64,000 nt of DNA from Pyrinomonadaceae bacterium (lineage in GTDB: Bacteria > Acidobacteriota > Blastocatellia > Pyrinomonadales > Pyrinomonadaceae): positions 28,174 through 92,173 of the forward strand of contig DASYKT010000009.1 in assembly GCA_035995185.1 (NCBI GenBank), in the 5' to 3' direction. Under the pieces are notes generated by a model. The model saw only the letters and a list, made by a program, of their open reading frames with translations, did not search any database and was not told where the DNA came from. The stretch's first letter is position 1; the number at the start of each line of letters is the position of its first letter. The position numbers were made by a program, and so were the translations under genes. Positions 1 through 64,000 of this stretch are shown here, piece by piece.

Positions 1-1422
1 ACGGAAAAAGTTGAGTTCTACCGTCTGAAAGGTCAAAACACCCGCGGCCAGAAAAACCAAAACCACGCCCAGTATCCTTCCGCCCGTTTTTTTGCCGGTC
101 ACCAGATCGTTGATGGCATATCCGGCGATGATACACATCGGCAAAACAAAACTGAGCGCCAGCCAGGGGGTTTTGTACGGTATCAAGGTATAGGCGATCA
201 TCAGCCCCCATGCCCACAGCGCGGTGAACATGGCAAAGCGATGCTGCGCCTTCCAAAAAGCGACGAGGCTGCCGAATAATCCGAGCAAAAATATCGGCGC
301 TTCGATCAGGCCCATCCATTTGAAATAGGCAAAGATCCCATTTTCGGAATGCTCTTTAGTGCCGGTCTTGGTCCAGAAATAATAAGCTTCCAGCGACCGC
401 GGGATCCCTTCGGCATAAGTAAAGAAGGAAGAAAAGAAAAGTATCCAGAGATAGATAAAAAGTGTCACGGCAGCCGCTATCAGCAAAAGCGCATCGGCGC
501 TATTTCCGAAACTCGCCATGAATGTTCCGGGCGTCAGGACCGCGGGTTCTTCCCAGGTCCGTTCCAGCCTGGCGCGGTCAACGAATAAATTGCGATAGAT
601 CCAGATGCAGAAAATGGCGATCGCCATTGTGCCGAGCGAAATAAACGCGGTTTCCTTGGTGGCGAACATCAATGCCGCGCTGGCGGCGGCCAGGAGCAGG
701 TAGATCGGTCTTCCGTCCCGCCAGCGGCTTAGGGCCAGCATCAGGAAAAAGACGATCACCGCTTCCAGCAAAAAGAACCCGCTTCTGATCGCGGCGCCCA
801 CAGCATTTTCCTGTGCGCCGATCAAACGGGGCAAAAGTATCGGGATCGGCATCAGACAAACCAGCAGCACCAGCGCCGTCAGAACGTGCGCCCCGATGCC
901 GGCCGTGCGTTTTTCCATAAAATACATCACGCCCAGCACCATCGCGAAGGTGAAAAAAACGAACAGTATTTCGTGGATAAAATAGCGCGAAACAAAGACC
1001 ATTCCCGGCGATAGCGCCAGAAAAAGCGCAGCCGACAGCGCGCCCACCCGCCCGATATAACGATGCAGCAGAAAAGCGAGGACCACGATGCCTACCCCGA
1101 AGATCACCACGCTATAACGAATGGCAAAGGTTTCCAGCCCGAGGATCTTGGTAAAGGCCAGCGCGATGAAATAAAGCGTCGGGCCGTGATAATTACCGGG
1201 GTCGTATTTATAGACGCCTTCGCGAAAAAGGGTGGTGAGAAAAAAGCCGTTCACGCCCTCGTCGTGATGCAGGGGCTTAAGGTCGATCCAATACACGCGC
1301 AAAAAGATCGCTATGGCCGTGATCAATAAACAGCCCGCCCACCAAAACTTATCCGGCAATTCAACGCTTTTTACTTCCGGCTGCTCAGCGGCATTTTCCT
1401 GTTTTTTAGCATCTGCTTTCAT
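1..1422 (-). CDS. GT-C-fold polytopic membrane glycosyltransferase-like protein (ArnT/PMT-like; resembles TIGR03663 family); C-terminus cut by window edge
   Basis: Not in the ORF track because there is no stop in the window. Hand translation of the minus strand from ATG (comp. 1420-1422) gives MKADAKKQENAAEQPEVKSVELPDKFWWAGCLLITAIAIFLRVYWIDLKPLHHDEGVNGFFLTTLF... It stays open to base 1 in every segment I checked codon by codon. It has many hydrophobic spans and an acidic HHDEG loop after TM1, as in GT-C enzymes. Confidence 0.6.
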   Translation of the reverse strand, partial: MKADAKKQENAAEQPEVKSVELPDKFWWAGCLLITAIAIFLRVYWIDLKPLHHDEGVNGFFLTTLFREGVYKYDPGNYHGPTLYFIALAFTKILGLETFAIRYSVVIFGVGIVVLAFLLHRYIGRVGALSAALFLALSPGMVFVSRYFIHEILFVFFTFAMVLGVMYFMEKRTAGIGAHVLTALVLLVCLMPIPILLPRLIGAQENAVGAAIRSGFFLLEAVIVFFLMLALSRWRDGRPIYLLLAAASAALMFATKETAFISLGTMAIAIFCIWIYRNLFVDRARLERTWEEPAVLTPGTFMASFGNSADALLLIAAAVTLFIYLWILFFSSFFTYAEGIPRSLEAYYFWTKTGTKEHSENGIFAYFKWMGLIEAPIFLLGLFGSLVAFWKAQHRFAMFTALWAWGLMIAYTLIPYKTPWLALSFVLPMCIIAGYAINDLVTGKKTGGRILGVVLVFLAAGVLTFQTVELNFFR

Positions 1423-1434
1423 TATCTTATTAGC

Positions 1435-1577
1435 TTTGCCTATAAGGTCGGTTTCTCATTAAATTGTAAAGCCCGCACGGTTCCTTATTAGCCACTAATT
1501 ACACTAATAACACTAATTAAAATCTTTATTCGTGTTATTCTGACATTCGTGGCGTAATCCGTAACTTTATAGGCAAA
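1435..1577. repeat. family A palindromic element, composite copy (A1)
   Basis: The outer repeat is TTTGCCTATAAGGTCG ... CGTAACTTTATAGGCAAA. The inner hairpin at 1491-1553 reads GCCACTAATTACACTAATAACACTAATTAAAATCTTTATTCGTGTTATTCTGACATTCGTGGC. Confidence 0.8.
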
Positions 1578-1580
1578 AGC

Positions 1581-3569
1581 CTATTTTATTTTATATACGC
1601 GATACTGCCCTTCTTCTGCAACCACCGGGAAACGTGTAAAAAAATCCTCCCGGGCTTTTAGTTCATTGCGCTCGTCGGGCCCTATTAAAACATACTCAAT
1701 ATTGTATTTACGAAGCAAGGTTTCCGCCACCGGCGAAGCGGAATAGATCCTTTTAACATCGCTTTCGCGATCCACATAATCGATCCCGTGCGAAGCGAGA
1801 TGGCCGCTATAGCGCATTAGCGAGCGCCTGCCGCTCAGATCGATCGGACTGTTAAATACCGGTGCGTTCAAAAAGAGCGCGCGCGGCGCGGTGATCTTCT
1901 TGATATCTTCCGCCAGTCTTACCATATCCAGATCGGCGACACGGTAGAATTGCGCACCCGAAGCCGCCCGCCAGACATCCAGCGCGCCGGCAAATACCAG
2001 GACCGCGAACGCCGCCGCCGCCAGCACCCTCGGCCATTTGCCCATTTCCCAAACCCTGGCCAATAAAAGCGCCACCAGCGGAAGCGAGCCGACAAACCAG
2101 TAAATGAGAACCTTGATATTGTCCCACTCCCACGGCGCCAGCTTCGCCACATTGGAAATAATAAAACACAGCCCGAAAGGAATATAGAACAACAGCATCT
2201 TTCTTGCTTCGGCATGCGGAATGAACGGTTTGCCTTTTTTGCGGTAAAGATCGAGCAGTATCAAAATGATGGCGGCCAATAAAAGCGGAATAAAAATTCC
2301 CGTGTTAAAGATCCAGAACACGAAGATATTCATCCTGCCGCTGTCCCAGCCAAAATGCCAGGCGATAAATTCTTTGGGCCGCGTGGCGCTGCCGCTCATC
2401 GCCCACAAAAGCTCCGGCGCGGCTATCAGCCCCGCCCCTACAAAGAAGGCCAGCCATTGCTTCCATTTTTTCAGGGTCAGAACGGCAGCGAACCCCGCCA
2501 CCATTAAGACCACCAGCAATGAATGGGCATGGATCAAAGGCAGAAAACCCGCGATCATCCCAACAATAAAGGCCGCAAAGATCGCCCGGTTTTTATTTTC
2601 CCCCTCACCTTTACTGCCGCTTTCATCATCGAAAACATGCCAAAGATACGTCAAAACGATCAGCGCCAGCGGCATGCCAAAAAGAAAACTCCGCTGGGTG
2701 ATGAACAGCGTTATTAACGGATTTCCCCAGCGCAGGCTGAACGGCATTCCGGCCGCGACCCCTTCGGAAAAACGCATCGTGTAATCATTGGGCAGGTGCC
2801 AGAGAAAAGTTATCAGGTTTTCTGAGCCGATAAAAAAGTCTTTAAAGAACAGGAGAAATCCCAACCCGCCGGCAAACATCAAAAGCATCGCCGCTATCTT
2901 GCCCGCCAACTTGCTGCGGGTAATTCTGAAGGCAAAATTTTCCAGCAGCACAAAAAGCGAAAATCCCAGCAGCACGTCCTGCCAGATCATTGCCCGGCGC
3001 ACGCTCGCCCCCAGCGTCACCAGCGCCGCCGTTACCAAGTCGGCCATAAAGGGATAAGTGAATTTTGCCCCAGCATACGATGGATTTTCCGGCGGGAAAT
3101 TTTGGCCTTCGGTAAAACTGAAAATAGCGCCCAGATGAAAATGCAGGTCCCCCAGATTGTGCGCCACGCCGGTATAGATACCGTCTTTTGCTTCGATCAT
3201 CGCCCGGTCAAAAAAGAAATAAAGCAAAATAAAAAGGCCGAAATAATACAACAGATTTATTATCTTGCTATTGGTCGTACCCTGCCATTTCCCCTCGGCC
3301 TTGCGCCAATCGCGCAGCACATTTTTCCGGACATCATTTTTAATCAGTAAAAATAGCGGAAGCAAAGTGAGCAAAAGAGAAACCAATACCACCCAAACCG
3401 AAAGGTAGTAAAAACAGGCGAGAATAAAAACTGCCAGGCTAAAAATAGCCGAACCGATCACATTTCCGGCGCACAGACGCAGCAGCAAAGAGTCTTCCTT
3501 CTCATAAAGATAGGTAAACAGCATTCCGCCGATGGTTATCAATGACAAAATTAATAATGAGATGAACAT
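1581..3569 (-). CDS. large polytopic membrane protein with soluble C-terminal domain (possible GT-C/GT39-like glycosyltransferase)
   Basis: 662-aa ORF with more than 12 hydrophobic spans followed by a ~130-aa soluble tail. It is tandem with another GT-C-like gene. I recognise no diagnostic motif with certainty. Confidence 0.5.
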   Translation of the reverse strand: MFISLLILSLITIGGMLFTYLYEKEDSLLLRLCAGNVIGSAIFSLAVFILACFYYLSVWVVLVSLLLTLLPLFLLIKNDVRKNVLRDWRKAEGKWQGTTNSKIINLLYYFGLFILLYFFFDRAMIEAKDGIYTGVAHNLGDLHFHLGAIFSFTEGQNFPPENPSYAGAKFTYPFMADLVTAALVTLGASVRRAMIWQDVLLGFSLFVLLENFAFRITRSKLAGKIAAMLLMFAGGLGFLLFFKDFFIGSENLITFLWHLPNDYTMRFSEGVAAGMPFSLRWGNPLITLFITQRSFLFGMPLALIVLTYLWHVFDDESGSKGEGENKNRAIFAAFIVGMIAGFLPLIHAHSLLVVLMVAGFAAVLTLKKWKQWLAFFVGAGLIAAPELLWAMSGSATRPKEFIAWHFGWDSGRMNIFVFWIFNTGIFIPLLLAAIILILLDLYRKKGKPFIPHAEARKMLLFYIPFGLCFIISNVAKLAPWEWDNIKVLIYWFVGSLPLVALLLARVWEMGKWPRVLAAAAFAVLVFAGALDVWRAASGAQFYRVADLDMVRLAEDIKKITAPRALFLNAPVFNSPIDLSGRRSLMRYSGHLASHGIDYVDRESDVKRIYSASPVAETLLRKYNIEYVLIGPDERNELKAREDFFTRFPVVAEEGQYRVYKIK

Positions 3570-3574
3570 TTAGT

Positions 3575-3994
3575 TCAATAAGCTCCTCGCCAATTAACTA
3601 ATTCTATTTCCGCGCTTTCAACCTTATCGTCCGGGCCGAATGTCAGTTTCAGGTTTTCCACCGTCGTCGGATCGGGGCCGCGCTCGCCCATTCCAAAAAA
3701 AGCCAATTCGTATTTTACATATGGATCAGGAAAGTCCCGGGCCTTTTCCCATCCCAGCATATCGCGGATCTCTCCCCGAGTCTTTCCCGGCAGCACCTTG
3801 CGCTCTATCAAATCCCGCGCCATGCCCAGACGCCCTTTTGACATTTCGAGGAGGTTTTTCTCTCCCTTCCATACCTTTTCGTCAAACGGTATCGAAGACA
3901 CAAAATTTCGTTGTACGCCTGTAGCGGTAAGACATCCTGAGAAAGCCGTTAAAAGAACGGGGGCGAGAATTATCCTGGCTAAGATCATTGACAT
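3575..3994 (-). CDS. lipoprotein, unknown function
   Basis: 139-aa ORF with a signal peptide and lipobox (LTAFSG-C). It lies 6 nt upstream of the next minus-strand gene. Confidence 0.55.
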   Translation of the reverse strand: MSMILARIILAPVLLTAFSGCLTATGVQRNFVSSIPFDEKVWKGEKNLLEMSKGRLGMARDLIERKVLPGKTRGEIRDMLGWEKARDFPDPYVKYELAFFGMGERGPDPTTVENLKLTFGPDDKVESAEIELVNWRGAY

Positions 3995-4103
3995 TTTTTC
4001 TAAGGAAAATTAAGCCACAACTTGCCGATTTCTCAAAACTCGCGATCAAAGCTACAATAACTGTTTTGCATTTATTATTAAGAATTCAGGATTTTAAATA
4101 GAT

Positions 4104-5207
4104 ATGTTACAAGCTGGAATTGTCGGATTGCCGAATGTGGGAAAATCCACGCTCTTTAACGCGCTGACGGCGCAGGAAGCCGCCTTGGCCGCGAATTACC
4201 CTTTTGCCACCATCGAACCGAACGTCGGGGTGGTCGCCGTGCCGGACGAACGCCTGCCCGTACTGGAGAAGATGAATAAGGCGCAAAAGGTTATTCCCGC
4301 GACCGTGGAATTCGTCGATATCGCGGGTCTGGTGCGCGGCGCTTCGAAGGGCGAGGGCTTGGGCAACCAGTTTTTGGCGAACATCCGCGAGACCGACGCC
4401 GTCATCCAGGTCGTGCGCTGCTTTGAAGACGAAAATATCATCCACGTCGAAGGCTCGGTCAATCCGGTGCGCGATATCGAGACCATCCAGATCGAACTCG
4501 CGCTGGCCGATCTTGCTTCCTGCGAAAAACGTAAAGACAAAGCCCAGCGGGCAGCAAAATCAGGCGGCGATAAGGCGGCTAAAGCTGAGCTTGAAATATT
4601 GGACAAGATCCTTCCCGTATTAGAAGAAGGACGTCCGGCGCGTGCCGCTGATCTGACGGACGATGAAAAAGCGATCGTAAAAGGCTGGTTCCTGCTTTCT
4701 ACCAAGCCGACCATTTACGCGGCGAATGTAGACGAAGCCACGCTCGCCGATCCGGATTCGAACCCGCACGTAAAAACCGTCAAAGAACATGCAGCTTCGG
4801 AAAACGCCGAAACTGTCGTTATCTGCGCCAAGCTCGAGGCCGAACTGGTGGCGCTGGAAGAAGAAGAGCGGCTGGAATTTTTGAAAGACGTCGGCGTGAC
4901 TTCGAGCGGGGTCGATAAGCTGATCAAATCCGCTTACAAGATGCTGGGCCTGATGTCTTTCCTGACCGCCGGCGAAAAAGAAGTGCGCGCCTGGACGATC
5001 CCCATCGGCACCAAGGCGCCGCAGGCTGCGGGAGAAATTCACTCCGATATTGAAAGAGGCTTTATCCGAGCCGAGATCGTTGGCTATGACGATCTTATTC
5101 GGGCCGGTTCAACCAATGCCGCCAAGGAACAGGGCCTGACCCGCGTCGAGGGAAAAGAATACATAATGCAGGAAGGCGACATCGTAAATTTCCGCTTTAA
5201 TGTGTAA
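4104..5207 (+). CDS. ychF: ribosome-binding ATPase YchF
   Basis: The N-terminus GIVGLPNVGKSTLFNALT is a P-loop. The length (367 aa) and the C-terminal TGS-like end (EGKEYIMQEGDIVNFRFNV) are typical of YchF/OLA1. Confidence 0.95.
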   Translation: MLQAGIVGLPNVGKSTLFNALTAQEAALAANYPFATIEPNVGVVAVPDERLPVLEKMNKAQKVIPATVEFVDIAGLVRGASKGEGLGNQFLANIRETDAVIQVVRCFEDENIIHVEGSVNPVRDIETIQIELALADLASCEKRKDKAQRAAKSGGDKAAKAELEILDKILPVLEEGRPARAADLTDDEKAIVKGWFLLSTKPTIYAANVDEATLADPDSNPHVKTVKEHAASENAETVVICAKLEAELVALEEEERLEFLKDVGVTSSGVDKLIKSAYKMLGLMSFLTAGEKEVRAWTIPIGTKAPQAAGEIHSDIERGFIRAEIVGYDDLIRAGSTNAAKEQGLTRVEGKEYIMQEGDIVNFRFNV

Positions 5208-5216
5208 ACATGGAGC

Positions 5217-5233
5217 GCGGGCATCCTGCCCGC
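5217..5233 (+). terminator. GC hairpin GCGGGCATCCTGCCCGC just after the ychF stop
   Basis: Perfect 6-bp stem with a 5-nt loop, 10 nt after the ychF stop. There is no clear T-tract. A similar motif (GTGGGCTTCTGCCCGC) follows the cheA-like gene at 63575-63590. Confidence 0.35.
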
Positions 5234-5254
5234 AAGTACGGCTTGCCGTGCTAT

Positions 5255-5326
5255 GTCAGTAGCGCTTGCGTCAGCAAGTGCGTTGCTTGCGGCTTTTACG
5301 CATCTGCTAACGCAGACGCTACTGAC
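5255..5326. repeat. 72-nt imperfect palindrome (GTCAGTAGCGCTTGCGTCAGCAAGTGCG ... CGCATCTGCTAACGCAGACGCTACTGAC)
   Basis: The inverted arms of about 28 nt were read directly. It lies in the ychF 3' intergenic region. Confidence 0.6.
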
Positions 5327-5386
5327 AGCGCTGCTTGGTTCTGACTCCATTTTCAAACAACTTGTGGTAAAATCCTGCTGTTAAAA

Positions 5387-5806
5387 ATGAGATCGCTTTC
5401 CGTTCAAAAATTGCTCGCTCTTTCGCTCATCGTATTCCTGAGTGGAACTTGCTGCCTGCTTTGCTGTGACCTGACAAAGGTTGCCGCGGCTTTCGGAACG
5501 GCGGAAAGCTGCCCCTTGAGCAAATCGCATCATTGCCCGCGCTCCGCCAAACAGGAAGTATCGACAGCGGGCGCTTTTACTTCCAGCGTGGAGCAGACGA
5601 GAACTTTTTGCCCGTTCATTTCAAAACGCGGCGACGCGGTACAAAACGTAAAGGGCGACCTCAAATTCACCGCCGTCTCTGTGGTAAAGATCGCTGCACC
5701 GCCGGTGCTTTTCGTCGAACCGGCCTTTACCGCTGACAGGGCCTCTAACTCATTTATCCGCGACCGCGGCGGCACCTACCTGACAAATTGTGCTTTTCGA
5801 ATTTAG
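5387..5806 (+). CDS. Cys-rich exported/membrane-anchored hypothetical protein
   Basis: 139-aa ORF with a hydrophobic N-terminus containing CCLLCC, followed by ESCPLSKSHHCP. It is co-oriented with the Cys-rich gene downstream. Confidence 0.45.
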   Translation: MRSLSVQKLLALSLIVFLSGTCCLLCCDLTKVAAAFGTAESCPLSKSHHCPRSAKQEVSTAGAFTSSVEQTRTFCPFISKRGDAVQNVKGDLKFTAVSVVKIAAPPVLFVEPAFTADRASNSFIRDRGGTYLTNCAFRI

Positions 5807-5867
5807 AAAGATGTTAGGCGCTAAATTAACCATCGCTAATAACTTTCTAAATTAAGGAGAAAATGCA

Positions 5868-6254
5868 ATGAAAAAACTTACATTTCTTTTTACGGCATTA
5901 CTCGTTCTCGGGCTCGTGATCGGAGCTTTTGCTCTGAGCGGCAGCAGCGCTGTCGTTACAAAAGCGGACTGCTGCTGTAAAGATTCTTGTCCGATGAAGA
6001 GCAAGGACAAGTCTGCCGATACAGATAAGCATTCGTGCTGCTGTGACGGAGGCTCTTGCTGCAAGGACGGGGCATGCCCGATGAAAGGTAAAGATGCTTC
6101 AGGCAGTGAACACGCTTCCGGCGAATGTTCCTGCTGCGGCGATTCCTGCCCGATGAAGTCGAAAGATAAAACGGCTTCGTCAAATAAAGGGGATAAAAAG
6201 GATTGCTGCGAAGGCAAGGAGTCTTGTCCGATGAAAAAGAAGGAAAACGGCTAA
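5868..6254 (+). CDS. secreted Cys/Met/Lys-rich repeat protein (metallothionein-like)
   Basis: AAGGAG RBS 7 nt upstream and a signal peptide MKKLTFLFTALLVLGLVIGAFA. It has four repeats ending [SA]CPMK-x-KD (CCCKDSCPMKSKDK, SCCKDGACPMKGKD, CSCCGDSCPMKSKDK, CCEGKESCPMKKKE). There are 17 Cys in about 95 mature residues. Confidence 0.6.
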   Translation: MKKLTFLFTALLVLGLVIGAFALSGSSAVVTKADCCCKDSCPMKSKDKSADTDKHSCCCDGGSCCKDGACPMKGKDASGSEHASGECSCCGDSCPMKSKDKTASSNKGDKKDCCEGKESCPMKKKENG

Positions 6255-6276
6255 TGACATGTTAGTGTTTTAGCCG

Positions 6277-6312
6277 AAAAGGCATGGTGCGTGAGTACCA
6301 TGCCCTTTTTTA
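6277..6312 (+). terminator. rho-independent terminator of the Cys-rich gene
   Basis: AAAAGGCATGGT-gcgtgagt-ACCATGCC followed by CTTTTTTTATT. Confidence 0.75.
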
Positions 6313-6345
6313 TTCCCGTGAAGGCAGAGTGGATAGTCTAAAGGG

Positions 6346-6488
6346 CTTTGCCTGTAAAGTCGGTTTTCTCATTAAAATTGTAAGCCAACCCGGTTCTTTA
6401 TTAGCCACTAATTACACAAATAACACGAATTAAAATTCTTCATTAGTGTTATTTGTGTAATTAGTGGCTGTATCCGTTACTTAAGCAG
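6346..6488. repeat. family A palindromic element, composite copy (A2)
   Basis: The inner hairpin at 6404-6468 reads GCCACTAATTACACAAATAACACGAATTAAAATTCTTCATTAGTGTTATTTGTGTAATTAGTGGC. The left flank CTTTGCCTGTAAAGTCGG matches the outer repeat of copies A1, A3 and B1. Confidence 0.8.
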
Positions 6489-6568
6489 CGGCAGCGAAGA
6501 AGACGCCTGACTTATTCCGCCGATTGCGATAACATATATCTATCGCTTTTTTGGGAGATTTTGACGAG

Positions 6569-6808
6569 ATGACCGATAAAACAACGACTGCCGGTGCAAC
6601 GGACGAAAATACCGCGGGACAGATCAGCGGCCTGACTCCGGACGACGAGCGCGAGATGGAGCTTTTTCTTTCCAACAGCGGTAAATACTGCGAAAAAGTT
6701 TACGGCGGCAAGACGTTCGGCGATGAAGAGATCTTCGAATTGCGAAAAGAGATCAAAGAATCTAATGAAGCGATCCGGAAGATACGAAAAGATTGGGAGC
6801 AGTCATAA
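6569..6808 (+). CDS. small acidic hypothetical protein
   Basis: ORF taken from the first ATG (MTDKTTTAGATDE...). No recognisable motif. Confidence 0.35.
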   Translation: MTDKTTTAGATDENTAGQISGLTPDDEREMELFLSNSGKYCEKVYGGKTFGDEEIFELRKEIKESNEAIRKIRKDWEQS

Positions 6809-6886
6809 CGCTTTCGGATAACAGTTCAAATTGATCTTTTAAAGGCCTTAATGTTCTAAGGTCTTTAATTTTTTTCAGATATCTTA

Positions 6887-8221
6887 ATGAATGCGCCGCA
6901 AGAAAAATTAACCATCGTGGTCGAAGGTATCGGCGATGTCGTCCAGCGCAATTATGCGCCGGCGCTAAAGCTGGAAAAAGAGCGTTACGGCGATCGGCTT
7001 TCGGTGATCTTTGTCGATTTCGGAAAAGACCGCACGCCGGAGGCGGGCCGGCGTTACCAGAAATTCATCGACGCGCTCGCGGGTTGGGCCACCTATATCA
7101 ATAAAGCCACGCCCGAAGGTGAAAAAATTTACCGCACGCTGCAGCCCGACGTGGTTTTCCTCGCAACGCCGGACAGAACCCACGTCGAACTCGCGCTGCA
7201 ATGGATCGACGGCGAAAACGATTGCCGGCATCTCTTTATCGAAAAGCCGTTGGATTCAGATCTTGACCGAGGCCGCGCGCTGGCGCTTTATGTGGAAAAT
7301 AATCCGGTGGACGTCCATGCGCTGGATCACTACCTGGCCCGTTTTATTCCGGTCAGTTTTCCTTCTTCGATGAAAACCATTCTGACCGAACTGGGCGGGT
7401 CGATAAAACATCTGAAATTCTACCTGTTGGAAGATCACAGTGTTCCTTTTATGGGGCCGATCGAAAAAGAAGGCCGCAGCAGTTCACTGCAGCACGGGCT
7501 GATACTCGATCTGTTTCCGCACGCGCTGGCTATCCTGGGTTACTTCGGTTCGGTGTCTACGGTGGCGGTCACCGGACTAAAGGTCGGACGCTACGCTTAC
7601 GAAGACGAGAAGGGCACGGTCAAAGAGGCGTCCATCCCGCGTGAAACCTTTGGCCATATCTCTTTCAATTTTACGGGACGCGCCGGGCGCACCATCACTG
7701 CCGATGCTTATGTGGGCAAAGGAATTTCCGGCTCGAGCGGATCGGGCATGACGGGCGGCGACGTTAAGCTGCTCGAACTCACCGGCAAGAACGGCAAAAA
7801 GTGCGTCTTCGACCTGCGTAACACCAGCAAAGGCGGCAAAGGCACGATCACCGTGGTGAACCGCGACGGCTCGTCAGAGATCATTAACGAACTGCTCGAC
7901 GAACCTTACGCCGTGCTGATAAACCGCACCGTCGAAAAGTACCTGAAAAACCCGGACAAGGACCTGCGATTCGCGCTCACGGTCGGCCAGGCGAAAAACA
8001 TTCTGACCTGCATCGAAGAAATAATGTCGCTCGTTTCGCTTTTTGAAAAAACCGGCACTGCCATGCCGACTTACCGGATCAAGACCGTGACCACCAGCGA
8101 AAAAGGCGGCCAGGAGCCGCGCAGCGTGGCACCCAGCCTGGAAGAGATCGTCTCGGAATTAAAAGATATCCGGGAATATGTCAGCATAGATAAATTGCTC
8201 AGCTCTTATGCCAGCTCGTAG
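6887..8221 (+). CDS. NAD(P)-dependent oxidoreductase, Gfo/Idh/MocA-like or divergent glucose-6-phosphate dehydrogenase-like
   Basis: The N-terminus VVEGIGDVVQRNYAPALKLEK, then FLATPDRTHVELA...HLFIEKPLD, then ALDHYLARF echo the G6PD/GFO motifs (GxxGDLAxRKxxPAL, EKP, DHYLGK). The stop overlaps the pgl start by 14 nt. Confidence 0.5.
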   Translation: MNAPQEKLTIVVEGIGDVVQRNYAPALKLEKERYGDRLSVIFVDFGKDRTPEAGRRYQKFIDALAGWATYINKATPEGEKIYRTLQPDVVFLATPDRTHVELALQWIDGENDCRHLFIEKPLDSDLDRGRALALYVENNPVDVHALDHYLARFIPVSFPSSMKTILTELGGSIKHLKFYLLEDHSVPFMGPIEKEGRSSSLQHGLILDLFPHALAILGYFGSVSTVAVTGLKVGRYAYEDEKGTVKEASIPRETFGHISFNFTGRAGRTITADAYVGKGISGSSGSGMTGGDVKLLELTGKNGKKCVFDLRNTSKGGKGTITVVNRDGSSEIINELLDEPYAVLINRTVEKYLKNPDKDLRFALTVGQAKNILTCIEEIMSLVSLFEKTGTAMPTYRIKTVTTSEKGGQEPRSVAPSLEEIVSELKDIREYVSIDKLLSSYASS

Positions 8222-8954
8222 AATTGAGATATTCCCGAACGCGGAGGTCCTGGCTGAAAAAACGGCCGGGCACGTCGCACAAACGATCGTGCGATCTTTG
8301 CAAAAACAGGAGCGCTTTTCTTTGGTGCTCGCCGGCGGTTCTACCCCCAAAAGGTTATATCAGATCCTGGCCGCCGAATACCGCGATAAGATCTCGTGGG
8401 ACAAACTGCTCATCTTTTTTGGCGACGAAAGATGCGTCGCACCTGACGATGCAGAGAGCAATTACAAGATGGCATATGACTCGATGCTTTCCCAAGTGCC
8501 TGTGGCGCGCAGAAATATTTTTCGCTTAAAAGGTGAGATAGAGCCGCAGAAAGCTGCCGCGGAGTATGAGGCAACGATCAAAAGCGTGCCGGGCGAGCGG
8601 CCGATTTTCGACCTGGTCTTACTGGGCCTCGGCGCTGACGGCCATACGGCTTCTCTTTTTCCAGGCTCGCCTGTCTTGCAGGAAACATCCGATCTCGTAG
8701 CGGTTGTCCGGGTGGAAAAACTTACTTTAAGCCGCCTGACATTGACCCTGCCGGCCTTCAACTCCTATGCGAAAGACATCATTTTTCTGGTGGCGGGAAA
8801 AGGCAAGGCCGAGGCCGTGCAGAGAATATTCGGTGACGAGAAGCCGCCGCTGCCCGCTCAGATGATCAAGCCCGATAAAGGAAAAGTTACGTATTTTTTG
8901 GATGAAGAAGCTGCCTCACTTTTAGACAATGAGACGCTTGAGAAATTCGCGTAA
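8208..8954 (+). CDS. pgl: 6-phosphogluconolactonase
   Basis: The motifs LVLAGGSTPKRLYQIL, FFGDERCVAPDDAESNY and LLGLGADGHTASLFPG are classic Pgl/DevB motifs. Confidence 0.85.
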   Translation: MPARRIEIFPNAEVLAEKTAGHVAQTIVRSLQKQERFSLVLAGGSTPKRLYQILAAEYRDKISWDKLLIFFGDERCVAPDDAESNYKMAYDSMLSQVPVARRNIFRLKGEIEPQKAAAEYEATIKSVPGERPIFDLVLLGLGADGHTASLFPGSPVLQETSDLVAVVRVEKLTLSRLTLTLPAFNSYAKDIIFLVAGKGKAEAVQRIFGDEKPPLPAQMIKPDKGKVTYFLDEEAASLLDNETLEKFA

Positions 8955-8971
8955 AAAGTTTGGTGCCCTCG

Positions 8972-9003
<32 letters not shown>

Positions 9004-9004
9004 C

Positions 9005-9604
9005 TTACCAACTACGTCTTTCAACGCCCGTTTCCGGTTTGTGGTCTGGACTTTCTCTTCTCTTAAAAAACAAGAGTCTGCTGTCAAGTCTCTACACCTT
9101 CCGAACTTTTTCGGCTTGGCTCGGGATTACCATGCATTTAATATGTTTAGGCTTCCCCGAATTTAACAGATTCTACTAAAATGTATATCACAATTTAGCA
9201 ACCCATTTTATTTGAAACCATATGGAAAAAATATGCCTGGTATGTAACTCGGTTTTGATAGGACGGCAAAGAAAATTTTGCTCGTCCAAATGCAAATTAT
9301 CCTTTATAAATAACAAGCATCAAAACTACGTCACACAACAACGCAGAGGTTATGAGCGCAAAGCACTATTAATACAAATGAAAGGCGGTTGCTGCCAAAT
9401 TTGTGGGTATAACAAAAACCAATCGGCTCTTTGTTTCCATCACCTTGTGCCTGCAACCAAAGCCTTTCAAATAGATATCAGAAAGTGCTCGAATAGTTCA
9501 TTGAACAACTTAATAAGAGAAGCCGATAAATGCCAGCTTCTGTGTCTAAATTGTCACGCCGAACTTCATAACCCGGCCTTTTCCACTTAGGCTTCATTTC
9601 CTTG
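9005..9604 (-). mobile_element. group I intron (IC3-like) in the anticodon loop
   Basis: The minus strand contains AAATTCGGGGAAGCCTAAAC, TCCCGAGCCAAGCCGAA and CGGAAGGTGTAGAGACTTGACAGCA...AGAGAAAGTCCAGACC. These nearly match the Azoarcus and Anabaena tRNA intron cores I recall (AAAUUCGGCGAAACCUAAGC, GCCGAGCCAAGC, GAAGGUGUAGAGACUAGACGGCA). The 5' exon ends in U and the intron ends in G. The segment looks AT-rich relative to its flanks. Confidence 0.75.
9222..9590 (+). CDS. HNH endonuclease (candidate homing endonuclease), encoded antisense to the intron
   Basis: 122 aa with an N-terminal CxxC...CxxxC zinc ribbon. It has the HNH core CQICGYNKNQSALCFHHLVP...LLCLNCHAELH. Confidence 0.8.
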   Translation: MEKICLVCNSVLIGRQRKFCSSKCKLSFINNKHQNYVTQQRRGYERKALLIQMKGGCCQICGYNKNQSALCFHHLVPATKAFQIDIRKCSNSSLNNLIREADKCQLLCLNCHAELHNPAFST

Positions 9605-9757
9605 AGTCCGCTGCTCTAACCGTTGAGCTACAAGGGCACACAGGAATTTCTTAGTTTAGTGGAAACTTGAAAGAGCCGCAAATTCGGAAGGAGTTTTCCT
9701 CTAAACACCATCAATAAAGCTGTTAGCTAACAGCTAACAGCTTATAGCTCAGATCTT

Positions 9758-10321
9758 TTAAGATGTTATAACCGGCGCTCCGGACCCGTTTTTCAGGATA
9801 TTTTCTATCTGTGCCAGGTGGCGCGCTTCGTGCTCGGCGATAAAAAGCAGCCACTGGTAAAGGTCCAGTTCGCCCATGACGGGGTGCGGAAATTTGGCTT
9901 CCGACAGGCTGACGGCCTCCATGCGCGGGCGCAAACTCATGATATATTCACGCGACGTTTTGAGGTCCTGCAGCGACTTACCCGTGGGAACACCGCCACG
10001 GGGCCTGATCCTGTCAGGCGCTTCGACCTTGTTCATTTCGGTTTTGCGCACGGCGCTGGGAAATTTCACGGGCGGGTCGATCTTTCCACCGGGGGGCGGC
10101 GGCGTATTTAGTTCTTCGGATTTTCGCAGCAGCCTTTCCACCACCGCCGTGATCGATTTTTCAACCAGCGCCAGGTGCTCTGCCAATTCCTCCGGGCACC
10201 AGCCTTCGCCGTTATTTCGCAAAACGACCTCGGTCTCGTCCAGGCTTTCTATCCGGCTGTTGACCCCGGCGCGGACATTGTCCATGTGAGCGAAAATTTC
10301 TTCGAGCGAATTAAAGAGCAT
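9758..10321 (-). CDS. DinB-family (DinB_2) metal-dependent protein
   Basis: The three-His pattern (H..ALVE ... AEHEARHLAQIE) and the size (187 aa) are typical of the DinB superfamily. Confidence 0.7.
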   Translation of the reverse strand: MLFNSLEEIFAHMDNVRAGVNSRIESLDETEVVLRNNGEGWCPEELAEHLALVEKSITAVVERLLRKSEELNTPPPPGGKIDPPVKFPSAVRKTEMNKVEAPDRIRPRGGVPTGKSLQDLKTSREYIMSLRPRMEAVSLSEAKFPHPVMGELDLYQWLLFIAEHEARHLAQIENILKNGSGAPVITS

Positions 10322-10326
10322 CGTGT

Positions 10327-11661
10327 TTACCTCGCGGCCCCCGTCTGCGTCTGCGCCTGCGCGCTAAAATTTAGTTTGTGCCAGCGCATGTAACTATAAG
10401 AGCTGTACCGGGAATCGAGCATTTCTTTTATATAGCCGGTTTTAAAATAAAGCGTTTTCTCATCCGTCCATCTGAGTTCCACGATCGGATTAAAAGAGAC
10501 CAGGTCGCTTTCGTTCGGCATTACCTGAACCCCCTGCTCGGGCGTCGGTGTCGGAACAGGCAGATTCGACGGGGCATTCGAATTCCCGCTGCTTTTCAAT
10601 TCCTCGCGCAGCAGCTGGTCAAATCTCTGTGAAGAGGTCAGCAGCGGAATGCGCAGCGGGATAGCGGCTATGGTCGGCAATTCTCCGATGCTATCGTAGA
10701 TCTTGATGTCCTTATCAAAGGCGCAAGCCATTTTGGCGGAATCAGGCGACCACACCGGATGCACGACCGTCAGGTTATCATCCAAAAGACGCTCGCGGCC
10801 GATCTTTTCGATCAGGCGCGGCCTGCCAAAAGGCCTGAATTCTTCTGCGCGCGATTTCGCCGCCAATTCGCCGTACTGCCATTCCGCCGGCGTGCAAGCC
10901 AGCGTCGCCAGCATCGTGCTGTCCGGCGACCAGAGCAGGTAGAAATATATCAGCGTGTCTCTCTGCGAAATATATTTCAGATCGGCGCCTTCTTTGTTGC
11001 AGGTGTAGATCTGCTCGTTCGCGAATATTTTGATCGGCGCCGAAGTTTGCACGGGCGGCGCGGGTACATTGGTGTTTGCATTGCCGCTGCTATTCGCCGG
11101 AATGTTTCCATCAATATTCGCCGCCGTATTCGCCGCATTATCGCTCGGCTCCACCTCGGGCGGTGTCGGCGCATCTGCCGTCGCCGGAATTTGGCTTTGC
11201 GCTCTGGTAACACCGATAAACGCCGCCGTGCTTCCGTCCGGCGCCCACGCGATCGCGTCCGGCAAACTGATCGCCATCGAATCGGGGGAAACGTGGCCGA
11301 TCAACTTTCCATCCGCCGCGTACATATCCAGCCGGAACTCAGTTTCTTTATCGCCCGCGCGATGATAGATGACGAGCACTCTCTGCTTGTCCGGCGAGGG
11401 CAAGGTTTTGTCCAGCAGTTCCTGCGGGCGGTTCTGATCGAAATCCGCTTGTACCGCGGCCACTCTCTCATCCGCCGTAGAAGGCTGTTCGGGTTCGAGC
11501 GGCGGCAGCGCATCGGTGTCTACCGAATAACTCAACCGCTGGGCCGGAACATTGTGCAGGCTTCCTGCCTGCCCCTGCGGTATCACGCCTGCGGGCCGGC
11601 ACCCGGCAAACACCCCCAGCATGACGAAAGAGAAAACAAAAAATTTCTTGCTTTTAAACAT
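10327..11661 (-). CDS. lipoprotein with PD40/TolB-like beta-propeller repeats
   Basis: Lipobox VFAG-C. The motifs WAPDGS, WSPDS and VWSPDS recur. Confidence 0.5.
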   Translation of the reverse strand: MFKSKKFFVFSFVMLGVFAGCRPAGVIPQGQAGSLHNVPAQRLSYSVDTDALPPLEPEQPSTADERVAAVQADFDQNRPQELLDKTLPSPDKQRVLVIYHRAGDKETEFRLDMYAADGKLIGHVSPDSMAISLPDAIAWAPDGSTAAFIGVTRAQSQIPATADAPTPPEVEPSDNAANTAANIDGNIPANSSGNANTNVPAPPVQTSAPIKIFANEQIYTCNKEGADLKYISQRDTLIYFYLLWSPDSTMLATLACTPAEWQYGELAAKSRAEEFRPFGRPRLIEKIGRERLLDDNLTVVHPVWSPDSAKMACAFDKDIKIYDSIGELPTIAAIPLRIPLLTSSQRFDQLLREELKSSGNSNAPSNLPVPTPTPEQGVQVMPNESDLVSFNPIVELRWTDEKTLYFKTGYIKEMLDSRYSSYSYMRWHKLNFSAQAQTQTGAAR

Positions 11662-11690
11662 TGCGTTTATCTATTTCAGGTTTTGCCAGA

Positions 11691-11859
11691 TTTGCCTATA
11701 AAGCAGGCAAATCAAGTTTTTGCAGTTTTCGTGTTACTTCGTGTGGTTTCGTGGTTCCAGTCTTAAGTCTTTAGTTCCAAAGTTTAAGACCTGGAACCAC
11801 GAAATCACACTAAAATACACAAACAAAACATAAGACAAATTTCTGACTTTATAGCCAAA
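11691..11859. repeat. family B palindromic element, composite copy (B1)
   Basis: The outer inverted repeat is TTTGCCTATAAAGC ... GACTTTATAGCCAAA. The inner hairpin at 11727-11823 reads TTTCGTGTTACTTCGTGTGGTTTCGTGGTTCCAG ... CTGGAACCACGAAATCACACTAAAATACACAAA. Confidence 0.8.
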
Positions 11860-11867
11860 AAAAGCTT

Positions 11868-13784
11868 TTATTTCAAATTACCTTTGGTCCATCCCTGGTA
11901 AAGCTGGCGCTGCCCGTCGCTGGGCGACTGCACCGGCGAGATACTATAATCCGTCGGCGCCCGGCCGCCCAATGCGATCTCGATCGTCCGCATCTCGTCA
12001 AAACGAAACACGGTCAACCTGATCTTGTCACCGGGTTTTTTACTGCGGACCGTATTATCCAGGATCGTCTGGTTGGCGCGATAACCATCGACCGCCACGA
12101 TCTGGTCGCCGGTATTTAGTCCCTGCTCATAGGCCGGCGCGTCCGAAGGCAGCGAACTCACCACCAATCTTTCACCTTGCTGCGACGTATTAGCGCCGAG
12201 ATAAGCCTGCGGGTTGCCGCCCGGGCCCGTATTGAGCTGCAGGCCAATGCCGTTCAGGACGCTGTTGTAATCTATCTCTTCGCGGCCCCTGACGTATTTG
12301 CGGAAAAAATCGTCAAGGCTCTTACCCGCCATCATCTCGGCGGTTTTCTGAACGTCCTCAGGCGTATAGTTGCGCCCTTTTTTATAGAGTTCGGTATAAA
12401 AATACCGCAGCACATCGTCAAGCGATTTTGCGCCGCCCGATGCCTTGCGGATCTCGACATCCAGCAGCCCCGCGACCAGCGCGCCTTTTTCATAGTATGA
12501 GATCTGGTTGTTTATCGCATTTTCGTCCTGCCGGTAATATTTTATCCACGCGTCCCAACTCGCTTCTTCCACACTCGTCTGAAAACGCCCGGGTTGTTCC
12601 TGCAGGTTTTCGATCCCCGACGCAATGTTGGCGAGAAAATCCCTGTCGGATATCAACCCGGCGCGCAGCAGCAAAACATTCGAATAATAATCCGTTCCGC
12701 CTTCGGCCATCCACAAAAGTTTGGTGTAGTTTTCTTTTGTGTAATCAAAGGGGCCGAGTGCGTCCGGCTTGAGGCGCTTGACATTCCACGCATGGAAAAA
12801 TTCGTGCGCCACCAGCCCCATAAAGCCCATGTAGCGCGATTGCGGTTTAAAGCCGAAGCGGTTGAATTGCAGCGCGGTCGAATTCAAATGTTCGAGCCCG
12901 CCGCCGCCGCGTAGGTTAACGATAAAGGTGTAATCTTTATATGGGATCTCGCCGAATATATCCGCCGCCGCGGCCACTATCTTAGGCACATCGCGCTTTA
13001 GCTGCTCCAGATCGTAATTTCCTTCGCCGTCGATCACCATCCGGTGCGGCACGCCGCGCACTTCGAAATTTATTTCCTTGTAGTTGCTGACCTCGAAAGG
13101 CGAATCGTAAAGAATATCGAAATTTTCCGCGGTGAAAGTATTCGCCTGTCCCGAAACCTGCGGCAAGCCGGTCGCTATTTTCCACTCTCCGTAGGGCACG
13201 ACCTTCACCGTGGAAGACGCCTTCAACTGCCCGTCCGGGTACATCAACGTCGCGGCATTATTCCAGAAAGCATGGCTGTCGTTAAGTTCATTTGTGCGAA
13301 CGGTCAGTTCGTTGGCATAGACGCGATAAGTGGCCACGATCTCAGCCGCGCCTTTAGAGGCGATCTGCCAGGTGTTCTTGTTGGTCTTTTGCCAGGCCAG
13401 CGCGTTTCCGCCCCCATCTTTGGCGGCAAAATCCTGCACGTGGCGGGCATATTCGCGGACGAGATATGAACCCGGCGTCCATACCGGCATGACCAGATCG
13501 GTCTTTTCTCCCGGCGAGGCAGACTTGACCCGCACTTCGACTTCCAGCAGGTGCGTCCACGGCTTTGACATCGAAACCGTGTAAGCAATAACCGGCGCAG
13601 CAGCCATCGGAGCCGTCGCCGTAGTGGCCATCTTCTTCGGCGTTTTCGGGGGCGTTTTCGGGGGCGTTTTCGGCTGGGCCGAGATGCCCGTAGTAATGCC
13701 CGCGAGCAAAAGTGCCGCAATGATAGCCGCAAAAAGACCTGTCAGACGCGTGTCCGGGTTATTCCCTGCTTTAATTACTTTCAT
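11868..13784 (-). CDS. M61 family metallopeptidase (glycyl aminopeptidase-like) with C-terminal PDZ domain
   Basis: HEFFHAWNVKRL zinc motif, 638 aa, PDZ-like GDQIVAVDG near the C-terminus, and a signal peptide. Confidence 0.8.
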   Translation of the reverse strand: MKVIKAGNNPDTRLTGLFAAIIAALLLAGITTGISAQPKTPPKTPPKTPKKMATTATAPMAAAPVIAYTVSMSKPWTHLLEVEVRVKSASPGEKTDLVMPVWTPGSYLVREYARHVQDFAAKDGGGNALAWQKTNKNTWQIASKGAAEIVATYRVYANELTVRTNELNDSHAFWNNAATLMYPDGQLKASSTVKVVPYGEWKIATGLPQVSGQANTFTAENFDILYDSPFEVSNYKEINFEVRGVPHRMVIDGEGNYDLEQLKRDVPKIVAAAADIFGEIPYKDYTFIVNLRGGGGLEHLNSTALQFNRFGFKPQSRYMGFMGLVAHEFFHAWNVKRLKPDALGPFDYTKENYTKLLWMAEGGTDYYSNVLLLRAGLISDRDFLANIASGIENLQEQPGRFQTSVEEASWDAWIKYYRQDENAINNQISYYEKGALVAGLLDVEIRKASGGAKSLDDVLRYFYTELYKKGRNYTPEDVQKTAEMMAGKSLDDFFRKYVRGREEIDYNSVLNGIGLQLNTGPGGNPQAYLGANTSQQGERLVVSSLPSDAPAYEQGLNTGDQIVAVDGYRANQTILDNTVRSKKPGDKIRLTVFRFDEMRTIEIALGGRAPTDYSISPVQSPSDGQRQLYQGWTKGNLK

Positions 13785-13867
13785 ATGTATAAGATAATAT
13801 TTACGATAAGCCTATATTTTACTACGAAATCATGTTTAACCGAAAAAGGTTCCGGAAACTGTGAACT

Positions 13868-15130
13868 ATGAAGCGTTTTCCCGTTCTGCTGATCTTTATC
13901 ACTATCCTTATCGATCTGATCGGTTTTGGCATCGTTATTCCGGTGCTGCCCTATTACGTCGGGACGGAACCTTTTAACGCTACCCCGCTCACTTTCGGCT
14001 GGCTGGTCGCTTCATTTTCCATAATGCAATTTATTTTTTCGCCGATCCTCGGGAAACTTTCGGATAAGTACGGGAGGCGGCCGATTTTGTTTCTCAGCCT
14101 GATCGGCACGGGGATAGGTTTTCTGGTGCTCGGTTTTGCCACCACTATGTGGATGGTGTTTGCCGGCCGTATTTTGGACGGCATCACCGGCGGAAATATT
14201 TCTACCGCGCAAGCTTACATTGCCGACGTCACCACGCCGGAAAATCGCGCCCGGGGAATGGGAATGATCGGCGCGGCTTTTGGGATCGGCTTTGTCCTGG
14301 GTCCCGCGATCGGCGGGATCCTGAGCCCTTTCGGCCTGGCGGTTCCTTTTTACTTTGCCGCCGGGCTGGCTTTCCTCAATGCCACGGCGCTCTATTTTGT
14401 CTTGCCGGAAACCGTCAAAAAGGGAGAGCACAAAGCTGAAGAATCCAGCGGACGTTTTAACACGCTGCTCAAATACCTGCGCGATCCGCGGCTCGGCCTG
14501 CTGATACTGATCTATTTCCTGGTGACCGTGGCGTTTTCGATATTGACCACCGCCTTTATTATTTACACCGCCCATCGTTTCGGTTATACGGCGCGGCAAA
14601 ACGGTTTTGTTTTTGCCTACATTGGCGTGATCGGCATCATGATCCAGGGCGGTTTGATGGGCATCGCCACCAAAAAATTCGGAGAAAATTTGCTGGTGAT
14701 CATCGGCACGGTGCTGATGGCGGTCGCGTTGTTCTTTGTTCCGCTGGTCGGCCCGGAAAGCGGCGGCCTGACCGGACTTCTGATCGGGATAGCGGTTTTT
14801 TCTTTCGGCAGCGCTTTTGCCGGAACGCCGCTGGTGGCGCTGGCGTCAAAGAGTGTTTCCGCCCGTGAACAGGGCGTGGCAATGGGCGTGATGCAGTCCG
14901 CCGCGAGCCTGGCGCGTGCGGTCGGCCCGGCGCTGACGGGATTATTGCTGAGCGCGGCAGTAGCTACAGAAACGGCCCCCGATAATTTCGTTAATTCCGC
15001 GATCGGAAACGTGACCGATTTCACCATCGAGAGAACTTTCTGGACCGCGGCCGCGATCATGGTGCCCACTTTTCTGATGGCGGTGTATTTTGCCCGTCGG
15101 CACAAACAGCCGCCTGTTGCGGCAGCCTGA
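13868..15130 (+). CDS. MFS transporter (DHA1/Tet-like)
   Basis: 12 TM spans. The motif GKLSDKYGRRPILFLSL is MFS motif A. Confidence 0.85.
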   Translation: MKRFPVLLIFITILIDLIGFGIVIPVLPYYVGTEPFNATPLTFGWLVASFSIMQFIFSPILGKLSDKYGRRPILFLSLIGTGIGFLVLGFATTMWMVFAGRILDGITGGNISTAQAYIADVTTPENRARGMGMIGAAFGIGFVLGPAIGGILSPFGLAVPFYFAAGLAFLNATALYFVLPETVKKGEHKAEESSGRFNTLLKYLRDPRLGLLILIYFLVTVAFSILTTAFIIYTAHRFGYTARQNGFVFAYIGVIGIMIQGGLMGIATKKFGENLLVIIGTVLMAVALFFVPLVGPESGGLTGLLIGIAVFSFGSAFAGTPLVALASKSVSAREQGVAMGVMQSAASLARAVGPALTGLLLSAAVATETAPDNFVNSAIGNVTDFTIERTFWTAAAIMVPTFLMAVYFARRHKQPPVAAA

Positions 15131-15252
15131 TACGTAATACGCGATACGTTTTGTGTGTTAGTGCGGTTCGTGGTTTTTTGTTTTATATCTTAAATAATGG
15201 GCGGAATTCGTATTACGTACCGCGTATTGCGTATTACGTATTACGTATCACG
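15129..15252. repeat. family D element, ORF-less copy (D1): inverted TGATACGTAATACGC... arms around a 58-nt core
   Basis: The left arm is TGATACGTAATACGCGATACG (15129-15148). The right arm at 15207-15252 reverse-complements to CGTGATACGTAATACGTAATACGCAATACGCGGTACGTAATACG. The core contains a half arm of family B (TGTGTGTTAGTGCGGTTCGTGGTT, 15148-15175). Confidence 0.75.
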
Positions 15253-15257
15253 TTCTT

Positions 15258-16478
15258 ATGCTTATCTTTCTGATAATTTTCTATCTCTTTGCCCTGTTTT
15301 TGATTTATCAGAGCTATCGTTCATTCGTTGGCGGGCTGGAATATTTAAAATATTTCAAGAAAGAGTTAAGCAAACCGAGATCAAACTTTACCCCCTGCGC
15401 TGCGATCTTTGCGCCCTGCCGCGGCCGCGATGAAAACCTGAAGACAAACCTCGCCGCTTTGTTTTATCAGGATTATCCCGAATACGAGATCATCTTTGTA
15501 ACCGACGACGCGGGCGATCCTTGCGTCTCCGTTATCGAAGAGCTCCGCGCGGAGTTTGAACATCTCGCGAACGTCTCAAGCAAACTGGTCATCGCCGGCC
15601 TTGCCGCTGACGAAGGGCAAAAGGTCCATAACCTGCGCGCGGCCGTTCCGCACGCGTCGGAAAAAAGCGCGGTGTTCGCCTTTGTCGATTCCGATGCGCG
15701 GCCGGGTAAAGATTGGTTAAGAGACCTGGTCGCTCCGCTCGAAGATGAAAAGATCGGCGCCGCCGCCGGTTACCGCTGGTTCATTTCCAAAAAGCGCAAT
15801 TTTTCATCAGAGCTGCAGTCGGTCTGGAACGCTTCGGTCGCCTCGGCGCTGGGCGCGAATATGAAAAGCAATTTTTGCTGGGGCGGCTCCACGGCCATCC
15901 TGCGAAAGACTTTTGAAAATATAGATATGCGCGAGAAATGGCGCGGAACTTTGTCGGACGATTTTGCCGTGACCCGCGCCGTAAAAGGGGCGGGCCTTTT
16001 GGTTTATTTCGTGCCGCAATGCCTGACCGCGTCTATCGAAGACTGTGATTTTCGCGGGCTGCTGGAATTTACCACCCGCCAGATGAAGATCACGCGCGTC
16101 TATGCGCCGCAGTATTGGAAGATGTCTTTTGCCGGCTCGTTTGTTTTTAACACGGTCTTTATCTCAGGGATTTTGTTAATGATCTCCGGCGCGGCTTTTT
16201 GGCAGCGGTTATTAGCGCTGGTCGCTTTAGTGCTTGCCTCGCTGTTTAGTATCGGCAAATCCTGGCTGCGGCTAAATGCCGTAAAACTGGTGCTGAATGG
16301 TTACGAAAAAGATTTAAAGAAACAGTTTTGGACGCAGAATACTTTGTGGATAATTTCCCCGGCGCTTTTCTTTTACAACTGCGCCGCGGCGCTCGTTTCG
16401 CGCAAGATCGTTTGGCGCGGCATCACTTATGAACTAAAATCGCCTCAAGAGACCCTGATACATTCAAATGACAAATAA
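15258..16478 (+). CDS. glycosyltransferase family 2/21 (ceramide glucosyltransferase / HpnI-like)
   Basis: An N-terminal TM span, then IIFVTDDAGDP and FVDSDARP (DxD-type) motifs. The C-terminus has TM spans. Confidence 0.65.
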   Translation: MLIFLIIFYLFALFLIYQSYRSFVGGLEYLKYFKKELSKPRSNFTPCAAIFAPCRGRDENLKTNLAALFYQDYPEYEIIFVTDDAGDPCVSVIEELRAEFEHLANVSSKLVIAGLAADEGQKVHNLRAAVPHASEKSAVFAFVDSDARPGKDWLRDLVAPLEDEKIGAAAGYRWFISKKRNFSSELQSVWNASVASALGANMKSNFCWGGSTAILRKTFENIDMREKWRGTLSDDFAVTRAVKGAGLLVYFVPQCLTASIEDCDFRGLLEFTTRQMKITRVYAPQYWKMSFAGSFVFNTVFISGILLMISGAAFWQRLLALVALVLASLFSIGKSWLRLNAVKLVLNGYEKDLKKQFWTQNTLWIISPALFFYNCAAALVSRKIVWRGITYELKSPQETLIHSNDK

Positions 16479-16550
16479 AGCCGTGCAATTTATAAACCTG
16501 CTGCGCTCAGCCAAACGAGAGCGCAAGCTGGGCAGGAGTCGTGCTCGCAT

Positions 16551-16638
16551 CATTCGGAATAGATAAAAGATGATAGCTAATAACTGAAAGATTCGGGTCT
16601 ATTCTCTATCAACTATCAGTTATCATCTATTCCGAATG
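16551..16638. repeat. family F palindromic element (F1)
   Basis: CATTCGGAATAGATAAAAGATGATAGCTAATAACTGA ... TCAACTATCAGTTATCATCTATTCCGAATG. It is related to the copy at 46083-46170. Confidence 0.65.
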
Positions 16639-16701
16639 ACATTTCCCTTCTCACCAACTTTAGGAAACACTGCAAGCTGGAATTTATCTGACAAGAGGTA
16701 A

Positions 16702-17004
16702 TTGGCAATGATCGAAAAACCTTCGGAGTATTTAGAGGACAAAGAGTCGGAAGAAAGCGATGCGCCGATAGAGGTGTTGCCATATACCCCGGAAAGCGCC
16801 GGCGAAACCGCGCGAAAAAGCGGGCTTGCCTATAGCGCCGGCATAGTGCTTTTCGGTTCGGTCGCAATAATGTTTTTTATCGGCTTGCTGCTGGACAGGT
16901 ATCTCGGCACCTCGCCGGGTTTTCTAGTCGGAGGGATAATTCTCGGTGCGATTCTCGGGTTTTACCAGTTCTTTCGCATCACGTCGCGGATAATTGGAAA
17001 GTGA
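16702..17004 (+). CDS. AtpZ/AtpI-like small membrane protein (ATPase_gene1 family)
   Basis: 100 aa with two TM spans. The motif LLLDRYLGTSPGFLVGGIILGAILG is the characteristic LD..LGT.P.F pattern. Confidence 0.5.
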   Translation: MAMIEKPSEYLEDKESEESDAPIEVLPYTPESAGETARKSGLAYSAGIVLFGSVAIMFFIGLLLDRYLGTSPGFLVGGIILGAILGFYQFFRITSRIIGK

Positions 17005-17460
17005 ACACCCCGGCTCCGGTTCGAACCACCGCCAGATACGCGAACAAACAAGTGTCGTTATTCCGCCAATAAACGGCGAAGGCACGGTCAAAATTATCGC
17101 TACGACCGCCAGATTTCTCACCGCCAGCAGTGAGCTTGAAGAGACGAGAAGAGAAATTCCCGGATCAATAATAAAAAAGTAACCGAAGATGATCGCTAAC
17201 GTCGTCGCGGCGGCAAGCAAAGCGCCTTTTATTACTTTGTCCACGCTGAAGTACCCAAGCACCGCTCCGATAACCGCGCCGTCTAGTCCCCCGATGATCA
17301 CTGACAGCCAGCCCAGGAACGGGGAGGGAATGTTGGCAAACCCTTCGCCATGCTTGAGGTCCAGCAGAAAAATGATGGCTCTGACGATCGCTCCCCAAAC
17401 GACCGCGCCGGTTAAAACGCCAAAAACAGAACCGGTCAATATGCGGTAAAGGTTGAGCAT
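16924..17460 (-). CDS. hypothetical polytopic membrane protein
   Basis: 178-aa ORF with Gly/Ile-rich TM spans. Its 3' end overlaps the convergent gene by 81 nt. Confidence 0.45.
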   Translation of the reverse strand: MLNLYRILTGSVFGVLTGAVVWGAIVRAIIFLLDLKHGEGFANIPSPFLGWLSVIIGGLDGAVIGAVLGYFSVDKVIKGALLAAATTLAIIFGYFFIIDPGISLLVSSSSLLAVRNLAVVAIILTVPSPFIGGITTLVCSRIWRWFEPEPGCSLSNYPRRDAKELVKPENRTENYPSD

Positions 17461-17462
17461 AT

Positions 17463-18365
17463 TTACAAAGCTGACAGGGCGACTGCCACCTGGGAGGCCA
17501 CTTTCGCGTTGTGTTTTAGCAGGGCGATATTTGCCTCAAGGGTTTTCCCGCCGCTGCGCGCGGACATTTCCGAGAGCAGAAAAGGCGTCAGGTTCTTTCC
17601 TTTCATTTTCTGCCTTTCGGCTGCATTCAGGCATCCCTGCAGCACGATCTCCAATTCCTCTCGCGGTATCTCATATTCCGCCGGCACGGGAACTGTCAGC
17701 AATATCGCGCCCGGTAAATTCAACTCATCGCGCGCGCGAATAATCCTGGCGGCGGCTTCAGCGGTTTCAATTTTTTCGTCCACCCGCAACCCGCTGGAAC
17801 GCGAATAAAACGCGGGAAACTCGTCGCAGCCGTAGCCCAGCACCGTTACGCCGTGCGTCTCCAGCCATTCGCGGGTCGCCGGCAGATCGAGAATTATTTT
17901 TGCGCCGGAAGAAACCACCGTCATCGGAGTTTGGGCAAGTTCGGGCAGGTCGGCTGAAACATCGGCGGAAAACCCGCGATGGACGCCGCCGATCCCTCCC
18001 GTAGCAAAAACTTTTATTCCGGCCCGGTGCGCCAACCACATTGTGGTCGCAACCGTGGTGGCGCAGTCCCATTTGCCCGCCACGGCGGGCGCCAGGTCGC
18101 GGCGGCTGATCTTGCGAATATTTTTGCCGGCGGCCAAGCGTTCGATCTTTTCGGTGTCTAACCCGGCATAAAAAACGCCGCCGAAAACCGCGATCGTGGC
18201 CGGGACCGCGCCGTTGTCCCGCACTATTTTTTCCAGCTCATAAGCAGTTTCGAGGTTTCGAGGGTGCGGCAGCCCGTGAGCGATAACGGTAGATTCCAGC
18301 GCCACCAACGGCTTTCCCGCCGCGAGCGCGTCTTTTACTTCTTCATTAAAAATAAAATTTTCCAT
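17463..18365 (-). CDS. psuG: pseudouridine-5'-phosphate glycosidase
   Basis: Motifs KPLVALESTVIAHGLPHPRNLETA and FATGGIGGVHRG. Length 300 aa. Confidence 0.9.
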   Translation of the reverse strand: MENFIFNEEVKDALAAGKPLVALESTVIAHGLPHPRNLETAYELEKIVRDNGAVPATIAVFGGVFYAGLDTEKIERLAAGKNIRKISRRDLAPAVAGKWDCATTVATTMWLAHRAGIKVFATGGIGGVHRGFSADVSADLPELAQTPMTVVSSGAKIILDLPATREWLETHGVTVLGYGCDEFPAFYSRSSGLRVDEKIETAEAAARIIRARDELNLPGAILLTVPVPAEYEIPREELEIVLQGCLNAAERQKMKGKNLTPFLLSEMSARSGGKTLEANIALLKHNAKVASQVAVALSAL

Positions 18366-18423
18366 AAGAACGGGCCAGAGAATTTCCCTGCCCCCTGCGT
18401 CAAATCGATAATAGACAGTTCTC

Positions 18424-19272
18424 TTATTTGATCATTCTGAAAATACGGTCAAACCGCGGGTGGCTTAGGCAATTCGACATGCTTTCCCCGGTCGTCTGAT
18501 CGCAAGACCAGTAGACGAACATCGCCCGGCCGATTATCAGGTCGCGCTTGACCGGCCCCCAAAAGCGGCTGTCTTCGCTATTGTCGCGATTGTCGCCCAT
18601 CATAAAATAACTGTCATCGGGGATCTTGTAAGGATGGCCGGGCGCGGCAAAATCATAATAAGAGTGCTCCGGGATCTTCCCTTTTTTTGACTCTTCGGTG
18701 GAATCTTTCCCGTAATAAACCCCGTAAGGCTGATCTGGCTGTCTTGCTTCGATCTCAGCGGTAACCAGAGCGGCGGTGCTGTTCTGCGAGCCGTCGGCTT
18801 TCTGCGGGTGGTCGCCTATCATCCGGTATTCGGGCAGCAATTGCCCGTTGATAAGCACCTGGTTATTGCGAAATTCGATTGTTTCACCCGGCAGGCCGAT
18901 CACGCGTTTTACATAATTTATCTCGTATTTGCGCAGGCCGCGGTCGCTGTCTCTTTTGGGATGAGTGGAATTACCGGGATATTTGAAAACAATGATATCT
19001 CCGCGTTTGATCTCGCGCTGCGGCAGAAAGAAAAGGGTGTCGCCCGGTGAAAATATAAATTTATTCACCAGCAGGTAATCGCCCACCAAAATGGTATTTT
19101 CCATCGAGGCAGTGGGCACCGTGACCGCCTGTAAAACAAAGGTCATGCCAAACAGCGCCATGATCAGCGTTACCACAAAAGATTCGAAATAATCGCGGAC
19201 AACGCTTTTAGGCGGGCCGGGAGGTGTTTTCTTTTCCGCCTTTTTCTTACTATCGTCAGTATTATTGCTCAT
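18424..19272 (-). CDS. lepB: signal peptidase I
   Basis: Motifs PTASMENTILVGDYLLVNK, GDIIVFKYP and YFMMGDNRDNSEDSRFWG. Confidence 0.9.
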   Translation of the reverse strand: MSNNTDDSKKKAEKKTPPGPPKSVVRDYFESFVVTLIMALFGMTFVLQAVTVPTASMENTILVGDYLLVNKFIFSPGDTLFFLPQREIKRGDIIVFKYPGNSTHPKRDSDRGLRKYEINYVKRVIGLPGETIEFRNNQVLINGQLLPEYRMIGDHPQKADGSQNSTAALVTAEIEARQPDQPYGVYYGKDSTEESKKGKIPEHSYYDFAAPGHPYKIPDDSYFMMGDNRDNSEDSRFWGPVKRDLIIGRAMFVYWSCDQTTGESMSNCLSHPRFDRIFRMIK

Positions 19273-19324
19273 GGTTGGTATCCTAAATAACCTATCTAAT
19301 AACGGTCAACCCCGCGGCGTTGAT

Positions 19325-20029
19325 TTATAGCTTTTCCATCTCCTGCAGCGCCAGCTTGGCAGCCATCATTTCCGCCGCCTTTATCGATAAGCCCTGGCCG
19401 CGCATTTTCCCGCCGTCCCAGTTTGCCTCGACATAAAAAGTGCGCGAGTGCGGCGGGCCTTCGGTCTCGATCACCGTGTATTTCGGGGCCGATTTTTTTG
19501 CCGCCTGCAGTTTTTCCTGCAGCAGCGTCTTGTAATCGAGCGCCGAGCCGGGTGTTATCCGGGTGAATTCTTCCGCCAGCAGCCGGTGCACCAGGTTGCG
19601 CGCCGATATATATCCCCGATCAAAGAACACCCCGGCGATCACCGCTTCCAGCGCGTCCGCCAGCAGGGCCTGTTTTTTTCGCCCGCCGGTCTTTTCTTCG
19701 CCTCGGCCCACGCGCAGGAAATCTCCCAGCTTCAATTCTTCCGCCAGCCGCGCCAGCGTCGCCGTGCTCACCAGGTGATGTTTCATCAGCGTGAGCTCAC
19801 CTTCGGTAGCGTCCGGATTTTTCTTGTAAAGATACTCCGCGACCGCCGCGCCCAGCACCGAATCGCCGACAAACTCCAGCGATTCATTGTGCAGCTTTCT
19901 GATCTCCAGTTTGTTTGACGTGGAGTTTTCGTGTGCCCACGAGCGGTGCGTTACCGCCCTTTCGAGTAAAGCTATTTTTTGAAACCTGTATCCCAGCAAG
20001 TGTTCTAATTTATTAAGACTTCCGGCCAT
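19325..20029 (-). CDS. rnc: ribonuclease III
   Basis: NESLEFVGDSVL signature and a C-terminal dsRBD (GPPHSRTFYVEA...AAEMMAAKLAL). Confidence 0.92.
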   Translation of the reverse strand: MAGSLNKLEHLLGYRFQKIALLERAVTHRSWAHENSTSNKLEIRKLHNESLEFVGDSVLGAAVAEYLYKKNPDATEGELTLMKHHLVSTATLARLAEELKLGDFLRVGRGEEKTGGRKKQALLADALEAVIAGVFFDRGYISARNLVHRLLAEEFTRITPGSALDYKTLLQEKLQAAKKSAPKYTVIETEGPPHSRTFYVEANWDGGKMRGQGLSIKAAEMMAAKLALQEMEKL

Positions 20030-20065
20030 TTCTATAATGAAGACATCTTAACGTATTCACCTTTA

Positions 20066-20119
20066 AAAACATAAAGCCGCTAAAAGCATAAAGCCGGATG
20101 CTTTCACACCCGGCTTTAT
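20066..20119 (-). terminator. candidate terminator hairpin after the 20144-21460 gene
   Basis: On the minus strand, ATAAAGCCGG-gtgtgaaagcat-CCGGCTTTAT is followed by GCTTTTAGCGGCTTTATGTTTTT. Confidence 0.45.
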
Positions 20120-20143
20120 CTTAGAAACAGCTAATGAATGATC

Positions 20144-21460
20144 CTAGCGGCCCGCTTTCTTTTTCGTCGCGGCCCTGGCTACCGTACCCTTGGTTCCCTT
20201 GACCGCGCCGCTGGGCTTGGCCGGGGTCGTGCTCGCCGGTTTGGTAGTGGCCGGGGCGGCGGTTGCCGGGGGTTTGACCGTGTTCGCCGGCGCCGTAGCC
20301 GCCGGTTTGGTTCCCGGAACAGTCGAAGTAGCGGCGCCGCTGGTCGTGGTGGCCGGAATTTCTTCCGGTATCGGCGTTACCGGCGTTGCCGGATCGACAA
20401 AAGGCTTGGTCATTACATTATTTACATATTCATTTACGCCGTCAGCCTTCTTAAAGCGCGCATTGTAAACAACGTCCACCGTCTTGCTCAAATTGTCCTT
20501 AAAGGTCTGCGTCTGCTTCGGATCGTCCTTGGCGATCTTCAAGGCCCGCGCATAAGCATCCAGCCCGCGGTCGGCATACGCCAACTGCATTTCACGGATG
20601 TTCTTGCACTGGTCCGTATCTTCGGTCAGGTTCTTACAGGTCTTATTGAATTCGTCGACCTGGGCGTTTAATTCTTCTAGGTAATACCGTCCGATATTCT
20701 GATACGGCAAAGGCGATTTTTTGATATCCGGCGATTCGAATTTTACGGCCTTGTAGTAATAAGGAGCGGCTTCTTTAAAGAGCGCGCGGCTGCGGGTGGT
20801 GTCTTTATTGGTATCGGATGTTAACCGGGCGATGATAAAGTTCATCCACGCCGACGCATTATCTTTGGACTTCAAAGAGTAATTTCCACCGCCCCAATTC
20901 TGCACCGTCGTATTATTGGCGGCGGGTGTCGCGTCGGATACGATGCCCGAATCGATCATTCTCAGCGCGGTCTTCGCGTAATTGACCACCTCACCGTTGT
21001 AGGTGTAATCCGAGGGCGAATTAAAAGCCAGGTCAAAATAGCCTATTTGCGCCATGAACAAAGCAATATCCAGCTTGAGGGTGTCTTTCGGCTCGAGCCG
21101 CATGATCTCACGGGCGCTGTCAAAAGCTTTTTTCCAATTCTTGGTAGTGACGCCCTCGTTTAGATCCTTATACGCTTTTTTAAGCGGATACTCGTCGCGT
21201 CTCTTCTTAAGATTCGCCACCTGTTTGCTGACAAAATCTGAATACGTATCCGGCGGGGTGCCGTATTTTTTCAGGTAATCTTCGCCGATGACGATACAGG
21301 CATCCATCGGGGCCGGCTCCTGTGCTTTATAGCATTCGGTAAATTTTGTATATAACGCGTTTTTCTCCACGTCATCCTGGGCCGAAACGCTGACCACTCC
21401 ACAAGCCAGAGCGGCCGCGGCTAGTGTGCCCAAAACAAGTTTATTAAATGATCTTTTCAT
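20144..21460 (-). CDS. secreted hypothetical protein with Pro/Thr/Ala-rich C-terminal tail
   Basis: The start is moved to MKRSFNKLVLG, which has a GGAGG RBS about 10 nt upstream. It has a signal peptide and a low-complexity PATTTSGAATSTVPGTKPAATAPA tail. Confidence 0.6.
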   Translation of the reverse strand: MKRSFNKLVLGTLAAAALACGVVSVSAQDDVEKNALYTKFTECYKAQEPAPMDACIVIGEDYLKKYGTPPDTYSDFVSKQVANLKKRRDEYPLKKAYKDLNEGVTTKNWKKAFDSAREIMRLEPKDTLKLDIALFMAQIGYFDLAFNSPSDYTYNGEVVNYAKTALRMIDSGIVSDATPAANNTTVQNWGGGNYSLKSKDNASAWMNFIIARLTSDTNKDTTRSRALFKEAAPYYYKAVKFESPDIKKSPLPYQNIGRYYLEELNAQVDEFNKTCKNLTEDTDQCKNIREMQLAYADRGLDAYARALKIAKDDPKQTQTFKDNLSKTVDVVYNARFKKADGVNEYVNNVMTKPFVDPATPVTPIPEEIPATTTSGAATSTVPGTKPAATAPANTVKPPATAAPATTKPASTTPAKPSGAVKGTKGTVARAATKKKAGR

Positions 21461-21804
21461 TAGCTGAATTTCCTCCAAAGCTACTACTCTCTATATGCTT
21501 TTATGCGGAACCGAACCCTTCCCGTTCCTGCGTTAATCAGATGATGACCCGCAGAAAAGGGTTGTAATATTTTTACCCCGAAACCGCTCTGCCGAATTGT
21601 CTTACTTCCCCCATATTAGCAAAAGCGCGCACACGACGGAAGCAGATATATTTACGTACTTACATCTAAAGTGTCAAGCGGTAAAAGAATTTTGCTTTTC
21701 GTGCATCAAATGTTTGCCTGAATTGCCTGATACCGATAAGATTTCAGGTTAAAATGGCATTGTTTACCGGAAATATCAAATTAAAGTAGCCCTCCGGAAT
21801 AAAA

Positions 21805-23292
21805 ATGAGATTTTTTACTACCTTGCGCGCAAAGTTGTTGATAGTTATGGGGATACTCCTCGTAACGACTCTCAGTGTGCAGTATTACCTTAATGTCCGC
21901 CGCGAAACCAGCAGCAAAAGGCTTAACGACCGCCAGCAGCAGGCCCTGGTCGTGGGACTGACCTTAGGGGTCAGCGGCATCACTTCCCGGGACGAACTGA
22001 GCCAGCTGGTGGAAAAGGCCAGAGACACGCTTTATGACAAGTACACGGACCGGCGCCTAAAAGACATTATTATTATCAACTCCGATTGGGAGATCTATGA
22101 CACTCTTAATCCGGAATATAAGCCTACCAAGGACGCGGATGGAAATACGGTATTTAAAAAACTCGGTGAGATCCAAAATCTGCCGCCTTTAAGAGACGCG
22201 GACAGGCTGGGCGAAGCGAGCAGGAACTTTCCGAATGCGACCGGCGAAGATACCGATAGCGCGCAGCAGGAAGCCTATGCCATCCCCGTGCAAACCACCC
22301 AGGGCGTCTGGCATATCATGGTGATATTGAATGTGACCCCGATGGAAACCGCCCGGCGCGACGCTATTTTGCCGGTAGTGTACACCTTGGGCATTCTGCT
22401 GGCGTCGAGCATTATCGCGATCGTGCTGGTCTGGCGTTTTACCAAGCCGATCAGAAATCTTTCGGATGCGGCCAAACAGGTGGCGGAGGGCGACCTGCAG
22501 GTCCGCGTGGCGGACCATAAAAGAAGCGATGAAGTGGGCCTGCTGGCGCAAAGGTTCAATGAAATGACCGCCGAGCTCGAGAAATCGCGCGAACTCGAAT
22601 CACAGCTTCAGGAAGCGGAAAAATCCGCGGTGGTCGGGCGGCTTGCTTCGGCCATCGCCCACGAGATCAGAAATCCGCTCAATTACATCAATCTCACGCT
22701 CGATCATCTGCGGGCCAAATTCATTCCCGACGACAAGGAAAAACGCGAGATGTTTGAGCAGCTGACCTCGCAGCTCAAGTCGGAGGTGGGCCGGATAAAT
22801 AATCAGATCAGCGATTTCCTGCGCTATTCGCGCCCGCTGAACCTCGACCTGCAGCCGGTAAATATTCGCGAGGTAATAGATAACTCGATGCTGCTGGTTC
22901 AGGGACAGGCGGAAGGATTGGGCATTTCGACCTCCGTCAACGAACCTCCCGGCACACCGCCGGTGCTGGGCGATCGCGATGTTTTACGCTCGGTCTTTAA
23001 TAATCTTTTTATCAATGCGGTGCAGGCGATGGAAACGTCGGGCGGTTCACTGTCGGTGGATCTTGTTCCGAACGGTGAATTTGTCGAGATACATGTCAAA
23101 GACACCGGCTGCGCCATCCCCGAAGAAAATCTGCCCAAAATATTCGAACCGTATTTTTCCACCAAGGAAACCGGCACCGGCCTCGGGCTGGCGATCGCCA
23201 AACGCATAGTCGATAAACACAGCGGAACGATCGAGGTCACTTCTTCCCCAAATGACGGGACGCAGTTCAACATTAAATTGCCAAAGGCATAA
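21805..23292 (+). CDS. sensor histidine kinase (TM-HAMP-HisKA-HATPase; NtrB/AtoS-like)
   Basis: HAMP (PIRNLSDAAKQVAEGDL), H-box SAIAHEIRNPLN, and N/G boxes (NLFINAVQA, DTGCAIP, GTGLGLAIAKRIV). Confidence 0.85.
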   Translation: MRFFTTLRAKLLIVMGILLVTTLSVQYYLNVRRETSSKRLNDRQQQALVVGLTLGVSGITSRDELSQLVEKARDTLYDKYTDRRLKDIIIINSDWEIYDTLNPEYKPTKDADGNTVFKKLGEIQNLPPLRDADRLGEASRNFPNATGEDTDSAQQEAYAIPVQTTQGVWHIMVILNVTPMETARRDAILPVVYTLGILLASSIIAIVLVWRFTKPIRNLSDAAKQVAEGDLQVRVADHKRSDEVGLLAQRFNEMTAELEKSRELESQLQEAEKSAVVGRLASAIAHEIRNPLNYINLTLDHLRAKFIPDDKEKREMFEQLTSQLKSEVGRINNQISDFLRYSRPLNLDLQPVNIREVIDNSMLLVQGQAEGLGISTSVNEPPGTPPVLGDRDVLRSVFNNLFINAVQAMETSGGSLSVDLVPNGEFVEIHVKDTGCAIPEENLPKIFEPYFSTKETGTGLGLAIAKRIVDKHSGTIEVTSSPNDGTQFNIKLPKA

Positions 23293-23334
23293 ATACGAAG
23301 TGGTGTCCTGAATTTTGGGACGACCCTTCTTAAA

Positions 23335-23387
23335 CTCCCCTCCTTACAAAGGAGGGGTGGCGCGTTTTTCGCGACGGGGTGGTTCTC
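23335..23387. repeat. family G hairpin element (G1)
   Basis: CTCCCCTCCTTACAAAGGAGGGG followed by TGGCGCGTTTTTCGCGACGGGGTGGTTCTC. The second half recurs at 49626-49666. Confidence 0.6.
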
Positions 23388-23393
23388 TCGACT

Positions 23394-24255
23394 TTACCGC
23401 GCGGACCTTAGCTCATCGACCATCGCCCTCGCTCCTGCGATATCGCCGCGGTAGACTATCTTTCCCTGCCGGTCGATCACCAATGTGGTCGGGTATACTT
23501 TTACGCCGAGTTTCTCCGGCAGTTCTTCGTCAGCAGCGACCGCCACCGGAAATGTATAACCTTCTTCCCGGATAACTTCAAAAGCTTCGCCGGGGCTTAT
23601 CTTCTTCGATCGGTTTATCAATAGCGAAAACTACCACGGAAGGGTCGGACTTCAGCTTATCAAAGGCGGATTGAACTTGGGGAAATTTTTCAAAACATGC
23701 TCCGCAGCGCGTGAACCAGAAGTCAAGCAAAACCACCTTACCGTTAAAGTCATTCTCAGTAATAGTATTTTTCTGCTCGTCGAATGCCTCGAATTTTACC
23801 GGCAATTCATAAGCAGCAACTCTACCGGTGAAAGTTCCGTAATTCCGCTCGTTAAACCAAAAATCGTATCCCTGAAAATACATAAAAACAACGATGACAC
23901 AACATAATGTTAAAGGAAGCAGATCAAACGGCCTTTTTATTTTCCAATAAAACAATCCGCAGACTATACCTAAAGTATGAAGTAACATATCGGGCAAAGT
24001 TCCCAGGGTGCCTTCAAAATGGGTAATTCTAATGGGTAACTGAAGCAGCCATAACCCCAAAAGCAAAGCACTGAAAATCTGCCAGTCGGTTAATCTGCTT
24101 TTGAATACTTTGAGGCAGAATAATGTCAGATATAAATAAGCGACAAATCCAATCAACGATGATTCCTGAATGCTTCTAAAGCCCCTTAAGGGAGATATCG
24201 CAACCATCAAAACTAAAGAAATAATAACGATCAGGAATGCGCTTTTATATTTCAT
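23394..24255 (-). pseudogene. membrane-anchored TlpA/thioredoxin-like oxidoreductase, disrupted by a 1-nt frameshift (paralog of 24279-25142)
   Basis: ORFs 23578-24255 and 23394-23621 together align end to end with the intact neighbour. Removing one base from the G4 run at 23592-23595 (plus strand) restores ...DKPGEAFEVIREEGYTFPVAV... The CxxC motif is CGAC. Confidence 0.7.
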
Positions 24256-24278
24256 ACATGCGTCAGTAAACTCTAAAT

Positions 24279-25142
24279 TTACCTACCGCGTAATTCATCG
24301 ACCATCGCCGCCGCTCCTGCGATATCGCCGCGATAGACGATCTTTCCCTGCCGGTCGATCACCAAGGTGGTCGGGTATACTTTTACGCCGAGTTTTTCCG
24401 GCAGTTCTTCGTTACCGGCGACCGCTACCGGAAATGTGTAGCCTTCTTCGCGGATAATGCTAAAGGCCTCGCCGGGCTTATCGTCCTTGATAGGCTTATC
24501 GACTGCCATGATCTTTACCGAAGCGTCATCTTTATATCTATCGTAAGCTGCCTGGACCTGCGGAAATTTCTCAAAACAGATGCCGCAGCCGGTATACCAA
24601 AAATCCAGTAAGGCGATCTTGCCGTTAAGATCGTTTTCACTAATGATATTTTTCTGTTCGTCAAACGCTTCGAATTTCGCCGGCAGAGCGTAAGCCTCGA
24701 CCCGCCCGGTAAAAGTGCCGTAATTTAACTTATCGAGCCATCGATCATAGCCCTGGAAATACATATAAACGGGAACGATGGAGCAAAGTACCAGCGCGGC
24801 AAAATTTAAGGGCCTTTTCATCCGCCAATACAGCGCGCCGCAAATTACTCCCAATGAGTGTATCAGTGTGTCCGGCAATGAAATTAGTGTGCTGCTAAAA
24901 AGCCATATTCTTATGGGAATTTGAAAAAACCACAATCCGATCATTAACGCCAAAACGATCAGCCCGGTATTTAAATGTTTTTCATACCGGTAAATGCAAA
25001 ACATTGTCAGGTATACTTCCAGCACAAAACCAACCAGTGAGGAAACCGCGAACCCCCCTCCATAACTACTTCGTAATGGAGTGATAACCAGGAAAAGAAC
25101 CAGTGAGAAAGCAAAAATCTTTAAAAATGATCTGATCTTCAT
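24279..25142 (-). CDS. membrane-anchored TlpA-like thiol-disulfide oxidoreductase
   Basis: 287 aa with about 5 N-terminal TM spans. The thioredoxin fold carries LLDFWYTGCGICFEKFP (CxxC) and VYPTTLVIDRQGKIV. Confidence 0.7.
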   Translation of the reverse strand: MKIRSFLKIFAFSLVLFLVITPLRSSYGGGFAVSSLVGFVLEVYLTMFCIYRYEKHLNTGLIVLALMIGLWFFQIPIRIWLFSSTLISLPDTLIHSLGVICGALYWRMKRPLNFAALVLCSIVPVYMYFQGYDRWLDKLNYGTFTGRVEAYALPAKFEAFDEQKNIISENDLNGKIALLDFWYTGCGICFEKFPQVQAAYDRYKDDASVKIMAVDKPIKDDKPGEAFSIIREEGYTFPVAVAGNEELPEKLGVKVYPTTLVIDRQGKIVYRGDIAGAAAMVDELRGR

Positions 25143-25159
25143 AACTTTTTATTCGCAAT

Positions 25160-25318
25160 GAGTCAGTACCGGGAACGTAGTGACCGGCTTTCTTTAATGA
25201 CGAACGATTAATGATTAGTGATTAATGAAGATATGTCCTGATAATGATGCCATTTATCACTAATCATTATTTACTATCAGCTAAAACCAGCCGGTCACTG
25301 CGTTCCCGGTACTGACTC
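25160..25318. repeat. family E palindromic element (E1), with a nested inner palindrome
   Basis: The outer arms are GAGTCAGTACCGGGAACGTAGTGACCGGCT ... AGCCGGTCACTGCGTTCCCGGTACTGACTC. The inner arms are AATGATTAGTGAT ... ATCACTAATCATT. Confidence 0.8.
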
Positions 25319-25379
25319 GTTATTTTTTTGACTTCAAAGGGGCGCGGGACGACGAATGCCGTACCGCGCCCTTTAAACA

Positions 25380-26389
25380 CTACGGGTTATAACATGCAAC
25401 GCCATTACACTCCTGGAAGAAAAATGCCCCGCAGCCTGTTATAAGATATTTGCAAATATTTCCGGCACATATTCCAAACCAGCATTGATCCCCTTCTCCG
25501 CGATGACAAGTACACTTGTTCAAAACAGGGAGAGGCGTTCCCTCCGTGGAAATTGTCGTCCCTGCCTTTTGTGGTTCTCCCAGCCTTGCCACCAGATTTC
25601 CGGCCTCTTCTTTAGAAAATGCCTGCAAAGCCTTATCAGTTAGCACAGTCAAAGGTTTGCCGACCTTTGCCTCCCACTGTGCATCTTTAGGACTCAATTC
25701 AAAGACTTCTAAAGTCATAAAATCCAGCACATCTGTAATAAAGCTTTTCTGAGAGGCAGTCAGATCAAGTGCCCTGCCAGATAGAGAGCAATATGAACTC
25801 TCCACAGATCACGTTTTTCCTCAGCGGTTGATTCTCTAAAAACCTCTTTTCTCTGCAGGTCATTTAGCGGAGTCAAATCTTCATATTTCTGGAGCATGAA
25901 GATATCGTCCTTGGTGGGGCCGAGATTTGCAAAAATCTCGAAGCGCTCTCTACCTTGAAACAGGGCTTTAGCCCTGCTGTCCAGTAAGATCGCTGTTTGC
26001 TCGGCTGCCGCTTGTTTTGCCGTATCGGTGTCACTGTATGAATCGGCCGTTAACATCGAGAGGCCATCGAGCAGCAGCGCCTTTTGCTCCGCCGTCAGGC
26101 CCGGACGCTTTACCAATTGAAAGGCAATATGGAATTTCATGACCGCCGCTCTGCTTTCGGGGGAAAGGCTGCGGAACATCCTTTGCATTTCCAGCATCCC
26201 TAAGCCCGAAAAGCTTAAATATTGCCCGATAACGCTGGTATTTGCCGCCTTTTGCGGCGTGTCATTTTTTGCCGCTTCTGCTGCGGCTGTTTTTTGCGCG
26301 TAGCTGTGCTGGGCAAAAATACTCATGACGCACAGAAGCATTCCGAATACTGATATTAAATTGTTCTTTCTCACTTGGCTTACCTCCAA
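25380..26389 (-). pseudogene. secreted fulvocin-C-related bacteriocin precursor-like protein, split by a 1-nt frameshift
   Basis: ORF 25760-26389 carries the signal peptide plus a helical pro-region. ORF 25380-25805 continues the same repeat pattern (LTAEQKALLLDGLSML / LTASQKSFITDVLDFM). It ends in the 8-Cys domain CTCHRGEGDQCWFGICAGNICKYLITGCGAFFFQECNGVACYNP. The frames join if one base is added to the C3 run at 25772-25774. Confidence 0.5.
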
Positions 26390-26539
26390 AATATGTGGTT
26401 ATTCTGCGGTAAATTTAGGATGTGCAACCTGAAACCTGAGTTTGTGGAAGTTTCGCGGTAACTCACAGGCTTTATTTACAATATGTTTTATACCACATGT
26501 TTTATACCACAAATTAGGCTACACTTACATCAAATCAGT

Positions 26540-27895
26540 ATGACGAGAAAAACGATCCTGGTAGTAGACGATGAAAAGGGCCAGCGCGAGATCCTAGAGG
26601 TGATCTTGTCCGGCGAAGGCTATGATGTGACCACCGCTTCGAGCGGCGAGGCGGCGATGAAATTCGTCCATGACCGGCGCTTTGACCTGGTGCTGACCGA
26701 CCTGAAAATGACCGGCATGAGCGGCATCGACCTGCTCAAGGAACTGGTCGCTTTCGATAAATCGATCATGGTCATTTTGCTGACGGCGCACGGCACGGTC
26801 GATTCCGCTTTCGAAGCCAAAGACCTGGGCGCCTTTGCCTACCTGCAAAAACCTTACGAGCGGGAAAACCTGCTGGAAACCGTCGGCCGCGCGCTCAATA
26901 AACTGTCGCAGCTCGATACCGAGATCGTTTCTTCCTCGCCGGAAATGGACAGGGTCAAAAAGCTTATCTTAAAAGTTGCCAAGTCGAGCTCGACCGTGCT
27001 GATCCGCGGCGAAAGCGGCACGGGTAAAGAATTGATCGCCCGTTCGATACATCAAAACAGCCCGCGCTCCGCCGAAGTTTTCCAGGCCGTGAACTGCGCC
27101 GCCATTAACGAGAACTTGCTGGAATCCGAACTCTTTGGCCATGAAAAAGGTTCGTTTACCGGCGCGCACGCCGATAAAAAAGGCCTCTTTGAAGTGGCCG
27201 ACGGCGGCACCTTGTTTTTAGACGAGATCGGCGAGCTCGATATCAGCCTGCAGGCCAAGATCCTGCGCGCGCTGCAGGAAAAATCCATCCGGCGTGTCGG
27301 CGGCACCAAAGAGATAAAGACGGACGTGCGCGTGGTGGCGGCGACCAACCGCGACCTGCTCAAGATGACCGAGGAAGGCCGCTTTCGCGAAGACCTCTAT
27401 TACCGGCTGAACGTTCTTTCGATCGAGATACCCGCGCTGCGCGAGCGCCGCACGGATATTCCGATGCTCATCGACTTTTTTATCAAAAAGCACACGCGGG
27501 ACACCAAGCGCGAAATAACCATGACGGCCGAAGCCGAGCGCCTGTTCAACGAATACGCTTTCCCGGGAAATGTGCGGCAGCTTGAGTCGGCCGTCGAGCG
27601 CGCCATCCTGCTCAGCGAAGATAACACCATCACCGTTGACGACCTGCCGCCGGAAATGATGCAGGGCGGTGTCAGAGCGGCCTCAGGCGACAGCCAGTTC
27701 AAGCTTCCCGCCGAAGGGATAAATTTTGAGGACGTAGAACGCGGCCTGATCATGCAGGCCATGGAACGCACCGACAATAACATCACCAAGGCCGCCAAAC
27801 TGCTCGGGCTGACCTTTCGCACGCTGCAATACCGGCTGGAAAAATTCGGTATCAAACGCGACGAAGGCGGAACCGAAGAAGGTGAAGAGACTTAA
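26540..27895 (+). CDS. sigma-54-dependent response regulator (NtrC/AtoC family)
   Basis: The start is moved to MTRKTILVVDDE. It has a REC domain, an AAA+ domain (GESGTGKELIARSIH, ESELFGHEKGSFTGA) and a C-terminal Fis-type HTH (NITKAAKLLGLTFRTLQYRL). Confidence 0.9.
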   Translation: MTRKTILVVDDEKGQREILEVILSGEGYDVTTASSGEAAMKFVHDRRFDLVLTDLKMTGMSGIDLLKELVAFDKSIMVILLTAHGTVDSAFEAKDLGAFAYLQKPYERENLLETVGRALNKLSQLDTEIVSSSPEMDRVKKLILKVAKSSSTVLIRGESGTGKELIARSIHQNSPRSAEVFQAVNCAAINENLLESELFGHEKGSFTGAHADKKGLFEVADGGTLFLDEIGELDISLQAKILRALQEKSIRRVGGTKEIKTDVRVVAATNRDLLKMTEEGRFREDLYYRLNVLSIEIPALRERRTDIPMLIDFFIKKHTRDTKREITMTAEAERLFNEYAFPGNVRQLESAVERAILLSEDNTITVDDLPPEMMQGGVRAASGDSQFKLPAEGINFEDVERGLIMQAMERTDNNITKAAKLLGLTFRTLQYRLEKFGIKRDEGGTEEGEET

Positions 27896-27960
27896 ATATT
27901 AGCTGTGCTTGATATGTCAGGCGTTTATCGTTTTAGTTGTTTAATAATTTGATCTGTTTT

Positions 27961-28063
27961 TTTCGTGCTGTTTTCGTGTGATTTCGTGGTTACTTCCTAT
28001 AAAACCCTTTTATTACAAGTTACAAAAACCGGAACCACGAACACACACTAAATAACACGAAAA
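27961..28063. repeat. family B palindromic element (B2)
   Basis: TTTCGTGCTGTTTTCGTGTGATTTCGTGGTTAC ... CGGAACCACGAACACACACTAAATAACACGAAA. Confidence 0.8.
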
Positions 28064-28108
28064 AAGCAGGATCATCAAATATATTGAACAGAGCTTAGAG
28101 GTGTCACT

Positions 28109-28732
28109 ATGGACTGGTTTGCAACTTTATCCCTGGCGCTTGGGGCGGCGTGGACATCCGGTATAAATCTCTACGCCACGGTCACCGTTTTAGGACTGCT
28201 CCAAAAATTCGGCGCGGCGAAACTGCCCGGCGGGCTCGACGTGCTGGACAACTGGTGGATCATCGGCATTGCCGGCGGGCTGTTTCTGATCGAGTTTGTC
28301 GCCGACAAGATCCCTTACGTCGATAGCGTCTGGGACGTCATCCACACCTTCATCCGTATTCCGGCGGGCGCCATTCTGGCTTACGCCGCCAGTTACCAGA
28401 TAGATCCGACGGTCAGTGTTATCGCGCTCTTGCTGGGCGGCGGCCTGGCGCTTTCGTCGCACGGCACCAAAGCGGCCGCCCGCGCCACTGCCAACCTCAG
28501 CCCGGAGCCGGTCTCAAACTGGGCCTTATCCTTCTTTGAAGACGGCGTCGCGATCCTGGGCACGTTTCTGGCGGTCTTTGCGCCGGTAATAATGATCATC
28601 GTCTTGATCCTGTTCGCATTTTTCTTTGCCTGGTTCGCGCCCAAAATACTTCGGGCGATGGGAAGGATGTGGCGGGCCGTCCGCGCTTTTTTTGCCGGAA
28701 AAGGCTTTACAACAGCAGCGGGCGGCAGCTAA
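28109..28732 (+). CDS. DUF4126-like membrane protein
   Basis: 207 aa with multiple TM spans. The motif FVADKIPYVDSVWDVIHTFIRIP matches what I recall of DUF4126. Confidence 0.55.
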   Translation: MDWFATLSLALGAAWTSGINLYATVTVLGLLQKFGAAKLPGGLDVLDNWWIIGIAGGLFLIEFVADKIPYVDSVWDVIHTFIRIPAGAILAYAASYQIDPTVSVIALLLGGGLALSSHGTKAAARATANLSPEPVSNWALSFFEDGVAILGTFLAVFAPVIMIIVLILFAFFFAWFAPKILRAMGRMWRAVRAFFAGKGFTTAAGGS

Positions 28733-28843
28733 GTGGCGGATAGTGCCCGGCAAAAGCGGCCCCGCAATTAAAGTTTCTGCAAGAATTTTCCGGTCCTGCA
28801 TTCTTTCTATGTTATTTAAGTATTGTCATTTTTTTGAGGCCGT

Positions 28844-29815
28844 ATGAATAAACTAAAATTTCTCTTGATCTTTTTGGTATTTTTTGCCGGAGCTTGCGGT
28901 GAAGCGCCGTCTAGTGCAACCGGCACTATTTCAGATTCCCGCAACCAGACCGGCAAAAGTGTTTCAGAAGCAGGCCGGGCATCGGTGCCCGCAACCACAA
29001 CTATTCCATCGGATTCGGCAGCGGCGCAAAATATATCCCTCGATGAAGCCGCCCAAAGCGCGCAGCCTCCGGTGGAGCGCAAGATCATCCGCAATGCCGA
29101 GCTAAGTCTCGAAGCCGCCTCGCCCGATGAAGCGCTGCAAAAAATAACCGCCATCGCCGAAAGCAAAGGCGGATTTGTGGTGGAATCGCAGCAGAGCAAC
29201 AGCACCACGCAGGCCACCATCAGCGACCATGTCACCATGAGTTTGCGCGTGCCGGCCGGTAAATTCAACGAAGCTCTCGACGAGATCCGCAAAGTTTCCG
29301 CCCGCGTGGTGATGGAAAACATCAAAGGACAGGACGTCACCGAAGAATTTATCGACATCGAAGCGCGCGTGAAAACCAAAAAGGCGGTAGAAGCGCAATA
29401 CCTCGAAATAATGAAACAGGGCAAGACGGTCGAAGATGCCCTTAACGTTCAAACCGAGCTGGGGAAAATACGCGGCGAGATCGAGCAGATCGAAGGCAGG
29501 AAGCGTTTTCTTGAAAGCCAGACCAGCCTTTCAACTATCAAATTGAGCCTGCAAACCCCGACCGCGTTTTCCGCCAACTCGTCCGGCTTTTTCTACCAGG
29601 CCAGCCGGTCTTTCAACAATGGTTTTAGTTTTGCGCTAAATTTTATTTTGGGCTTTATCACGATTATTATTGCGATCGCCCCGTTTCTGATCCTGGTGGT
29701 TTTGCCGGTATTCTTGTTGATACGCTATTTTTGGAAAAAGCGGCAAAATCGAAATTTGGCTGTTAAATTAGCGCAGCAGGAAAATCAGAGGGAAAATCAG
29801 GAAGAAAAAAGCTGA
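28844..29815 (+). CDS. DUF4349-like lipoprotein
   Basis: Lipobox FFAGA-C. It has ERKIIRNAELSLEA, a coiled-coil middle and a C-terminal TM segment. Confidence 0.6.
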   Translation: MNKLKFLLIFLVFFAGACGEAPSSATGTISDSRNQTGKSVSEAGRASVPATTTIPSDSAAAQNISLDEAAQSAQPPVERKIIRNAELSLEAASPDEALQKITAIAESKGGFVVESQQSNSTTQATISDHVTMSLRVPAGKFNEALDEIRKVSARVVMENIKGQDVTEEFIDIEARVKTKKAVEAQYLEIMKQGKTVEDALNVQTELGKIRGEIEQIEGRKRFLESQTSLSTIKLSLQTPTAFSANSSGFFYQASRSFNNGFSFALNFILGFITIIIAIAPFLILVVLPVFLLIRYFWKKRQNRNLAVKLAQQENQRENQEEKS

Positions 29816-29819
29816 ATAA

Positions 29820-30038
29820 ATGAAACTTGAGATCGTATTTAAGGTATTGGCGGTTGTTCTGCTCGGAGCAGCTGCCGTCTTATTTTGGTATCACAATACC
29901 GAAATAGCTTTTGCCGCCGGGGTATTAAGCGCCTGCGCCTATTTTCTCGGCATGCGTTTTCAACTAAAAGCCGGTTTGAACCAGAGAGACGCGGAAAGCG
30001 GGCCAAAAGAAAGAGAAGAAGAAGATCCCGGCAAGTGA
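29820..30038 (+). CDS. small two-TM membrane protein
   Basis: 72 aa, tightly packed between flanking genes (4-nt and 1-nt gaps). Confidence 0.5.
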   Translation: MKLEIVFKVLAVVLLGAAAVLFWYHNTEIAFAAGVLSACAYFLGMRFQLKAGLNQRDAESGPKEREEEDPGK

Positions 30039-30039
30039 T

Positions 30040-31308
30040 ATGGCAAGAATCGTTTTGGCAACTTCCGGCTCGCTCGGTGATATCCACCCCATGATCGCCC
30101 TCGGTATTGAATTAAAAAGCCGCGGCCACAATATTGTTTTCGCGACCATGAATCTTTACCGCGAAAAGATCGAAGCCGTCGGTTTTGAGTTTCGGCCTTT
30201 GCGCCCGCACCTGGAACTGGAAGACCGCGAACTCGCGCGCCAGGTGATGGATATCAGAAAAGGGCCGGAAGTGATGATCAGAAATATCGTCTTTCCGCAC
30301 CTTCATGAAATTTACAACGACCTGATGGCCGCGATCGAAGGCGCCGATATTTTTCTTAGCGGCGAAGTTATCTATGTCGCCAATTCGGCGGCGCAAAAAA
30401 GCGGCATCAAATGGATATCCACCTCGCTTTCGCCGATCTCGATGTTTTCCAATTACGACCCCGGCGTCTATCCGGCCGCCGAATGGCTGGAGTACCTGCG
30501 TTTTCTTCCCCCGGCATTTCACGAAGTGCTTTTTAGCTTTATGCGCTGGACCATTTCCGATTGGTTCGAACCGTACAAGGCTTTTCGCCGCGATCTCGGC
30601 CTGAGTGAAGACCATGACCCGGTCTTTCGCGGCAAGGCATCGGATCTGCTTCACCTGGTAATGTTCTCGCGCGTGATGGAAGCGCCGCAGCCCGACTGGT
30701 TTCCGGCCTCCGTCCAGACAGGCTTTTGTTTTTATGACGGCCAAAACGACACCGGAAAAATGCCCGACGGCCTGGAAGAATTTTTCGCCGCCGCCGACAT
30801 AGATGGGCCGCCGATAATTTTCACGCTCGGTTCCGCCGCGGTGATGGATGCCGGCGATTTCTTTGAGGAAAGCATAAAAGCCGCCAAGGCATTGGGACGC
30901 CGTTCGGTTTCGCTCTACGGCCTTTATAATGAACCGCCGGCCGGTTTGGATGATAATAATGCCGGCTTCCAGTACGCGCCCTACAGCCGCGTTTTTTCAA
31001 AAGCAGCCTGCGTAGTGCATCAGGGAGGCATCGGGACGACCTCACAGGTATTGCGCGCCGGTGTGCCGATGCTGGTGATGCCCTACGCCCATGACCAGCC
31101 CGATAATGCCGCGCGCTGCCGCCGGGCAGGAGTCGCCCGGATAATAAGCCGCTCGAGTTATACGGCGGCAAGAGCGGCCGAAGAAATACGCCCTCTTTTG
31201 GCGGAAGCGTCCTACCGGGAAAAAGCGCTCGAAGCAAAGGGCGTGGTAAATTCTGAAAGCGGCACGCGCGCCGCCTGCGATGCGATCGAAAGCGCCTTGA
31301 AAAATTAG
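30040..31308 (+). CDS. GT1-family glycosyltransferase (MGT/UGT-like)
   Basis: N-terminal ATSGSLGDIHPMIALG. The C-terminal donor-binding motif is VHQGGIGTTSQVLRAGVPMLVMPYAHDQPDNA. Confidence 0.8.
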   Translation: MARIVLATSGSLGDIHPMIALGIELKSRGHNIVFATMNLYREKIEAVGFEFRPLRPHLELEDRELARQVMDIRKGPEVMIRNIVFPHLHEIYNDLMAAIEGADIFLSGEVIYVANSAAQKSGIKWISTSLSPISMFSNYDPGVYPAAEWLEYLRFLPPAFHEVLFSFMRWTISDWFEPYKAFRRDLGLSEDHDPVFRGKASDLLHLVMFSRVMEAPQPDWFPASVQTGFCFYDGQNDTGKMPDGLEEFFAAADIDGPPIIFTLGSAAVMDAGDFFEESIKAAKALGRRSVSLYGLYNEPPAGLDDNNAGFQYAPYSRVFSKAACVVHQGGIGTTSQVLRAGVPMLVMPYAHDQPDNAARCRRAGVARIISRSSYTAARAAEEIRPLLAEASYREKALEAKGVVNSESGTRAACDAIESALKN

Positions 31309-31355
31309 CGATAAAAGACGAAAATCTGGACTACTAACTATGCACTGTGAATGGC

Positions 31356-31484
31356 TTTGCCTATAAATGATTTTATTAAGATGATGAACCATACTCATTA
31401 TTAGCCACTAATAACACGAATTAAGATTCTTATTCGTGCTATCTGTGACATTCGTGGCAATTATCAGTAACTTATTAGGCAAAG
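31356..31484. repeat. family A palindromic element, composite copy (A3)
   Basis: The outer repeat is TTTGCCTATAAATG ... AGTAACTTATTAGGCAAAG. The inner hairpin at 31404-31458 reads GCCACTAATAACACGAATTAAGATTCTTATTCGTGCTATCTGTGACATTCGTGGC. Confidence 0.8.
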
Positions 31485-31501
31485 TGTTCTTGAAAATTTA
31501 T

Positions 31502-33460
31502 ATGGACCAAAAAGTGAAACACGCGATCTTTTTTTTAATACTGGTTTTATTTACCTTCTCGTCTGTCGGCGCGCAGATGGCGCGCAAGCCGACGCCGACG
31601 CGCGAACCAAAAGGCGCTATGCCTGCCCGACCCGATTCGAAGGACCGTTCCCTGCCGGCGATCAAGACCCAGGAAGATTTTGATTCCATTGCCCGCACTT
31701 ATCACCAAGGCACCCCTTTTGCATTGCCTCATCTGATGTTTGTCATCGACCGCAAGAACGCGAACAAGATCTATTACGTTAATTCCCAGCGCTACCGTTT
31801 TCATAAAGATTTCCTGCTGGCCAATTACCTGATACCGCGCGGGACCGATATTTTTAAGACCGTGTACGCTACCGATAAAAGGCGCTTTATAGTGGGCACC
31901 ATCGCCTGGCAAAAGCCGGTCGAAAAATATACCTGGGAACTCTGGGAAGGCGATCTCGCCTCACCCATGCTAATCAAACTGACTCACGGCGTTATCAGCA
32001 AAACCTTTTTCCAGCCGGTTTCTTATAAACCCAACTCGATCCGCCAGGAAGACGCCTCGGCAAACCTGAAGATCCCGCGCATGTCGCAGGATGAAATAAC
32101 CAAAAATCAGGAATATCTCGCACTCAACACGGGCACGGCGATCGGGCGCATTCATATCATTGAAAAACTGGACGACACGGTCGAGGTCGGTTCTAACGAG
32201 ATACTGGTGATAAAAGAGCTGCCGCTTTCTCTGCCGCAGGTCAGGGGCGTGATCGTGGCTAAATCGTCCACGCCGTTATCGCATATCAACATTCTCGCGC
32301 GCGGCTGGGGCATTCCGAACGTCTATATCAAGGACGCCGACAAACTCTTTAAGGAATATGACACCCGCTGGGTCAAATTTCAGGCCAACCTGACGGATTA
32401 CAAAACCATTCTGGCCGATAAGCCGATCCTCGATGAAGGCGGCGACGAATCTCCGGTGATACCGCCAGTGAATCTGGAGGTTAAAAAGCTGGCCGGGCTG
32501 CATGAGATGCGGCAAAAAGACAGCATCGCCTTCGGTTCAAAATCCGCCAATCTCGGCGAGATGATCAACAGCACCTTAAGCAGCGCGACCGTGCCTGACG
32601 GGTTCACGATCCCCTTCTACTGGTATGACAAATTTATAAAAGACAATAAATTCGACGAGATCATCGAAGAATTCGAAGACGATAATGATTTTGTTCATAA
32701 CCCGAGCATCCGCCGCAAGCGGCTGGAAGAGTTTCGCGCCAAACTTAGGGCGGGAAAATTCGACGAAACCCTGCGGCAGGAATTGATCTCTAAATGGAAA
32801 ACACAGCTCGGCGGAAAAGTTGTTTTTGTCCGCAGCTCGTCAAATTCCGAAGACCTGCCGAATTTTAGCGGGGCCGGACTTTATTCAAGTGAACCGAATG
32901 TAGTGGACGAAGAGGCCCTGATCAATGCGGTCAGGAAAGTTTGGGCCTCGCTCTGGAATTTTCAGGCCTACGAAGCGCGCGTACGAAATTTTGTCAGCCA
33001 AAAAGACGTCTACATGTCGGCGCTGGTCCAGCTCGGCGTTAACATGGACCGCGGCGGGGTGATGGTCACCAAGGACCCCTTTGACGACGAAAGCAAAAAC
33101 AACGTCTATATCAGCGCGGTCTGCGGCCACAACACAAAGGTCACGGATAATGACGGGATTCCCGAACAGATCCTGTTTAACCCTAAGTCGAATTCGGTGA
33201 TCCTGATGACCCGCTCGCAGCAGAAAGTGGCGTTGACCTTCGATATCAAAAGCGGCGGGCTGCGGGAAACCGCCGACATTTGCGCCAATAAACAAACCAA
33301 ACGGGTCTTGACCAACATTCAGGCCAGAGCGCTGGCAAAAACGGCGATGGATATCAAGCATATTTTTGGCGGCAAGAGAGAGCAGGATATCGAGTGGGGT
33401 ATAATGGCGGGACAAATTTATATCGTGCAGGCGCGCCCTTATATCGAGAAAAAGAATTAG
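31502..33460 (+). CDS. PEP/pyruvate-binding (PPDK_N ATP-grasp) protein with a preceding PEP-utiliser swivel domain and an N-terminal signal/anchor
   Basis: The start is moved to MDQKVKHAIFF because the track start lies inside repeat A3. The swivel His motif is AKSSTPLSHINILARGWGIPNV. The ATP-grasp motifs AFGSKSANLGEM and VRSSSNSEDLPNFSGAGLY come after it. Confidence 0.7.
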   Translation: MDQKVKHAIFFLILVLFTFSSVGAQMARKPTPTREPKGAMPARPDSKDRSLPAIKTQEDFDSIARTYHQGTPFALPHLMFVIDRKNANKIYYVNSQRYRFHKDFLLANYLIPRGTDIFKTVYATDKRRFIVGTIAWQKPVEKYTWELWEGDLASPMLIKLTHGVISKTFFQPVSYKPNSIRQEDASANLKIPRMSQDEITKNQEYLALNTGTAIGRIHIIEKLDDTVEVGSNEILVIKELPLSLPQVRGVIVAKSSTPLSHINILARGWGIPNVYIKDADKLFKEYDTRWVKFQANLTDYKTILADKPILDEGGDESPVIPPVNLEVKKLAGLHEMRQKDSIAFGSKSANLGEMINSTLSSATVPDGFTIPFYWYDKFIKDNKFDEIIEEFEDDNDFVHNPSIRRKRLEEFRAKLRAGKFDETLRQELISKWKTQLGGKVVFVRSSSNSEDLPNFSGAGLYSSEPNVVDEEALINAVRKVWASLWNFQAYEARVRNFVSQKDVYMSALVQLGVNMDRGGVMVTKDPFDDESKNNVYISAVCGHNTKVTDNDGIPEQILFNPKSNSVILMTRSQQKVALTFDIKSGGLRETADICANKQTKRVLTNIQARALAKTAMDIKHIFGGKREQDIEWGIMAGQIYIVQARPYIEKKN

Positions 33461-33465
33461 GTTTT

Positions 33466-33996
33466 ATGAAATATTTTTTGTTTTTAAGTTTATCCGCGAT
33501 ATTTTTAGCTGGCTGTGCCGGTAATACCGCCCGGCTTCAAACGGCGAATCAGCCGGCCGCCCAAAACACCCCCACCGGCAAACGCGATGAGCTTTCCGCC
33601 ATCAGCCATTCGGCCGACAACCGCTTTCAGCCGACGAACATTCCGGTAAATGATAATTCGGGTTCCGGCAGCGGTGTCTCGCCGATGTCGCGGCCGATAG
33701 ATGTCAGCGCGATGAACGCCGATATCCAAAAAGCCGAAAAGAATCATGAAAAGGACCCCAAAGATGCTCAGGCGAAAAAAGACCTGGCGCACGCTTATTT
33801 CGTCCGGGCCTTTGCACTGACCGAGGCCGCGCAGTACCGCGCCGCCCTGGGTGATTTTCGCAAGGGATTAAAACTCGATCCTGACGATGAAGAAGCCAGG
33901 AAAATGCACGACCAGATCATCAGCATTTTCAAAAGCATCGGCCGCGAACCGCCCAAAGAAGGCGAAGAACCTCCCCCGCTGCCGTCCGGTAATTAA
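33466..33996 (+). CDS. lipoprotein with TPR-like helix pair
   Basis: The start is moved to MKYFLFLSLSAIFLAG-C (lipobox). The upstream part of the track ORF overlaps the previous gene. Confidence 0.55.
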   Translation: MKYFLFLSLSAIFLAGCAGNTARLQTANQPAAQNTPTGKRDELSAISHSADNRFQPTNIPVNDNSGSGSGVSPMSRPIDVSAMNADIQKAEKNHEKDPKDAQAKKDLAHAYFVRAFALTEAAQYRAALGDFRKGLKLDPDDEEARKMHDQIISIFKSIGREPPKEGEEPPPLPSGN

Positions 33997-34008
33997 TAAA
34001 AGATGGAC

Positions 34009-34102
34009 GTTTCGTGCATTTCGTGTGATTCGTGGTTACTGCTTTGATGTTAATAATAAAACTTTAGAAAATTTAACCACGAATCACACGAAATGCACGA
34101 AA
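34009..34102. repeat. family B palindromic element (B3), perfect 29-bp arms
   Basis: CGTTTCGTGCATTTCGTGTGATTCGTGGTTA ... TTAACCACGAATCACACGAAATGCACGAAAG. Confidence 0.85.
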
Positions 34103-34165
34103 GTTTGTACGCCATACTTTACATCATCTGATCATAAAGTGATTTGTAGTAAAACCAATAAGATT

Positions 34166-34555
34166 ATGAAAAGGCTTTTTCTATTGACGGTTATATCGGC
34201 GTTATTACTCGTCTCCGCCGCGTTTGCCCAGAAAGCGCAGCGCATAACCTTCAAACGCGGGGCAAAACAGGCGATCGCAAGCGGGACTTTGTATAGCTAT
34301 AAGGGACAGCGGGTTTATGTGATCCGCGTGCGCGCCGGGCAGATATTAAAGACCGAGCAAGTGGGTGAAGGCCACGCGATCACCATTGCCGTTATCGACC
34401 CTCATGGCGAGATCGCCGCCGATTTCGATGCGTCCTGCAACAATCGCAAACAAACGGAAGAAACGATGGCCGGCGACTATAAAATAATCGTCAGCGAATG
34501 CAGCAAGGCTGACGCGTGGCGCGGGACGTTCAGATTTAAAGTGAGAATCGAATAA
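34166..34555 (+). CDS. small secreted hypothetical protein
   Basis: The start is moved to MKRLFLLTVISALLLVSAAFA (signal peptide). The upstream track extension runs through repeat B3. Confidence 0.55.
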   Translation: MKRLFLLTVISALLLVSAAFAQKAQRITFKRGAKQAIASGTLYSYKGQRVYVIRVRAGQILKTEQVGEGHAITIAVIDPHGEIAADFDASCNNRKQTEETMAGDYKIIVSECSKADAWRGTFRFKVRIE

Positions 34556-34564
34556 CGCGGGTGC

Positions 34565-35209
34565 TTATTCACTCTTCGCGGCGGGAAATATCTGCTTAAG
34601 AATGACAGGCTCCAGCGCAAATAAAGCAAAACAGGCGAGCCCCGCGAAATGGTTGAAGATTCCTACCGTAGTGATGATCCCAAACACAATGACCGCGTAC
34701 AAAATTTCGTATTTTGATCGCACCAGAATGTCCCGGCTTTCCGGTGCGTACAATTTGCCCTCCTGTTTTATCACGTAATTAAAAACAAGAAAGTTGGAAA
34801 AAGCACAGGCCAGGTTGTTCAGCATATAAACGACAAACGGCAGCGTGAGCTGGTTGACCCAAAATCGCCCGTAATTCATCGCGATAAAACCAGTGCTGAA
34901 CGGCAGGAAAATAATGCTGAGAAGGATCAGCAAATTCAAGGTGATAAGCTTATTGTCAAAATTTATCAGTTCTCCGAAAAGCTGGTGATGCCGCCGCCAG
35001 TGCATCGAGATCAGAAGAAAGCTGACGACTACCGCTACTAAATGCGGGATAAGTTCGAGAAATTCCCTCAGCGCCTCGCCGCTCGTCACCTCCGGGCCAA
35101 AAACCTTGGGGTGAACTTCAATGATCAGCAAAGTAATGGCGATGGCAAAGACCGCATCGCTAAAGAAAGCTATCCGCTCGATCTGAAACGCTATTTTATT
35201 CTCGGACAT
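34565..35209 (-). CDS. TMEM175-family (DUF1211) potassium channel-like protein
   Basis: RIAFFSDAVFAIAITLLIIE signature. About 6 TM spans, 214 aa. Confidence 0.75.
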   Translation of the reverse strand: MSENKIAFQIERIAFFSDAVFAIAITLLIIEVHPKVFGPEVTSGEALREFLELIPHLVAVVVSFLLISMHWRRHHQLFGELINFDNKLITLNLLILLSIIFLPFSTGFIAMNYGRFWVNQLTLPFVVYMLNNLACAFSNFLVFNYVIKQEGKLYAPESRDILVRSKYEILYAVIVFGIITTVGIFNHFAGLACFALFALEPVILKQIFPAAKSE

Positions 35210-35323
35210 AGGATTTTTTGATTCCCAGCATAATAGGCTAACCGGGCCGGTCTTTACAAGCTGTTTGGATCATAAAAAACAGCCGGCACCAGGCCCATTA
35301 CCTAAATTCTGTTGTTGGCTTGT

Positions 35324-35458
35324 TTAAATTGCCACTAGCTTTAGCTAGTGGTTCACGAATGCCAATTTATCCCCGGCTTTTAGCCGAATCTTATTTGGGC
35401 TAAAGCCCCTTCAGTAATCACTGCTTTGATCCACTAGCTAAAGCTAGCGGCAATTTAT
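35324..35458. repeat. family C nested palindromic element (C1)
   Basis: The outer arms are TTAAATTGCCACTAGCTTTAGCTAGTGG ... CCACTAGCTAAAGCTAGCGGCAATTTA. The inner arms are GGCTTTTAGCC ... GGCTAAAGCC. Confidence 0.8.
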
Positions 35459-35609
35459 AACCAAAAGCTTGGAACTCAACCTTAAGTTCGTCTTTCTAAA
35501 GAAGGCGTGGACTTTGAAACATCGGCTGGACAAAACATCCGGTTAGAAATTAAACTATATGTTTTGCAATATATAAAGAATCTTATTATACGGAGTTAAT
35601 CAAAAGTTT

Positions 35610-36173
35610 ATGGCAATTTCGGCAAACGATATCCGCAGAGGGATGATAATTATTCACGAGGGCGAGCCCTGCAAGGTGATGGAATTTCAGCACAAGACGC
35701 CGGGCAACCTGCGCGCGATGGTGCAGACCCGCATGCGCAATCTGCGCACGGGAAATTCCTTCGAGCACCGCTTCAGTTCATCCGATAAGGTTGATAAAGC
35801 CGTGATGGAACAGCACCAGATGGAATATCTCTATTCCGATGGCGACCAGCACCACTTTATGAACACGGAAAGCTACGAGCAGATCGCGCTGAACGAAAGC
35901 GACCTCGGCGACGCGGCCCAGTGGCTGATGGCCGGCTTAAAGATCGACGTTGAGTTTTACGAAGGCGCGCCGATCGGGATCGATATGCCTATGTCGATGG
36001 ACTTGACCGTGACGGAAACCGATCCGCCCCTCAAAGGCGCGACGGTCTCAAATTCGAACAAGCCGGCCAAACTGGAAAACGGTGTTTCGATCACCGTACC
36101 GCCTTTCATCACCGTGGGCGAAAAGATCCGCGTAAATCCGGCCGAATCGAAATACATCGAACGTGTAAAATAA
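35610..36173 (+). CDS. efp: elongation factor P
   Basis: 187 aa, full-length collinear with EF-P (GEPCKVMEFQHKTPGNLRA..., KPAKLENG..., GEKIRVNPAESKYIERV). Confidence 0.9.
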   Translation: MAISANDIRRGMIIIHEGEPCKVMEFQHKTPGNLRAMVQTRMRNLRTGNSFEHRFSSSDKVDKAVMEQHQMEYLYSDGDQHHFMNTESYEQIALNESDLGDAAQWLMAGLKIDVEFYEGAPIGIDMPMSMDLTVTETDPPLKGATVSNSNKPAKLENGVSITVPPFITVGEKIRVNPAESKYIERVK

Positions 36174-36264
36174 ACGGTGCGTAGCCTGCGCTTGGCCCGT
36201 GCGTGAGAAAGGGGCGCCCTTCCTGATCACGAGGCCGGGCTACTGATAGAAAGCCACGACGCCA

Positions 36265-37584
36265 ATGTTCATTCTTTATAGCGTTCTTTTAACCGTTGCC
36301 TTCGTTATCCTTTTCCCTCGTTTTTTGCACGATGTTATGCGGCGCGGCAAATACGCGGCGGGTTTCCGGCAGCGGTTGGGACGCCTTCCCGCGTTTGATG
36401 CCGAAGGAAAACCTGTCATTTGGCTGCATTGCGTTTCGGTCGGCGAGACGCAGGCGGCGCGCCCGCTGGTCGACGAACTCCTGAAAGATTTCCCCGGTCA
36501 TAAACTCGTGATCTCCACCACCACCCGGACCGGCCAGGAAGTCGCGCAAAATCTATTTGCCGATAAAGCCGCACTGATCTTTTACTTCCCTTTTGATTGG
36601 AAATTTGCCGTTCGCCGCGCGTTAAAGACCATCAATCCGCAAGTCGTTTTACTGATGGAAACCGAGCTCTGGTTCAATTTCCTGCGCGTCGCCCACAAAA
36701 GTAATGTCAAAATAGCGATCGTCAACGGCCGGTTGTCTGACCGGTCGGTCAATCGTTATATGTGGATCCGCAAATTTATGATACGGGTCTTGTATTATGT
36801 CGATCTGGCGCTGATGCAAAGCCAGCAGGACGGCAACCGGATAAAAGAATTGGGAATGAAAAATTCCCGCATCCGCGTGACGGGCAATATCAAATTCGAT
36901 CAGCCGGTGGATGAGCAGGAAAACCTCCTCACCGGGGATTTTCGCAAACGTTTTGGGATCGCCGATTCGCGCCTGATCGTGGCCGCCAGCACCCATGATC
37001 CGGAAGAAAAATGGCTGCTCGAAGCTTTTTCAGCAATTAAAAATTCGTCCGAAAATTCCAAGGTGCGCCTGATGATCGTCCCTCGTCATCCGGAGCGGTT
37101 CAGTGAGGTCGCGGAATTGGTTTCTTCCAATGGATTTACTTCCGTAAGGCGCTCCGCCGAACCAGGCATAGCGGACGAACTGGCGGATGTTATCCTGCTG
37201 GATAGCATCGGCGAACTTCGCGCGGTCTTTCCTCTGGCGGAGATCGTTTTTGTCGGCGGAAGCCTGATCCCACACGGCGGGCAAAATATACTCGAACCCG
37301 CGGCGGCGCATAAAGCGATCATTACCGGGCCGTATACAGCGAATTTCGCCGCTATCGTCAGTGAGTTTTTGGAAAAAGACGCGCTGATCCAATTGCCTGT
37401 GCTGGGCAAGGCGGAGATGACGGATAAACTTCAAGCGGCCATTATCGAGCTTTTGCAAAAACCGGAGGTCGGCAGGAAATTGGCCGACAAGGCGTTTTCG
37501 ATAATGCAGGCAAATGCCGGCGCGGCCGAAAAAACGGTAAAATACCTGGCGCCGCTTCTCGACGGTCGCGCTAATACGCCGTAA
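36265..37584 (+). CDS. waaA: 3-deoxy-D-manno-octulosonic acid (Kdo) transferase
   Basis: The motif IWLHCVSVGETQAARPLV and the overall GT30 layout. It is adjacent to lpxK. Confidence 0.88.
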   Translation: MFILYSVLLTVAFVILFPRFLHDVMRRGKYAAGFRQRLGRLPAFDAEGKPVIWLHCVSVGETQAARPLVDELLKDFPGHKLVISTTTRTGQEVAQNLFADKAALIFYFPFDWKFAVRRALKTINPQVVLLMETELWFNFLRVAHKSNVKIAIVNGRLSDRSVNRYMWIRKFMIRVLYYVDLALMQSQQDGNRIKELGMKNSRIRVTGNIKFDQPVDEQENLLTGDFRKRFGIADSRLIVAASTHDPEEKWLLEAFSAIKNSSENSKVRLMIVPRHPERFSEVAELVSSNGFTSVRRSAEPGIADELADVILLDSIGELRAVFPLAEIVFVGGSLIPHGGQNILEPAAAHKAIITGPYTANFAAIVSEFLEKDALIQLPVLGKAEMTDKLQAAIIELLQKPEVGRKLADKAFSIMQANAGAAEKTVKYLAPLLDGRANTP

Positions 37585-37589
37585 TTTTT

Positions 37590-38630
37590 ATGCCCTTCGG
37601 CCATTTTTACAACCTGATCATAAAAGCGCGGTCGGCGATGTACCGTCAAGGCATCACGCGTTCGCACGATCTCGATGTGCCGGTGATCAGCGTCGGCAAT
37701 CTCACCGTTGGCGGAACCGGCAAAACGCCGCTCGTCGCTTTTGCAGCCAAAGTCCTGGCGGAAAACGGCCGGAAAGTCTGCATTCTCACTCGCGGCTATA
37801 AGCGCGAAAACCCGAACGAGAGGGTCCTCGTCTCCGATGGCGAAAACATCCTGGCCGAAGTAAAACAAAGCGGTGACGAGCCTTATGAACTAGCGCAAAA
37901 ACTTTTAGGCATCGCTGCCGTGATCGCGGACAAGGACCGCACGGCGGCCGGTGTGTGGGCAAAAGAAAAGTTGGGCAGCGATGCCTTTGTGCTTGATGAC
38001 GGCTTTCAGCATTTTCAGCTAAAACGCAGTCTCGATCTGGTGACCGTCGACGCGACGGACCCGTTCGGCAACGGCTGGCTGCTTCCGCAAGGCACGCTGC
38101 GCGAACCGGTGGCAAATCTGGCGCGGGCCGGCGCAGTAATTCTCACGCGCGCAAACCTGGCGGGCAGCGCCGGCGATCTGGACGCGTTAAAAGCGAAAGT
38201 GCAGGGCCTGGCGCCGGCGGCCGCCGTCTTTACCTCGCAAAATAACACATCGAACATCATCCCCCTGGCAAAGCTTTTCGATGAAAAAAGAACCGTTGCG
38301 ATCAGGTCGCTCCTGCCAAAAACAAGAACGCTGGCTTTTTGCGCCATCGGCAATCCTGACTCTTTCTTTCGCCAGCTAATGGCCGAAGGATTTGAACTGG
38401 CCGGAACCAATAAATTTCCCGATCACTATAAATACACCGAGCGTGACGCTTCGACGTTAAATGAACTGGCCCGGAAATGGAACGCGGATATCCTGCTCAC
38501 GACCGTAAAAGACGCGGTCAAATTAAAAGACTTTCGCTTTGATGTGCCCTGTTACGTTGTGGAGAGCGCCCCTGTTTTCGACAATGAAGAAGGTCTGCGG
38601 GAGTTGATCGTAAAAACTCTTACCAAATAA
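37590..38630 (+). CDS. lpxK: tetraacyldisaccharide 4'-kinase
   Basis: The motif PVISVGNLTVGGTGKTP is a P-loop. Length 346 aa. Confidence 0.88.
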   Translation: MPFGHFYNLIIKARSAMYRQGITRSHDLDVPVISVGNLTVGGTGKTPLVAFAAKVLAENGRKVCILTRGYKRENPNERVLVSDGENILAEVKQSGDEPYELAQKLLGIAAVIADKDRTAAGVWAKEKLGSDAFVLDDGFQHFQLKRSLDLVTVDATDPFGNGWLLPQGTLREPVANLARAGAVILTRANLAGSAGDLDALKAKVQGLAPAAAVFTSQNNTSNIIPLAKLFDEKRTVAIRSLLPKTRTLAFCAIGNPDSFFRQLMAEGFELAGTNKFPDHYKYTERDASTLNELARKWNADILLTTVKDAVKLKDFRFDVPCYVVESAPVFDNEEGLRELIVKTLTK

Positions 38631-38633
38631 CGG

Positions 38634-38776
38634 CTGCCCATAAAGTCGATTTTCTTATTAACAGGCAAAAACCGTGCATTCATTATTAGCCACTAATTAC
38701 ACAAATAAACACGAATTGAAGATTCTTATTCGTGCTATTTGCGTAATTAGTGGCTAATATCCGCGACTTTATAATA
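38634..38776. repeat. family A palindromic element, composite copy (A4)
   Basis: The outer repeat is CTGCCCATAAAGTCG ... CGCGACTTTATAATA. The inner hairpin at 38689-38754 reads GCCACTAATTACACAAATAAACACGAATTGAAGATTCTTATTCGTGCTATTTGCGTAATTAGTGGC. Confidence 0.8.
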
Positions 38777-38777
38777 A

Positions 38778-39527
38778 TTATTCAGTGCCGTTCGGTTTTC
38801 CCGTCGAAGGCTTTTTCGGTTTTGCCGGCGGCTTATTGGCGGGCTGTGCGTCCGGCTTAACATTCGGCTTTGGCTGCATTGTCGGCGAGGCGGTGTTGGC
38901 CGCGGGCGCTGTTCCCGGCGACGGTGAAGTCACCGGTTTCGGAGGCCGGTTCGTATTTGCGCCGCCCCGGTTCGCGTTGACGCCCGGGTTGGAATTTGCC
39001 GGCACCATTATGTAAGTGTTGCCATCCGACATGAACGGGCTGTTCGGATTGCTTTCCATATACACCTGTTGTCCCGGAGGCCCGACGGGCGTAACGGGAT
39101 ATGGATTTGATGAACTATTCGATTGATACCGGCCCGGATTTGCCCACGGGTCGTAACCGTCGCCCGGCACGGCCTGCAGCATATCGGCGGCGTTGCCTAC
39201 AACGGTTGGCAGCGGCTGTCGCAAAGCGCTTTGCTCACTGGCGCCGGTCGGCGGGTTCGCCATCTGAACCGGCATTGCATTAGGATCGGCGGTGGGCACC
39301 GTCGGCAGATCGCTCTTCCGACCGTAAGTCGTGAAATAGATCGTGCCGCTGATGATCGTAATTCCCGCCAGCACAATGAACGCGGTTTTCCACGGGTCGC
39401 CTTTTCTTGCCGTAGCAACGGCAGTTTGCGCGTCCGATTCCGGTGTTTCTTTCTCTTCTACCGGTTCGACGTCTAATTTATTACTGTCCGGTACGATATC
39501 CGGCGATGTTTTTATTTCTTCAGACAT
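38778..39527 (-). CDS. single-pass membrane protein with Pro/Asn-rich extracytoplasmic tail
   Basis: 249-aa ORF with one TM span (AFIVLAGITIISGTIYF) and a low-complexity tail. Confidence 0.45.
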   Translation of the reverse strand: MSEEIKTSPDIVPDSNKLDVEPVEEKETPESDAQTAVATARKGDPWKTAFIVLAGITIISGTIYFTTYGRKSDLPTVPTADPNAMPVQMANPPTGASEQSALRQPLPTVVGNAADMLQAVPGDGYDPWANPGRYQSNSSSNPYPVTPVGPPGQQVYMESNPNSPFMSDGNTYIMVPANSNPGVNANRGGANTNRPPKPVTSPSPGTAPAANTASPTMQPKPNVKPDAQPANKPPAKPKKPSTGKPNGTE

Positions 39528-39612
39528 TACTTTGCGTGACGCTTTTTCCTCTTAATGAATGTTTGGATTCGCCAAACTTGCATCTGGTTGTAGTATAAAC
39601 CCCACCTGATTT

Positions 39613-39642
39613 AAAACAAAAAGACGAGGCCGAAACCTCGTC
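39613..39642 (-). terminator. rho-independent terminator after atpE
   Basis: On the minus strand, GACGAGGTTTCGGCCTCGTC is followed by TTTTTGTTTT. Confidence 0.75.
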
Positions 39643-39662
39643 CCTGCAAAAGTCAAAAGCGT

Positions 39663-39983
39663 TTAGCCGCCAAACGTTCTGGTGAACACGATAAGCATGG
39701 CAAACAAAACGAGCGATTCGATCAGCGCCAGCGCGATGATCATGATCGTCTGAACCGTGCTGGCAGCGCCCGGATTGCGCGCGGCGCCTTCAGCGGCACG
39801 CGAACCCGCCAAACCCTGTCCGATACCCGCTAAACCGGCAGCCAGGCCAAAGCCCAGGATCGCCAGACCGGTACCGATCGAAGTTTCCTTGTGCTCGCCG
39901 GCGGCCGGGGCCTGCGCCATAGCCGAAACGGCCATCAGGGCCATCGCGAGCATTGCTAAACCGATATATCTTAATTTATTCAT
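39663..39983 (-). CDS. atpE: F0F1 ATP synthase subunit c, with an N-terminal signal-like extension
   Basis: The start is moved to MNKLRYIG, which has an AAGGAG RBS 8 nt upstream. The core reads GIGQGLAGSRAAEGAARNP...IIALALIESLVLFAMLIVF. Confidence 0.85.
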   Translation of the reverse strand: MNKLRYIGLAMLAMALMAVSAMAQAPAAGEHKETSIGTGLAILGFGLAAGLAGIGQGLAGSRAAEGAARNPGAASTVQTIMIIALALIESLVLFAMLIVFTRTFGG

Positions 39984-40178
39984 TTTAAGTCTCCTTATAG
40001 TTTTATTTAGTCTGAAGACTTCGGCCAATTCTTTAAAACCTGCGGGGTATGATTTCGCCTCACTTCCGGTATGCGCTCGTTTTATACTCACGTAGAGACG
40101 AGGCTCCTGTCGCGTGCGGGCTATTACTGCTATAAAAGCAAGTTTCGCCAATCAACCAAAGTCCGTTTATCAAAAATC

Positions 40179-41072
40179 TTATGCGTGTGCCGCGATCGTC
40201 TCGCCGTGCGCTTCTTCGCCGTGTCCGCCTGCGTGCCCGTGATCGCCGTGCGATACTTCGCTCAAATAAACCATCGAAAGCAAAGTGAAAACGAACGCCT
40301 GCACAAAAGCCACGAATAATGCCAGCGGCAGCAAAATTACCGGCACTAAAAACTGCGTGTACGGCGGGGCCAGCCCCGAAACCGTCGCCGCTATCGCTTC
40401 GTCCGCGAACATATTGGCAAAAAGCCGGACGCCGAGCGTCAGCGGACGGATCATATTACTGACCAGTTCGATACCAAAGATCAGCGGCGTGATAAATATC
40501 GCCATCAGCAGCGGCAGCCGCGGCCCGGCAAAGTGCGCCAGGTGGCCGATCAATCCGTTTTCCCTGATACCGACCGAGTTGTAGTAAATGAACGACGTGA
40601 TGCCGAGCGCGAAAGTAACGCTGACCGAAGCCGTCGGCGCCATAAAGAGCGGGAACATTCCCATCAGGTTCGATATCAGGATCAGCACCGCGAATGTCGC
40701 CACCACCGGAAAGTATTTATAACCGTGCTCGCCTACTACGCTTACGATCAAATTTTTCAACGCCAGAAATCCTGCCTCGAGCGTCAGCTGCCCGTGGGTC
40801 GGATCGTCTTCCGAAAGCTTGCCTTTGAATATCCAGATCACCGCCATCGTCAGGAGACAGGCGATGATAAACATTATCGTGTACCAGGGTATCGCGTTAT
40901 CGGGATGGCACTCGCCAAAAACACCCACTGTGCTGGTACCCAACGGTTTTAAAACCATGTCCAGCGCGGGATAGAGCGCGCCGTTTTCCACGCGGCAGAC
41001 CGGTTCTCCCAGATAAGTGTTAACAAATTCCACTATCAACGGGGTATGATGGCCTTCTGCAAATAAGAACAT
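40179..41072 (-). CDS. atpB: F0F1 ATP synthase subunit a
   Basis: The motif VSNMIRPLTLGVRLFANMFADE contains the conserved Arg. It has multiple TM spans and a His-rich C-terminal tail. Confidence 0.88.
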   Translation of the reverse strand: MFLFAEGHHTPLIVEFVNTYLGEPVCRVENGALYPALDMVLKPLGTSTVGVFGECHPDNAIPWYTIMFIIACLLTMAVIWIFKGKLSEDDPTHGQLTLEAGFLALKNLIVSVVGEHGYKYFPVVATFAVLILISNLMGMFPLFMAPTASVSVTFALGITSFIYYNSVGIRENGLIGHLAHFAGPRLPLLMAIFITPLIFGIELVSNMIRPLTLGVRLFANMFADEAIAATVSGLAPPYTQFLVPVILLPLALFVAFVQAFVFTLLSMVYLSEVSHGDHGHAGGHGEEAHGETIAAHA

Positions 41073-41074
41073 TA

Positions 41075-41506
41075 TTAATTTCCTCGTTTAAAAACAGCTA
41101 AAAATAATTGAATAAAACCTTCTACTACAATTGCCATCGCCAAAGAAAGCAGGCCGGCGAAAAGGGCCACGACGGAAACTATGCCCGTCAAAAAGATCCC
41201 AAAGATCATGATCAGCAAAAACAAAAACCGCAGGTTGTATCTCAACAACCAGAGGCCGGTCGGTTCGGGGGCGCCGGTTTCGGCCGCCACGCCCAGCATC
41301 TTGCCCAGCGATGCCTTTAACCAGTAGAAATTCAAAAAACTCAGCGCTCCGCCAATTATCAACCCTGCGGTTTCACGCCATCCGAACACGAACAGGCAGA
41401 CAGCCACACCAATAATCAGCAAAACAGCCATTATCAGCAGAATACGCCTCAGGATATCGCCCGGTTTTCCTGTCGAGCCGTTGCTAGGTTCGGAAATTTC
41501 GCTCAT
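41075..41506 (-). CDS. ATP synthase protein I-like membrane protein
   Basis: 143 aa with 4 TM spans. It lies 2 nt upstream of atpB. The call rests mainly on position. Confidence 0.5.
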   Translation of the reverse strand: MSEISEPSNGSTGKPGDILRRILLIMAVLLIIGVAVCLFVFGWRETAGLIIGGALSFLNFYWLKASLGKMLGVAAETGAPEPTGLWLLRYNLRFLFLLIMIFGIFLTGIVSVVALFAGLLSLAMAIVVEGFIQLFLAVFKRGN

Positions 41507-41608
41507 TGCGAAAAGGTAATTTTAGCCTCTGGCGCAGGAAAATTCAATGAAAGCGGGCTGTTTAGGGCTAGATTGTGCATTTTTTCTCAAATTAATACTG
41601 ATTTATTG

Positions 41609-41675
41609 GCCACGAATGTCACATATAACACGAATTAAGAAGCTTCTTATTCGTGTTATATGTGACATTCGTGGC
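41609..41675. repeat. family A palindromic element (A5), near-perfect 67-nt hairpin
   Basis: GCCACGAATGTCACATATAACACGAATTAAGAAGCTTCTTATTCGTGTTATATGTGACATTCGTGGC. Confidence 0.85.
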
Positions 41676-41685
41676 GTATCGGTCT

Positions 41686-42447
41686 CTATCTCAGCTCATC
41701 AAGCCGTTTTTTCGCCTCACCGGCTTCATTTGAGCCCGCAAAACGGGTGACAAGTTCCTTCCAGCATTCGCCATCGTAATGAAAATATTTGGTGTTTCGA
41801 TCAAAAACAAAGGTTATTCCCAGCCTTCGATAGCGGTCCAAACCTGCGTAATTGAGAAAGTAACTGTAAAGAGGGGCGCCGCCCGCCTCCATTTCACTCT
41901 TGTCCAACCGCTTGTGCGCTTCGAAAGTGAGTTTTTGCGCCGCATCCTCAAGCAGGTCACCCAAATAGAGCAAAAGAGCCGGGCGCAGCGCAGACTCCGG
42001 GAACGTCTCCAGGAAGAGCACGCCCCGTTCTATTTGCTCAAAACCTTCGGAGGCGCGAATAAGCCTCAACAGCCGTTCGTCATCGCCGCGCCGCCCGGCT
42101 GAAACGACCGCCTGGGCCTGTACCCAGCCGCGTTTGTCGGGCGGCACCACCACCCAGTAAAAAAGAACCCCGTCCACCTCTTTGCCGGAATAGATCAGCA
42201 CCGTGCGGCCGCGCCGCATTCTCTGCAGCGGGATGCTGTACAGGCTGGGTTCCATTCGCAAAACCGACAGCCGCTCGTCTATCACGGTTCCGGGATAATA
42301 TTTTTCCGTTCTGGGTTTTGCCGGTGAAGTTTTTTTGGTTTGCAACAAAGGACGCTTTTTCTGCGCGGCGATATCGCTCGCGAATACTAGAAAAACAACG
42401 ACACAAATTGAAGTGATCCTGTTTATGGGAAAAAACATTCGGGCCAC
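41686..42447 (-). CDS. secreted hypothetical protein
   Basis: 253-aa ORF with an N-terminal signal peptide. No motif recognised. Confidence 0.5.
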   Translation of the reverse strand: MARMFFPINRITSICVVVFLVFASDIAAQKKRPLLQTKKTSPAKPRTEKYYPGTVIDERLSVLRMEPSLYSIPLQRMRRGRTVLIYSGKEVDGVLFYWVVVPPDKRGWVQAQAVVSAGRRGDDERLLRLIRASEGFEQIERGVLFLETFPESALRPALLLYLGDLLEDAAQKLTFEAHKRLDKSEMEAGGAPLYSYFLNYAGLDRYRRLGITFVFDRNTKYFHYDGECWKELVTRFAGSNEAGEAKKRLDELR

Positions 42448-42532
42448 AACCTTGATCTATGGAATTTGGGGAAATTGCAGGAGTATTTTAACGCAGTTCT
42501 GACGGCTTTGCTTACAGAGTCAAAATATATTA

Positions 42533-42582
42533 GCCACGAATTACACTAATCAACATAATTTCTCATTCGAGTAATTAGTGGC
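42533..42582. repeat. family A palindromic element (A6), degenerate
   Basis: GCCACGAATTACACTAATCAACATAATTTCTCATTCGAGTAATTAGTGGC. It ends 6 nt from the ruvC stop codon. Confidence 0.65.
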
Positions 42583-42587
42583 TAATA

Positions 42588-43103
42588 TTATTTCTTTCGT
42601 TTTCCGGCCGTCGCCTTGTTTATTTTTTGCTGCATCCCGGCGTGATGAAAATGGCAGATCGCCACCGCCAGAGCGTCGGCCGCATCGTGCGGCTCGGGAA
42701 CTTTTGTGAGTTTTAACAGCAGCCGCACCATCTCCTGCACCTGGTGTTTTTCCGCGTTGCCATAACCGACCACCGTTTGCTTTATCAGCCGCGGAGCATA
42801 TTCCGCGATCTCCAGCCCGGCCCGCTCCCCCACTACCAGCACCGCGCCTCTTACCTGTCCCAGTTTGAGTGCGACATTCACATTCACGGCATAAAAAGCT
42901 TCTTCGATCGAGAGAACGTCGGGCTGATATTCAGCAATTAGCTTTTCGACCCCATCGGCAATTTTGAGGAGACGTTTGGAAAATTGGACGCGCGGGCTGG
43001 ATTTGATCGTACCGAAATCTACCAGATCGTATTTTGAAGAGTTTCCGTCAACCACTCCCCAACCGAGCGTTTCACTGCCGGGATCGATTCCTAAAATTCG
43101 CAT
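42588..43103 (-). CDS. ruvC: crossover junction endodeoxyribonuclease RuvC
   Basis: MRILGIDPGSETLGWGV, EEAFYAVNVNVALKLGQVRG and DAADALAVAICH. Confidence 0.92.
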   Translation of the reverse strand: MRILGIDPGSETLGWGVVDGNSSKYDLVDFGTIKSSPRVQFSKRLLKIADGVEKLIAEYQPDVLSIEEAFYAVNVNVALKLGQVRGAVLVVGERAGLEIAEYAPRLIKQTVVGYGNAEKHQVQEMVRLLLKLTKVPEPHDAADALAVAICHFHHAGMQQKINKATAGKRKK

Positions 43104-43105
43104 TT

Positions 43106-43582
43106 CGTGATACGTAATACGCTATACGCAAGCGCTTCAGTCGCCGGTTCTTACTTTAATGACCAGTTTAGCAAGCTGGCGTCTTATTTTATCGATCTTG
43201 TCACTTAACAAGGAAAAATGTCGCTCATCAATATAGTCCAAGTCACCAGCCAAAATAATCTGATAATCGACCTCAAAGGCAGAACCTAAAGCTATCTGCA
43301 AAAAGTGCGCATAATCCTTACTGGTTCCCCGGCCACAGCCTTCTGCGATATTGGAAGCTATCGAAACGCACGCGCGCCTCAATTGACTGGTCAATCCAAA
43401 TAACTCTTCTTTCGGAAAAACCTTGGTTACTTTATAAATTTCCAGAGTTAGTAAATGAGATTCTTTCCAAACCTCTAATTGCCGAAAATCGCGCATGGGA
43501 GTACTCGCTTTCGTTTTATGTTCTAAGTAATATCATTACGTTCCGCGTACTGCGTATTGCGTATTGCGTTCCGCGTATCACG
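43106..43582. mobile_element. candidate inverted-repeat-bounded cassette carrying the four-helix-bundle gene (family D arms D2 and D3)
   Basis: D2 at 43106-43130 reads CGTGATACGTAATACGCTATACGCA. D3 at 43535-43582 reverse-complements to CGTGATACGCGGAACGCAATACGCAATACGCAGTACGCGGAACGTAAT. The arm order and orientation match the ORF-less copy at 15129-15252. No transposase is present. Confidence 0.4.
43137..43496 (-). CDS. four-helix-bundle protein (23S rRNA intervening-sequence protein / Avd-like family)
   Basis: The motifs FRQLEVWKESHLLTLEIYKVTKVFPKEELFGLTSQLRRACVSIASNIAEGCGR and FLQIALGSAFEV are the hallmark of this family. Length 119 aa. Confidence 0.85.
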   Translation of the reverse strand: MRDFRQLEVWKESHLLTLEIYKVTKVFPKEELFGLTSQLRRACVSIASNIAEGCGRGTSKDYAHFLQIALGSAFEVDYQIILAGDLDYIDERHFSLLSDKIDKIRRQLAKLVIKVRTGD

Positions 43583-44320
43583 TCTACTGCATTCGCTCTC
43601 GTCTATATCAAAATTCGCGTATAACTTTTGCACATCGTCATGATCATCGATCGCTTCATAGAGTTTGAGCATCTGCTGGGCCTCATCTCCCTCGAGGCGG
43701 ACATAGGTTTGCGGGATGCGTGAAAGTTCGGAAGCCTGGGTTTCGATCCCGGCATTTTTGAGCGCGTCGTTGACGGCTTCGTAATTTTCCGGCGCGGTGT
43801 AAATTTCAAAAACATCGCCCTGGTCCTGCATATCGTCGGCGCCGGCTTCGAGCACGATCTCCATCAGCTCGTCTTCAGATTTGGCGGCTTTTTCCACTAC
43901 GAGATAGCCTTTTTTATCGAACATCCATGCCACCGAACCGGCTTCGCCTAAATTCCCGCCGTTTTTTGCCAGCAGGTGGCGAAGCTCCGCGACCGTCCGG
44001 TTTCTATTATCGGTCATAGATTCGATAAGGATAGCGACGCCGCCCGGCCCGTAGCCTTCGTAAGTGATCTCGTCGTAATTTACGCCTTCCAGCTCACCGG
44101 TGCCGCGCTTGATGGCGCGATCGATGGTGTCGTTCGGCATATTGCCGGCCTTGGCGTCGGTCACCGCTTTGCGCAGCCGCGCGTTCGCGTCAACATCGCC
44201 GCCCCCGCCCCTGGCCGCTACCGTGATCTCTTTGATCAGGCTGGTAAAAAGTTTTCCGCGCTTGGCATCTTCCTTGCCTTTTTTATGCTTGATTGTATGC
44301 CACTTGGAATGTCCGGACAT
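43523..44320 (-). CDS. yebC: YebC/PmpR family DNA-binding transcriptional regulator
   Basis: MSGHSKWHTIKHKKGKEDAKRGKLFTSLIKEITVAAR. The last ~20 codons (RRDTRNAIRNTQYAERNDIT) are encoded by repeat D3. Confidence 0.92.
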   Translation of the reverse strand: MSGHSKWHTIKHKKGKEDAKRGKLFTSLIKEITVAARGGGGDVDANARLRKAVTDAKAGNMPNDTIDRAIKRGTGELEGVNYDEITYEGYGPGGVAILIESMTDNRNRTVAELRHLLAKNGGNLGEAGSVAWMFDKKGYLVVEKAAKSEDELMEIVLEAGADDMQDQGDVFEIYTAPENYEAVNDALKNAGIETQASELSRIPQTYVRLEGDEAQQMLKLYEAIDDHDDVQKLYANFDIDESECSRRDTRNAIRNTQYAERNDIT

Positions 44321-44346
44321 TTGAGATATTTCCTTTTTGTAAAATT

Positions 44347-44423
44347 GGCAGAAACACGCGCGTTAGCAAGTGTGTACTCTCTGCCGTAAAATCCACACAC
44401 TCCCTTATGGTCGTGTTTCTGCC
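44347..44423. repeat. 77-nt nested inverted repeat between yggU and yebC
   Basis: The outer arms are GGCAGAAACACG ... CGTGTTTCTGCC. The inner arms are AGTGTGT ... ACACACT. Confidence 0.5.
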
Positions 44424-44450
44424 CAAAGCTTGGAATATATCACGCTATTT

Positions 44451-44759
44451 TTAGCCGTGCAAAATCGCGTCCAATTTCTCTTTATTGCCGTTTGAAATAG
44501 AGAGTTGTTTTGTTTTTGAGGTTTGTCCGCTGAGGATACTGACGTCGCTTTTCGCTACGCCGAATTCTTTTGCCAAAAGCTTTATCAATTCTTCATTCGC
44601 CTGGCCGTCGACCGGCGGTGCAGCCAGCCTTACTTTAAGTGCGCCGTCATGACAGCCTACGATCTCGCTTTTCGAAGCCCGCGGAACGACCCGCACCGCA
44701 AAGATCAAAGCGCCGTCTTTTTCCCGTATATTTATCAACAATTTATTGGCCGAACACAA
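44451..44759 (-). CDS. DUF167 (YggU) family protein
   Basis: The motif RVVPRASKSEIVG...LKVRLAAPPVDGQANEELIKLLAKEF is typical of YggU. Confidence 0.75.
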   Translation of the reverse strand: MCSANKLLINIREKDGALIFAVRVVPRASKSEIVGCHDGALKVRLAAPPVDGQANEELIKLLAKEFGVAKSDVSILSGQTSKTKQLSISNGNKEKLDAILHG

Positions 44760-45336
44760 AGATCTGCATAACGAACCGCTGTAAAAGGCTGAGCAGGATC
44801 AAAAGGATCATGGCCGAAAGATCGAACATACCGATCGGCGGAATAAGCTTTTGCAGCGGCAGCACGGCCGGGTCGGTCATTCGCCTGACAAATCCGAAAA
44901 GGGTTTTCTTGGTAAATACGAACCACGACGAAAGAACGCGCAAAAATACCAGCATGATATAAAAACTTATCACCGCGTATAAAAAGAATCCGGCGAAGAC
45001 CTTTAAGTTGTTATTGATTATCCCGGCCGTCAGCCCGTCGACGATATAAAAAATGTCAAAGATTATTCCTAAAACAAAATAGACCAAAACGCTGGCGATC
45101 AGGATCGTCAGGATCGGCGCCAGGCGCACGTCTATCCCAAAGGTCGCCAGGAATCGCGCCGCCGGATAAACGAATCTCTCCGTCAATTTTCTAAACCGCA
45201 GCGCAAATCTGCCGGTCTTGCCGAACGGGTTCGGGTCGCTATAATTAAATAGAAGCCGCGCCAGCATCAGCGCGATAAAAACGAGCAGCGAGATGATTAT
45301 GACCGTCTGGACTATCGGGTAAATGCTTATACGCAT
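44743..45336 (-). CDS. YggT-family membrane protein
   Basis: 197 aa with 4-5 TM spans. It sits between yggS-like and yggU-like genes, which is a conserved neighbourhood. Confidence 0.55.
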   Translation of the reverse strand: MRISIYPIVQTVIIISLLVFIALMLARLLFNYSDPNPFGKTGRFALRFRKLTERFVYPAARFLATFGIDVRLAPILTILIASVLVYFVLGIIFDIFYIVDGLTAGIINNNLKVFAGFFLYAVISFYIMLVFLRVLSSWFVFTKKTLFGFVRRMTDPAVLPLQKLIPPIGMFDLSAMILLILLSLLQRFVMQIFVFGQ

Positions 45337-45351
45337 ATTTGAAAAATTATT

Positions 45352-46050
45352 CTAATTTCTTTCTCCGAAGATAGCGGTTCCGACCCTGACCATTGTCGCG
45401 CCTTCTTCGATAGCGATCTCAAGATCGTGGGTCATTCCCATCGAAAGCTCGCCCGTTTTACCCGCGAAAAATCCTTTTCCGGCAAGATCGTCGCGAATTT
45501 CACGCAGCCGGCGAAAATACGGGCGCATGTCTTCTGACGTTTCAAAATAGGGCGGCACTGTCATCAAACCTCTAAAACTCAAAAATTTACAGCCCTGTAA
45601 AAATTCCGCCAATTCCGGCAGTTGGCCTTCGGCGATCCCGGTTTTCGTCTCCTCGCCGGCCAGATCGACTTCCGCCAAAACCGCCAGTTGAGCGCGTCCT
45701 TCTTCTTCACAAATACGCTCAAGCCGCCGCGCAAGTTCGACCGAATCGAGCGAATGGATCACCGAAAAAAGCTTTACCGCCCTGCGGGCCTTGTTGGCCT
45801 GCAGATGGCCGATCAGGTGCCATTCCAGGCCATCGCGCCCCAGTTCTTCGATCTTACCTTCGGCTTCCTGCACCTTGTTTTCGCCAAAACAGTCGATTCC
45901 CGCGGCTATCGCTTCGCGTAAAGCAGAAACAGGATGGGTTTTACTGACCGGGAGCAGCTTGATCTCTTCCGGCTTTCGACCGGCCCGCTCCGCTGCCTTT
46001 GCAATACGGTGCTTTACTTCATCTAACCTCGCTTTTAGCGTTTCGCCCAC
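45352..46050 (-). CDS. yggS: YggS-family pyridoxal-phosphate homeostasis protein
   Basis: [72 protein letters not shown]. Confidence 0.88.
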
Positions 46051-46082
46051 GTGCTAAATATATCAGACCGGCCGTAAATCTC

Positions 46083-46170
46083 TTATCTATCAGCTATTAT
46101 CTTTTATCTATTACGAAAGAATAGCCCCCCGAAGCAGATCATAGCCGATAAATGAAACCCGATAGATAAC
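46083..46170. repeat. family F palindromic element (F2)
   Basis: TTATCTATCAGCTATTATCTTTTATCTATTACGAAAG ... GATAAATGAAACCCGATAGATAAC. The reverse complement of the left part matches F1 (AATAGATAAAAGATRATAGCT). Confidence 0.6.
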
Positions 46171-46200
46171 TTGTCATCCTATGGTGCTAGGTTGTATATT
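46171..46200 (+). promoter_or_regulatory. candidate sigma-70 promoter for tRNA-Leu
   Basis: TTGTCA, an 18-nt spacer, then TATATT. The -10 element ends 15 nt before the tRNA 5' end. Confidence 0.4.
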
Positions 46201-46215
46201 GATAATTCTGTTTTT

Positions 46216-46302
46216 GCGGACGTGGCGGAACTGGTAGACGCGCAGGTCTCAGAAGCCTGTTCCCGCGAGGGAGTGGAAGTTCGATTCTTCTCGTCCGCAC
46301 CA
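46216..46302 (+). tRNA. tRNA-Leu (anticodon CAG)
   Basis: GCGGACG TG GCGG AACTGGTAGA CGCG CAGGT CTCAGAA GCCTG, then the long variable arm TTCCCGCGAGGGAGT, then GGAAG TTCGATT CTTCT CGTCCGC A CCA. Confidence 0.92.
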
Positions 46303-46364
46303 AAATTTACCACAATGATGAAGGCTGAAATGGTCTTCATTTTTTGTTTTCGGGGCCGGGTAAA

Positions 46365-46979
46365 ATGGACGATTTTGTAAAAGTACTGGAAAAACATCAG
46401 GCCGAATTCGGGCTGCAATTGGGCGCCGAAACGGTTTCGCGTTTGTCTGAGTATTACGAGCTTATCCTGAAACACAACCCTCTTTTGCACCTGGTAGCGC
46501 CCGGAAGCGTGGAAGATTTCGCCGTCCGGCACATTCTCGAATCGCTCACGCTGCTGGAATATCTGCCTGAAAATTCCGAATTCGCCGATGTGGGCACCGG
46601 GGCCGGGCTACCGGGTATTCCCTGCCTGCTGGCGCGTAAAGACCTGCACGGTTTTCTTATCGAATCAAAACAAAAAAAGGCGCAGTTCCTGAGCGAAGCG
46701 CGCGAAAAGCTGGGCCTCAGAGATCGCATGACCATCATCAACCGCCAGTTCGAAGAGATCCGCAAACCCGACGTTCGCATTATCACTTGCCGGGCGCTCG
46801 ATAAATTCACGCAGAAGCTCCCGGCGCTTTTAAAATGGTCGGAAAATTCTTACATGGTGTTTTTCGGCGGCGAAAATCTGCGCGAAGAACTTCGCAAACA
46901 TGGCCTGACGTTCCGGGAGAAATTACTTCCCTTATCGGAAAAGCGTTTCTTGTTTCAAATAAAAAAGACTAAAATCTAG
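46365..46979 (+). CDS. rsmG: 16S rRNA (guanine527-N7)-methyltransferase
   Basis: The start is moved to MDDFVKVLEKHQ. The motifs are FADVGTGAGLPGIPCLL and ITCRAL. Confidence 0.85.
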   Translation: MDDFVKVLEKHQAEFGLQLGAETVSRLSEYYELILKHNPLLHLVAPGSVEDFAVRHILESLTLLEYLPENSEFADVGTGAGLPGIPCLLARKDLHGFLIESKQKKAQFLSEAREKLGLRDRMTIINRQFEEIRKPDVRIITCRALDKFTQKLPALLKWSENSYMVFFGGENLREELRKHGLTFREKLLPLSEKRFLFQIKKTKI

Positions 46980-46983
46980 CGCG

Positions 46984-47640
46984 ATGCGCATTCTTAGAAA
47001 GATAGCGAAGAGGCTGGCCATTCCGCTTGCGCGTTACAGCGCCGCCGGGCAAACGTCGGGTGATAATCATCTGCTAAACGATTTTTTGGCCCGCGCGGCA
47101 AAGATCCCTCAGCCCCGCGTGCTCGAACTCGGCACCAGGCGTCTCTACGAAAACGTCAAAACCAAACACGATGAATGGATACCGCACGCGGCCGAGTTTT
47201 TAGGGACCGATATTGCCGAAGGCACCGACGTGGACATCATCGCCGACGTTCACAAGTTAAGTCAGACGGTAGGCTTTGAGCAGTTTGACGTTATCATCTC
47301 CTGCTCTTCATTCGAACATTTTAAATACCCGCACCTCGCGGCGCACGAAATAATGAAGGCGCTGAAGACCGGCGGCCTGCTTTTTATCCAGACGCACCAG
47401 ACCTATCCCGTCCACGGCGCGCCTTACGATTACTTCCGGTTTTCGCGCGAGGCCTTGAGCGGCTTGTTCGGCACAAAGATGGAATTTCGCGTGATCGAAA
47501 CCGATTATGAATTTCCCGCGAGCATCAATTCGCCCGACGTCGCCTCTATCGCCGCCGAGCCTGCCTTCGTCAATTCGAGATTGCTGGGAGAAAAAACCGG
47601 CAAAACCCCGGCGGAATACATTTACGAATACGATGTTTAG
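46984..47640 (+). CDS. class I SAM-dependent methyltransferase
   Basis: VLELGTRR (motif I-like), DVIISCSSFEHF and GGLLFIQT. Confidence 0.65.
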   Translation: MRILRKIAKRLAIPLARYSAAGQTSGDNHLLNDFLARAAKIPQPRVLELGTRRLYENVKTKHDEWIPHAAEFLGTDIAEGTDVDIIADVHKLSQTVGFEQFDVIISCSSFEHFKYPHLAAHEIMKALKTGGLLFIQTHQTYPVHGAPYDYFRFSREALSGLFGTKMEFRVIETDYEFPASINSPDVASIAAEPAFVNSRLLGEKTGKTPAEYIYEYDV

Positions 47641-47653
47641 ACAGGTGTAAAAA

Positions 47654-48184
47654 ATGTTCCCTCCTATCAATTGGCAAGAAATATTTATACCCGGCGTGAA
47701 TCCCTTTGAGATCTTCATCCGCGGAACTCTTATTTATTTATTTTGTTTTCTCGTTATGCGCTTTACGCGCCGCGGCATTAGCGGGATCAGCATTTCCGAT
47801 ATGCTGATCATCGTGATGATCGCCGACGCCGCGCAAAACGGAATGTCCGCCGATTACAAATCCGTTACCGACGGTGTGCTGCTGATCCTCACGCTTATTT
47901 TTTGGGACTACATCCTCAACGTGCTGCAGGACAAAGTGCCATTTATCCGGGGACTTTTTTATCCGGCCCCAACCGAACTGATCAAGGAAGGAAAGCTGCT
48001 GCGCAAAAATATGGACCAAAACTACATTACCTATGAAGAGTTAATGAGCCAGGTCCGCGAAGCCGGCCTGGAAAAACCGGCTGACGTGAAAAAGGCTTTT
48101 ATGGAAGGCGACGGCAGCATCAGCATAATTCCCTTCGACAAGGACAAGGCAAAATCCAAAAATAAGCCCAAGGTCGGCGGGTAG
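47654..48184 (+). CDS. DUF421 (YetF-like) membrane protein
   Basis: N-terminal TM spans with DMLIIVMIADAAQNGM. The C-terminal YITYEELMSQVREAGLEKPADVKKAFMEGDGSISIIP is typical. Confidence 0.65.
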   Translation: MFPPINWQEIFIPGVNPFEIFIRGTLIYLFCFLVMRFTRRGISGISISDMLIIVMIADAAQNGMSADYKSVTDGVLLILTLIFWDYILNVLQDKVPFIRGLFYPAPTELIKEGKLLRKNMDQNYITYEELMSQVREAGLEKPADVKKAFMEGDGSISIIPFDKDKAKSKNKPKVGG

Positions 48185-48247
48185 TTAACTAAGTTGTATT
48201 TAGAAAAGCGTTGCCCACAAATTCTTTCTGGTAACTATGGCGGCTAT

Positions 48248-48345
48248 TTTAGTGTGTTTGGTGTGTTTCGTGGTTAAATTCTTGCAGTTGTCTAAGCATA
48301 AATGAAAAGAAAAGCTTAACCACGAAGCACACTAAATACACTAAA
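48248..48345. repeat. family B palindromic element (B4), partly degenerate
   Basis: TTTAGTGTGTTTGGTGTGTTTCGTGGTTAA ... TTAACCACGAAGCACACTAAATACACTAAA. Confidence 0.75.
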
Positions 48346-48438
48346 CAAGGGTCGCTTTTTTTGATCTTATATCACCGTGATCGAGCTTTATGGCAACATC
48401 ATTTAGCATGAGATGTCTTTTTAATATCAAAACAGGAA

Positions 48439-49170
48439 TTGTTTATGGAAACCAAAATTGAAAAAGAAGTGCGTTATCTGAAGATCTACGCCGTCGTCAG
48501 CACGCTATTTTTTGCAATATTTCTTCTTTCGGCTTTCGCGCTTGAAAGCAAAAAGAAGTTTCAGGAAATAGACGTCGAACGAATCAATATCGTGGAAAAA
48601 GACGGCAAGCTGAAAATGGTCATTTCCAACAAAGAACGCCAGCATCCGGGAATTGTCGACGGCAAAACATTTGAGCGCAAAGAGCAAAGGCCTGCGGGCA
48701 TGATCTTTTTTAGCGAAAAGGGAGATGAGATCGGCGGATTGATCTTTGACGGCAATACCGGCAAAGGCCAGAACGGTTCTCTTACTTTTGACAAATTTCG
48801 CGGCGACCAGACCATTCAGTTCATGCACACCGAAGAACCTGATGGGAAATACTTCGCCGGATTGAGATTGAACGATCAAAACACACCGATAGCCGAGTTG
48901 ATGTCCAAAAAGGACGAGATCGAAAAACTACCGACCAAAGAAGCAAGAGATGCGGCATATAGAGATATGCAGGACAAAGGCCTGTTTCAGGCCAGTCGTC
49001 TTGATATCGGAAGAGATTACAGCAGGTCGTCCTTTATCAAACTTAAAGATGCAAAAGGCAGGGCGCGGATCGTAATATCGGTCGCCGCGGACGGCAATGC
49101 GAAACTCAATTTTTTAGACGAGAACGGCAAGGTCGTATACAGCTTGCCTGATGAAAGCAAAGCTAAATAA
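48439..49170 (+). CDS. membrane-anchored hypothetical protein
   Basis: 243-aa ORF with one N-terminal TM span. No motif recognised. Confidence 0.5.
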   Translation: MFMETKIEKEVRYLKIYAVVSTLFFAIFLLSAFALESKKKFQEIDVERINIVEKDGKLKMVISNKERQHPGIVDGKTFERKEQRPAGMIFFSEKGDEIGGLIFDGNTGKGQNGSLTFDKFRGDQTIQFMHTEEPDGKYFAGLRLNDQNTPIAELMSKKDEIEKLPTKEARDAAYRDMQDKGLFQASRLDIGRDYSRSSFIKLKDAKGRARIVISVAADGNAKLNFLDENGKVVYSLPDESKAK

Positions 49171-49245
49171 ATAAACATCTGTGGACGGCCGCGCTTTGTT
49201 TTTTCGGCCGTCCCTAACCCTTAAGCCCCGTTCTAAGGAGGAAAG

Positions 49246-49620
49246 ATGCAGATATCGGGCGCCGTTGCGCAGCTCCGGACCACTGACCTGGCCGCATCAA
49301 TACATTTTTACACCACCAGGGTAGGACTCGCGCTCGAGTTCCAGTACCAGGACTTTTACGCCGGAGTTCGCGCCGGTGACCAGCTCTTTCACCTGAAACT
49401 GGTAGACGAAAAGGACCCTTCGATCGAGTTTGTGGATAAGGGAGAACATTTCCACCTCTACTTTAATACGGACGATGCGGCTGCTACGGCCGAAGCGTTG
49501 AAGAAAAACGGGGTCCACCTGGTAAAGGACGTGCATGAAACCCCTTGGGGAACAATAGAGTTTGCCATCAAGGACGATCAGGGGCATACGCTGTACTTCG
49601 GCCAACCTCAGATTTCATAG
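49246..49620 (+). CDS. VOC-family (glyoxalase/bleomycin-resistance fold) protein
   Basis: 124 aa. The N-terminal FYTTRVGL and C-terminal TPWGTIEFAIKDDQGHTLYFG are typical. Confidence 0.75.
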   Translation: MQISGAVAQLRTTDLAASIHFYTTRVGLALEFQYQDFYAGVRAGDQLFHLKLVDEKDPSIEFVDKGEHFHLYFNTDDAAATAEALKKNGVHLVKDVHETPWGTIEFAIKDDQGHTLYFGQPQIS

Positions 49621-49625
49621 CATGA

Positions 49626-49666
49626 GAGAACCACCCTGGCGCGGTTTCCGCGACGGGGTGGTTCTT
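49626..49666. repeat. family G hairpin element (G2); likely terminator of the VOC gene
   Basis: GAGAACCACCCTGGCGCGGTTTCCGCGACGGGGTGGTTCTT. It shares GCGCG-TTT-CGCGACGGGGTGGTTCT with 23335-23387. Confidence 0.6.
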
Positions 49667-49783
49667 CTTCAGTCTAGACCCGCAAGGGGTTGCTTACGCC
49701 CGCTCATATAAACTTGCATTTCCACCTCAACGAGCCTAAAATACAGGATTGCACTTATATTCGGTGCAAGGATAAGGAGTACT

Positions 49784-50008
49784 ATGAAACCGGAAATTCA
49801 TCCGCAATACGACGAAATAACCGTGGCCTGCGCCTGTGGAAACACGTTCAAAACGCGCTCGACCATGAAAGACGATCTTCAGATAGAAATTTGTTCGGAA
49901 TGTCACCCGTTTTTCACCGGAAAACAGAAGTTGGTTGACACTGCCGGACGAGTTGACCGCTTTAACAAACGTTACGGCAAACGCAGTGCCGAGACCGCAG
50001 CATCTTAA
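49784..50008 (+). CDS. rpmE: 50S ribosomal protein L31 (Zn-ribbon type)
   Basis: MKPEIHPQY...VACACGNTF...[29 protein letters not shown]. Confidence 0.93.
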
Positions 50009-50165
50009 ACAGAGCAAATGCGGCATATAGCTCAACATTAGCAGATCAAAACGCCGTCGCTTCCGCGCCGAACCCTCCCGGTCTATCAAAAAACCTAAGG
50101 TTTTCGGCTAAAAAATAGGGAGCGGCGGCGTTTTAGCTTTTTTTAAGATAGTAGGTTTTAAGATT

Positions 50166-51296
50166 ATGAAAAAGATGCTTTCTCTGGCTTTGGCAATGCA
50201 GCGTGACCTGATCGTGGGCGGGCAGGCGGTGATCGAGGGCGTAATGATGCGCACCCCGAGCGCCTATGCCATCGCCGTGCGCCGGTCCGACGGTTCTATT
50301 ACCCATACGGCGGAATCGCTGCCCAAATGGAGCGATAAATACCCGGTCCTGAATTTTCCCGTGCTGCGCGGCGGGGCGACCCTCGTTCAGTCGATGATCC
50401 TGGGCGTAAAAGCGCTGAATTTTTCGGCCAATATCTTCGAACAGGACATGGAAGCGCAGGAAGAGAAAGTAAAGGCCGAGAAATTGGCCGCCGAACCGGC
50501 CCTGGCCGCAGGCACGACCGACGAGGATTTTACCAAGGCGCGCGCCACGGTAACGATGCCTGAAAAAACGGAAGCCAAGGCGAAGCCCAAGCAGTCTGCC
50601 GGAGCGATCGGCTCGATCATAGTGGCGCTGCTTTTTAACATTTTGCTTTTTATCGTCGCGCCGCTGGTGCTGACGAATGTCGCCTTTATCGCGCTGGGCT
50701 GGGCGGACTCGCCTGCTCTGACGGCTGATGCCGGCTGGTGGGGCGCCATCAAGGCCTACGTCTGGGAGATCAAGCCGCACTCATGGATCGCCTTTAATCT
50801 GGTGGACGGATTGATCCGCATGGCGTTTTTCATCTTTATGATCTTTTCGATGTCGTTTCAAAAAGACATCCGCCGGGTTTTTGAATATCACGGCGCCGAA
50901 CACAAAACCGTGTTCAACTGGGAAAGAGGCCTCGATCTTTCACCGGAAAACGCCCGCGTGCAAAAACGCCAGCACCCGCGCTGCGGCACCTCGTTTTTGA
51001 TGGTGGTGATGCTGGTGGCGATCGTGCTTTTCTCGGTCATCAAATTCGATTATATGATCCTGAACCTGGTGGTTCGCATCGCGCTGATGCCGCTGGTCGC
51101 CGGCCTTTCGTACGAGATCATTCGCTACGCGGCCAAACACGAGAACGGTATCGTTTTCAAGCTGATGACCACGCCCGGCCTCTGGCTGCAAAATATCACC
51201 ACCCAGGAACCGGACGACTCGCAGCTCGAAGTGGCGATCGAAGCGCTCAACGAGTCCCTGAAATTAGAGCCGGACGCGCAGCCTGCGGTTGCGTAA
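50166..51296 (+). CDS. DUF1385-family membrane protein
   Basis: The motifs VGGQAVIEGVMMR and YHGAEHKTV. The rpmE - DUF1385 - prfA order is a known conserved neighbourhood. It has a ~55-aa acidic/Lys-rich insert. Confidence 0.75.
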   Translation: MKKMLSLALAMQRDLIVGGQAVIEGVMMRTPSAYAIAVRRSDGSITHTAESLPKWSDKYPVLNFPVLRGGATLVQSMILGVKALNFSANIFEQDMEAQEEKVKAEKLAAEPALAAGTTDEDFTKARATVTMPEKTEAKAKPKQSAGAIGSIIVALLFNILLFIVAPLVLTNVAFIALGWADSPALTADAGWWGAIKAYVWEIKPHSWIAFNLVDGLIRMAFFIFMIFSMSFQKDIRRVFEYHGAEHKTVFNWERGLDLSPENARVQKRQHPRCGTSFLMVVMLVAIVLFSVIKFDYMILNLVVRIALMPLVAGLSYEIIRYAAKHENGIVFKLMTTPGLWLQNITTQEPDDSQLEVAIEALNESLKLEPDAQPAVA

Positions 51297-51303
51297 AAGT
51301 TAG

Positions 51304-51369
51304 GCCACGAATTACACAAATAACACGAACTAAGTTTCTTTTATTAGTGTAATTCGTGTTATTCGTGGC
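51304..51369. repeat. family A palindromic element (A7)
   Basis: GCCACGAATTACACAAATAACACGAACTAAGTTTCTTTTATTAGTGTAATTCGTGTTATTCGTGGC. It ends 9 nt before the prfA start. Confidence 0.8.
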
Positions 51370-51377
51370 AAAAATTT

Positions 51378-52460
51378 ATGTTCGAGAAACTAGCACAAAT
51401 AGAAAAATCTTACGAAGACCTGACCGAGCAGCTCTCCGCGCCGGACATTATGTCCGATATCAAGGCCTATACGAAGCTGATGAAACAGCGCAGCAGCTTG
51501 GGCGAAATAGTGGAAAAGTATCGTGAGGTCAAAAAGATGAGGGAAGACCTGGACGGCGCGCGCGAGCTTGCCGAAAGCGCCGATGACGAAGAAATGCGCG
51601 AGATGGCACAGCTCGAGATCGCGGAGCTGGAAGAAAAATATTCCCCTGCCGAAGAACAATTAAAGGTGCTGCTTCTGCCCAAAGATCCCAATGATGAAAA
51701 GAACGTCATTCTCGAGATCCGCGCGGGAACAGGGGGCGACGAGGCGACGCTTTTTGCCGGCGAAATTTTGCGTATGTACGCTCGCTACGCTGAGCGGCAG
51801 GGTTGGAAAATGGAGATCATGGATGCTTCCGACACGGGGGTGGGCGGCGTCAAGGAAGCTTTCGCGATGATCGAAGGCGAACGGGTCTATTCCAAATTGC
51901 GTTACGAATCGGGCGTGCACCGCGTCCAGCGCGTGCCGCAGACGGAAACCAGCGGGCGCATTCACACTTCGGCCATTACTGTGGCCGTATTACCGGAAGC
52001 GGAAGAGGTCGATATCCAGATCAACCAGAACGACCTGCGCATCGACACGTTTTGTTCCTCAGGCCCCGGCGGCCAGTCGGTCAATACCACTTATTCCGCC
52101 GTGCGCATCACCCATATGCCCAGCGGGCTGGTGGTTTCCATGCAGGATGAAAAATCGCAGATCAAGAATCGCGAAAAAGCGATGAAGGTTTTGCGCGCAC
52201 GCCTGCAGGAAATGGAAGAGCAAAAACAGCACGACGCCCTGGCCAGCGAACGCAAATCGATGGTCGGCAGCGGCGACCGTTCGGAAAAGATCCGCACCTA
52301 TAACTTCAAGGAAAATCGCGTGACCGATCATCGCATCGGCATGACCATTCACCAGCTCGATCTGTTCATGGAAGGCCAGGGCCAGATCGACGAAATGATA
52401 AACGCGCTGGTCACTCACTATCAAACCGAAAAACTCAAAGTTGCGGCCGTTGCCGCTTAA
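51378..52460 (+). CDS. prfA: peptide chain release factor 1
   Basis: GGQ motif ([20 protein letters not shown]), [17 protein letters not shown]. Length 360 aa. Confidence 0.95.
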
Positions 52461-53129
52461 GTGCAACGTATGGCCCCCAAGACAACTCTCTACCTCATTC
52501 GCCACGGCCAATCCGCCGGAAACGCCGAGGGCCGTTTCGGCGGGCACTCTGCCACGCCGCTTTCCGAGCTGGGTCACCGCCAGGCCGATATAACGGCTAA
52601 AGCATTGTCAAAAGAACGGGTTACGGTAATTTATTCAAGCGATCTTGAGCGCGCTGTGCAGACCGCGACGGCGCTTTCCGAAGTGACCGGGCTGCCCGTT
52701 AATAAAACGGATGTTTTTCGCGAAAGAAACATCGGCGTGCTCGAAGGCCTGACCTTTGACGAGGCGGAACAGGAATTTCCCGGCGATTACAAAGCGCTGG
52801 TCGACCGCAATATCGTCCACGTCATCACGCGCGGCGAAAGCTACCGCCAACTGGTCGAACGTGTTTCAGGCGCGGTGGATGAAATTCTGGAAAAACACAA
52901 AGGCGGAAAGATCGCGGTGTTTGCGCACACGGGAACCATCTGTTTTCTCACGCTGCATCTGATCGGCGCGTTAAATCCGGAAACGGTCTGCACGCCGTGG
53001 ATCGTCACTTCAAATTGCGGGATAAATAAATTCGAATTTCGCGGCCGCGACAACCTGCGCGTCCTCTCTCTAAACGATACCCGCCACCTCTCTCAGCAAT
53101 CAGGCAACGACGCTTTCGCCGCGCGGTAG
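52461..53129 (+). CDS. histidine phosphatase family protein (phosphoglycerate mutase-like)
   Basis: LYLIRHGQSAGN (RHG motif) and VFAHTGTI. Confidence 0.8.
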   Translation: MQRMAPKTTLYLIRHGQSAGNAEGRFGGHSATPLSELGHRQADITAKALSKERVTVIYSSDLERAVQTATALSEVTGLPVNKTDVFRERNIGVLEGLTFDEAEQEFPGDYKALVDRNIVHVITRGESYRQLVERVSGAVDEILEKHKGGKIAVFAHTGTICFLTLHLIGALNPETVCTPWIVTSNCGINKFEFRGRDNLRVLSLNDTRHLSQQSGNDAFAAR

Positions 53130-53137
53130 GAATTCTT

Positions 53138-53214
53138 GTCAGAACCGGGAGCCGCAGCGACCGGGTTAAACTTACTAAGTGAAAAACCCGGTCGCTACGG
53201 CTCCCGGTTCCGAC
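53138..53214. repeat. family E palindromic element (E2) between convergent genes
   Basis: GTCAGAACCGGGAGCCGCAGCGACCGGG ... CCCGGTCGCTACGGCTCCCGGTTCCGAC. The right arm encodes the last 6 codons and the stop of the 53195-54124 gene. Confidence 0.8.
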
Positions 53215-54124
53215 AAATCATATGCGCCGCAGTAGCGCCCATTCCGGCGGCGGTGCTGACGGTCATCGAATCCGGGCTGGCAATATCCCCTACCGCATAA
53301 ACATTTTCCACTGACGTTTCGCAGCGCTCATTGACCTTAATAAAACCTTTTTCGTCGAGCTCCACCTGGCTGCGGAAAAGCTCGGAATTCGGCTCGACGC
53401 CGATCCTGATCAGCAGCGCCTGCACCGGCAGCGCTGAACCGTCACCGCTAACAATATCGCGAACGATCACGCTTTCGACATTTTCTCCGCCTTCTATCTT
53501 TGTAACAATAGAATTGACGAGAATCTTGATTTTGGAATCTGCCTCGACTTTGTCTCTAAACTCTTTGCGGGCGCGAAACACCGTGCTGTGATGCACGATG
53601 GTCACCGACCGCGCGGCTTCCGCTAATATCAACGCATTCTCAAACGCCGCATCGCCGCCGCCCACGATCACCAGATCTTTATTTCGCGCCAACTCTTTAT
53701 CGCGCGCGCCCGAAACCAGAATGCCTTTTCCCGCAAATTCTTCTTCTCCGGCAACACCTAATTTTCTTCGCCTGACACCGGTGGCAATTATCAGCGCACC
53801 GGCCTGCAGTTTTTCTCCCCCGGCCAGTTCGATCACGCCATCTTCGAGGCTTACCCTGCGAACTTCCGCATTTATTCTGACCTCAAGCCGCGCGCTTTCG
53901 GGTATTTGTATCAGCTTGTCCCGCAGCTCGAAACCGTTTTGCGCTTTTACCCCGGGATAATTTTCTATCGGGTTATAGATCCGAAGAAGCTGCCCGCCTA
54001 ATTCGCCGTGCTGCTCCAAAACAAGCGCCGAAAGTCCCAACTCGGCACACCATCTCCCCGCCGAAACCCCGGCCACACCGCCGCCGATAATGATCACGTC
54101 TTTATCCATAAGAGCTGACTGCAT
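53195..54124 (-). CDS. thioredoxin-reductase-like FAD/NAD(P) oxidoreductase lacking the CxxC redox centre
   Basis: VIIIGGGVAGVSAG (FAD), LVIVGGGDAAFENA (NADPH) and YAVGDIA. The position of the TrxB CATC motif reads GILVSGARDKE. Confidence 0.75.
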   Translation of the reverse strand: MQSALMDKDVIIIGGGVAGVSAGRWCAELGLSALVLEQHGELGGQLLRIYNPIENYPGVKAQNGFELRDKLIQIPESARLEVRINAEVRRVSLEDGVIELAGGEKLQAGALIIATGVRRRKLGVAGEEEFAGKGILVSGARDKELARNKDLVIVGGGDAAFENALILAEAARSVTIVHHSTVFRARKEFRDKVEADSKIKILVNSIVTKIEGGENVESVIVRDIVSGDGSALPVQALLIRIGVEPNSELFRSQVELDEKGFIKVNERCETSVENVYAVGDIASPDSMTVSTAAGMGATAAHMICRNREP

Positions 54125-54266
54125 TTATTCTGTCACGATACTCTTCTTTGGTCTAATACTTGCAAATATTAACGGCGGGTTAAATCCCCTGAACCTGTAC
54201 TTCTTAGCTTAGTGCTTGATTTTACAGCATTTACCAAGCTATTGGAGGTGCCAAGTGTGTGGTAAT

Positions 54267-54281
54267 TGACAATTATTGTCA
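54267..54281. promoter_or_regulatory. perfect 7-1-7 palindrome TGACAATTATTGTCA upstream of the chemosensory operon (candidate operator)
   Basis: Read directly. It lies 128 nt upstream of the preferred start at 54409. Confidence 0.25.
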
Positions 54282-54408
54282 GTGTTTCGATTACGCTTTT
54301 TGTCAGTCCGGGCATTTCTTCTTAAAACCCCTTCTAGCGTCCCGACGGCAAAAACGGCGAAAGGTAATTGAAGAACAATCCTATTTTAGAACGATCGGCG
54401 AAAAAAAT

Positions 54409-56934
54409 ATGAACTCCGAACTCCAAACTCTGGTTTCCCTCGATACGCTCACGAATATCCCCGACGAAGCCGCCCAGGAGATAATTTCTCTCTTGCGCAC
54501 CGGTATCGAAGCCGCCAAAAACGGCAGCCGCGACGAAGCTAAAGCCCTACTTTTCCGCGTCACAGACATCGACCCTGACAATGAGATGGCGTGGCTCTGG
54601 CTTGCTTCCGTCAGCGAATACCCCGAAGAACTTCTGACCTTCCTGCAAAAAGTTTTAAATATCAACCCGGCGAATGAGCAGGCGCTGGAATGGGAAAAAT
54701 CGACCAAAGCTCTGCTGGCGCGCAACCTGGTGCAATACGGCATCACCGCCGTCCAGGAAAACAAAAAAGAATCCGCCAAGCGCTGCTTTCTGCGCGCGAT
54801 CGAAACCGACGAGAACAACGAGATGGCCTGGCTCTGGATGGCTTCGATCACCGAAGACCAGGATGAAAAATCCGCACATTTGGAAAAAGTTTTAGCGATC
54901 AACCCGGAAAACGAAGTAGCTAACACGCTGCTGAAAATACAGCGCAAGGACGAAGCCCAGGACCTGCTGCAAAAGAGCAAGGCTTCGGCCGTTCGCGGCA
55001 ACCGCCAGGAAGCGCTGGAAATGCTCGAACAGATCAAACAGCTCGATTCCGAGACGGACGAAGTCTGGATCCTGCAGGCGCACTTGTCCGAATCTTTCGA
55101 GGAAAAAGCTTTCTGTTTTAACCAGGCGCTGGCCTGCAATCCCGAAAATGAAGCGGCCCGTTTTGGCCTCGCTTCGCTGGAATCCATTCTTCAGGCCGTC
55201 AATGGTAACGGCAATAGCCATTCAAACGGCACCGCCAGCCTTCTCTCCCCCGAATTGGAAGAAGAGCTAAACGCCGTGCACGATACCGAAGATACCGTCA
55301 TTGACCAGTCTTTTAGCGCCGAAGAAACTGAAGAAAAAGTATTTGTCGAAGAGGAAATGTCAGCGCCCGAAGCTTTTTTCACCCCGCAAGAGGCTGAAGA
55401 AGTCGAAGAAACAGCCGTCGCCGAAGAGACCGTGGCGGACGAGCCTGAGAATGCTTTTCCCTCATTTTCCGCGCACATGAACGAACCGGAAGAGCTTACC
55501 GAAACCGAGCAGCATTCCTTTGACGCGACGACCGGCGATCTCGATCAGGACCTGATCGCAAGTGAACCCGCCGCTTCTGTTTTCGAAGACATCACGGCCG
55601 AAATGGAAGCTGAGACAGAAACCGCGACGGAAAATGAAACGGAAGATGAACCCGTGGCTTCGTATTTCACGGAGAGTGCGGCAGAAGAAGCCGACGAACC
55701 CGCAGCTTCGTATTTTGCGGAAAGTTCTGAGGAAGAGGCAGAAGAACCCGTAGCTTCGTATTTCGCGGAGAATGCGGCAGAAGAAGCAGCAGAGGAATTA
55801 GAGGAAGCTCAACCCGCCCCTTCATTTTTCACGGAAAGCTCAGAAGTGGAAGAGGAAGTTCAGGCCGCAGCTCCTTCATATTTTGAAGAAAGTCCGGAAG
55901 CCGAAGAAGCGCCGGAAAATATTGTTGAAGAATCGATGAATGCTCAGCCGGAAACCTTAGCGGTTGAGAAAGAAGAAACCGAACAGGAGATCACAGCCGA
56001 AACGTTTTATTTTGGCCAGGACGATATCGAAAACACGGTCGATTCCCTGATCGAAACAAAACAGGACAACGACGAAACACCTTTTGCGGAAACCGAGGGA
56101 TCAGCGACTCCGGAAGACTCTTCAGAAGTTGTCGAGGAGGTTAACGAAGAAATGCAATTATCTCATGCTACTGCCGATCAGGCGCCGTTTGCGCAAATGT
56201 CCGACTGTCCTTTCTGCGGCGTAGAAAACAATATCAACGATGAGGTCTGCACCGGATGCAACGCCGTGATGGGGCTTCATAATATGGATATGCTTTTATC
56301 GCACGTGGGCGTCGACAAGGAAAAACTTTCCCAGGCGGTCGAAAGTATGGAATCGAATCTCGAAGCCGATTCGTTCTCCGCCGAGGAATATTTTACCCTC
56401 GGGCTCGCCTGCCTTAATCTCAAAGACCTCGATAACGGTCTGAATTACCTACAGCGATCTTACATTCTCAACCCAACCCACTCGTTCCTGAAATCTCAGA
56501 TCGACGAATTGGCCAAGCGCGTCGGCAAGAACGAGGACGCCATTGTTGAAGGCATGGGAAGCGGTGTGGCCGGCAAGACCATCATGGTGGTTGACGACAG
56601 CGCTACCATCCGAAAACTGGTCAGCGCCAAGCTGGAAAAACACGGGCATAACGTGGTTGCCGCCGTGGACGGAATGGACGCCCTGGCCAAACTCGAAGAG
56701 ATCGTGCCTGATTTGATCCTGCTCGATATCACGATGCCGCGGCTGGATGGCTACCAGGTTTGCAAGCTCATCCGCGCCAACGAAAATACCCGTTTCGTTC
56801 CGATCGTGCTTATCTCCGGCAAGGATGGATTTTTCGACAAGGTGCGCGGCAAAATGTGCGGCTCCACCACGTATATCACCAAGCCCTTCGGCCCGGAAAT
56901 GCTGCTGAGGACCGTCGAAGAGTACTTCCAGTAA
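54409..56934 (+). CDS. multidomain response regulator: TPR repeats, acidic tandem-repeat linker, zinc ribbon, TPR, C-terminal receiver domain
   Basis: The start is moved to MNSELQ. The TPR-like motif EMAWLWLASV/EMAWLWMASI..NP.NE repeats. There is a CPFCG...CTGC zinc ribbon. The REC domain reads IMVVDDSATIRKLV...DLILLDITMPRLDGYQV...YITKPF. Confidence 0.75.
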   Translation: MNSELQTLVSLDTLTNIPDEAAQEIISLLRTGIEAAKNGSRDEAKALLFRVTDIDPDNEMAWLWLASVSEYPEELLTFLQKVLNINPANEQALEWEKSTKALLARNLVQYGITAVQENKKESAKRCFLRAIETDENNEMAWLWMASITEDQDEKSAHLEKVLAINPENEVANTLLKIQRKDEAQDLLQKSKASAVRGNRQEALEMLEQIKQLDSETDEVWILQAHLSESFEEKAFCFNQALACNPENEAARFGLASLESILQAVNGNGNSHSNGTASLLSPELEEELNAVHDTEDTVIDQSFSAEETEEKVFVEEEMSAPEAFFTPQEAEEVEETAVAEETVADEPENAFPSFSAHMNEPEELTETEQHSFDATTGDLDQDLIASEPAASVFEDITAEMEAETETATENETEDEPVASYFTESAAEEADEPAASYFAESSEEEAEEPVASYFAENAAEEAAEELEEAQPAPSFFTESSEVEEEVQAAAPSYFEESPEAEEAPENIVEESMNAQPETLAVEKEETEQEITAETFYFGQDDIENTVDSLIETKQDNDETPFAETEGSATPEDSSEVVEEVNEEMQLSHATADQAPFAQMSDCPFCGVENNINDEVCTGCNAVMGLHNMDMLLSHVGVDKEKLSQAVESMESNLEADSFSAEEYFTLGLACLNLKDLDNGLNYLQRSYILNPTHSFLKSQIDELAKRVGKNEDAIVEGMGSGVAGKTIMVVDDSATIRKLVSAKLEKHGHNVVAAVDGMDALAKLEEIVPDLILLDITMPRLDGYQVCKLIRANENTRFVPIVLISGKDGFFDKVRGKMCGSTTYITKPFGPEMLLRTVEEYFQ
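55648..55791 (+). repeat. three tandem 48-nt coding repeats (EPxASYFxExxxEEAx), with 2 degenerate copies up to about 55900
   Basis: The units at 55648, 55696 and 55744 start GAACCCGTGGCTTCGTATTTCACGGAG / GAACCCGCAGCTTCGTATTTTGCGGAA / GAACCCGTAGCTTCGTATTTCGCGGAG. Confidence 0.85.
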
Positions 56935-57071
56935 ACGGATGTTCCCGAGGGCAAGATCTTTGCCACTCGCAAGAATAGTCCGCCGCCCGAATCTCACAAA
57001 AAAATTATCAGCCGGTCGCGCCTCCATCACAAGGCGCCGCCGGCTACGCGCACTTAAGACTTTAAGCAAGA

Positions 57072-57650
57072 ATGATGGAAACTTCTTTTCTAGAGATCCC
57101 GGAAGAACAATTTTTTCTCCCTGCTGATTGGGAAGAGGACGGTGCGCTGGAATTATTCGATATCTCGTATCTCCGCGGTTTGACCGAAACCGCCAAGGCC
57201 CCCGCCAGCGGCGAGAAATATATAGTTTTCACTTCCGGTGAACAGGTTTTTGGCGTCTCGTTAAAAAATGTGACCGAGGTCTGCCGTTCGCTGCCGGTGA
57301 CGATCCTGCCCGGCGCTCCTGAATGGCTGGCCGGCGTAACCAACCTGCGCGGCGATCTGCTCGCCGTGATCGATCCCGATACCGCTGTGAAAGCCGAAGT
57401 CGGCGCCGCTAAAACCAAGATCATCGTTCTGACCGACGGGCAAAAACGGCTCATCGGCCTGCTGGCGGACCAGGTTAATGAGATCACTCTCTTGCCCGCG
57501 GGCAAGATCGATCCAACCTCATCCGGCGTGGCTGACGGGTTGGCGGCCTTCGCCTGCGGCAGTTCGACCTATCGAAACTCTTCCTTGACGGTGCTCGATA
57601 CCGGCAAGATATTTTCCTGGCCCGAGTTAAGCAAATTAAGCGAGCAATAA
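57072..57650 (+). CDS. CheW-like coupling protein (PilI/FrzA-like)
   Basis: FGVSLKNVTEVCRSLPVTILPGAPEWLAGVTNLRGDLLAVID. Confidence 0.85.
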   Translation: MMETSFLEIPEEQFFLPADWEEDGALELFDISYLRGLTETAKAPASGEKYIVFTSGEQVFGVSLKNVTEVCRSLPVTILPGAPEWLAGVTNLRGDLLAVIDPDTAVKAEVGAAKTKIIVLTDGQKRLIGLLADQVNEITLLPAGKIDPTSSGVADGLAAFACGSSTYRNSSLTVLDTGKIFSWPELSKLSEQ

Positions 57651-57658
57651 GAAGTACT

Positions 57659-59215
57659 ATGCCGGAATTCGATAAAAATAAATTGTTACCTTCGCTCAAG
57701 TCCCGCATCTGGGCAGCGTCGATCGCCATCGTCGTCCTCGTCTTTCTGGGAGCGATCTTTTCCGGTTATTTGCTGCTTGCGCTCCAGGCCCAGGATTCAT
57801 TTTGGGCGATCGTGCCCGTGACGCTTATCGCGCCCGCGGTGGTAATTATCGGCTGGTGGTTGAGCAACGAGGTCACCGAATCGATCGCTAAAGTGGCGAT
57901 CGCCGCGCAGATCCTCGAACGCGGAAGCTTTAACTCGCCCCTGCCCAGCACCGGCGCCAGGGAAACCGAAGAGATCCTGGAAAAATTGCAGCGTTATAAC
58001 CAGGGAATGCAGCGCATGTCCGCCGCGATGGAGCAGGTGGCCCGCGGCGAAATAAACGTATTGATGCGGCCCGGCTCTACCACCGATCGTTTTGGCTTGG
58101 CCTTTCAAAAACTTCTCGAGGAAACCTCGGCCGCGATAAAAATAAAGACCGATCTTGACGGCCTGCAGAATTCCCTGCGCGGCATCAATAACGAAATTGC
58201 CGGGGCCAAATACGGCGACCTCACGGTCGAAGCGCATTCCACCACGGAAGGGACCGAATCGGTTTCGTCCGTGATAAACCAGTTGGTAAAAAATCTCCGC
58301 GATACCGTCGCTCGCATCCGCAAAGGGACCGGTAAATCGGAAAACACCGCGCTAAATATTCAAAAGACGCTCGACTCCGTCTTTGAAACCAACACCCGCC
58401 TCTCCGAAGAATTAAGCGACGCTTCCGTGACCTTGAAGCAGATGCCCAAATCGGCGCAGCGCCTGTCGGAAAAACTCGTCGATTCCGGCACGCATATTTC
58501 GCGCTCTCTGACCCAGGCGGCCAAGAGCGTCAAGATAATTCAAACCAATCTGGCTTCGGTCAATCTTATCCGCGGGCAGATCGACGACGCTTCCCGCCGT
58601 TTTCAGCGCATGAGCGAATTTTCGCAGGAAGTAGGCAAGGTCGTTAAGATCGTGGAAGACCTCGCCCGGCGCACGAACCTGATCGCGCTTAATGCGTCGA
58701 TCCAGGCCAACGAAGCCGGCGATGCCGGGCACGGTTTTGGGTTGGTGGTAAAGGAGCTCGAACATTTGGCGGAAAAATCAGCCAGCGCGAACCGCCAGTT
58801 TTCCACCATGACCCGCGTCATTCAGAGCGAAGCTAAAGAGGCGCGCTCCGCTATCGATGAAACTTCCCGCGAAGCCGCTGCGATCTCGAAATTTGCCCTC
58901 GAAACATTAGAAGCCCTGCACGAGCTGCAGAAAAATATCAATCAACTGAGCGAGACGCATGAAAACCTGCTGGCGTCCGCCCAGAAACAAAGCCAGGATT
59001 CCACCGTCGTATCCAAAGCTTTTCTCGAAAACACCGCCGAAACGCAGAAGGCCATTCTGACTATGAAAAATGTCACCGCGGCGCTCGATAAAATAACCAA
59101 GGTATCACAGGAAATGGCTTCGGGAGTGGCGGCTTTCAAGATCCCGGAAAAAGAAACCAAGGTCCCGTATCTCGGAGGATCGCTTAAAAAGCTCGATTCC
59201 GAGCTTGTTAATTAA
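57659..59215 (+). CDS. methyl-accepting chemotaxis protein, two TM spans with a minimal outer loop, divergent signalling hairpin
   Basis: The TM hairpin is separated by about 6 residues. The MA domain reads TNLIALNASIQANEAGDAGHGFGLVVKELEHLAEKS. Confidence 0.8.
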   Translation: MPEFDKNKLLPSLKSRIWAASIAIVVLVFLGAIFSGYLLLALQAQDSFWAIVPVTLIAPAVVIIGWWLSNEVTESIAKVAIAAQILERGSFNSPLPSTGARETEEILEKLQRYNQGMQRMSAAMEQVARGEINVLMRPGSTTDRFGLAFQKLLEETSAAIKIKTDLDGLQNSLRGINNEIAGAKYGDLTVEAHSTTEGTESVSSVINQLVKNLRDTVARIRKGTGKSENTALNIQKTLDSVFETNTRLSEELSDASVTLKQMPKSAQRLSEKLVDSGTHISRSLTQAAKSVKIIQTNLASVNLIRGQIDDASRRFQRMSEFSQEVGKVVKIVEDLARRTNLIALNASIQANEAGDAGHGFGLVVKELEHLAEKSASANRQFSTMTRVIQSEAKEARSAIDETSREAAAISKFALETLEALHELQKNINQLSETHENLLASAQKQSQDSTVVSKAFLENTAETQKAILTMKNVTAALDKITKVSQEMASGVAAFKIPEKETKVPYLGGSLKKLDSELVN

Positions 59216-59247
59216 TAGTCGCAGTAAGCAGCAGTTAAGGAAATAAG

Positions 59248-60798
59248 ATGTCGATCAAAGACCGTAAAATAGAAACCAATCTCTCGTCGCTTTCGCTACT
59301 CTTGCTTTGCCTGGGTGGAATTGGTTTTTTTGTCTCGCAAGTCAGCACTTCCGCGGTCTCAGGATGGCTTGCTTTCGGCGGCTTTTTTCTCGTCTTCGGA
59401 ACGGCGCTGATCGCCGTGATGATCAACTTTCAAAATCGCTCACGCCAGCGAAGTATTGCGAACAAGATCAACGATATCGCTTCGGGAAATATTTCGGCCG
59501 GTGTCGATCTGGGTGCCGAGAACAATGACGAGTTAAACCAGGCGATACAAAATCTGCTCGATTATTTGAACGACAAAGCTTCGCTGATCGACAAGATCGC
59601 CGCCGGCGACCTGACCGCTAAAGTAGAAATGCGCTCGATGGACGATACCTTCGGCAATATTTTTCAGAATATGCTGGAAAAGCTTCAGCGCGTGGTACAA
59701 ACCGAAGACGAGCGAAACGGCCTGCGAAATTCGATCTCAAAACTTCTCAGTGAAGTATCGGAGATCGCCCAGGGCGACCTGACCGTCGAAGCCGAGGTCG
59801 GCAACGAAACCACCGGCGCCTTAGCCGATGCTTTTAATTTTATGACCTCGGAACTGCGCGCGCTGATCAAGCAGGTAAAAAACGTCACCTTCGAAGTGAC
59901 CCATTCCGCGCAGGACATCAGCAAAACCACCGGCGAGCTGGCCGAAGGCAGCGAAACACAAGCCGTTCAAATCGCGCAGACCTCGCAGGCGGTGGAAGAC
60001 ATGGCGCTCCAGATCCAGGAAGTTTCGATCAACGCCACGATGTCCGCCAAAGTGGCCGGCGAATCTCTCAACATGGCGCAGCACGGAACGCAGGCGGTGC
60101 AGGACAACATCGACGCGATGAACCGCATTCGCAACCAGGTGCAGGAAACCGCCAAGCGCATCAAAAAACTCGGCGAGCGTTCGCAGGAGATCAGCGAGAT
60201 CGTCCAGCTTTTGGATGAGCTGTCCGAACGCACCAGCCTGCTGGCATTAAACGCTTCATTGCAGGCCGCCGCCGCGGGCGAAGCCGGGCGCGGATTTGCC
60301 GCCGTGACCGAGGAAGTCGAACGCCTTGCCGAACGCTCTAACCGCGCCGCGCAAAAGATCGCCACGCTGGCCCAAAGCATCCAATACGAAACCAAGGACG
60401 TGGTTTCCTCGATGGAAGAAACGATCCACGAGGTCGTGGTCGGGTCCACCCTGGCCGATAAAGCCGGGCAAACCTTGACCGAGATCGAAAAGGTTTCCAA
60501 TCAGTTGGCCGACCTGATCAAACTCATCTCCGAATCAGCCCGCCACCAGGCCGCCGGTTCGGAATCTATTTCAAAAGCGATGGCCAGCATTTCGAAAGTG
60601 ACCGAATTGGTAAATTCCGGTTCGAAAAAAGCGGTCAATTCCTCCAAAAATCTCGTCACCTTGTCTGACCATCTGAGCAATTCAGTCGCCACTTTCAAAC
60701 TTCCCGAAGATAAAAAGGAAGCGCTCGATATTCCTCCCCCAGGAAAAAACATGGAAAAGAACGGCAGTTCATATTTAGGCCTTAACGGCTCATTTTAA
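59248..60798 (+). CDS. methyl-accepting chemotaxis protein, two TM spans with a minimal outer loop
   Basis: HAMP-like segments. The canonical hairpin reads TSLLALNASLQAAAAGEAGRGFAAVTEEVERLAERS. Confidence 0.85.
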   Translation: MSIKDRKIETNLSSLSLLLLCLGGIGFFVSQVSTSAVSGWLAFGGFFLVFGTALIAVMINFQNRSRQRSIANKINDIASGNISAGVDLGAENNDELNQAIQNLLDYLNDKASLIDKIAAGDLTAKVEMRSMDDTFGNIFQNMLEKLQRVVQTEDERNGLRNSISKLLSEVSEIAQGDLTVEAEVGNETTGALADAFNFMTSELRALIKQVKNVTFEVTHSAQDISKTTGELAEGSETQAVQIAQTSQAVEDMALQIQEVSINATMSAKVAGESLNMAQHGTQAVQDNIDAMNRIRNQVQETAKRIKKLGERSQEISEIVQLLDELSERTSLLALNASLQAAAAGEAGRGFAAVTEEVERLAERSNRAAQKIATLAQSIQYETKDVVSSMEETIHEVVVGSTLADKAGQTLTEIEKVSNQLADLIKLISESARHQAAGSESISKAMASISKVTELVNSGSKKAVNSSKNLVTLSDHLSNSVATFKLPEDKKEALDIPPPGKNMEKNGSSYLGLNGSF

Positions 60799-60803
60799 TA
60801 CCA

Positions 60804-63557
60804 GTGAATATAGATCAAAACATAAGTTTTAATGTCATTGACGAAGCCATCTCCTGTCTTGCGACAGTGCAGGAAGGCATCGCTCTTTTTCGCGCAAACT
60901 CCAACAATTTGCCGGCGCTTCAGGCCGCGACGCGTGACGCGCAATCCATCAAAGGCGCGGCTTCGATGATCGACCAAACCGATATTTATGAGCTGGCAAA
61001 AAGGCTGGAAACAGAGCTCAGAAAATGTCCGGGCGGCGAAATAACCGAAGACATGGAGCGGCAGTTTGCCGCGCAACTGGACGAGCTTGAGCTTCTTCTC
61101 TTGAAAAAGAAAGCCTCGCTGGCGCGGGCGGAAAGTATTGCGGCCGAAACAACACTGTCCCCGCCGGAAAGTGCGGTCGCGTTAAACGGAAATTCCTTCC
61201 GGACTGAAGAAGAAGATTTCGAGGCCGACCCCGAAACGCTCGAGATCTTTTCTCTCGAGGCCGACGACCTGCTGCGAAATATTGCCGACCAGTTGAAAAT
61301 TTTGGGGCGCGCTCCCGGCAGCTTCGATGCCCTGATGGAAGTCCGCCGCAGCGCCCATACGCTGAAAGGTTCGGCGGCGATCATCGGAATGAAACCGCTT
61401 TCTTCACTGGCGCACCGGATGGAAGACCTGCTTGATTTTGTGACCGAGTACAAGCTCGAACTCAGCGCCGACGTTCACTTGCTTTTGTCCGCCTCCGCCG
61501 ATTGCCTGGCCGCTCTGGCCCACGGCGAAACCCGCGAGGAACTGCAATCCGTCATCGCCGATCTGTATCTGCGTTACAACGTCACCATGACCTTGCTGGA
61601 AGACGGAAAAACATCTTCCGTTCCCCCCGAAGCTGAAGGGGCCGAACCGGCATTATTGGCCGCGCTGGCCGAAGAAAATAAGGACGAAGGCGAGATACTT
61701 ACCGGCGAAGAAAAACATCATCGCAACTCCATCATCCGCATTTCCATCGAGCGTCTGGATGAACTGATGCGTTTATTCAGCGAAGTATTGCAAAGCCGCG
61801 CCACCATCGAGCAACGCCTGGCCGACATGGAAAAACAGGTGCAGGAATTGCAGCACAGCACCGGCCGCTTGCGGCAGGCATCGGGAAAACTCGAAATAGA
61901 TTTTGAAGCCGGAATGATGAAGACCGGCGCTTTGCGCGGCATTCCCTCGGCGTCCGCCCCGGCTTTTAACGCCGCCGGCAAACCTCAGGAATTTGACGAG
62001 CTGGAATTCGACCGTTACACCGAATTTCACCAGGTGACACGCCAGTTGGTCGAAACCGGCAGCGACGTGGCCTCGATCAATATCGAGATGGAAAGCCTTT
62101 TGACCAATCTCGAAAGCGTCTTTGGCGGGCAGCGCCACCTGATCGATGAAATTCAAAAACGCCTGATGCAGTTTCGCATGGTGGCGTTCGATTCGCTGGG
62201 GCGCAGGCTGCAGCGCACGGTGCGCATCACCGCCGAGCAGGAAGAAAAATTTGTCGATCTCGCCATCGAGGGCGGCGAACTGGAGGTCGACACCCAGATA
62301 CTCGATTCGCTCATCGAACCGCTGCTGCACATTCTGCGCAACGCCGTCAGCCACGGCATCGAGGCGCCCGACACCCGCAAGCTGCTGGGAAAATCCGAAC
62401 AAGGCGTGATCACGCTCCGTCTTTCACAGGAAGGAACTTTTGTCGTTCTTTCGGTTTCCGATGACGGCCGCGGCGTTCAGTTATCCGATCTGCGCGATAA
62501 GGCGCTGAAAAATCATTTTGTCACCGAAACTCAGTTGGCGGCGATGACCGAAGAAGAAATACTTTCGCTCGTCTTTTTGCCGGGGCTTTCGACCTCGACC
62601 GAAGTCAGCGAAGTGTCCGGCCGCGGCGTCGGCATGAATATCGTCAAGGAAAGCCTGTCCCGCTACCAGGGCACGGTTTCGGTGTCGTCCGAATTGCAAA
62701 GGGGCACCACTTTCACCCTTCGCGTGCCGATGGCTTTGTCTGCGATGCGCGCGCTTTTGGTAAAAGCCGGCAGCGAAACTTATGCTATCCCGCTCAACCT
62801 GGTAAAACAGGTGATCGAGATCTCTGCGCAGGAACTGGAAAAGGCGAAAGCGGAAAATCTGCTTTCCGTTAATAACCATTCTTACAATCTCACCTACCTT
62901 GATAATCTGCTGAGCTTTCCTGAGCTTCAGAGAAAAGAAAATTCCAACGTCTCGGTCTTGTTATTAAAAACTTCCGAAGAAGACCGCGCGCTGGTCGTGG
63001 ATGAATTGCTTCCGCCGCAGGAAATAGTTTTAAAACCGCTCTGTTTCCCGCTGCAAAATTCCCCCGGTTTTTTGGGCGCCAGCATTTTGGGTAATGGAAA
63101 AGTCGTGCCGGTCCTCGATCTCGTTCATCTGCTGAAGCAAACAAAACGCATCTCAGCTCCCCTTTCCAAACCGAAGATCAAAGCGAACGCTTCGGTAATG
63201 ATCGTCGACGACAGCCCCAGCGTCCGCCGCATTATGTCCGCCGTCATCAGCAGCGCCGGCTGGGAAGTTAAAGCCGCCAAGGACGGCATGGAAGCATTTG
63301 AAATGCTGCAAAACGACGGCGAGCTTCCTAAAGTTATCCTGACCGACGTGGAAATGCCGCGCATGGACGGGTATGAGCTTTTAGCGACCTTAAAGAGGCA
63401 CGATACCTTCAGACAGATCCCGGTGATCATTATCACTTCGCGCGCGGGCGAAAAGCATCGCCGCAAAGCGCTTGACCTTGGCGTCTCCGAATATGTCACC
63501 AAACCTTATGAAGATTCCGTTTTGACGGAAATAATAAAACGCCTGGCAACTTCTTAA
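60804..63557 (+). CDS. hybrid CheA-like histidine kinase (degenerate Hpt, Hpt, dimerisation, HATPase, CheW-like, REC; ChpA/FrzE-like)
   Basis: The first Hpt-like box is AQSIKGAASMI (Q in place of H). The second is RSAHTLKGSAAIIGM. The N-box is HILRNAVSHGIE. Other motifs are DDGRGV, GRGVGMNIV and a C-terminal REC domain (VMIVDDSPSVRR...ILTDVEMPRMDGYEL...YVTKPY). Confidence 0.9.
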   Translation: MNIDQNISFNVIDEAISCLATVQEGIALFRANSNNLPALQAATRDAQSIKGAASMIDQTDIYELAKRLETELRKCPGGEITEDMERQFAAQLDELELLLLKKKASLARAESIAAETTLSPPESAVALNGNSFRTEEEDFEADPETLEIFSLEADDLLRNIADQLKILGRAPGSFDALMEVRRSAHTLKGSAAIIGMKPLSSLAHRMEDLLDFVTEYKLELSADVHLLLSASADCLAALAHGETREELQSVIADLYLRYNVTMTLLEDGKTSSVPPEAEGAEPALLAALAEENKDEGEILTGEEKHHRNSIIRISIERLDELMRLFSEVLQSRATIEQRLADMEKQVQELQHSTGRLRQASGKLEIDFEAGMMKTGALRGIPSASAPAFNAAGKPQEFDELEFDRYTEFHQVTRQLVETGSDVASINIEMESLLTNLESVFGGQRHLIDEIQKRLMQFRMVAFDSLGRRLQRTVRITAEQEEKFVDLAIEGGELEVDTQILDSLIEPLLHILRNAVSHGIEAPDTRKLLGKSEQGVITLRLSQEGTFVVLSVSDDGRGVQLSDLRDKALKNHFVTETQLAAMTEEEILSLVFLPGLSTSTEVSEVSGRGVGMNIVKESLSRYQGTVSVSSELQRGTTFTLRVPMALSAMRALLVKAGSETYAIPLNLVKQVIEISAQELEKAKAENLLSVNNHSYNLTYLDNLLSFPELQRKENSNVSVLLLKTSEEDRALVVDELLPPQEIVLKPLCFPLQNSPGFLGASILGNGKVVPVLDLVHLLKQTKRISAPLSKPKIKANASVMIVDDSPSVRRIMSAVISSAGWEVKAAKDGMEAFEMLQNDGELPKVILTDVEMPRMDGYELLATLKRHDTFRQIPVIIITSRAGEKHRRKALDLGVSEYVTKPYEDSVLTEIIKRLATS

Positions 63558-63594
63558 AAGTAGCTGTATGGAACGTGGGCTTCTGCCCGCTGCT

Positions 63595-63732
63595 TTAAAT
63601 TGCCACTAGCTTTAGCTAGTGGTTTGGTGGATCGTAATTTTATCGGCTTTAGCCTAACTCTGTTCTTAGGCTAAAGCCTTTTTACTTCAATTTGTATTTT
63701 TTATCCACTAGCTAAAGCTAGTGGCAATTTAA
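63595..63732. repeat. family C nested palindromic element (C2)
   Basis: The outer arms are TTAAATTGCCACTAGCTTTAGCTAGTGG ... CCACTAGCTAAAGCTAGTGGCAATTTAA. The inner arms are GGCTTTAGCC ... GGCTAAAGCC. Confidence 0.85.
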
Positions 63733-63795
63733 AAGAAGCAGTTCTTTCGCGTCCTTATTTTACTTTCTACACAACTTAGGAGTATTTTTGGAAAA

Positions 63796-64000
63796 GTGAA
63801 CACTGCAAAGCTTCAAATAACCGTCCGCGATGGCTCACTGTCGGGACAAACCCGGGAAGTTTCCACCGGCTTTCTCACGATCGGGCGCAGTGCCGATTGC
63901 AGTTTGCAATTTCACCCCCACTCGGACCGTGTGGTTTCTACCCGTCACGCCGTTATTCAGGCCGAAGCCGGCGGCTATTATCTGATCGACCGCCAGAGCC
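63796..64000 (+). CDS. FHA domain-containing protein, N-terminal fragment (runs off the window)
   Basis: Hand translation from GTG at 63796 (AGGAG lies 14 nt upstream) gives (M)NTAKLQITVRDGSLSGQTREVSTGFLTIGRSADCSLQFHPHSDRVVSTRHAVIQAEAGGYYLIDRQS. This is the FHA core pattern. Confidence 0.65.
   Translation, partial: MNTAKLQITVRDGSLSGQTREVSTGFLTIGRSADCSLQFHPHSDRVVSTRHAVIQAEAGGYYLIDRQS

Follow-up and report, generated by a model that had tools for sequence, protein, structure and literature searches.

A fulvocin C-type precursor and a membrane redoxin form a movable two-gene cassette in soil Acidobacteria, with a tentative role in disulfide maturation

The pairing of a fulvocin C-type bacteriocin precursor with a membrane redoxin, a five-helix protein carrying a TlpA-like thioredoxin domain, is real, and the resulting cassette is common to soil Acidobacteria and some Bacteroidota. 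The analyses that follow establish to which families the two genes belong, that they are strictly adjacent, what topology is predicted for the redoxin, where the cassette is inserted and that the copy studied here is decaying. We tentatively read the pair, with somewhat less than an even chance of being right, as a conserved, movable two-gene cassette for dedicated disulfide maturation, of which the copy in the window (the whole 64,000-nucleotide stretch analysed, from a Pyrinomonadaceae bacterium) is a degenerate example.

Gene content and decay of the window copy

The block at 23394–26389 consists of three minus-strand genes, all in one orientation, as the sequence-only reading had described and the list of open reading frames bears out. 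Together with their surroundings, the features are:

21805–23292, plus strand: flanking sensor histidine kinase (synteny BLAST; Pfam labels on metagenome contig L085)
23394–24255, minus strand: redoxin B, a frameshifted paralog with a CGAC site, in open reading frames 23578–24255 and 23394–23621
24279–25142, minus strand: redoxin A, intact, 287 aa, CGIC at 24576–24587, with five TM helices and a predicted periplasmic TlpA/ResA-like domain (Pfam, NCBIfam, AF2, Foldseek)
25157–25321, no strand assigned: MITE-like palindromic repeat separating redoxin A from the precursor; its terminal inverted repeats are 40 nt long, and a further pair of 19 nt is nested in it
25341–25370, minus strand: GC-rich terminator-like hairpin directly 3' of the precursor stop codon (sequence)
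25380–25765, minus strand: 3' piece of the precursor, with the remaining second pro-module, a linker, the 8-Cys fulvocin-type domain (25383–25514) and the stop codon (NF033852)
25760–26374, minus strand: 5' piece of the precursor, with the signal peptide (26297–26374), helical pro-module one and the larger part of pro-module two (open reading frame list, sequence, homologue alignment)
25766–25770, minus strand: 1-nt deletion breaking the precursor (DNA alignment with in-frame orthologues, G423 and L085)
26483–27895, plus strand: sigma-54-dependent response regulator on the other flank, oriented divergently to the precursor (synteny BLAST; Pfam labels on L085)

The frameshift that had been proposed for the upstream gene holds: the precursor is split over two open reading frames, 25760–26389 (209 aa) and 25380–25805 (141 aa), and its 5' piece terminates, because of the frameshift, at a premature TGA (25760–25762). 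One base is missing at ~25766–25770 relative to the in-frame orthologues, where ...LAGHLDLTASQK... would be expected; a GGG run considered as the frameshift site was excluded by this same DNA alignment. By its sequence, then, the window precursor appears to be a family member by descent and, with its reading frame no longer intact, a pseudogene in the present assembly. The true start is likely the GTG at 26374, which is preceded by GGAGG; from there the N-terminus reads MRKNNLISVFGMLLCVMSIFAQHSYA/QK and matches the signal peptides of the homologues in the alignment. The Sec signal peptide, the helical pro-region and the 8-Cys, 44-residue tail described earlier are all visible in the sequence and in the homologue alignment, with LTAEQK and LTASQK marking two tandem pro-modules and the C-terminal 44 residues, CTCHRGEGDQCWFGICAGNICKYLITGCGAFFFQECNGVACYNP, containing the 8 Cys. 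The AF2 model of an intact homologue (52% identical) is all-helical over residues 43–257 and then has a small Cys domain rich in beta structure, and a fold search with the precursor model gave no match below E ~1.

The assignment to the fulvocin type likewise stood up. The model NF033852 (‘bacteriocin fulvocin C-related protein’, 150 positions, curated cut-off 35 bits) matches the 3' piece with 57.5 bits over profile positions 25–148 of 150 and the 5' piece with 45.9 bits in two stretches; in the genome-wide scan with this model the window precursor scores 56.2 bits. The tail has the pattern CxC...C...C...C...GCG...C...C, with 8 Cys in 44 aa, and in three family alignments (A1, A5 and A6) these Cys columns vary little or not at all. 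Furthermore, a provisional sequence of fulvocin C aligns to the family Cys domain (hhalign 97.4%, E 1e-11). Relatives of the precursor bear the NCBI name fulvocin C-related, and the family is large, with 2052 clusters (50% identity, E<=1e-3); word-indexed protein searches with the precursor retrieved close relatives only. From the family name and fulvocin C alone, we infer that the tail is antibacterial and released by proteolysis.

As to the two downstream paralogs, for which about five TM spans and a CxxC thioredoxin fold had been claimed, the AF2 model of redoxin A (pLDDT 95) has five TM helices and a thioredoxin fold, in agreement with Pfam/NCBIfam and hydropathy. Two Pfam models exceed their cut-offs (AhpC-TSA, 51 bits; Redoxin, 46.8 bits), and no Pfam match falls within residues 1–150. 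ResA, DsbE, Etrx, SdbA and TlpA are among the closest Foldseek matches, with TM-scores of 0.7–0.8 against ResA and TlpA, and the best 50 matches all hit the thioredoxin domain. SdbA is a TlpA-fold oxidase, an observation that counts for a maturation role. Redoxin A has both the CxxC and the cis-Pro loop of the thioredoxin fold, and in the family alignment C186, C189 and P257 are invariant, as is no other Cys. CG[I/A/V]C sites, lacking the Pro of the CGPC in thioredoxin, are less reducing, which is a point for maturation. All NCBIfam matches score well under their equivalog cut-offs, for instance ResA (57.6 vs 170 bits), TlpA (19.7 vs 230) and DsbE (33.5 vs 123), and by these scores the window redoxin belongs to a subfamily separate from the named ResA/TlpA/DsbE/StoA proteins. 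A VKOR/DsbB-like relay within the TM domain was considered and rejected: it has neither a conserved Cys nor a CxxC, and TM Cys occur in 17–50% of homologues. On the basis of the loop charge distribution, with K+R counts of 6.4 on the cytoplasmic and 1.8 on the periplasmic side over 72 homologues, and of the five TM helices, the redox domain is predicted to sit on the periplasmic side, which agrees with the extracytoplasmic location suggested before. Redoxin B, 56% identical to redoxin A across the first ~220 aa and 90% identical at the DNA level at its 3' end, is frameshifted by an additional C in the run at 23592–23595.

Low in GC and ~3.1 kb long, the cassette is inserted between the sensor kinase and its sigma-54 regulator, which adjoin each other in genomes without the cassette (synteny BLAST). 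Eight loci occupy this same site; a same-genus relative has a deletion scar in place of the cassette, and the hairpin found 3' of the precursor is retained in the G502 deletion scar (blastn, G502 spacer). Upstream of the precursor, no conserved sigma-54 GG-N10-GC site was present in the window and 25 relatives, a sigma-70 promoter scan found none, and Rfam gave no match over the block. The MITE-like repeat, matched 136 times in the genome that the window comes from, lies in a precursor–redoxin gap of 237 nt; in most relatives the two genes overlap or are up to ~80 nt apart. The window cassette is therefore decaying, with the precursor and redoxin B frameshifted, the repeat placed before redoxin A, and redoxin A alone intact. 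Across strains the cassette is patchy and variable, with frequent pseudogenes.

Pairing of precursor and redoxin across genomes

The sequence-only reading had made its case depend on the two genes co-occurring elsewhere, and the neighbourhood survey shows that they do. In Pyrinomonadaceae (genomes plus one metagenome contig), every first-position 5TM-TlpA gene, 23 of 23, lies directly downstream of a precursor and on the same strand, in most loci with a gap no larger than ~80 nt or an overlap; two second-in-tandem redoxin copies and one fragment depart from this rule. We found no redoxin-only locus in this family. In metagenome contig L085 the precursor and the redoxin are the sole genes between regulator and kinase, and the pair is also found outside this site, for example in L030; it is retained at 40–90% identity over many genera. 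A related pairing is present in three of the seven fulvocin-type loci sampled from Bacteroidota, with the paired redoxin carrying the same motif, LDFW..CG.CF.KFP; Bacteroidota also contain unpaired 5TM-TlpA proteins. Two candidates were set aside: the Flavobacterium TlpA protein (P0093) is unpaired, and the G028 precursor is followed by a 1-TM CLAC protein whose AhpC-TSA match is weak and below cut-off. In line with the earlier remark that no described functional link between fulvocin-like bacteriocins and dedicated membrane TlpA-like proteins was known to that reader, our literature searches found no published account of the fulvocin-type precursor/redoxin pairing.

Not every member of the toxin family has a redoxin as partner. 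In Pyrinomonadaceae, about 60% of precursors are accompanied by a redoxin, and for ~40% of double-module precursors, complete genomes among them, such a redoxin is absent from the whole genome. The other precursors are followed by a small 3–4 TM protein or have no partner, and the two partner types, redoxin and small polytopic protein, never occur together in the loci examined; compared by hhalign, the TM domain of the redoxin and the small 4-TM partner family give a probability of 0.2%. Small 3–4 TM proteins in this downstream slot are usually read as immunity proteins, which counts against maturation. Tandem arrays or additional redoxin copies exist (window paralog B, G415 and G718), and both second-in-tandem copies are broken. 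Finally, decay is uneven within the 23 pairs: 13 have a broken or switched-off precursor but only 2 a broken redoxin, which hints that the redoxin is useful even without its own toxin.

Possible functions of the redoxin

Under the maturation reading, the precursor, with its two tandem all-helical pro-modules, would be exported by Sec, and its last ~45 residues would constitute a four-disulfide antibacterial peptide of the fulvocin C type. The redoxin, presumably co-transcribed from its position immediately downstream, would have its CxxC thioredoxin domain positioned at the periplasmic face by the five-helix membrane domain and may act directly on the eight Cys of the neighbouring precursor, most likely as a factor dedicated to forming or isomerising disulfides (quality control). 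Acting while the precursor exits the translocon, it would let the knot fold correctly ahead of cleavage and release of the mature peptide. We infer both that its substrate is the precursor and which way the redox exchange runs. The window genome encodes DsbA-like proteins together with VKOR, and also a DsbD-type conduit for reductant, and with such general machinery present a dedicated oxidase is not obviously needed; furthermore, since ~40% of double-module precursors do without it, the redoxin is not essential for folding the Cys domain. We lean slightly to maturation because of the analogy with bacteroidetocin and PedC, and consider immunity by reduction nearly as likely.

Immunity is thus a possibility to be taken seriously, if short of an even chance: the redoxin, anchored in the inner membrane and with its periplasmic CxxC domain kept reduced via the DsbD-type conduit, would reduce and so unfold incoming or mis-released fulvocin-type peptide where that peptide acts. 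The redoxin occupies the slot directly downstream of the toxin that elsewhere is held by small polytopic membrane proteins, with which it never co-occurs, and the minimal cassette has two genes only. The classical role of TlpA/ResA-type proteins is that of a reductase supplied by DsbD or CcdA, and a DsbD-like gene is at hand; a five-helix membrane domain exceeds the needs of a simple anchor; and the extra redoxin copies, together with the bias of decay towards the precursor (13 of 23 against 2 of 23), point the same way. However, orphan immunity genes are usually common and no redoxin-only locus exists in Pyrinomonadaceae, both second-in-tandem copies are broken, and solo precursors persist in complete genomes without any partner. 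A periplasmic reductase would also endanger the producer's own toxin during export. No bacteriocin-linked thioredoxin-like protein that we know of or found has been shown to be protective, the others being described as production factors, and the bacteroidetocin oxidoreductase, when tested for protection, gave none (PMC6671954).

A more specific version, which we regard as rather unlikely, is that the redoxin disarms the cystine-knot bacteriocin by disulfide reduction at the inner membrane and that in many relatives a start-codon poly-A tract switches the toxin genes on and off. To our knowledge, redox-based self-protection of this kind is undescribed for any bacteriocin.

It is improbable that the genes are functionally linked and the Cys-rich protein is no bacteriocin, serving instead, once secreted, in signalling, adhesion or metal binding, with the redoxin maintaining its Cys as TlpA does with those of ScoI and CoxB. 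For the acidobacterial branch the bacteriocin role is taken from family membership, the large helical region (~250 aa), having no known fold relatives, might be the functional part, and the cassette sits inside a two-component operon; yet the curated family to which the window tail aligns is named for a purified bacteriocin, and no sigma-54 promoter ties the cassette to the flanking regulator. In addition, patchy strain-variable distribution, low GC, tandem arrays, pseudogenes and a deletion scar typify competition cassettes, not housekeeping genes. An accidental adjacency of unrelated genes sharing an insertion hot-spot is very unlikely indeed and already contradicted by the neighbourhood survey: eight loci do share the kinase/regulator site and much of the co-occurrence could be a single ancestral event inherited vertically, but the pair persists at 40–90% identity in many genera and at other genomic sites, Pyrinomonadaceae have no family redoxin without a precursor, and a related pairing recurs in a second phylum.

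Whether for maturation or immunity, a dedicated membrane redoxin accompanies fulvocin-type toxins in two phyla and offers a handle on correct folding or on a possible new immunity mechanism. Fulvocin-type peptides form >2000 sequence clusters of disulfide-knot toxins of Gram-negative soil bacteria and are scarcely studied. The window copy mainly illustrates the end of the cassette's life; intact relatives are found in genome G467 and metagenome contig L085.

Comparison with known systems

The reference peptide of the family is fulvocin C of Myxococcus fulvus (Hirsch 1977; Tsai & Hirsch 1981, both as cited in PMC8708641). The window precursor shares with it a C-terminal domain of ~45 aa with 8 Cys, CxC at the start and GCG...C.G.C inside. 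Unlike in fulvocin C and NF033852, the helical pro-region is duplicated, giving ~330 aa in total against ~220–250 aa in single-module relatives; the host is an acidobacterium and the gene is frameshifted. For fulvocin C itself we know of, and found, no described partner gene.

The redoxin resembles the membrane-anchored periplasmic thiol-disulfide reductases TlpA, ResA, CcmG and StoA in fold, CxxC and cis-Pro loop, and differs from them in having five TM helices instead of one anchor, in its motif (W-x-T-x-CG[I/A/V]C, with no Trp directly preceding the first Cys and no Pro) and in a gene context that is not cytochrome c or copper delivery. PedC (pediocin), BdbA/BdbB (sublancin), the glycocin clusters and BlpG (thermophilin) likewise place a thioredoxin-like gene beside a disulfide bacteriocin, and their oxidoreductases are linked to bacteriocin production; these partners, unlike the redoxin, are not polytopic fusions, belong with other bacteriocin families in monoderm hosts, and usually have separate immunity genes in their Gram-positive clusters.

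Bacteroidetocin (class IIf, Bacteroidales; Coyne et al. 2019) is a peptide of 42 aa with 4 Cys that has a GG leader and is exported by an ABC/C39 system. Its loci also encode, as two separate proteins, a 5-TM protein and a thiol oxidoreductase; toxin activity requires both, and neither gave protection to a sensitive strain (PMC6671954). The same paper describes Bacteroides as having no general disulfide machinery, whereas the window genome has VKOR with DsbA-like proteins. The toxins are unrelated, and the cassette uses Sec export and a long pro-region. The bacteroidetocin 5-TM protein was rejected as a homologue of the redoxin TM domain (hhalign probability 0.2%), and the match between the thioredoxin domain and the bacteroidetocin oxidoreductase (hhalign 57%, E 1e-4) is generic fold similarity; with sequence homology failing, the two systems appear analogous in architecture. 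Both place five-TM and membrane-anchored thiol oxidoreductase elements, here apparently fused in one protein, beside the gene for a disulfide-bonded peptide toxin (here a predicted one) of a Gram-negative bacterium, and the cassette may thus be seen as a single-protein architectural analogue of the two bacteroidetocin accessory proteins.

A split precursor gene and two membrane redoxins

The three co-oriented minus-strand genes that the sequence-only reading had proposed are present at 23394-26389:

Features of the cassette in the window
25760-26389 and 25380-25805, minus strand: the two ORFs of the split precursor gene (ORF list and sequence)
24279-25142, minus strand: redoxin A, 287 aa, intact
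25157-25321: MITE-like palindromic element, 40-nt terminal inverted repeats and a nested 19-nt pair

The precursor had no match in Pfam. Both of its pieces scored above the 35-bit cut-off of NCBIfam NF033852 ('bacteriocin fulvocin C-related protein'), the 3' piece with 57.5 bits and the 5' piece with 45.9 bits split over two stretches, which bears out the suggested fulvocin-type identity; the two stretches show that the helical pro-module is duplicated. NCBI gives relatives in other Acidobacteriota the same name. Aligning the Cys domain of the family with the fulvocin C sequence gave an hhalign probability of 97.4% (E 1e-11), a lead rather than a test, and a precursor profile search of 1.84 billion representatives matched 2052 clusters at E<=1e-3, of which 122 reached E<=1e-30. 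Modelled by AF2 (pLDDT 88), an intact homologue with 52% identity has a compact all-helical domain at residues 43-257, as had been expected of the pro-region; after it come a loose linker and a Cys domain that is small and rich in beta structure. No fold relatives of this model were found in the PDB.

The likely precursor start is GTG 26374 (GGAGG seven bases before), from which translation yields the signal peptide MRKNNLISVFGMLLCVMSIFAQHSYA, followed by QK, that aligns with those of homologues; the tail, CTCHRGEGDQCWFGICAGNICKYLITGCGAFFFQECNGVACYNP, has 44 residues and 8 Cys. DNA alignment with in-frame orthologues confirmed the suspected frameshift, locating exactly one absent base at ~25766-25770, where the orthologues predict ...ALYLAGHLDLTASQK..., and ruled out a GGG run as the site. 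The 237-nt gap between precursor and redoxin A contains the 165-nt palindromic element. Its arms have 136 matches in the genome of the window, most of them in pairs spaced ~80-100 nt apart; we therefore class it as a MITE-like repeat. G+C over 24-26 kb is 44.6%, versus ~51% around.

Two paralogs with five TM helices and a thioredoxin domain had been proposed: redoxin A is intact, and AF2 (pLDDT 95) supports both the thioredoxin fold and the five TM helices. Redoxin B proved to be frameshifted as well, by one additional C in the run at 23592-23595. Across their first ~220 residues A and B are just 56% identical, which rules out B as a fresh duplicate of A, versus 90% DNA-level identity at their 3' ends; B is therefore a separate lineage, with its end homogenised with A. 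Only domain-level matches were obtained for the redoxins, to AhpC-TSA, Redoxin and ResA-type models, every score falling far under the equivalog cut-offs, and Foldseek matched the thioredoxin part alone (to ResA, DsbE, Etrx, SdbA and TlpA). Among 72 homologues, the CxxC cysteines are the sole conserved ones, and the TM domain is far less conserved than the thioredoxin domain. From the loop charges (K+R of 6.4 on the cytoplasmic side vs 1.8 on the periplasmic side), the thioredoxin domain is predicted to lie in the periplasm, in agreement with the earlier placement outside the cytoplasm.

Pairing of redoxin and precursor

The names that homologues carry assign the genome to the Pyrinomonadaceae (Acidobacteriota). 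With redoxin A as query, matches were found in 12 of 151 Pyrinomonadaceae genomes, and each of the loci has a double-module precursor with 8 Cys immediately upstream in the same orientation. After later additions, the anticipated co-occurrence extends to all first-position redoxin genes in the neighbourhood survey (23/23 behind a precursor); beyond these there are two second-in-tandem redoxins (B in the window and one in genome G415), both broken, and one fragment. The precursor profile matched 43 of 401 family genomes. At the 28 precursor loci with enough flank, the redoxin is present at 17 and a small 3-4 TM protein lies downstream at three, with nothing obvious at the remainder; some redoxin-less loci belong to complete genomes without any such redoxin. 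The two surveys therefore indicate an asymmetric dependency: the Pyrinomonadaceae redoxin always accompanies the toxin gene, while the toxin gene can lack the redoxin.

Behind single-module relatives elsewhere in the phylum, the downstream slot is mostly occupied by small polytopic membrane proteins, one family of which recurs across lineages. A four-TM family of ~130-145 aa, with no Pfam match or name, recurs immediately behind fulvocin-type genes of several acidobacterial lineages:

Four-TM downstream proteins, by locus
L002 2036-2422
L062 958-1389
L071 2639-3058
L087 4674-5072

A 120-aa ORF downstream of a single-module precursor (locus L077, 4758-5120) resembles a free-standing helical pro-module (…THVERWLAANRPRLTHEQIVVVEEIIRSISP…), without signal peptide or Cys tail.

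The toxin family was also found in 6 of 401 Bacteroidota genomes sampled, with a polytopic membrane-TlpA fusion immediately downstream at three of seven toxin loci. This fusion aligns along nearly the entire acidobacterial redoxin model, and the motif LDFW..CG.CF.KFP is common to both; 5TM-TlpA proteins without a toxin partner also occur in Bacteroidota.

Insertion site and decay

At eight loci the cassette, in reverse orientation, is flanked by the genes of a sensor kinase and a sigma-54 response regulator. These two genes are adjacent in cassette-free genomes, and no sigma-54 promoter was found ahead of the precursors of the window and 25 relatives. The location has the appearance of an insertion site, not of a regulatory unit.

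State of the cassette within the genus
G467: intact
G000 (the window's genome): frameshifted
G423: frameshifted, at other positions than in the window
G502: deletion scar

The G502 scar (L041, G502:C8 7617-8151), in the kinase-regulator spacer, retains the promoter, the terminator hairpin and the precursor's first ~170 nt (~58 codons). Upstream of the intact precursor of G467 stands a 57-aa redoxin C-terminus remnant (L025 11286-11522), which suggests earlier cassette turnover at that site.

Comparison with the orthologues in G423 and G467 revealed no frameshift in the 64-kb window other than that of the precursor; for paralog B neither genome has an orthologue, and its break was seen directly in the sequence. 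The frameshifts therefore probably represent real decay. At 33394-34555 two ORFs of 200 and 222 aa overlap on one strand, and the G423 orthologue of the second appears frameshifted.

Of the 23 pairs, 13 have a precursor that is not intact (eight with stops or frameshifts, five with an A9 tract), and just two have a redoxin that is not. A9 shifts the precursor start codon out of frame, so that the signal peptide lacks an in-frame start; in-frame relatives have A8.

Precursor start tracts, by locus
A9: L012, L017, L057, L059, L064
A8: L014, L016, L015, L050

The A8/A9 difference may mean that the toxin gene undergoes phase variation by strand slippage. The start in many relatives reads ATG AAC A8 C AAC (M N K K N N); the window's own precursor start (GTGAGAAAGAACAAT) has no poly-A tract.

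Role of the redoxin and known systems

We infer, with good support, that the redoxin has the neighbouring Cys-rich domain as its substrate. Tentatively, we favour a maturation factor that would oxidise or isomerise the disulfides of this domain. Reducing thioredoxins carry a proline in their CxxC, and its absence from the redoxin CxxC argues for maturation.

Immunity against the fulvocin-type toxin is a possible, somewhat less probable role: other members of the family have small membrane proteins in the position of the redoxin gene, the minimal cassette has two genes, the genome already has housekeeping VKOR/DsbA and DsbD systems and the redoxin is better preserved than the toxin gene. However, an immunity gene sits uneasily with the existence of solo precursors, the decay of additional redoxin copies and the failure of the Pyrinomonadaceae survey to find redoxin-only loci. 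It is improbable that the redoxin works on a Cys-rich protein that is not a toxin, and adjacency by chance is very hard to credit.

Maturation by the redoxin is further favoured, by analogy, by experimentally tested precedents. PedC, sublancin and the glycocins are among these. The clearest case is that of the bacteroidetocin loci: toxin activity there depends on two separate proteins, one with five TM helices and the other a thiol oxidoreductase, neither of which gives protection (PMC6671954).

Our literature searches turned up no publication that connects a membrane TlpA-like protein with fulvocin-type genes. The toxin family has a name, and thioredoxin-like helpers dedicated to bacteriocins are known; no earlier description seems to exist of the partner in which five helices are fused to a thioredoxin domain, of its occurrence in two phyla or of the alternative classes of partner.

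What the first reader, a model, noticed from the sequence alone, without database searches (positions are those of the whole stretch)
43104..43582. Four-helix-bundle (23S rRNA IVS / Avd-like) gene behaves as cargo of an inverted-repeat-bounded cassette between ruvC and yebC; an ORF-less twin lies at 15129-15252
**Seen in the sequence**
- The 119-aa four-helix-bundle gene (43137-43496) interrupts the otherwise common yebC-ruvC pair.
- It is flanked by D2 (43106-43130, CGTGATACGTAATACGCTATACGCA) and D3 (43535-43582, reverse complement CGTGATACGCGGAACGCAATACGCAATACGCAGTACGC...).
- D2 and D3 are inverted repeats that start with the same 9-mer and continue as strings of 7-8-nt xATACGC units.
- The same arm pair, in the same left/right order, occurs at 15129-15252. 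TGATACGTAATACGCGATACG there matches D2 at 20 of 21 positions.
- That second copy encloses only 58 nt and no ORF, which is a MITE-like arrangement.

**Why it matters**
- Genes of this family are known to ride inside rRNA intervening sequences, and they include the DGR accessory protein Avd. How the stand-alone copies move is not established.
- A defined repeat pair with full and empty versions in one genome would be direct evidence for a mobile cassette.
- No reverse transcriptase or transposase is nearby.
Basis: partly seen in the sequence, partly recalled or inferred. Interest (0 to 1): 0.6.

Follow-up and report, generated by a model that had tools for sequence, protein, structure and literature searches.

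The report
Four-helix-bundle gene inside heptamer-repeat hairpin
A small gene of the "rRNA intervening-sequence protein" family fills the gap between yebC and ruvC, enclosed by two mirror-image runs of a 7-base repeat; it is an old, site-bound member of a repeat system that litters this genome, not a freshly jumping transposon.

Summary
A 119-aa PF05635 gene (43137-43496, minus strand) lies between inverted arrays of xxATACG heptamers, and a gene-less copy of the arm type lies at 15128-15253.

The "mobile cassette with one defined arm pair" reading is only partly right.
- The ATACG arms are one of dozens of heptamer families. Together these form more than 100 intergenic hairpins in this Pyrinomonadaceae genome.
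- At least 10 of 14 PF05635 paralogs have arms, each with its own heptamer.
- About 80% of 160 relatives from more than 12 phyla also have arms.
- The 17 paired ATACG hairpins have unrelated loops.
- The cassette is old at this junction. Its closest relatives (65-72% identity) sit between yebC and ruvC in five other genomes, with ATACG or GTAATTG arms. Elsewhere it is a pseudogene or a relic.
- There is no target duplication. Against same-genus genomes the divergent tract runs about 90 nt into ruvC, which indicates recombinational replacement.

New lead: arrays of a family are abundant only in genomes holding an intact gene with those arms (85 against 14 and 6 hits). This recalls REPIN-RAYT systems.

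The scan has noted this cassette class before in more than 700 genomes. I found it in no paper as a class. The closest published case is the Coxiella 23S rRNA intervening sequence.

The parts
43535..43582 (-). It begins 2 nt after the ancestral yebC stop codon.
   Evidence: pairs with the 3' arm in the RNA MFE and centroid folds
43497..43534 (-). Leader between the 5' arm and the start codon of the four-helix-bundle gene. It ends in CTCCC-ATG.
   Evidence: homologous leader in G027
43137..43496 (-). Four-helix-bundle gene, 119 aa, PF05635 / TIGR02436.
   Evidence: Pfam 3e-40; TIGR02436 4e-38; PDB 2GSC 8e-23
43104..43131 (-). It ends 2-3 nt before the ruvC ATG.
43014..43103 (-). First ~90 nt of ruvC. 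This is part of the tract that is only 59-70% identical to same-genus genomes, while the rest of ruvC is about 90% identical.
43523..43587 (-). yebC tail. The ancestral stop (CTA on the plus strand at 43585-43587) is out of frame after a 1-nt deletion, so the ORF reads 21 codons through the 5' arm to the stop at 43523-43525.
15128..15253 (+). Gene-less ATACG-family hairpin (the 'twin'). Left arm 15128-15149, right arm 15209-15253. The loop holds a half arm of another repeat family (TTCGTG type).
   Evidence: RNA fold -49.4 kcal/mol, z = -4.0; the same site in G027 holds a different hairpin (#16)

Best explanation
**What it is**
- The yebC-ruvC spacer (43104-43584) is filled by a heptamer-armed PF05635 cassette.
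- The build matches the ORF-bearing intervening sequences of 23S rRNA, but it sits in an mRNA operon spacer. A four-helix-bundle ORF lies in the loop of a long imperfect stem, and the two strands of the stem are inverted arrays of 7-nt units.

**Shown**
- This layout is the rule for the gene family in this genome and across phyla.
- Unit sequence is specific to each locus.
- Gene-less hairpins of the same and of other unit families fill many spacers, mostly between co-directional genes.
- This cassette has been at this junction since before several Pyrinomonadaceae genera diverged.
- It exists as at least two arm alleles (ATACG and GTAATTG).
- It decays to pseudogenes and relics.
- In this lineage it differs from its congeners by a replaced tract that reaches into ruvC.

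**Inferred**
- The cassette is co-transcribed with yebC and ruvC.
- The arms pair in the transcript and are cut by RNase III, as shown experimentally for rRNA intervening sequences. This would release the small mRNA and separate the flanking messages.
- Spread is slow and mostly vertical, with exchange by homologous recombination. It is not cut-and-paste transposition.
For: **Arms are general**
- 10 of 14 paralogs in the genome have flank inverted-repeat scores of at least 14, each with its own units.
- 77.5% of 80 relatives reach that score, against 0% of displaced controls. With a second set, 131 of 160 do.

**Genome-wide hairpins**
- 101-106 period-7 inverted pairs were found.
- Of 56 classifiable ones, 40 lie between tandem genes, 14 between convergent genes and 2 between divergent genes.
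- The median distance from arm to the next start codon is 12 nt.

**Old at this site**
- The closest relatives are 65-72% identical. All lie between yebC and ruvC (L178-L182).
- G027, of the same genus, has GTAATTG arms and a decayed gene.
- L037 has a pseudogene inside ATACG arms, 72% nt identity over 387 nt.
- L017 keeps only a GTAATTG left arm.

**Replacement tract**
- Identity is 90-100% in yebC, 40-73% over 43611-43014, and about 90% beyond.
- The gene is 64% identical in nt to G027's but 72% to L178's. yebC is 95% against 78% for the same two comparisons.

**RNA plausibility**
- The outer arms close the whole ORF in both the MFE and the centroid fold.
- No sigma-70-like promoter lies in 42900-43800.
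- An RNase III gene is present at window ~19574-19972.
- The Coxiella intervening sequence has tandem heptamers at the RNase III cut site next to the homologous ORF (PMC4990558).
Against:
- G:U and A:C mismatches on the sense strand of the arms are equal (209 against 190, p = 0.37). There is no strand-specific RNA signature.
- Between G000 and G027, 14 conserved hairpins show only 4 compensatory against 11 uncompensated double changes. Most single changes break pairs.
- The fold z-score of the whole cassette is modest (-2.05).
- The promoter scan covers only sigma-70-type consensus, which may not fit Acidobacteriota.
Confidence: 0.55

Rival explanations
1. **REPIN-RAYT-like two-part system.** Each four-helix-bundle protein recognises its own heptamer family, as DNA or RNA, for example one unit per subunit of the pentameric ring. 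It sustains or spreads the gene-less arrays of that family. The gene flanked by its own repeats would be the master locus, as a RAYT gene flanked by its REPs is. This can hold together with the best explanation.
For: - 8 of 10 armed cassettes have gene-less loci with the same units elsewhere in the genome.
- ATACG-type arrays: 85 hits in G000 (intact ATACG-armed gene) against 14 in G027 and 6 in G067, close relatives without one.
- In G061 (intact ATACG-armed gene) there are 190 hits, and 21 of the 42 listed are ATACG type. There are 0-1 in G064, G065 and G066.
- GTAAT-type arrays: 66 in G066 (intact GTAATTG-armed gene), 13 in G027 (decayed gene), 6 in G067 (relic), 3 in G000.
- Seven of 7 informative families are denser in the genome that holds the matching gene.
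- The gene is single-copy, site-bound and vertically inherited, as RAYTs are (10.1101/2021.07.10.451892).
- True RAYT/REP units coexist in this genome, so the layout has a precedent there.
Against: - Large families (ATAGATG/TAACTGA, AGTGATT, and in G000 GATTTTR) have no matching gene in the assembly.
- Counts are small, there are few independent contrasts, and G027's baseline density is 1.5-2 times higher.
- The reverse causation is possible: the arms could be overwritten by whichever family is abundant.
- The protein has no known catalytic motif.
- Proteins 65-72% identical carry different arms.
Confidence: 0.25
2. **First reader's model.** A cut-and-paste or copy-and-paste mobile cassette bounded by one specific inverted-repeat pair. 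The 15128-15253 element would be its miniature (MITE-like) derivative, moved in trans.
For: - The outer ends CGTGATACG...CGTATCACG recur in many ATACG hairpins.
- 9-10 of 12 mapped ATACG sites are not ATACG in the same-genus genome G027, so the family has turned over since the split.
- One G027 four-helix-bundle gene is flanked by a 9-bp direct repeat, GAAGTCAGT.
Against: - No target duplication at this cassette or at the hairpins compared.
- No empty site: 0 of 53 orthologous spacers are shorter than 40 nt. They hold other elements instead.
- Loops are not homologous.
- Unit number and order differ in every copy.
- Other paralogs have other arms.
- The closest relatives are at the same junction in other genera.
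- The replaced tract extends into ruvC.
- No transposase is adjacent. The one reverse transcriptase lies on another contig.
Confidence: 0.1
3. **Generic spacer hairpins with an incidental passenger.** Heptamer arrays arise and change by slippage and gene conversion. They serve as spacer hairpins (mRNA stabilisers, terminators or attenuators). Their loops are simply permissive landing places for small genes and for REP elements.
For: - Loops hold varied cargo: TTCGTG-type hairpins and RAYT-type REPs. At one orthologous site, the same AGTCTRTC arms hold a four-helix-bundle gene in G027 and a REP composite in G000.
- Hairpins avoid divergent spacers.
- Convergent heptamer pairs without genes are published for Xanthomonas (PMC4692102).
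Against: - It does not explain why about 80% of this one gene family, across more than 12 phyla, lies between such arrays, against 0% of displaced controls.
- It does not explain why the rRNA-borne homologue in Coxiella also has heptamers.
- It does not explain the link between array abundance and the matching gene.
Confidence: 0.1

Closest known systems
ORF-bearing intervening sequences of 23S rRNA (Coxiella burnetii, Leptospira; S23p ORF; Warrier et al. 2016, PMC4990558)
   Same: - Homologous ORF (PF05635) in the loop of a stem made by terminal inverted repeats.
- Tandem heptamers beside the ORF, with variable copy number.
- ORF prone to decay.
- Size about 430-480 nt.
   Different: - Sits between two protein genes of an operon, not in helix 45 or 25 of 23S rRNA.
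- Both arms are heptamer arrays.
- RNase III cutting is not shown here.
REPIN-RAYT / REPtron systems (Bertels and Rainey 2011, PMC3116915; 10.1101/2021.07.10.451892)
   Same: - A single-copy, site-bound, vertically inherited gene flanked by inverted copies of a repeat whose gene-less hairpin doublets are scattered in spacers.
- The repeat population is larger where the gene is intact.
   Different: - The gene is a 119-aa helical bundle without the HUH/Y1 nuclease fold.
- The repeats are arrays of 7-nt units, not a fixed 20-40-nt palindrome.
- Loops are not conserved.
- Dependence on the gene is only correlative here.
Intergenic heptamer repeats: GGGAATC in Xanthomonas (70-75 convergent pairs; PMC4692102), TAACTGA in Beggiatoaceae, Cyanobacteria and Bacteroidetes (PMC4679880), GGACCGG and MTYCTGA in Geobacter metallireducens (PMC2700814), cyanobacterial STRR
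   Same: - 7-nt tandem units, 2-8 copies, in spacers.
- Preference for co-directional genes and positions close to start codons.
- Convergent pairs able to form hairpins.
- TAACTGA-containing arrays occur in this genome too.
   Different: - Those papers link the repeats to no gene family.
- Here one family flanks a PF05635 gene, and many families coexist in one genome.
Avd, the accessory protein of diversity-generating retroelements (PDB 4DWL; PMC10053308)
   Same: Same fold superfamily: a pentameric four-helix-bundle barrel that binds nucleic acid and a partner enzyme.
   Different: - No reverse transcriptase, template repeat or variable repeat nearby.
- The only RVT_1 gene lies on another contig.
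MITEs
   Same: Short, gene-less, inverted-repeat-bounded elements in spacers, with a gene-bearing relative.
   Different: No target duplication, no conserved interior, no transposase, and arms of variable unit number.

Membership tests
23S rRNA intervening sequence with S23p ORF | Inserted in a 23S rRNA gene (helix 9, 25 or 45) | tested here: not met
   Lies between yebC and ruvC. No rRNA in the window.
23S rRNA intervening sequence with S23p ORF | ORF of the PF05635 / S23p family | tested here: met
   3e-40 to PF05635; 2GSC at 8e-23.
23S rRNA intervening sequence with S23p ORF | Terminal inverted repeats that close the element in a stem | tested here: met
   26-nt arms, 81% complementary. The closing stem appears in the MFE and centroid folds.
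23S rRNA intervening sequence with S23p ORF | Excised from the transcript by RNase III | not testable with these tools
   An rnc gene is present.
MITE / transposon with terminal inverted repeats | Target-site duplication and clean empty sites | tested here: not met
   No direct repeat at the borders. 0 of 53 orthologous spacers are empty.
MITE / transposon with terminal inverted repeats | Copies share a conserved interior and fixed ends | tested here: not met
   Loops are unrelated. Unit number and order differ in every copy.
Diversity-generating retroelement (Avd role) | Adjacent reverse transcriptase with template and variable repeats | tested here: not met
   The single RVT_1 ORF is at C11:224685, a different contig from the window's (C9) and 45 kb from the nearest four-helix-bundle paralog on C11.
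REPIN-RAYT system | Gene encodes an HUH/Y1 transposase | tested here: not met
   The gene is PF05635. The true Y1_Tnp genes lie elsewhere and are flanked by other, GC-rich REPs.
REPIN-RAYT system | Gene flanked by inverted copies of a repeat that is dispersed as gene-less doublets; the repeat population depends on the gene | tested here: inconclusive
   The flanking and the dispersal are met. The dependence is only correlative, from 2-3 independent contrasts.
Intergenic heptamer repeat arrays (STRR-like) | Tandem 7-nt units in spacers, often as convergent pairs | tested here: met

The most novel reading that the evidence does not exclude
PF05635 four-helix-bundle genes and heptamer-array hairpins form a two-part system comparable to RAYT and REPINs. 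Each protein recognises its own 7-nt unit and maintains or multiplies the gene-less arrays of that unit. When the gene decays or is swapped, its array family dwindles. This would give a function to a widespread protein family of unknown role. It would also give an origin to the long-noted excess of heptamer repeats in bacterial genomes, and it would explain rRNA intervening sequences as one landing site of the same system.
Probability: 0.25. Interest if true: 0.85.

Novelty: new variant of a known kind. Interest (0 to 1): 0.6.

Why it matters
- PF05635/TIGR02436 proteins are common across bacteria, have solved structures and have no known function outside diversity-generating retroelements.
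- Heptamer repeats are over-represented in many genomes without explanation.
- How rRNA intervening sequences arise and move has been open since 1990.
- This locus belongs to a class that ties the three together.
- This genome and its close relatives offer unusually good material:
  - two arm alleles at one junction;
  - a decay series from intact gene to pseudogene to relic arm;
  - a same-genus complete genome for site-by-site comparison;
  - a first hint that array abundance follows the matching gene.
- The work also corrects the idea that such cassettes are ordinary transposons with fixed ends.

Tried and rejected
- **One MITE family with a conserved interior:** rejected, because the loops are unrelated.
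- **Shared arms among paralogs:** rejected.
- **DGR context:** rejected.
- **G:U against A:C bias as a test for RNA-level pairing:** no bias.
- **Compensatory changes between G000 and G027 hairpins:** weak, 4 against 11. Register ambiguity in the arrays limits this test.
- **A conserved CTCCC-ATG leader:** seen in 5 of 12 own paralogs but in 1 of 133 cross-phylum loci, so not general.
- **Orthologue of the twin's site across the family:** synteny holds only in the same genus.
- **Alignment of all 10 paralogs as a locus query:** A four-member subset worked.
- **Rfam:** no family on the arms or hairpins.
- **Automated classing of G027 spacers:** rough. I read the sequences as well.

Full report
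**1. The observation**

- A 119-aa ORF lies at 43137-43496 on the minus strand. It matches PF05635 (23S_rRNA_IVP) at 3e-40 and TIGR02436 at 4e-38. Its nearest solved structure is the pentameric XCC0516, PDB 2GSC, at 8e-23.
- It lies between yebC (43523-44320) and ruvC (42588-43103), all on the minus strand.
- The flanks 43106-43131 and 43535-43582 are inverted repeats. They are 81-89% complementary over 19-26 nt. They are built of 7-nt units of the type xxATACG, and both outer ends read CGTGATACG.
- The second locus, 15128-15253, has the same arm type. Its left arm matches D2 at 20 of 21 positions. About 59 nt lie between the arms, with no ORF.
- The pattern is far from chance. TACG-N3-TACG-N3-TACG occurs 85 times in the genome, against once for the reversed control pattern. 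TACG pairs peak at spacings 7 and 14.

**2. What the arms are**

The window lies in a 4.9-Mb, 62-contig genome of an uncultured Pyrinomonadaceae (Acidobacteriota, Blastocatellia).
- A motif scan finds 17 loci where a forward ATACG array is followed 20-150 nt later by a reverse array, plus about 9 solo arrays. Only the yebC-ruvC copy holds a gene.
- The loops differ in length and sequence. Some hold other repeats; the twin's loop holds a TTCGTG-type half arm. The copies therefore do not descend from one element with a conserved interior.
- A general scan for period-7 arrays with an inverted partner finds 101-106 hairpins. They belong to many unit families: GATTTTG, ATAGATG/TAACTGA, GTTCARR, GGCAGWA, AGTGATT and others.
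- Of the 56 hairpins whose neighbours could be classed, 40 lie between co-directional genes, 14 between convergent genes and 2 between divergent genes. In the co-directional cases the arm ends a median 12 nt before the next start codon.
- Rfam has no family for them.

**3. The gene family and its arms**

- The genome holds 14 PF05635 loci, of which 12 are full length and 2 are broken. They are 30-38% identical to the window's protein.
- Reading their flanks shows that nearly every one is bracketed by inverted arrays of short units, with a different unit at each locus. Examples are CTAGAGG, GAGTTTA, GGCAGWA, GTTCARR, GGAAGTCT and GAAAATG. Ten of 14 reach an inverted-repeat score of 14 or more.
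- I tested generality on 80 relatives of one paralog subfamily from more than 12 phyla. 77.5% have such flanks, against 0% of flanks displaced by 400 nt. With a second set of 80 relatives of the window's own protein, 131 of 160 do.
- This scan has noted the same class in more than 700 genomes. I found no paper that describes it as a class.
- The nearest published case is the Coxiella burnetii 23S rRNA intervening sequence. It carries a homologous ORF, tandem GACAGAT heptamers of variable number next to it, and an RNase III cut at the first repeat (PMC4990558).
- Gene-less convergent heptamer pairs are published for Xanthomonas (PMC4692102). Heptamer arrays are also published for Beggiatoaceae and for Geobacter (PMC4679880 and PMC2700814). 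None of these papers links them to this gene family.

**4. History of this junction**

In Pyrinomonadaceae where yebC and ruvC are neighbours, the simplest state is a spacer of 8-14 nt (L063, L095). Most other genomes hold some heptamer hairpin there, each with its own unit.

The closest relatives of the window's protein (65-72% identity) all lie in this same junction:

| Locus | Arms | Gene state |
|---|---|---|
| L178, L179, L180 | ATACG-type | intact |
| L181 | GTAATTG | early stop |
| L182 | GTAATTG | intact |
| L037 | ATACG | decayed; 72% nt identity to the L178 cassette over 387 nt, no open frame |
| G027 (same genus, complete chromosome) | GTAATTG | truncated |
| L017 (YebC 99% identical) | GTAATTG left arm only, plus an unrelated GC-rich hairpin | absent |

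The next relatives (57-58% identity) lie at other sites with TCAGCGG-type arms.

The cassette is therefore old and bound to this site. It occurs in at least two arm types whose units are related (GTAATAC against GTAATTG). It decays in some lineages and leaves gene-less remains.

**5. How the window's copy differs from its congeners**

- A three-way alignment shows 90-100% identity through yebC down to 43612. Identity is 40-73% from 43611 to 43014, and about 90% again from 43013.
- The divergent tract thus covers both arms, the gene and the first ~90 nt of ruvC. In that stretch G027 and L017 are 86-93% alike.
- The gene is 64% identical in nt to G027's but 72% to that of the distant L178. yebC is 95% against 78% for the same two comparisons.
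- Conserved hairpin loops between the two genomes differ by only 19%.
- This mosaic is what replacement of a whole allele by homologous recombination gives. It is not what insertion at a target gives.
- No direct repeat borders the cassette. The 5' arm starts 2 nt after the ancestral stop of yebC, and the 3' arm ends 2-3 nt before the ruvC start.

**6. Turnover of spacer elements**

I fetched the first 2.0 Mb of G027 and mapped 53 G000 hairpin sites by their flanks, which are about 90% identical.
- About 20 sites hold the same family in both genomes.
- About 27 hold a different inverted repeat: another heptamer family, a TTCGTG-type hairpin or a GC-rich palindrome.
- None is an empty spacer under 40 nt.
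- Of 12 mapped ATACG sites, only 2 are ATACG in G027.
- Four-helix-bundle cassettes turn over too:
  - One G027 cassette has the same AGTCTRTC arms as G000, but G000 holds a REP composite in the loop.
  - One GATTTTR-armed cassette is replaced by other repeats in G000.
  - One G000 cassette faces a 61-nt spacer in G027.
  - One G027 gene lies beside a hairpin, between 9-bp direct repeats.
- The GC-rich palindromes are true REPs. Five intact Y1-transposase (RAYT-like) genes are flanked by them.

**7. Tests of mechanism**

- As RNA, the minus strand of 43095-43595 folds so that the outer arms close the whole ORF, in both the minimum-energy and the centroid structure (-141 kcal/mol, z = -2.05).
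- The twin folds into a 22-pair stem or longer (z = -4.0).
- No sigma-70-type promoter lies in 42900-43800.
- The genome has RNase III, in this very window.
- These fit co-transcription and processing as in rRNA intervening sequences, but they do not show it.
- Two tests for selection on pairing gave little:
  - G:U and A:C mismatches on the sense strand are equal, 209 against 190.
  - Between G000 and G027, double changes are compensated in 4 of 15 cases, although arms change less than loops (12% against 19%).

**8. A lead: arrays follow the matching gene**

Eight of 10 armed cassettes have gene-less loci with the same units elsewhere in the genome. Hit counts for two array patterns are below.

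| Genome | Four-helix-bundle gene at the yebC-ruvC junction | TACG-N3 ×3 pattern hits | GTAAT-N2 ×3 pattern hits |
|---|---|---|---|
| G000 (window) | intact, ATACG arms | 85, nearly all ATACG type | 3 |
| G027 (same genus) | decayed, GTAATTG arms | 14 | 13 |
| G067 (L017; close relative) | relic arm only | 6 | 6 |
| G061 (L178) | intact, ATACG arms | 190; 21 of 42 listed are ATACG type | not typed |
| G064, G065, G066 | no intact ATACG-armed gene | 34, 45, 12; only 0-1 each are ATACG type | — |
| G066 (L182) | intact, GTAATTG arms | 12 (0-1 ATACG type) | 66, mostly GTAATWRG |

- In the G000-G027 comparison, 7 of 7 informative families are denser in the genome that has the matching gene. The counts are small and G027's baseline is higher.
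- The pattern resembles REPINs and their RAYT genes. Those genes are single-copy, site-bound and vertically inherited, and the repeat population decays when the gene is lost (10.1101/2021.07.10.451892).
- Against it, large families have no matching gene here. The causal direction is also open.

**9. Verdict**

- The feature is real and the description accurate.
- It is a member of the heptamer-armed PF05635 cassette class. That class works like an rRNA intervening sequence but fails the defining test of lying in rRNA.
- It is not a transposon with fixed terminal repeats.
- The gene-less twin is one of many hairpins of the same unit family, not a recognisable deletion derivative.
- What this locus adds:
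  - two arm alleles at one junction;
  - a decay series;
  - a recombinational replacement tract;
  - spacer-by-spacer turnover between congeners;
  - a correlation between array abundance and the matching gene.

Noticed in passing
window 43523-43595: yebC lacks one base relative to L017 and G027 (gagagcgaGatgcagtaa/tag). The native stop is therefore out of frame and the ORF reads 21 extra codons through the heptamer arm. This could be real or an assembly error in the MAG.
   Followed up: partly
G000:C14:81297-81641, C60:17015-17347, C21:4354-4695, C21:16264-16602, C27:201979-202314 (outside the window): Five intact Y1-transposase (RAYT-like) genes. Four of the five are flanked by inverted composite GC-rich REPs (flank inverted-repeat scores 18.5-35); the C21:16264 copy has no clear flanking repeat (score 10). 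The same REPs occur nested in the loops of heptamer hairpins, for example at C11:131405-131680.
   Followed up: partly
L296 (G027:C1:2686300-2686614) against G000:C42:34205-34310: In G027 a four-helix-bundle gene lies next to a heptamer hairpin, not inside it. It is bordered on both sides by the 9-bp direct repeat GAAGTCAGT. G000 has only the hairpin, with arms changed at matching positions (GAATGAA/TTCATTC against TAGTGAA/TTCACTA).
   Followed up: partly
L178:1380-1910: The orthologous cassette in another genus has a complete gene-less ATACG hairpin directly upstream of the gene and a further reverse array downstream (forward-reverse-gene-reverse).
   Followed up: no
window 43497-43508 and the paralogs at C2:256468, C11:283705, C27:8310, C25:98250: Five of 12 paralogs have CTCCC or TCCC directly before the start codon instead of a purine-rich ribosome-binding site. 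The motif is absent from the cross-phylum sample (1 of 133).
   Followed up: partly
window 44332-44541: The spacer upstream of yebC (yggU-yebC) is also a variable slot. The window is 92-100% identical to L017 over 44392-44489, but both it and L017 are only 35-75% identical to G027 there. Over 44332-44391 the window is 56% identical to each of them, while G027 and L017 are 95% alike.
   Followed up: no
window 19574-19972 (minus strand): The genome's RNase III gene (PF14622, 2e-32) lies in this window.
   Followed up: no
G000:C11:223617-225377 (L177:433-2193): The only reverse transcriptase found in the genome is a 586-aa ORF with an RVT_1 domain and no other Pfam match. It lies 45 kb from the nearest four-helix-bundle gene, and its type was not determined.
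   Followed up: partly
window 46216-46299: A tRNA gene, the only Rfam match in the window.
   Followed up: no
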